UHGV virus genome: UHGV-1280364
Origin: a virus
Direction: 5' to 3' (one strand)
Length of the DNA: 18,393 bases
Part shown: in pieces, positions 1 through 18,393 of the stretch
How the letters are laid out: each line of letters begins with the position of its first letter
Numbering within the stretch: the stretch's first letter is position 1
Position numbers and translations under genes: made by a program
The notes under the pieces: generated by a model
Told to the model about the DNA's origin: nothing
The model's database searches: none
What the model saw: only the letters and a program-made list of their open reading frames with translations

Positions 1-7802: not shown

Positions 7803-8259
7803 TCTTTAGCTCCTCGTATTTTGAGCGCGGTAACTGATAAATCGTGATGCCTACAGGCTTTCCATTGCTGGTATAAGCATCATCAAGGTGACCAACACGG
7901 GTAGCGCCAAGCAAACGGATAATTGCCCGTCCGTATTTCGTGGTGTCAGGAACCATAGTGATGCTGTTAAGGAATGGTGAGTTTTCGAGAAGCCATTTGC
8001 AGAATAATCGATGCCCTTGCAGTGCATATTCGCCACGGAATCCGGGGTCGTACACCGCATGGCATTCAACAACGCTATGCCAGAAGTTACGCACTTCATG
8101 CACTCCGACCAGCATCAGTCCTTCGTAGATGCCGAGGTATACCGCATCAGGCTTGATGTAGTATTTGTCTCCACTGTCTACGATATTTCCCGTGTTTGCC
8201 GGGTTGTTGAGGAATTCTGCAAGCTTCACCGGATTATCGATGAGCTTTATTTCCATCAC
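7777..8259 (-). CDS. Hypothetical phage protein in the gp14 position (160 aa)
   Basis: Complete ORF between the tail needle and gp7-like genes, overlapping both neighbours as is usual in this operon. No family recognised. Confidence 0.4.
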
Positions 8260-9209
8260 TGCTCCGCAATGATTTTGATGGTTGTGGCAGTAAACGCCGC
8301 ACCATTAGACTGAATGGTTAACGTGCTGCCATTTGTGGCAAGAAAGCCGTCTTTATCCACGCTGAAGAACGTAGCTAACAGGATGTTGTCGGTTGTTGTC
8401 GCCGCATTACGACTGCTTACCAGTGTGTCAGGAACAGAGCCGGAAAAGGTTAGCTGCATTGACCTGTTGGCGGTTCCGCTGGGCCACGTCCCGACGATCG
8501 ACAGCTTGAAGAACAAGGTTTTGTTCTCGTTGAACACAACCATCTTGTTGTTAACGGTGTCGAAGAATGGTGCCAACGTGCCGGATGACGGCGTGAGCGT
8601 TTTCAGCAGGCTAACAAGGTTGGTCGGCGCTGTCGGAATGGTTACTGATACGCCAGAGTAAACAACCTCTGATTTCTTTCGCGTGATGGCATACTCAAGC
8701 GCAGATATTCTTGTTGAGTGATCACCAACTGTGCTTTGTAGCGTCGAAATACTTCCCTCTGCCGCTGTGAGCCTAGTATCAAGTGCGTCGATATCGGTTG
8801 TATTCTGAGTTATTCGCGCATCATGGTTTGCTAACTCAGATTCATTGGCAGCAATTCGCGTCTCGTGATCAGCCAGCTCTGTTTCGGCAGCAGTAATCCT
8901 TGTTTCATGATCTGCAAGAGTGCTTTCCGCTGCTGCGATTCTATGTTCATGATTGACGAGAGTTGCTTCAGCAGCAGCAATTCTGGATTCATGGTCTGCA
9001 AGGGTGACATCCTGCTCATCATTCTTCACCTGTGCATCATAAGCCCCCTTCCCTGCTTCGTTGGCCTTGTTCGCCACGTTACCAACATCAGCACCCTGTG
9101 CGATAACGTACAACAGATACGACTGCGAGAAGATATTGCGTGGAAGGACTGATGTGTCGAGTCGTGTAGCCTGAATGATTACCGGCTCATTGAGATTCGA
9201 ATCAGCCAT
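8256..9209 (-). CDS. Tail needle protein (gp26-like) with a non-P22 C-terminal domain (317 aa)
   Basis: N-terminus [43 protein letters not shown]...[13 protein letters not shown] matches the P22 gp26 N-terminus as recalled. Followed by 14-residue repeats and a C-terminal domain unlike P22 (Sf6/HK620-type knob suspected). Confidence 0.85.
8790..9000. repeat. Imperfect 42-bp tandem repeats encoding the tail-needle coiled coil
   Basis: About four to five tandem units encode repeats of the form [11 protein letters not shown]... (for example [56 protein letters not shown]). Boundaries approximate. Confidence 0.7.
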
Positions 9210-10627
9210 TACTCAATCCTTATCTGGCAGCCAGACAGAGTGACAGGTGACTTCGTGATAACGCGCAATTTGAAGCCGACATTTTTCCTGATTCGCCCGA
9301 CACGCTTCCACAAAACGCGTTTGTCGTAAACGAACGGTTCATTCTGTTCAATCATCTGCTCACGTCCGTAATTTATGCCGTCAGTGGTTGCAGAGAGGAA
9401 CAGGCGGTCGGCGTACTGCGCAACGCCAGTTGACGATTCAACCTCAAGATCGAACACTCTGGCGTTATCCGCTTTGAACAACGGAGTAAACAGCAGGTGT
9501 TCTTGCTGTAGCCCATACTGGCTGCTGATATCGAACTGCAATTTCCCGGTCACGGACTCCAGCTTATCTCCGCACGTTATCTGATTGCCTTCATAAATGA
9601 AGTCGATAGCGCGGTACACATCGTCATACAGGCCTGTTTTCAACACACACCATTGCGGACCATTTGCGCTTGAAGATGCGTCGTACACGAGGACGTGACG
9701 CGGAAGATGGATAATCAGCAACTCATGCGCATCAAACCGCAGCGATTCCATTACGCCATCAGCCAGTTCATCAGCAGTGTAGGAGCGGAGAATTTTCTCA
9801 ATGCTCGCGCTGGCGATTGGTGATACCTGACCGGAACCGATGATGTACACAGACGGCGCACCTGTTGCCGGATTGCTGATGAACGCATACGAATCAGCAA
9901 ACGGCGTTTTGCAGTAAGTCCCGGCGATGCCTTTTTGCACCATCAGTGATGGCTGTGCGACATACAAAGCAGCACCAACGGTGGTTGCACCAGTCAGGGA
10001 GAAATATTCAATCGTCGATGAACCAAAGCAGACGATGAAGTCTCGCCATGTTCCGATGCCGATAATACCGTCAGGCTGAGACTCAGCACGATATTGTGCG
10101 CTGTATCGGTCAGGATGTGATTCGTCTTCAGGGTCAGTGATAAACCATGAATCAGTGCCGTCTTTTGACCACGCATAACGCCCACGCAAGCGCGTAATGT
10201 CACGAACCGAACCTAACTCATACTGCGTGAATCCGCTGTCTGTAGGCCAGTTTGAGACGGTTTTAACTGTGCCATCATAGCGGTATTCGACCAGTTGCCC
10301 GTTAACGCCTACAGCCTGAGATGTACGACCATGCGCCATTGATACACGACCACTTCCGGCAACATCACCGACTTCACTTTCGCCCTTATACAGCTTGCCA
10401 CCACATACGCGATAAACAGCATTCTGCGCCATGTTGTACTCGACGCCCCGCGATACGCCGTTCACGTCGGAACGTTTGGCAATGCCCGGGAATGAGCGAA
10501 GATATCCGCTGCTGTTGAGGATTTCTTTGGGTGTAGCCAGCATATTCACTGGCAGATAGTCGATATAGTCAGCGCTTCGAAAGTCTTTGCCGACACCTTT
10601 CATAAGCGGAAGTTGCTGAATCGGCAT
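9209..10627 (-). CDS. Tail accessory / head-completion protein, P22 gp10-like (472 aa)
   Basis: N-terminus [49 protein letters not shown] matches P22 gp10 as recalled, and the length is the same (472 aa). Confidence 0.88.
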
Positions 10628-10636
10628 TTATTCACC

Positions 10637-11098
10637 TCACGTACTCGGATTATCTTTCTCGATGTAAAACCGATTCCACGTAAACGCGCTTTTGTTACCA
10701 CTACCGCGAGGCATGTCATTTCGCCGCTCAAGTGGTGGTATTTTGGTTAAAGCGATACAGATTGTCTGATATGCACTGTCAGCAGCGGTAAGGAGAGCAT
10801 CCGACGGCTGAATGACGTTATCCATGCACATCTGCACAGCGAGCTTCAAAGCGACGCCATCATTTGCCCATGCAGGGATACCTGAATCATCGTCAGGTAA
10901 CGGCATGATGCCGTTTTCTGTATCAGCAAACTGATATCCAAGCTCGATACCTTTCGCCTGCCATGCTGCCATCATGTCTTCGAGATCATTAATGGCATCT
11001 TCAATTGCCTGAGGGTCAGCATCTGTCAACGTGGCATTGGAATACAGCCCGGCTTTTCGCAAAGCCTTTAGAACGAGATCACCCTTCGTTTTCGCCAT
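10637..11098 (-). CDS. Head-completion / tail accessory factor, P22 gp4-like (153 aa)
   Basis: Resembles the P22 gp4 N-terminus (KTKGDLV..ALRK.G......LTD..PQ...DA.DDLE.MMA.W) and sits between the coat and gp10-like genes. Confidence 0.75.
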   Translation of the reverse strand: MAKTKGDLVLKALRKAGLYSNATLTDADPQAIEDAINDLEDMMAAWQAKGIELGYQFADTENGIMPLPDDDSGIPAWANDGVALKLAVQMCMDNVIQPSDALLTAADSAYQTICIALTKIPPLERRNDMPRGSGNKSAFTWNRFYIEKDNPST

Positions 11099-11267
11099 CT
11101 TCTTCCGCCTTAGCCACTTTTTGCTTCGTTGCGGTTTCTTCAGGAGTTTTTACCCAACCTTTTTTCAGGTGAGATTTAACTTCTTCGTCATCAACAATGA
11201 TGTAATCGACAGCAAACTGACCACAGGTGATCATGTTGCCCGGCTTATAGAGCATTGTTCGTGCCAT
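11079..11267 (-). CDS. Small hypothetical protein (62 aa) between coat and gp4-like genes
   Basis: Start at the Met of MARTMLYKPG with GGAGAAG upstream (plus 11272-11278). The longer 74-aa track ORF would begin inside the terminator. Lys/Glu-rich C-terminus. Confidence 0.45.
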   Translation of the reverse strand: MARTMLYKPGNMITCGQFAVDYIIVDDEEVKSHLKKGWVKTPEETATKQKVAKAEEDGENEG

Positions 11268-11278
11268 TGTCTTCTCCC

Positions 11279-11302
11279 AATAAAAATGGGGCCGAAGCCC
11301 CA
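11279..11302 (-). terminator. Rho-independent terminator immediately after the coat gene
   Basis: Hairpin ggggc-cgaa-gcccc (11288-11301) followed on the minus strand by a U-run (plus 11281-11287 taaaaat). Located 7-30 nt downstream of the coat stop. Confidence 0.7.
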
Positions 11303-11308
11303 CCTAAA

Positions 11309-12562
11309 TTACTGCCCGGCAATAACGATGCCCGTATATTCAGGAACCAGTACAGAGCAACCGTACAGAGTGGTGAAACGCGCAGTGGTTACGCCTTTGA
11401 TGTGGTCGAAGGCGTAAGACATGATCAGCGTAGCGCCCTGCTCGGTGGTTGCTGTCATTACCTGTGGACCCTGACCAGTCGGGAACGCTAGTTTGCCGTA
11501 CATCAGCTCAACAGAACCATCAGCCCAGAACAGGTTGGCCGGTGCGGCATTTTTGTTGAGAATGGTGATTGCTGCACCATTTGCCGCGTTAGCATCAACG
11601 TTTGCATATGGACGGCTGGCGACATCTGCGTTGTCAGGCGGCAGAATTTTCGGGGAGATAGTCACTGTCGTTCCGCTTACTGCCAGAACGCGGAATACCT
11701 GCGGCTGCCCGGTGGTGTCTTTGGTGATCTGGTGTACAGAATTCACGCCAGCAATGGTGAACGCATCACCAACCTGCAACCCAGATGCAGATACCGTAAT
11801 AGTCCCCTGTCGGTTATCCACTGGCATATCGTTGGCATCTTTCGCTTCAACCTTGTGCGCAGGTTCAGCCGCCAGCGTCAGGGAAGTTGCTGTACCCTTC
11901 GGAACACGACCAGAAATATCGGTCTTGTAGCTATCGAAGGACGCAACCGGAGGGATCTGCGCTTTTTCGTATGCTGTCAGGGTTGCGCCCTGAGCGTAGG
12001 CACGGTGACCAAGCTCGCCAGCAAGGTCTTTGTAGTTGAAGGGGTTCCAGAAAGAGCGACGGTTGATACCCTGTGGTACACCAATCGCCGTCATGGTGGC
12101 ATCAATACCTGCCGCACAGTTCCACAAATCACGGCCCTGTGAACCAGTGGTTGAGTCAGCCATTGTGATCACGTTAGTAGCACGCTGCGTGACCATGGAA
12201 ATCAGGTCAGAGTCAATCTGTGCAGCAAGGCGCATACCTGCGGCGCGACCAGCTTCAGTTTTATGTTCCGGGTCACGCATTTCACGCGCATCCAGAGTGT
12301 ACAGAATGTTTTTCGGCTCCTTGAACACAGAAGGAACAAGGCGCTGAACCAGTGCTGTTGGCGTTTTGCCGCTGAGATCTAGGCCTTCCTCAATGTTCAT
12401 GTGGTAATGCTGCGGACGATACAGAACATCACCTGCTCGCTGCATTGCTGTATCACCGGGACGGAATTTTTTAGCGTTACGGGAAACTACGCAGGCGGCC
12501 TCAAAGCCTTCAACGTAGTTTTCGAACATGATTTCAAGGTTTTTTGCTAATTGGTTAGCCAT
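11309..12562 (-). CDS. Major capsid (coat) protein, P22 gp5 / Sf6 gp5-like (417 aa)
   Basis: Synteny (scaffold, coat, gp4) and recalled similarity to P22 coat (for example YANV.....A..I.ILN...A..N.FWAD). Followed by a strong terminator. Confidence 0.85.
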   Translation of the reverse strand: MANQLAKNLEIMFENYVEGFEAACVVSRNAKKFRPGDTAMQRAGDVLYRPQHYHMNIEEGLDLSGKTPTALVQRLVPSVFKEPKNILYTLDAREMRDPEHKTEAGRAAGMRLAAQIDSDLISMVTQRATNVITMADSTTGSQGRDLWNCAAGIDATMTAIGVPQGINRRSFWNPFNYKDLAGELGHRAYAQGATLTAYEKAQIPPVASFDSYKTDISGRVPKGTATSLTLAAEPAHKVEAKDANDMPVDNRQGTITVSASGLQVGDAFTIAGVNSVHQITKDTTGQPQVFRVLAVSGTTVTISPKILPPDNADVASRPYANVDANAANGAAITILNKNAAPANLFWADGSVELMYGKLAFPTGQGPQVMTATTEQGATLIMSYAFDHIKGVTTARFTTLYGCSVLVPEYTGIVIAGQ

Positions 12563-12580
12563 GCTTAATGCTCCGATAGG

Positions 12581-13474
12581 TTATTTTTTTGCCTTTTTAG
12601 CGGCGAAATACGGCGTCCAGTCACCAGTTTCCAGCGCCTTGGCTTTCAATTTGCCGAGGTTGTTGATTACTGCGCCGTTGCTCCCCTTAACTGTCGGGGT
12701 TGTGGCTGCCGTGGTTTTTGCTTTTGGCATGATTCTGGCCTTAGATTCGATACGTTCCAGCAGACGACCAATTGCTACGGGGTTGGTAGCTTCTGCCAGT
12801 TGCTTGCGCAGTTCAGCGTTGCGACCAAGCGCCAGAACAACGATTTCCGGCTTCTCTGACTCAAACAGGATCGCGTTTTGTGTCTCGATGGGGATTTCCT
12901 CGAGTACGGCCTGTTCTGCTTCCTGATAGCCAGGAACCTTGAGAGCCTTAACACGTTGCTGATATTTGGATAATCGCTCTTGATAAGCAGCCTGAAGCTC
13001 CTGCTCCTTCTGCTTGCGAGCCATCTCCTGTTGCTGGTACTTTCCGTTATCCTCTGCCCACTTAGCCATGCGTTGCTGATAGATTTCTTCATCGAAACCG
13101 ATGTCCTCATCATCCAGTTTTGGCATTCGCGGTGGTTGAGTGATTACCGGCTGCTGCTCGACGGGTTTCTGAGACTGACGCATCAGCTCTTTCAGCTCGC
13201 GGTCTTTCTCTTTAATCGTCTTGCGCAGGTGTTTTACCAGTCCATGCTCTGCGCTATCTTCGCTGGTTGGCGAATCCAGCTTTTCATCACCAAAGTAGAA
13301 TTCCTGTTCTGATTCGTCGTCATCAGTTTCAGTAGCTTCCTCTGCATCATTGCCGGAGGACTCACTGCCATCTTCTGTTTCGACTTCTTCAGCCAGTTCG
13401 ACATCATCAGGAATCTTCTCTGATGTATCGGTTTCGATTTCAACTTCTGGTGTGTTTTCTGCCATCTGGTCCAT
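12581..13474 (-). CDS. Scaffolding protein (297 aa)
   Basis: Lies between portal and coat. Highly acidic N-terminus, charged helical middle, basic C-terminal tail (KLKAKALETGDWTPYFAAKKAKK). Confidence 0.75.
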   Translation of the reverse strand: MDQMAENTPEVEIETDTSEKIPDDVELAEEVETEDGSESSGNDAEEATETDDDESEQEFYFGDEKLDSPTSEDSAEHGLVKHLRKTIKEKDRELKELMRQSQKPVEQQPVITQPPRMPKLDDEDIGFDEEIYQQRMAKWAEDNGKYQQQEMARKQKEQELQAAYQERLSKYQQRVKALKVPGYQEAEQAVLEEIPIETQNAILFESEKPEIVVLALGRNAELRKQLAEATNPVAIGRLLERIESKARIMPKAKTTAATTPTVKGSNGAVINNLGKLKAKALETGDWTPYFAAKKAKK

Positions 13475-13564
13475 TTGTTCCCCCTGTTTACTCGATGTTC
13501 AGCCCATCGGAAGGCAATAGGGTGCCAGGCCTCATAAAGACAGCCATTGCACGTTATGGGTTAA

Positions 13565-15763
13565 TTACTGCTGTGGTTGTTGCTGAGTTAATTTTTGCAG
13601 GATGCTGCTGATGTCCATGCGCAGCGCATGGCCCTGTGCCTGACTTTTCAGGACAAGCTCTGCATCAGCACGGGCATTATCTCCTTGCTGTTGCTGGAAC
13701 TGTCCGAGCAGTTTCAGCGCCTCACGGATATCAGATTTTTGCTGGCTATCGGCAGATGCGAGGATTTTCACAACATTTGCCGCAGCAACCTGAGCATCCG
13801 TCTGTGCCTGGAATGCTTTAACCTGAATGGCTGCCTGTTCGTTCTGCGCTTTCTGCAATTCAGCCTGACCAGCAAGAAGCTGACCTTGCGCAGCAACCAT
13901 AGCCGGATCTGGCTGACTGGCCTGTTGTTGTTTCGCCTGCTCAACCATCTGCTGCTCTTCTGGCGTTCTCGGCTTGATAACTCCAGACAGAAGCAACTGA
14001 TTGCGGTTGTATTCTTTAAGGTCGTCCATCCCTTCGCCATCCATATTGTCGAGAATCATCGACGATACAAGGTCGTGCTTCGGCGTTCCTGGTGGGATAA
14101 GTGCCAGCATGGAAAGTAACGACTTAACCGTTGCATCACGGCGAGTAGCGAACGACTGACCGACATCGACAGTCACTTCATAGTTACCCTGCGAAAGGTC
14201 GTTAAGCGCGATAACCTGCCCTGTCTGACGGTCAACCACTTCACCAGTCATCAGCGCCACGTCATCGCTGCCGTCCTCATTAACGATGCGCATTGGCGTA
14301 TCGCTGCCATAGACTTCACGCGCCATAGAAAGCCACACAACGCCAGCGCGACGCATGGATTTAGCCATGTTGTCCATGTAGATATAGGACTGCGTATCCA
14401 TCCGGTTAAAGATGCTATCAACGGTATCGGTGGCGACGTTGCTCGGCATGTTCTCAAGCTGCGACGCACCTGTAATTTGCTGAATAGCCGTTCCGGTGTA
14501 CTGCAATAGCCCGGCAAGAGCTGGCGGCATTTGTGTCGGAGGTGTATAACTGCTGACCTGAGCCTGCGCAGTAATATCTCCGTTTTTGTTTTTCAGACTG
14601 ACCATCGGCAGGAACGCCGGGCGCTTTTTGTTGCGCTCCGCCCAATGAGTGGCAAGAGGACCAGGAATCATGTCAACATCAACTACAGGAATGCCATCAC
14701 CGCCAGCCTGAGTAGCGTTATCTGCAATCATGGAAACCATCAGGTTCTCAAGACGCTGCGCATCCATCGCTTTTGCTGCGTGGCCTTCGATTCGCTCCTG
14801 ATTATCAACAAATGAGCGACGCCCATATACCGGGATGAGAGGAATATGTTCGCCCGGAATACGCTTCGGTTCTTCCAGCCATTCAGCGCCAGACAGAAGA
14901 CCGCAATAAACGCGGCGCTTCTTCACCGTTCGCTCGCCAATCAGTTCGAATGCACCATCGGTCAGCTCGTCGACAATATCTTTGATTTGCTCTTCATCAT
15001 AGATTGCCGTTTCTCCGCTGACAGGGTTACGCCATGCTGTGAGCTTCACCTTCTCTATGCGGACTTCGTAGTAACGTCCAACATAGATGGCATCTGGCGT
15101 TGACCAGTCATATTGAGTGCCAGTGTCATCACGAGAAAGGCTTGCCGCGATGGAATCAGGGTATTCAGCCTCGAACGCTTTAGGCGTCATGGAGAACATT
15201 TCCATAGCCCACATAGCATCAGAGCGGTCATATTGCTTGCTGTCCTGATCGAAGAAGACGCATGTCGCTGGGTCGTAAACAGGAAGAAGGCTGATGCGTC
15301 GCTGCTCGTTACTCGGATCCATTTCATCTTCGTAATCAGCACACATGCGGAAACAACCGAATCCGCCCGTTACAGCATCATCAAATGCGTTATCACACGC
15401 TTCGCCACCGGATGTTTCCTGATAATCAGCGCGGAATTTGCCGTTCATCTTTTCGGCTAACGCTTCCGATGCCTTGTCATCCTTCGGCCTGAATTTAACG
15501 CTGATGCGATTCTGCCGATACTCGCCAATGATGCGATCACATTCACGGGCAATCTTATTTAGTTCAAAGCGCGGATAATGCTCAAACCTGCCTTCATCAA
15601 ATGAGTAACCAGCGTTTGTGCTGCCTTCCCACTGTGCGCCGGATACCCGGACGAAACGTTGAGCCTCAATAATCTGCTCACGCATATCCTGCGTTGCTGA
15701 CCAGGCATTATCAAAGTTGCACAGCACCTTGCGATGCCAGTCAGTCATCTTTTTTTCTGCCAT
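13565..15763 (-). CDS. Portal protein, P22 gp1-like (732 aa)
   Basis: Motifs match P22 portal as recalled (KRRVY....GEHIP..PV.G; PEEQQ.....Q...DPAMV.AQG.LL.GQAEL.KAQN), including the Gln-rich C-terminal barrel region. Size similar to P22 gp1 (725 aa). Confidence 0.9.
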   Translation of the reverse strand: MAEKKMTDWHRKVLCNFDNAWSATQDMREQIIEAQRFVRVSGAQWEGSTNAGYSFDEGRFEHYPRFELNKIARECDRIIGEYRQNRISVKFRPKDDKASEALAEKMNGKFRADYQETSGGEACDNAFDDAVTGGFGCFRMCADYEDEMDPSNEQRRISLLPVYDPATCVFFDQDSKQYDRSDAMWAMEMFSMTPKAFEAEYPDSIAASLSRDDTGTQYDWSTPDAIYVGRYYEVRIEKVKLTAWRNPVSGETAIYDEEQIKDIVDELTDGAFELIGERTVKKRRVYCGLLSGAEWLEEPKRIPGEHIPLIPVYGRRSFVDNQERIEGHAAKAMDAQRLENLMVSMIADNATQAGGDGIPVVDVDMIPGPLATHWAERNKKRPAFLPMVSLKNKNGDITAQAQVSSYTPPTQMPPALAGLLQYTGTAIQQITGASQLENMPSNVATDTVDSIFNRMDTQSYIYMDNMAKSMRRAGVVWLSMAREVYGSDTPMRIVNEDGSDDVALMTGEVVDRQTGQVIALNDLSQGNYEVTVDVGQSFATRRDATVKSLLSMLALIPPGTPKHDLVSSMILDNMDGEGMDDLKEYNRNQLLLSGVIKPRTPEEQQMVEQAKQQQASQPDPAMVAAQGQLLAGQAELQKAQNEQAAIQVKAFQAQTDAQVAAANVVKILASADSQQKSDIREALKLLGQFQQQQGDNARADAELVLKSQAQGHALRMDISSILQKLTQQQPQQ

Positions 15764-16212
15764 ATCAACCTACACCACAAGGAATTGAGTAACTGGAATA
15801 GTCGGGTTGCGCAGCCGACTCCGGGCAATGCATACACATCATCAGCGCATCAGCCAGGTTAGGAGATGGAATACCGAGCTTCTGCTTCATTTCGACCTTA
15901 GTCATAAGCTCCAGCTTCCCGTTGTGCGCCGGATACCCGGACGAAACGTTGAGCCTCAATAATCTGCTCACGCATATCCTGCGTTGCTGACCAGGCATTA
16001 TCAAAGTTGCACAGCACCTTGCGATGCCAGTCAGTCATCTTTTTTTCTGCCATATCAACCTACACCACAAGGAATTGAGTAACTGGAATAGTCGGGTTGC
16101 GCAGCCGACTCCGGGCAATGCATACACATCATCAGCGCATCAGCCAGGTTAGGAGATGGAATACCGAGCTTCTGCTTCATTTCGACCTTAGTCATAAGCT
16201 CCAGCTTCCCGT
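15633..16212. repeat. Perfect 290-bp tandem duplication spanning the terminase stop and portal start (15633-15922 and 15923-16212)
   Basis: Direct comparison shows the two copies are identical, with 3-nt microhomology (tgt) at the junction. Each copy carries the portal 5' end (131 nt), the intergenic base and the terminase 3' end. Confidence 0.92.
15765..16004 (-). pseudogene. Chimeric ORF created by the 290-bp duplication (out-of-frame portal 5' sequence fused to a second copy of the terminase C-terminus)
   Basis: The last 51 residues (GKLELMTKVEM...SIPCGVG) are identical to the C-terminus of the 377-aa terminase ORF. The N-terminal 28 residues come from the duplicated portal start read out of frame. 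Confidence 0.7.
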
Positions 16213-17817
16213 TGTTATTGAATTTGCGCTGAATCTGCGTCAGTTCTGCAAACAGCTTCTCCAGCATCTTCTCGCCTATCGCTTCTTTGTCGAAACTCAG
16301 CATGTCGTCGGGGTCTGCATACTCACCGTGGACAACCGCCCGATATGTCAGATACAGCCTGTCAGCCAGCGCGTAATAGAATTGCGCTCGCTTATTACGG
16401 AACACATCGCCAATAGTGCGAACGTTGTCGCCCTGCACGACTTCATCAGCCCATGCTCCGGCCTGATATGGTGCATCTTCATCGAATGGCGATTCGCTGC
16501 CCTTGAACATCGTGGCGGTGATTTTCTTGCCGGAGAACGCTTCCGTTGTCTGTCTGCGTAGCCCGGCACCAACACCATCACCATCCCACAGGTAATGGTC
16601 AGCGCCGTCTTCAATCGCCAGCGAAGTAGCCCAGTCAGCACCCTCGTTGATGTCCATCAGCAGACCTTCGGCAATGCGCTTAACTACCGAACCGTGACGC
16701 GATGCATAACCTTTAGCATCTGGTCCTGTATCTGACGGGTCATGCGCAGAGACAACAGCGCCTTTCGCTTTCCATCCGAGTTTCTTGTGCGCATCGGTAG
16801 CAGCTTCAAGCCATTCACGTTTGATGATTGCCATATCACTTGCGCTCACTGGCTCACCAAGCCAGATGTGACGATACAGTGTCGGGTTTCTGCGTTTACA
16901 CTCTTCCATCTCCAGACGGAGAACTTCAGGAAAGTGCGGGTTGTCGGTGTAGTTCACCGTCAGCAGGCAAATATCATCGGGAGGATTTACAACGAATCGC
17001 TGATAGGTATCGTCGAGTATGTTCTTCGGGTTAAAGCTCACCCATATTTCAGAGAACGGCTTGCGGATGGTTGGTATCAGGATATCCCATGATTCCTTCG
17101 TTACCGCTTCCGCTTCCTCCACCCAGCAGATATCAATGCCTTCGAGCGATTTAATCTTCGTCGGGTTGTTTTTGATGCCGTAGAACATGAACTCACTGGC
17201 TCACCAAGCCAGATGTGACGATACAGTGTCGGGTTTCTGCGTTTACACTCTTCCATCTCCAGACGGAGAACTTCAGGAAAGTGCGGGTTGTCGGTGTAGT
17301 TCACCGTCAGCAGGCAAATATCATCGGGAGGATTTACAACGAATCGCTGATAGGTATCGTCGAGTATGTTCTTCGGGTTAAAGCTCACCCATATTTCAGA
17401 GAACGGCTTGCGGATGGTTGGTATCAGGATATCCCATGATTCCTTCGTTACCGCTTCCGCTTCCTCCACCCAGCAGATATCAATGCCTTCGAGCGATTTA
17501 ATCTTCGTCGGGTTGTTTTTGATGCCGTAGAACATGAACTCAGCATTCGTTCCGAGATGACGAATCATGGAACGCTGAATTTCAAACTCAGCCGTATACC
17601 CTTCACGCTCTATGGTGTCTTCAAGCAGCCGGATTACCGAATCGCTGATACTGTTTTGCAGTTCACGAGCGCAGAGAATACGCACTGGCTGCCGACGCGC
17701 CGCTTCAACAAGCAGCCTCGCAATTGCCCATGACTTACCGCTACCTCGACCGCCTTTGGCGACTTTGTAGCGATGCGCCTCAATGAACGGTTCAAAGATA
17801 GGATTAATCGAGGTCAT
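16055..17817 (-). pseudogene. Terminase large subunit, interrupted by a frameshifting 347-bp internal tandem duplication
   Basis: Walker A motif in the N-terminal ORF ([16 protein letters not shown]). The two track ORFs (17101-17817 and 16055-17188) share a duplicated 115-residue segment. Removing one 347-bp copy gives a single 1416-nt ORF (471 aa), close to the Sf6 gp2 length I recall (470 aa). Its start overlaps the small-subunit stop as ATGA. Confidence 0.85.
16845..17538. repeat. Perfect 347-bp tandem duplication inside the terminase large subunit gene (16845-17191 and 17192-17538)
   Basis: Copies are identical on direct comparison, with 4-nt microhomology (ctca) at the junction. 347 is not a multiple of 3, so it shifts the frame. 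Confidence 0.92.
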
Positions 17818-18236
17818 TTTCCGAATAGAGTGCTCATCGGTGATGTTTCAATCTGGATTGCGCCGCCGTCTTTGCCGACAAGCTCGTTAGTTACCTTGTC
17901 GCCATACTTACGGGGATTCATTCGGGCCAGCGCCCATTTGCGGGTATCAACGCGAAGTCTTGCCTTTGCCACCTCAGCAGCATCTGGAATCGCAGTGTCA
18001 GCAATTTCGAATATCTCTTCGAAAATAGAATCAGCTCGTGCCTCAGTTGCCTTCGCGTACTTGTCGCGAAAATCCTCATGCTTTGCCAACCAGCGGAAAA
18101 CAGTGGACTTATCCGGCATGCCAGGACGCTTACATACTTTCAGCAAACTTTCGCCAGAAGAAAGCAACGAGCAGATATCGTCAGCCACCTCCGGCATATA
18201 ATCAGAGGGGCGACCAGCTTTTGGTTCAGTCGCCAT
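17814..18236 (-). CDS. Terminase small subunit, Sf6 gp1-like (140 aa)
   Basis: Translation [80 protein letters not shown]... matches the Sf6 small terminase (140 aa) as recalled. Translationally coupled to the large subunit. Confidence 0.85.
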
Positions 18237-18259
18237 ATTTATCTCACTTAATTGTCATT

Positions 18260-18393: not shown

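Follow-up and report, generated by a model that had tools for sequence, protein, structure and literature searches.

The 317-codon gene on the minus strand of the window (the whole stretch of viral DNA analyzed here, 18,393 nucleotides of UHGV virus genome UHGV-1280364) specifies a tail needle, that of a P22-like E. coli prophage of the Lederbergvirus type. We assign it to the 'HS1' subtype, with a mode of action like that of its homologues and with a shaft whose repeat array varies in frame, and we give this reading a probability of about 0.93. The gene is an ordinary one. Its protein type, domains, knob structure (1.1 Å), 16-heptad shaft, and functional role in DNA delivery were all published between 2009 and 2013, and its discovery value is small. 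What is added here is descriptive: public data show shafts of 7 to 20 heptads, reached through many independent in-register gains and losses of 14 or 28 residues at the 42-bp repeats. This repeat-mediated variation in length is genuine and goes somewhat beyond earlier descriptions, and it is not a new kind of system.

Profile searches matched the protein to two PHROG families, 1030 and 1219, which are labeled 'tail needle knob' (E=1.4e-135) and 'tail needle protein' (E=1.1e-59), respectively. It aligns without gaps to ABV04705.1, which is likewise 317 amino acids in length, with 306 of the 317 positions identical (97%). We take ABV04705.1 to be the HS1 needle (EcHS_A0316) of E. coli HS, in part because its C-terminus reads as in the 4K6B sequence. 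The exact amino acid sequence of the window needle is already public, being found under several NCBI accessions, on 24 contigs, and in 81 indexed blocks of a protein collection; its relatives carry the RefSeq name 'tail needle knob protein'. A match was recorded in 955 E. coli genomes. At one IMG/VR locus (L015) the needle is 100% identical to that of the window and the flanks are 94–99% identical, and the duplications of the window are absent. No evidence contradicting the identification as a tail needle was found. Weak Pfam and PHROG matches (crescentin, tropomyosin, MscS_porin, XhlA, and others) fell below the cut-off and were of the generic coiled-coil kind, as was a weak PDB sequence match to reovirus sigma-1; all of these were disregarded. 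Two open reading frames antisense to the needle gene (plus strand, 8314–8661, 115 amino acids; and 8865–9152, 95 amino acids) had no Pfam match and were treated as chance open reading frames.

The gene order in the window, as established by PHROG searches, is canonical for P22-like phages: terminase, portal, scaffold, coat, gp4, gp10, needle, gp14, gp7, gp20, gp16, and ant, all on the minus strand, in agreement with CUS-3, HK620, and Sf6 (Table 1). The needle gene adjoins that of gp10 on its downstream side, with gp14 and the ejection genes further downstream, which is the position characteristic of the needle family. The start of a tailspike is encoded in the last 239 bases of the window. Both ends of the needle gene overlap its neighbors, as is usual in the tightly packed late operons of phages. 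One base is common to the needle ATG and the TAA that ends the upstream hub gene (TAATG, 9207–9211), and the needle TGA overlaps the start of gp14 (GTGATG, 8254–8259). The true gp14 start is likely the ATG at 8256; in relatives, gp14 is annotated as 159 amino acids in length, and its first base coincides with the final base of the needle stop. Relatives label the gp10 gene 'packaged DNA stabilization protein gp10'. In DNA comparisons, the window matches, in mosaic blocks of 94–97% identity, E. coli P22-like phages such as CUS-3, Kapi1, 720R6, Sf101, HK620, and Sf6. The window contains tandem duplications of 233, 290, and 347 bp, the last of which splits the terminase gene; if they are genuine, the prophage may be defective and the needle possibly unused at present.

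Table 1. Positions of the tail needle gene, its parts, and its neighbors in the window.
Feature	Residues	Position	Strand	Basis or remark
Tail needle gene (P22 gene 26 / Sf6 gene 9 orthologue)	317 aa	8256..9209	minus	ORF list; ATG start
Tail needle gene stop (TGA)		8256-8258	minus	
N-terminal domain, putatively hub-plugging	1-62	9024..9209	minus	Homology to P22/HK620 gp26; helical hairpin in P22/Sf6 structures
Coiled-coil shaft	63-174 (112 residues, 16 heptads)	8688..9023	minus	Continuous a/d pattern, starting at NxxQD
Five tandem 14-residue (42-bp) units	70-139	8793..9002	minus	TRF, unit table, shuffle test
Units 1-4, well conserved		8835-9002	minus	Pairwise identities
Unit 5, degenerate		8793-8834	minus	Pairwise identities
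Sf6-type needle knob (TNF-like jelly-roll trimer)	177-317	8259..8681	minus	PF16532, PDB, Foldseek
gp14-like (DUF2824), downstream neighbor		7777..8259	minus	PHROG 651, E=2e-74; PF11039, E=2.2e-65
Tail hub gp10	472 aa	9209..10627	minus	PHROG 578 'head closure Hc3', E=3.5e-228
Adaptor gp4		10637-11098	minus	PHROG
Coat		11309-12562	minus	PHROG
Scaffold		12581-13474	minus	PHROG
Portal		13565-15763	minus	PHROG
Ejection protein gp7		7128-7802	minus	PHROG
Ejection protein gp20		5844-7118	minus	PHROG
Ejection protein gp16		3733-5844	minus	PHROG
Antirepressor (ant)		340-1341	minus	PHROG

The N-terminal 80 residues had been described in the first-pass annotation as P22 gp26-like, and this holds: P22 gp26 has the same residue at 62 of the 80 positions, and HK620 gp26 at 73 of them. 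Over the first 60 residues, which carry the N-domain of the family, the identities are 47/60 and 57/60, respectively. PDB sequence searches returned 2poh, 3c9i, and 5bu5 at E-values of about 1e-41 to 1e-45 (1e-27 to 1e-45 with 8eap included). The AlphaFold2 (AF2) model of the monomer is of low confidence over this domain, in the N-terminal 40 residues, as expected because the fold depends on the trimer.

The shaft forms a continuous heptad pattern whose register was anchored at N63, Q66, and D67, the NxxQD polar core layer of the needle. In P22 gp26 this layer binds Ca2+ (PMC13580157). The a positions of the 16 heptads read N L I L I L I L I L I I L I V I, and the d positions read Q H A H A H A H N H N L A L H L. 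The AF2 monomer has a single helix across amino acids 42–176, with pLDDT above 90 for amino acids 61–160, and the shaft is presumably a trimeric coiled coil, as in the needles of P22, Sf6, and HS1. Its 16 heptads equal the number published for HS1, whose needle has '16 heptad repeats, compared to 11 in the Sf6 and P22 needles' (PMC3741392), and place it in the HS1 subtype.

The shaft had been proposed to be built from tandem 14-residue (42-bp) repeats. The repeat is real and accounts for about five of the eight two-heptad blocks (~70 of 112 residues), but the remainder does not consist of copies: amino acids 140–174 (35 residues) are heptad-periodic without being copies of the unit. The unit has the consensus L-[AV]-[DN]-H-[ED]-x-R-I-[AT]-[AQ]-[AN]-[ET]-x-x and comprises two heptads, in which the a and d positions are Leu and His in the first and Ile and Ala in the second; the Arg occupies position g of the first heptad. 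The units that begin at amino acids 70, 84, 98, and 112 share 8–11 of 14 residues with one another (20–32 of 42 nucleotides), and the fifth unit, at amino acid 126, shares 5–7 of 14 with the others. TRF reported a tandem repeat at 8883–9006 with a period of 42, 3.0 copies, 68% matches, and a score of 109. Across 16 homologues (72–99% identity) from E. coli, Klebsiella aerogenes, and Serratia marcescens, no unit departs from its His (residues 73, 87, 101, 115, and 129 here) or its Arg. Within the shaft, identities at a lag of 14 residues number 40, as against 16 at a lag of 7 and 17 at a lag of 21. When residues were permuted within heptad positions, the lag-14 identities fell to 24.9 ± 3.5, with only 2 of 20000 shuffles reaching 40. 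The period-14 signal exceeds that of a plain coiled coil.

The C-terminus is a knob of the Sf6 type. PF16532 ('Sf6-type phage tail needle knob', Phage_tail_NK) matched amino acids 136–317 over its entire length (profile positions 1–175 of 175) with 355.6 bits (E=4.8e-107), the curated cut-off being 27 bits, and amino acids 165–317 are 98–99% identical to the crystallized knobs of Sf6 (3RWN) and HS1 (4K6B). The AF2 monomer has a β-sandwich at amino acids 179–316, for which Foldseek returned 3rwn and 4k6b as top matches (E about 5e-22) and, behind them, TNF, C1q, and BclA folds. In the HS1 knob, a buried L-glutamate is contacted by E181, K235, S283, D285, L290, and K312 (HS1 numbering), and phosphate is bound at the tip by the triad S266-R267-N268 (PMC3741392). 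All nine of these published ligand residues occur at the corresponding positions of the window knob.

These comparisons bear out the earlier suggestions that the C-terminus differs from the P22 needle tip and may be an Sf6-type knob. BLASTP gave no significant alignment of the needle to P22 gp26 beyond amino acid 159 or to HK620 gp26 beyond amino acid 98, and the C-terminal 90–100 residues did not align with residues 141–233 of P22 gp26, as a P22/HK620-type tip would. HK620 had been named along with Sf6 as a phage with a knob, which is incorrect. Its 233-amino acid needle can be aligned over the full length of P22 gp26 (61% identity) and has a P22-type tip, in agreement with the published statement that the knob 'is lacking in P22 and HK620' (PMC6024685).

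Length variation was surveyed among relatives of the needle, of which a collection of 5.8 billion proteins contained 2422 at E≤1e-20; the best 120 cluster representatives were examined. Their total lengths are 254, 268, 282, 289, 296, 303, 310, 317, 331, 338, and 345 amino acids. Shaft length was measured between the NDEQD and ALEYA anchors, by which 116 representatives could be scored, and 112 of these 116 have shafts that differ from the window shaft by a multiple of 7 residues. The shaft classes among the best 120 representatives comprise 7, 9, 11, 12, 13, 14, 15, 16, 18, 19, and 20 heptads. This range is wider than the 11–16 heptads published in 2013 (PMC3741392) and extends, at the descriptive level, a property that was already known. 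The first-pass annotation had anticipated that the repeats could permit length change by recombination and had called for a survey of copy number; the in-register gains and losses of units seen here bear that idea out. Neither an invariant repeat count nor a full alignment of the needle to P22 gp26 was found, the two outcomes named beforehand as telling against the earlier claims.

Written as 14-mers, the shafts disclose at least 12 distinct events with exactly in-register junctions. The 303-amino acid class contains three separate one-unit deletions (at junctions 1/2, 2/3, and 4/5), and the 289-amino acid class two different two-unit deletions. In the 345-amino acid class, units 1–2 are duplicated (28 residues), and the 331-amino acid class has the same duplication plus a deletion. 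A 268-amino acid form lacks 49 residues between two DHxTRI motifs. Shafts of the Sf6 type vary likewise, with a 14-residue duplication (296 amino acids), a 28-residue duplication (310), a triplication (338), and deletions (268 and 254). Three junctions were read at the DNA level and showed microhomology of 7–8 bp: a 42-bp deletion in strain CFSAN061770 lies at the 7-bp microhomology CGCGAAT, an 84-bp deletion lies at CTGCTGC, and the 345-amino acid allele has two 100% identical tandem copies of 84 bp with an 8-bp junction repeat. Given these short junction homologies and the 48–76% DNA identity among the units of the window allele, homologous recombination between units is probably inefficient, and the events were probably rare instances of slippage or of recombination at microhomology. 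Some length differences between lineages are exchanges of whole modules in mosaic fashion and not intragenic events. The 16-heptad form is kept in homologues of 72–79% identity from E. coli, Klebsiella aerogenes, and Serratia marcescens, and because it is conserved across genera, this form is old and stable; the array is not hypervariable.

By analogy with P22, Sf6, and HS1, whose published study supplies the trimeric state, plug function, release, and kinetic effect of the tip, three chains of the window protein would assemble into one long fiber. The N-terminal hairpins would enter the channel of the gp10 hub and plug it, keeping the packaged DNA in the head, in the role drawn from cryo-EM of Sf6, in which the hairpins of the trimer come together as a quasi-six-fold plug inside the channel of the hexameric hub (PMC9728967). 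The coiled coil would project from the tail tip and hold the TNF-like knob trimer at the distal end of the needle. During infection, the needle would meet the outer membrane and be released, leaving the channel open for gp7, gp20, gp16, and DNA. Published work describes a needle that reaches past the tailspikes, contacts the cell surface, and is then lost, with the ejection proteins and DNA next (PMC3741392), and contact followed by loss has been seen by cryo-ET, as summarized in a passage of PMC9400499. The tip would affect the speed of DNA delivery and not host range. Among relatives, the 42-bp array gains and loses units in frame, probably through recombination or slippage at homologies of 7–8 bp, so that needle length shifts in steps of 7 or 14 residues with the register of the coiled coil intact.

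Three other readings were weighed against this one. It is improbable that the knob is a receptor-binding domain or secondary-receptor adhesin that sets host species or strain, even though it would lie at the far tip of the tail, the part expected to touch the membrane first, has a TNF/C1q-like fold common to receptor-binding knobs such as PRD1 P5, and belongs to a needle type known in 2013 only from Escherichia and Shigella phages (PMC3741392). Knob needles also occur in Klebsiella, Serratia, Salmonella, Aeromonas, and Shewanella records, and the knob is 98–99% invariant across phages with tailspikes of at least 29 lengths, unlike a determinant of specificity. P22 carrying the Sf6 or HS1 knob gave normal yields on Salmonella with only the kinetics of K+ release shifted, and P22 with a foldon in place of the tip was also viable (PMC3741392), which argues that the tip modulates the rate of DNA delivery and not host specificity. 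Host-range mutations of Sf6 all map to the tailspike and none to the needle (PMC9400499). The earlier proposal that the knob is implicated in interaction with the host envelope is to be qualified by these hybrid-phage experiments, in which the knob was not host-specific and changed only DNA-delivery kinetics (PMC3741392).

The remaining two readings concern the shaft and the tip. There is very little chance that the 14-residue period is a trivial effect of heptads and low complexity, with the length classes due to exchange of unrelated shaft modules. A period of 7 is seen in any coiled coil, A, E, and T are abundant in the shaft, the needle draws many weak Pfam coiled-coil matches, and Sf6-type and HS1-type shafts are distinct lineages (PMC3741392); against this, the excess at a lag of 14 over lags of 7 and 21 was almost never reached by heptad-preserving shuffles, and variants of 90–97% identity differ by exact blocks of 42 or 84 bp with microhomology at the junctions and, in one case, a 100% identical 84-bp copy. 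The probability that the needle is instead of the P22/HK620 type, with a tip of inverted coiled coil and β-helix that has diverged beyond recognition, is close to nil. The resemblance of the N-terminal 80 residues to P22 and HK620 speaks for it, as does the 233-amino acid P22-type needle of CUS-3, the phage most closely matched by the window as a whole. Yet the C-terminus matches the solved Sf6 and HS1 knobs almost residue for residue and neither of the other two tips, and DNA homology to CUS-3 stops at position 8980 (codon 77), inside the first DHESRI unit, a break that we read from the aligned sequences as a mosaic boundary, that is, a module swap and not divergence.

It is doubtful, though conceivable, that the His/Ala two-heptad unit serves as a 'length cassette' that tunes needle reach or plug stability, with the His d layers adding a pH- or metal-sensitive trigger for release. 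The data show polymorphism together with invariant His and Arg residues; adaptive tuning is not among what they show. From 7 to 20 heptads, needle length spans roughly 190 Å. A strict rule by which needle length is matched to tailspike length was rejected. Across 80 IMG/VR loci, the 317-amino acid needle occurs with complete tailspike open reading frames of at least 29 lengths (478–1281 amino acids), which argues against tight geometric matching, albeit in a crude test that compared lengths only and not physical reach. The 254-amino acid needle (7 heptads) occurs in an apparently complete prophage with a tailspike of 603 amino acids. The natural length series could be used to test needle length, or the number of His layers, against plug stability and ejection kinetics. 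The tail needle also serves as a scaffold for engineered nanofibers.

Among known systems, the HS1 needle (ABV04705.1; Leavitt 2013, PMC3741392) is of the same length and has the same 16-heptad shaft, five 14-residue units, knob, and ligand residues. It differs from the window needle by eleven substitutions, with no difference in architecture; relative to the HS1 knob construct, the window has I176 in place of T and A269 in place of S. Sf6 gp9 (282 amino acids; 3RWN; in situ cryo-EM in PMC9728967) has the same N-terminal plug domain and gene position, and a knob about 98% identical to that of the window. Its 11-heptad shaft belongs to another sequence lineage, and overall identity to the window needle is 79% by tblastn; Sf6-type and HS1-type shafts are about 67% identical (PMC3741392). 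The Sf6 shaft has three DHExRI units and a 28-residue block without His, as compared with five units in the window needle. Counted as motifs, DHExRI occurs twice in P22, four times in Sf6, and six times in the window needle, and HK620 has one DHxxRI.

The needles of P22 (gp26, 233 amino acids; 2POH and 3C9I) and HK620 (gp26; 5BU5) share with the window needle a homologous N-terminal domain, the NxxQD layer, the first DHExRI units, and the role of hub plug. They differ in having a shorter shaft (11 heptads in P22) and a tip composed of a β-helix and inverted coiled coil, without a knob. The 300-amino acid 'Tail needle protein gp26' of 4LIN, which we take to be an engineered, artificially elongated P22 gp26 fiber, has an internal coiled-coil block duplicated such that the needle is lengthened in register, as seen by alignment. 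In this lengthening it parallels, as a laboratory product, what the 28-residue duplications do naturally in the 331-, 338-, and 345-amino acid relatives of the window needle. It has the P22-type tip, and the block duplicated in it spans about 56 residues, as against 14 or 28 in the natural cases.

DNA homology to CUS-3, the closest phage match to the whole window, ends inside the needle gene at position 8980, which is needle codon 77 and falls within the first of the 14-residue shaft units carrying the DHESRI motif. Homology returns only weakly, in gp7 (71.7% over 6897–7609). It follows that shaft, knob and gp14 move together as a single mosaic block. The junction of this module looks like the conserved LADHExRI motif itself. 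In many E. coli O157:H7 and O55:H7 genomes (hits H113–H131), the match to the needle gene is confined to the knob half (query 507–954, 95%). At the one such locus examined (L014, from a derivative of O157:H7 strain 86-24), the gene lies in a prophage remnant, carries the annotation of a 5'-truncated pseudogene, and is followed by homologues of gp14, gp7 and gp20, adjoining intS.

Histidine alternates with alanine at the core d positions of the needle coiled coil, occupying every second one. These d-position histidines, along with the g-position arginines, are invariant in 16 homologues, with identity down to 72%. Stacked layers of histidine in the trimer core could confer a stability that depends on pH or metal ions; in the library of papers searched, none dealt with this for the needle. 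A 317-amino acid member of the needle cluster (P0125) bears the JGI/IMG name ‘predicted nucleic acid-binding Zn-ribbon protein’. This name is evidently a misannotation, probably caused by the His-rich repeat.

Coordinates of features in the window and in locus L014
Feature	Position	Strand or source	Basis or remark
Tailspike gene, 5' part	1–239	minus	window stops inside gene
233-bp tandem duplication	2590–3022		211/233 by fixed-offset count; TRF, 99% over 1.9 copies
Block without strong CUS-3 DNA homology	8980 down to about 7609		comparison with CUS-3
d-position His (needle aa 73, 87, 101, 115, 129)	8823–8993	minus	
290-bp tandem duplication	15625–16215		288/290 match between copies
347-bp tandem duplication	16845–17542		347/347 match between copies
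‘Tail needle knob protein’ pseudogene, 5'-truncated	L014, 2412–2948	E. coli O157:H7 86-24 derivative	annotation

Three near-perfect tandem duplications, of 233, 290 and 347 bp, occur in the window. CUS-3 has only one copy of each of these segments, and the IMG/VR locus with an identical needle (L015) has only one copy of the 290- and 347-bp segments. Among the matches listed, the complete E. coli genomes that match best likewise carry the 347-bp segment once, since a 1201-bp query across the duplication matched as two pieces spanning only 854 bases in every record listed; in 630 genomes, a single place covers 80% or more of this query. The 347-bp copy, whose length is not a multiple of 3, splits the large terminase into ORFs of 377 and 238 amino acids, whereas the large terminase of relatives has 471 amino acids. 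The 290-bp copy lies across the boundary between terminase and portal. Either the duplications arose in assembly or this is a defective prophage. At the other end of the window, 76 of the first 79 residues of the tailspike are shared with the endosialidase tailspike of CUS-3, at its head-binding N-terminus; the receptor-binding part of the prophage's own tailspike, and with it the O-antigen or capsule specificity, falls beyond the window.

Among relatives of the needle, 4 of 116 shafts differ in length by other than a multiple of 7 (those of the needles P0055, 309 amino acids in all; P0008, 316; P0051, 298; and P0052, 285) and would thus break the coiled-coil register. Tolerated stutters, inactive alleles and sequencing errors are all possible explanations; the contig with P0055, at 5.03 Mb, is presumably a complete chromosome. 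Needles of 254 amino acids with just seven heptads (P0097 and P0104–P0119; loci L007–L009) occur in many contigs. They sit in apparently complete P22-like prophages, which carry terminase, portal, coat, gp4, gp10, ejection proteins, a 603-amino acid tailspike and an integrase. Compared with the needles of Sf6 and P22, these seven-heptad needles are 28 residues shorter.

Follow-up and report, generated by a model that had tools for sequence, protein, structure and literature searches.

At the boundary between the large terminase and portal genes of UHGV virus genome UHGV-1280364, two identical 290-bp sequences lie head to tail with no spacer between them. Is this a mutation that the prophage itself carries? 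Or, is it an artefact of the way in which the sequence was obtained, or an arrangement kept for its effect on the genes around it? We address this question within the window, that is the whole stretch of 18,393 nucleotides that was analysed, and the features concerned are collected in Table 1.

By its genes, the window is the virion (late) region of an E. coli prophage that is P22-like and belongs to the CUS-3/Sf101/Huey type; the virion genes lie on the minus strand. A Terminase_3 protein is followed directly by a P22_portal protein and the head and tail genes stand in the P22-type order, which is the arrangement of P22-like (Lederbergvirus-type) late operons. The window is syntenic with the annotated loci L001–L003, with the sister contig L004 described below and with L016–L025.

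Table 1. Positions of the genes, repeats and breakpoints discussed in the text (window coordinates).
Feature	Position	Strand	Description
Portal gene	13565–15763	minus	732 aa, intact; Pfam P22_portal, E=3e-170
Scaffold, coat, head-completion, needle and ejection proteins	left of portal		
Large terminase, in two pieces	17101–17817 and 16055–17188	minus	
Large terminase, 3' part of reading frame	16055–17188	minus	native residues 95–471; native stop in copy 2
Terminase N-terminal fragment	17101–17817	minus	209 native aa and a 29-aa frameshift tail, then stop
Small terminase	17814–18236	minus	
Copy 1 of the 290-bp unit	15633–15922		portal 5' end (first 131 nt), portal ATG, terminase stop, last ~155 nt of terminase frame
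Copy 2 of the 290-bp unit	15923–16212		identical to copy 1
Left microhomology arm	15625–15635		CTTCCCACTGT, within portal gene; present in each of the 14 printed loci, portal side
Right microhomology arm	16205–16215		CTTCCCGTTGT, within terminase gene
New 51-aa ORF	15898–16053, including stop	minus	44 portal N-terminal residues and REAGAYD
79-aa ORF, mechanical, TTG start	15765–16004	minus	27 out-of-frame residues and last 52 terminase residues
347-bp perfect tandem duplication	16845–17191 and 17192–17538		inside terminase gene; 4-bp overlap CTCA
233-nt event	2590–3022		200-bp direct repeat, 2590–2789 and 2823–3022, split by 33-nt filler, 2790–2822
immI region with sar RNA	1276–1343		

A base-by-base test found that every base from 15633 to 15925 equals the base 290 positions further on, an unbroken run of 293 bases. 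Beyond the two copies a further three bases match (TGT, 16213–16215). A repeat search and TRF agree on an array at 15625–16215 with a period of 290, 2.0 copies and 99% identity. An earlier note on this DNA had described a perfect 290-bp tandem duplication at 15633–16212, and these limits are exactly those of the maximal perfect 2 × 290 bp. A perfect repeat of this length cannot have arisen by chance, and deletion of copy 2 restores the native sequence exactly.

The 290-bp interval includes the junction of the two genes, at which the terminase TGA is followed by one base and then the portal ATG. Both signals had been placed inside the duplicated unit by the earlier note, and they are located in each copy: the minus-strand TGA at 15765–15767 in copy 1 and 16055–16057 in copy 2, and the ATG at 15761–15763 and 16051–16053, respectively. 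Copy 1 provides the true portal start (15763) and copy 2 provides the true terminase end. Both flanking genes are preserved at this site because the tandem duplication spans the gene boundary, and this holds for any such duplication; only duplications that lie wholly within a gene disrupt that gene. The native terminase 3' end and portal 5' end are therefore both kept, as had been claimed: the last 377 terminase codons are native residues 95–471, and the portal protein is identical to that of an undisturbed sister prophage, and it is the same on the two Logan contigs L004 and L005. The wider claim that both genes are intact is correct for the portal. It fails for the terminase as a whole, which is frameshifted by the neighbouring 347-bp duplication and begins with 209 native residues and a 29-aa tail.

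This second duplication lies 633 bp away. It shifts the terminase frame because 347 mod 3 = 2, and DNA packaging by the prophage is therefore expected to fail. The N-terminal fragment of the terminase retains the complete Terminase_3 ATPase domain, and the downstream ORF includes the nuclease domain. The contrast that had been drawn between a neutral 290-bp duplication and a disruptive 347-bp one is accurate in that the latter breaks the frame, but it is a matter of geometry and carries no biological message.

The extra copy also generates new reading frames. The chimeric 79-aa ORF that had been noticed previously exists, but it is a mechanical ORF with a TTG start, and a 51-aa peptide that begins at the duplicated portal initiation site (16053) is the more plausible extra product. 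Neither ORF has a Pfam match. The 51-aa and 79-aa sequences, a 77-aa ATG-start version of the latter, and the 238-aa and 377-aa terminase fragments have no exact match among some 15 billion catalogued proteins. No promoter-like or terminator-like sites were found in 15400–16400, nor was an Rfam family found in the region of the 290-bp unit, and on these grounds a regulatory element within the unit was rejected. Because such sites are absent from 15400–16400, the late transcript would be expected to run free of any polar effect.

Comparison with the same prophage in related genomes had been proposed as a check, and there the junction is single copy. With a 2901-base query over both duplications, approximately 357 complete E. 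coli genomes and 8 phages match, and all of the matches listed cover the query in 2264 bases. This is 2901 − 290 − 347, i.e. the single-copy junction. Likewise, on 10 of the 10 contigs shown with an identical small terminase, a 471-aa terminase is followed two bases on by a 732-aa portal. The exact portal allele of the window is present on only two contigs, both from Logan short-read assemblies of one accession series (SRR2298124 and SRR2298207), and it is in no NCBI protein record of the protein collection searched. The contig from SRR2298124 (L004, 9.8 kb) is 100% identical to window 7973–18393 minus both duplications, with 0 mismatches over 7973–15925 and 17192–18393. Two mismatches stand at the 15915 end of the middle piece, where the alignment overruns the junction into the imperfect arm. 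Removal of the second copies from the window gives the exact terminase DNA of this contig. On these comparisons, the ancestral state of the 290-bp site is a single copy.

The other contig of the series (L005, SRR2298207_179) ends at the window equivalent of 15919, 3–6 nt from the 290-bp junction. This end was considered as a trace of the duplication in SRR2298207 and rejected, since the contig is unbroken through the other boundary, at 15633, and its end falls 6 nt short of where a branch point would be expected. The 290-bp junction string has no match in the GTDB species representatives, IMG/VR or the JGI metagenome contigs. The 347-bp junction string has none in the GTDB representatives.

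The breakpoints themselves are not arbitrary. The left flank reads ...GCTGC CTTCCCACTGT GCGCC... and the right flank ...TCCAG CTTCCCGTTGT TATTG..., while the new junction reads ...TCCAG CTTCCCGTTGT GCGCC.... At 15915–15925 it is a hybrid of both arms with the crossover in TGT, and its 26-mer is AGCTCCAGCTTCCCGTTGTGCGCCGG. The exact overlap of 3 bp (TGT) lies within an imperfect direct repeat, CTTCCCRYTGT, that matches at 11 of 13 positions. This imperfect repeat is already present 290 bp apart in the relatives examined, a few of which have GTTAT in the terminase arm. Breakpoint homology was scored for all 290-bp duplications that the de-duplicated window allows, and the score of the observed event was reached by only 0.4% of all positions (P=0.004). 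The breakpoint homology of the 347-bp event, whose junction k-mer is GTAGAACATGAACTCACTGGCTCACCAAG, is likewise in the top 0.4% of positions (P=0.004). With both events in the top 0.4%, random concatenation is disfavoured.

A third rearrangement is present at the other end of the window. The direct repeat of the 233-nt event differs at one base, an untemplated T>G change at 2832. Its 33-nt filler consists of inverted copies of nearby sequence, the reverse complement of 2732–2746 (15 nt) and that of 2517–2552 (an exact match of 36 nt), and where the pieces join they overlap by 3, 6 and 9 nt (TGC, GGTTTT and TATGGGGCT). The junction k-mer is TTGCTTATGCGGTTTTTCATTGTTGTAAGAGTTGACATATGG. The site is single copy in all relatives, and the filler has no match in IMG/VR. 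These features are the signature of a scar of serial polymerase template switching, and we would argue that a templated filler of this kind is beyond any assembler or naive editing step. The event lies where a conserved 199-aa gene meets a YafO-toxin gene, and it leaves both intact. As a separate observation, the two genes form a conserved cassette (2144–3380, plus strand) downstream of Arc/Mnt-like genes, in which, in all relatives, a 16-nt overlap joins the gene of the 199-aa protein, which has no Pfam family, to the YafO-family toxin gene. The cassette may encode a toxin-antitoxin pair, borne by the prophage, in which the partner of the toxin is atypically large.

How, then, did the 290-bp duplication arise? 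We consider that there is about an even chance that it is a very recent microhomology-mediated tandem duplication, private to the strain, real and fixed. While the prophage DNA was being copied, a nascent strand that ended in ...CTTCCCGTTGT on the terminase side would have left its template. The freed strand would have re-paired with the complement of the similar CTTCCCACTGT, 290 bp behind on the portal side, and the interval between the motifs would then have been copied a second time, giving the 290-bp tandem duplication. The extra copy brings a second portal ribosome-binding site and ATG, from which the 51-aa peptide is predicted, and with no terminator-like site made the late operon would presumably be expressed without interruption. 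The very recent origin follows from the identity of the copies and the lack of substitutions relative to the sister contig. No function was seen for the duplication, which on this explanation is a neutral mutational scar.

Several findings count against this explanation. Within its 18 kb the window has three private events, each longer than 200 bp and each with a polymerase template-switch signature, and zero substitutions relative to the sister contig over 9.8 kb. Such a density of events is far above any normal mutation rate. Additionally, the junction is private with respect to GTDB, IMG/VR and JGI, and the new ORFs are on no record of the 15-billion-protein collection. The exact overlap of 3 bp, short of the 4 bp in the working definition of the class, and the odd constant difference of 57 between the event sizes (233, 290 and 347) count against it too. 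There are two possibilities for the density: an episode of unusually error-prone prophage replication, or minority or in-vitro junctions that were promoted by the assembler. The breakpoint signatures make a purely computational duplication unlikely, yet they fit polymerase switching both in vivo and in vitro.

It is quite possible, at somewhat less than an even chance, that the duplication is an artefact or a sub-clonal variant in the consensus. The junctions would come from minority or in-vitro template-switched molecules, the assembler would have walked the loop once, and, as part of the same reading, the real prophage of the strain would have just one copy at each of the three sites. In-vitro strand-displacement amplification yields chimeras joined at microhomology. 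The clustering of three events without substitutions, a 100%-identical sister contig with none of them, junctions that are unique among all collections searched and the restriction of the exact portal allele to two short-read runs of one accession series all fit such an origin, and more speculatively, over-represented phage DNA in the culture might let rare junction reads pass coverage filters and so concentrate these errors in the prophage. The base-level quality is nevertheless perfect, with 0 mismatches in 9.8 kb. Software by itself is an improbable source, since the overlaps of 3–4 bp are much shorter than any assembly k; a de Bruijn loop at a repeated k-mer, which needs junction k-mers in the reads, was rejected for this reason. 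Unmerged overlapping contigs or random copy-paste as the sole cause were also rejected, given P=0.004 for each breakpoint and the templated inverted filler: blind concatenation of contigs would not hit top-0.4% homology twice, nor would it make such a filler.

Might the rearrangement instead have been selected, for example by uncoupling portal translation from that of the terminase, or by supplying a regulatory or dominant-negative portal peptide that silences the prophage? In favour of this, the second portal start has a genuine initiation context and opens a defined 51-aa ORF, and of the three events two lie across junctions of tightly coupled genes. By a rough estimate, which was not computed, however, two of three is close to chance placement. 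The arrangement does not recur in the approximately 357 related prophages, the GTDB representatives, IMG/VR or the JGI metagenomes, the identity of the copies leaves no time for visible selection, the broken terminase has already inactivated the prophage, and the new ORFs lack a family match. We therefore regard selection as very improbable. Deliberate or accidental editing, i.e. a synthetic insertion in a real prophage sequence, is just as hard to credit. The inserted lengths of 233, 290 and 347 (2790–3022, 15923–16212 and 17192–17538) form an exact arithmetic series with a step of 57, and the junction strings and new ORFs were matched in none of the collections searched. Naive copy-paste, however, would not land twice on significant breakpoint homology, and it would not build a filler of two inverted templated segments with microhomology joins and a point change. 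A mechanism behind the step of 57 was sought and none was found; the series is treated as a coincidence.

The explanation by microhomology-mediated duplication has ready parallels. Tandem duplications of ~10–500 bp flanked by short microhomology are described as a class that is common in bacteria, E. coli among them, and in E. coli mostly strain-private (bioRxiv 10.64898/2026.02.28.708716). In microhomology-mediated tandem duplication (MTD; also called replication-slippage tandem duplication), as here, a single-copy segment of 10–500 bp becomes two head-to-tail copies and the relatives are single copy. The window differs in that its exact arm is 3 bp (TGT, within the 11/13 imperfect repeat), as against the working definition of at least 4 bp in the preprint (bioRxiv 10.64898/2026.02.28.708716), which the 347-bp event reaches with CTCA. 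Two further events within 18 kb are also atypical for MTD. The inverted templated insertions and overlaps of 3–9 nt in the 233-nt event resemble serial template switching at quasi-palindromes, which we take to be of the kind described by the FoSTeS/MMBIR models. By this analogy the likeness points to the same polymerase-switching process as a candidate cause of the whole three-event cluster, whereas the 290-bp event differs from FoSTeS/MMBIR in that it has no filler and needs only a single simple step.

The gene 2 (large terminase)/gene 1 (portal) junction of the P22-like phages CUS-3, Sf101, Huey and Kapi1 has the same genes in the same order at 97–98% DNA identity. Those phages have one junction with TGA and ATG one base apart, whereas the window has a second one at a distance of 290 bp. 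Artefactual duplications from assembly, gap closing or amplification chimeras are alike in that they too give perfect copies, private to one assembly and several in a cluster. The window differs from them in its significant breakpoint homology, its templated filler and flanks that are error-free against an independent assembly. Whether a mutation of an ordinary type or an artefact, the 290-bp event lies in a phage module that is well known.

By itself the 290-bp duplication matters little. If it is real, it is a clean natural case of a microhomology-flanked tandem duplication caught before divergence, and together with its two neighbours it shows duplications, in place of deletions or point mutations, inactivating a P22-like prophage. 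Should it be an artefact, it serves as a warning for annotation, since the assembly would then have a terminase that is falsely broken and small ORFs that are spurious. In either case, that both genes survive at the junction is due to the geometry of tandem duplication and not to biology. A more far-reaching interpretation is that the three events are the footprint of a localized burst of template switching at the replication fork, e.g. during abortive induction with in-situ replication of the P22-like prophage. We consider this improbable. Were it the case, the terminase would have been inactivated in the burst, leaving a domesticated, packaging-dead prophage, and clustered microhomology duplications would be both a signature of and a route to rapid prophage decay.

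Two minor observations concern other parts of the prophage. In P22 the immI antirepressor region is regulated by sar, an antisense RNA. On the plus strand of the window, 1276–1343 is a full-length match to the Rfam sar family (RF00262, 90 bits). Within the tail-needle gene (8256–9209, minus strand) there is an imperfect repeat at 8883–9006 with a period of 42 nt, 3 copies and 68% matches, and this period probably reflects the heptad periodicity of a coiled coil.

Follow-up and report, generated by a model that had tools for sequence, protein, structure and literature searches.

A stretch of 18,393 nucleotides from a virus (UHGV virus genome UHGV-1280364, called the window in what follows) carries a large terminase gene, terL, that is broken by a perfect, out-of-frame tandem duplication of 347 nt. 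The locus raises the question of whether this phage has a genuinely damaged packaging gene or whether the damage belongs to the DNA as it was prepared and assembled. The preliminary description, made from the sequence alone, had offered either a very recent event or an artefact, and this is the right dichotomy. The duplication is one of three such events in one sequence, none of which is found in any related genome; it therefore represents either damage of very recent date or a by-product of technique, and no new biology. The lesion type is already known, as are the gene and the phage. The occurrence of three companion events tilts the balance toward a technical or minority origin.

Judged by its genes, the window is the late (structural) operon, on the minus strand, of an ordinary Sf6/CUS-3/HK620-type P22-like phage. 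The small terminase gene and terL are followed by genes for portal, scaffold, coat, head-completion, needle and ejection proteins; distal to the ejection genes are an immI-like region with Mnt/Arc and an antirepressor-like gene and, last, the start of the tailspike gene. The closest records are CUS-3, Kapi1, Huey, Sf101, HK620 and Sf6, together with hundreds of E. coli prophages, at 95–98% DNA identity. The same order of terS, terL, portal, scaffold, coat, homologues of gp4/10/26/14/7/20/16, immI region and tailspike N-terminus is shared by CUS-3, Kapi1, Sf101, HK620 and related Lederbergvirus phages and E. coli prophages. Unlike the window, these are single-copy at all three duplicated sites among the relatives listed or aligned. 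The window consists of phage genes only, with no host flank. Because it contains no host DNA, the words "prophage" and "lysogen" used in the preliminary description stand as a reading taken from the relatives and not as something seen in the window itself.

The two copies of the terL duplication, termed duplication a, lie head to tail with nothing between them, as in a simple tandem duplication. Their position relative to the terminase and portal genes is as follows.

Positions 13565–15763, minus strand: portal gene, 732 aa, intact (Pfam P22_portal, E=3e-170); the exact protein is found on the sibling contigs L002 and L023.
Positions 16055–17188, minus strand: second terL ORF, 377 aa, which starts at internal Met95 and keeps the native stop (TerL 95–471), with a partial ATPase domain and the whole nuclease domain.
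Positions 16845–17191: duplication a, copy 1, identical to 17192–17538; the downstream copy on the minus strand, in which TerL codons ~93–209 are encoded again.
Positions 17192–17538: duplication a, copy 2, upstream in the direction of transcription; the novel junction is at 17191/17192.
Positions 17539–17542: CTCA microhomology of duplication a, also present at 16845–16848 and 17192–17195.
Positions 17101–17817, minus strand: truncated terL ORF, 238 aa, comprising TerL 1–209 with the complete Terminase_3 ATPase domain and a 29-aa out-of-frame tail.
Positions 17814–18236, minus strand: small terminase of the Sf6 gp1 type, 140 aa (Pfam PF20901 Sf6_terminase, E=1e-44), the stop of which overlaps the terL start; this exact protein is widespread.

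Tandem Repeats Finder returned an array at 16845–17542 with a period of 347, 2.0 copies, 100% matches and 0 indels. Base-by-base extension gave s[i]=s[i+347] for i=16845..17195, a run of 351 nt, and an exact match of this length cannot have arisen by chance. The perfect 347-bp tandem duplication that had been described at 16845–17538 corresponds exactly to the two copies, and translation of the ORFs bears out that it is internal to the gene and shifts the frame (347 mod 3 = 2; terL is on the minus strand).

The gene had been called a large terminase, and this assignment is supported. The restored TerL of 471 aa matches Pfam PF04466 (Terminase_3) at residues 15–206 (E=1.6e-41), its translation contains the ATPase Walker A P-loop GGRGSGKS at residues 22–29, and it is ~99.8% identical to Sf6 gp2 (PDB 4IDH). 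It aligns to Sf6 gp2 (4IDH/4IEE/4IFE) over residues 1–456, with one substitution up to residue 454, and residues 208–456 align to the Sf6 gp2 nuclease-domain structures 5C10/5C12 with E about 1e-164, while the Pfam Terminase_3C model scores below its cutoff (20.9 bits vs 26.7). Its position between an Sf6-type small terminase and a P22-type portal is likewise that of Sf6 gp2. The window differs from Sf6 gp2 in the interruption of the ORF by the 347-nt out-of-frame repeat of codons ~93–209.

Both predicted pieces, the 238-aa product with its frameshifted tail and the 377-aa ORF beginning at an internal Met, were recovered on translation. No single uninterrupted ORF joins the two TerL domains in the window; one appears only after a 347-nt copy is deleted. 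In silico deletion of 16845–17191 gave a 471-aa ORF, as the preliminary description had anticipated, and this ORF is identical to the terL called on the sibling contig L002. The 238-aa product retains the PF04466 match (residues 15–206, E=2.9e-42), and the 377-aa ORF is without a Walker A motif. The sequence upstream of the internal ATG of the latter, GTGAGTTCATG, would be at best a weak Shine-Dalgarno placed too close to the start. Neither TerL piece alone should package DNA.

Duplication a is not isolated. Two further near-perfect tandem duplications, absent from the preliminary description, occur in the window at 15633–16215 (period 290) and 2590–3022 (period 233), which brings the microhomology duplications within 18 kb to three.

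Positions 15633–16215: duplication b, 290 nt repeated perfectly in tandem across the terL stop and the portal start; microhomology of 3 nt (TGT).
Positions 2590–3022: duplication c, a net insertion of 233 nt, with a 200-nt direct repeat (2590–2789 and 2823–3022).
Positions 2787–2832: junction of duplication c, in which the forward copy runs to 2789 and is followed by TGC, inverted patches, TATGGGGCT and the forward copy again.

These companions mean that the authenticity of duplication a has to be weighed differently from that of a single lesion. Only duplication a is disruptive. Duplication b leaves the terL 3′ end and the portal gene intact, with a 51-aa decoy ORF derived from the portal N-terminus between them, and duplication c spans the overlap of a 199-aa gene and a yafO-like gene, intact copies of both of which remain. 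The unit lengths of 233, 290 and 347 nt are evenly spaced, each 57 nt longer than the one before, and so make up an arithmetic series.

The junctions themselves are informative about how the copies were joined. The parental sites of duplication a resemble each other imperfectly (14/21), and this match terminates in the CTCA microhomology. The junction of duplication b falls in TGT, within a CTTCCC-NN-TGT match of 9/11. As a null expectation, 200,000 random duplications were simulated in the collapsed window: P was 0.056 for microhomology of at least 3 nt and 0.019 for at least 4 nt, with a joint probability of about 0.001 for duplications a (4 nt) and b (3 nt). The homology at the parental breakpoints of duplication a is thus beyond chance.

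Duplication c is not a simple duplication, and contains two templated inverted patches at its junction, with microhomologies of 3, 6 and 9 nt. The forward copy passes via the 3-nt overlap TGC into the reverse complement of 2732–2746, then via the 6-nt overlap GGTTTT into the reverse complement of 2517–2552, and returns to the forward strand at 2599 via a natural 9-nt inverted repeat, TATGGGGCT. A T>G change is present at 2832, the switch point of this junction. The architecture is that of serial template switching by a polymerase.

All three duplications look like products of polymerase template switching. RecA-independent microhomology-mediated tandem duplication and quasipalindrome template switching are forms of replication slippage, as studied in E. 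coli. The exact copies joined in microhomologies of 3–4 nt within longer imperfect matches resemble the former, and junction c, with its passage through a natural 9-nt inverted repeat and its copying of the opposite strand, resembles the latter. Such events are individually rare, however, and three in 18 kb are beyond spontaneous in vivo rates. In the proposed sequence of steps, a polymerase copying terL would leave its template after the sequence ending in GAACATGAACTCA and re-anneal 347 nt back at another CTCA, at the end of the 14/21 imperfect match. The stretch would then be copied a second time, giving an exact head-to-tail duplication, shifting the frame and splitting TerL in the molecule as written. 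Two more events of this type, of 290 nt and 233 nt, would have affected the window, the latter with two templated inverted patches. The presence of three like events in one window suggests a single shared cause for all three.

Searches among relatives recovered the undivided arrangement. A 2994-nt query (15400–18393) covers 2360 nt in every relative listed, and the gap of 634 nt is close to the 637 nt that duplications a and b add up to. Over the region of duplication c, a 2001-nt query covers 1768 nt among the relatives listed, and the duplication is a net insertion of 233 nt there. A 200-nt query centred on junction a matches 634 E. coli genomes and, among the matches listed, does so as two pieces in parental order. 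A 60-mer across junction a was found in 0 of 5,426 complete E. coli genomes, and junctions b and c were not found in these 5,426 genomes either. In exact scans, the junction a 37-mer was not found in GTDB species representatives, IMG/VR or JGI metagenomes, and junctions b and c were not found in IMG/VR; an exact scan with a 139-nt non-junction stretch had two IMG/VR UViGs as its only hits, and in these neither a nor b is duplicated. The 238-aa truncated TerL product is not on record.

Two simpler explanations for the extra terL DNA were considered and rejected. A natural polymorphism or domain repeat does not fit an arrangement that shifts the frame and that none of the 634 terL-bearing E. coli genomes has. 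Nor does extra DNA that copies the adjoining terL exactly fit the insertion of a mobile element or a homing endonuclease, such as is found next to terL in some relatives.

Three Logan contigs assembled from short reads show 100% identity to the window over their aligned spans and serve as its siblings.

Logan L001 (SRR2298102): positions 2993–14700, 100% identity.
Logan L002 (SRR2298124): positions 7973–18393, 100% identity; equal to the window minus duplications a and b, with an intact 471-aa TerL.
Logan L023 (SRR2298207): positions 12696–15919, 100% identity; without duplication b.

An intact terL is also carried by a further sibling contig, L025. Between the window and the sibling contigs there are 0 base substitutions and three structural changes, all of duplication type with units of 233–347 nt. 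Three duplications between siblings that are otherwise 100% identical point to one recent process.

The ends of these contigs bear on the junctions as well. L001 ends at 2993, exactly 30 nt (k-1, for the Logan k=31) inside the right end of repeat c. This is where a contig is expected to end when a unique flank meets a branching repeat, and the end therefore provides independent support for junction c. In the whole gene index, a contig start at the end of repeat c is recorded only for SRR2298102. At its other end L001 breaks off at 14700, a site without a repeat in the window, whereas duplication b would break it at 15662; this suggests that the reads of SRR2298102 hold extra branches or junctions beyond those of the window. 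A screen of edge-truncated gene products for contig-end signatures of duplication a gave 0–5 chance ends per codon, none of them from the SRR2298xxx runs.

A different pattern was found near duplication b. Contigs from 21 unrelated samples start at 15923–15925, compared with 0–5 at five other codons tested. This cluster marks a natural module joint, at which the last ~52 terL codons travel with the portal gene. Junction b lies exactly on this joint, and the sibling contig L023 ends 6 nt away. We estimate the probability of such a coincidence by chance at a few percent, and it is compatible with recombination between co-resident related prophages.

Several explanations of the three junctions may be weighed against these observations. 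That they are purely computational, with no physical junction behind them (contig ends concatenated unmerged, or sequence inserted in silico), is improbable. The perfect identity of the copies, the occurrence of three events in one short sequence and the systematic look of the 233/290/347 series with its step of 57 would all suit such an origin. Unmerged contig ends should give arbitrary junctions, with neither microhomology nor templated insertions, and this is not what is seen at a, b or c. The microhomology at a and b exceeds chance, and the 36-nt reverse-complement patch of junction c runs seamlessly into a pre-existing 9-nt inverted repeat. The overlaps of 3–9 nt are far below the k or minimum overlap of any assembler, and in an assembly made by another pipeline the contig is interrupted at a distance of exactly k-1 from where repeat c ends. 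In-silico duplication, which the length series had prompted us to consider, was rejected on the microhomologies and the architecture of junction c. Together, these microhomologies, this architecture and the shortness of the overlaps indicate that the junctions were made on physical DNA, through annealing followed by extension by a polymerase. The microhomology at a and b and the patches at c argue against a purely computational artefact; they do not argue against junctions from minority molecules or from amplification. Less credible still is a functional arrangement, either a working two-piece terminase of separate ATPase and nuclease or a reversible on/off switch for packaging. The break does fall at the ATPase/nuclease boundary, leaving the full Pfam ATPase domain in the 238-aa piece and the full nuclease domain in the 377-aa piece, and perfect repeats can collapse precisely. 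The arrangement is nevertheless present in 0 of 634 terL-bearing E. coli genomes and in no phage record, GTGAGTTCATG offers the internal ATG at best a weak and too-close Shine-Dalgarno, the 377-aa ORF lacks Walker A, and the accompanying duplications b and c have no such rationale.

The choice is then between junctions fixed in the phage and junctions present in some of its molecules or made during preparation of the DNA. We favour the latter, to which we give about an even chance: junctions from minority molecules, or from amplification or library chimeras, would have been threaded into the contig and would not represent the fixed state of the phage. The junctions would have come from a minority of molecules or from chimeras formed in pre-sequencing amplification or library construction, and would have entered the contig when a graph-based assembler traversed one node two times. 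Walking a node twice would account for copies that are 100% identical and for changes that are of duplication type only. A back-edge walk by an assembler yields duplications only; deletion edges form bubbles that are resolved to the majority, and inverted edges end contigs. Units of 233–347 nt are within the range that short reads can thread. On this reading of minority or technical junctions, terL would be intact in most templates. It fits the three structural changes in 18 kb, all of duplication type, with 0 substitutions relative to the siblings, and it fits L001, which shows the branch expected for junction c and has an extra stop at 14700. Against it, microhomology and templated insertions are equally a signature of in vivo slippage or template switching, and a second, independent assembly pipeline also supports junction c, so that this junction at least is present in more than one read. 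Standard isolate assemblers, moreover, usually drop low-coverage chimeric edges. The best-known in vitro source, phi29 multiple displacement amplification (MDA), is only a partial match. Its chimeras occur at ~1 junction per 22 kb, are intramolecular and proximal, and are primed by complementarity of 2–21 nt, often copying the opposite strand (Lasken & Stockwell 2007, PMC1855051). The window resembles them in how densely its junctions lie, in the microhomologies and in the inverted patches at junction c, with overlaps of 3–9 nt and partners 233–347 nt apart. However, 85% of the chimeras in that study were inversions with deletions and proximal direct joins made up only 11 of 475 (PMC1855051), whereas duplications a and b are clean direct duplications, atypical of this source, and junction c is inverted only in its 15- and 36-nt patches before returning to the forward strand. 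The rarity of proximal direct joins weakens MDA as a complete explanation.

The leading alternative, which we hold to be possible with less confidence than the minority or technical reading, is a fixed in vivo mutation: RecA-independent slippage or template switching, acting at microhomologies, would have produced the three duplications, and essentially all copies of the genome would carry them. They could have originated in a single burst during prophage replication or repair, or by recombination with a co-resident related prophage. terL would then be a true, very young pseudogene, with no packaging unless the repeat collapses. The microhomologies and the templated inverted patches are consistent with such an origin, as is the branch at junction c in the independent assembly of SRR2298102. 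Duplications b and c spare their flanking genes, and the gene struck by duplication a is one that a resident prophage can do without, so that all three would be tolerable in a lysogen. The position of junction b on the natural module joint defined by 21 unrelated contig starts, with the end of L023 6 nt off, fits recombination with a co-resident P22-like prophage. Spontaneous short tandem duplications are much rarer than base substitutions in bacteria. Three of them in 18 kb with 0 substitutions are far above the neutral expectation. None of the three junctions is found in any other genome (634 E. coli genomes match the terL segment, those listed in parental order), the siblings L002 and L023 are without the duplications that their spans would cover, and L001 stops at 14700 and not at the 15662 that would be expected if the window were exact for SRR2298102. 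A narrower version, that the three duplications are real and come from one replicative accident confined to the late region of the prophage (a break-induced or template-switching burst), appears unlikely. The burst would be supported by the location of junction b exactly on the module joint, where the graph branches in sibling samples, and an aborted recombination with a related prophage resident in the same cell may have triggered it. By analogy, such a burst would be a bacterial counterpart, on a small scale, of the clustered rearrangements described in eukaryotes, which are joined at microhomologies and contain templated insertions.

Which of these applies determines how the window should be read. 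If the junctions are technical, which we think likelier, then minority or chimeric junctions have been written into a contig as perfect tandem duplications and subsequently read as pseudogenes. Annotators who meet perfect, frameshifting tandem repeats would do well to look for companions in the same contig and to check read depth first.

If duplication a is real, it would be a very young, reversible packaging knock-out in an otherwise intact Sf6/CUS-3-type prophage. The preliminary description had concluded that the prophage cannot package DNA and is defective. TerL is indeed split and packaging should fail, but the statement is too absolute, because a 347-nt perfect direct repeat can collapse. 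Recombination or slippage between perfect direct repeats of 347 nt restores the wild type precisely, and a lysogen population would therefore yield intact revertants. "Defective" would then mean a strongly reduced titre, not zero. A real duplication would also offer a snapshot of the first step of prophage decay, together with a case of clustered template-switch duplications.

Besides the 347-nt duplication inside the large terminase gene (terL), the window contains the following features:

2144-3380, + strand: moron-like pair of accessory genes, adjoining the Mnt/Arc immunity-I region
2590-3022: duplication c, net gain of 233 nt, junction at 2787-2832
8883-9006: degenerate tandem repeat, 42 nt x 3, 68% matches, inside a 317-aa ORF (8256-9209)
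15633-16215: duplication b, perfect tandem of 2 x 290 nt, with a 3-nt microhomology (TGT)

The accessory pair consists of a 199-aa gene, whose relatives have no Pfam match on record, and a gene for a 139-aa YafO-family toxin. The two genes overlap in relatives, and the pair is common across CUS-3-type prophages. The junction of duplication c is built from two reverse-complement patches, copied from 2732-2746 and 2517-2552, with overlaps of 3, 6 and 9 nt joining the pieces and, at position 2832, a T>G substitution. Such an architecture is the signature of serial template switching. The Logan contig SRR2298102_175 ends precisely k-1 (30 nt) inside the right end of the duplication c repeat.

The lengths of the three repeat units, 233, 290 and 347 nt (2590-3022, 15633-16215 and 16845-17542), differ by exactly 57 nt each time, an arithmetic series in which every member equals 2 mod 3. 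The probability of this arising by chance is estimated at about 1%. As for the 42-nt repeat, relatives of the 317-aa ORF carry the Pfam domain Phage_tail_NK, and the repeat may reflect coiled-coil heptad periodicity instead of a recent duplication.

Three sibling Logan contigs, all 100% identical to the window where aligned, stop at different points within the phage: SRR2298124 at 7973, SRR2298207 at 12696 and SRR2298102 at 14700. The end at 7973 coincides with a homology boundary found with an IMG/VR locus (L024). The ends at 12696 and 14700 could result from co-resident related phages, uneven coverage or additional junctions.

Duplication b encloses both the stop of terL and the start of the portal gene, and does not itself disrupt either gene. 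The duplication repeats the final 51 codons of terL and creates an extra 51-aa decoy ORF carrying the portal's first 44 aa. Its junction coincides exactly with a natural hotspot of contig ends at 15919-15925 (equivalent to 16209-16215). Unrelated isolates and metagenomes contribute 21 contigs whose start falls at 15923-15925, while the sibling contig from SRR2298207 has its end at 15919. This pattern suggests a mosaic joint at 15919-15925, with the portal gene travelling together with the C-terminal ~52 residues of TerL. The isolate-derived IMGVR_UViG_2563366852_000004 has a terS-terL segment 100% identical to the window with one copy of each duplicated unit removed (15000-18281), but from portal to needle the identity is only 98.9%. 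The contrast illustrates module exchange around the terL/portal joint.
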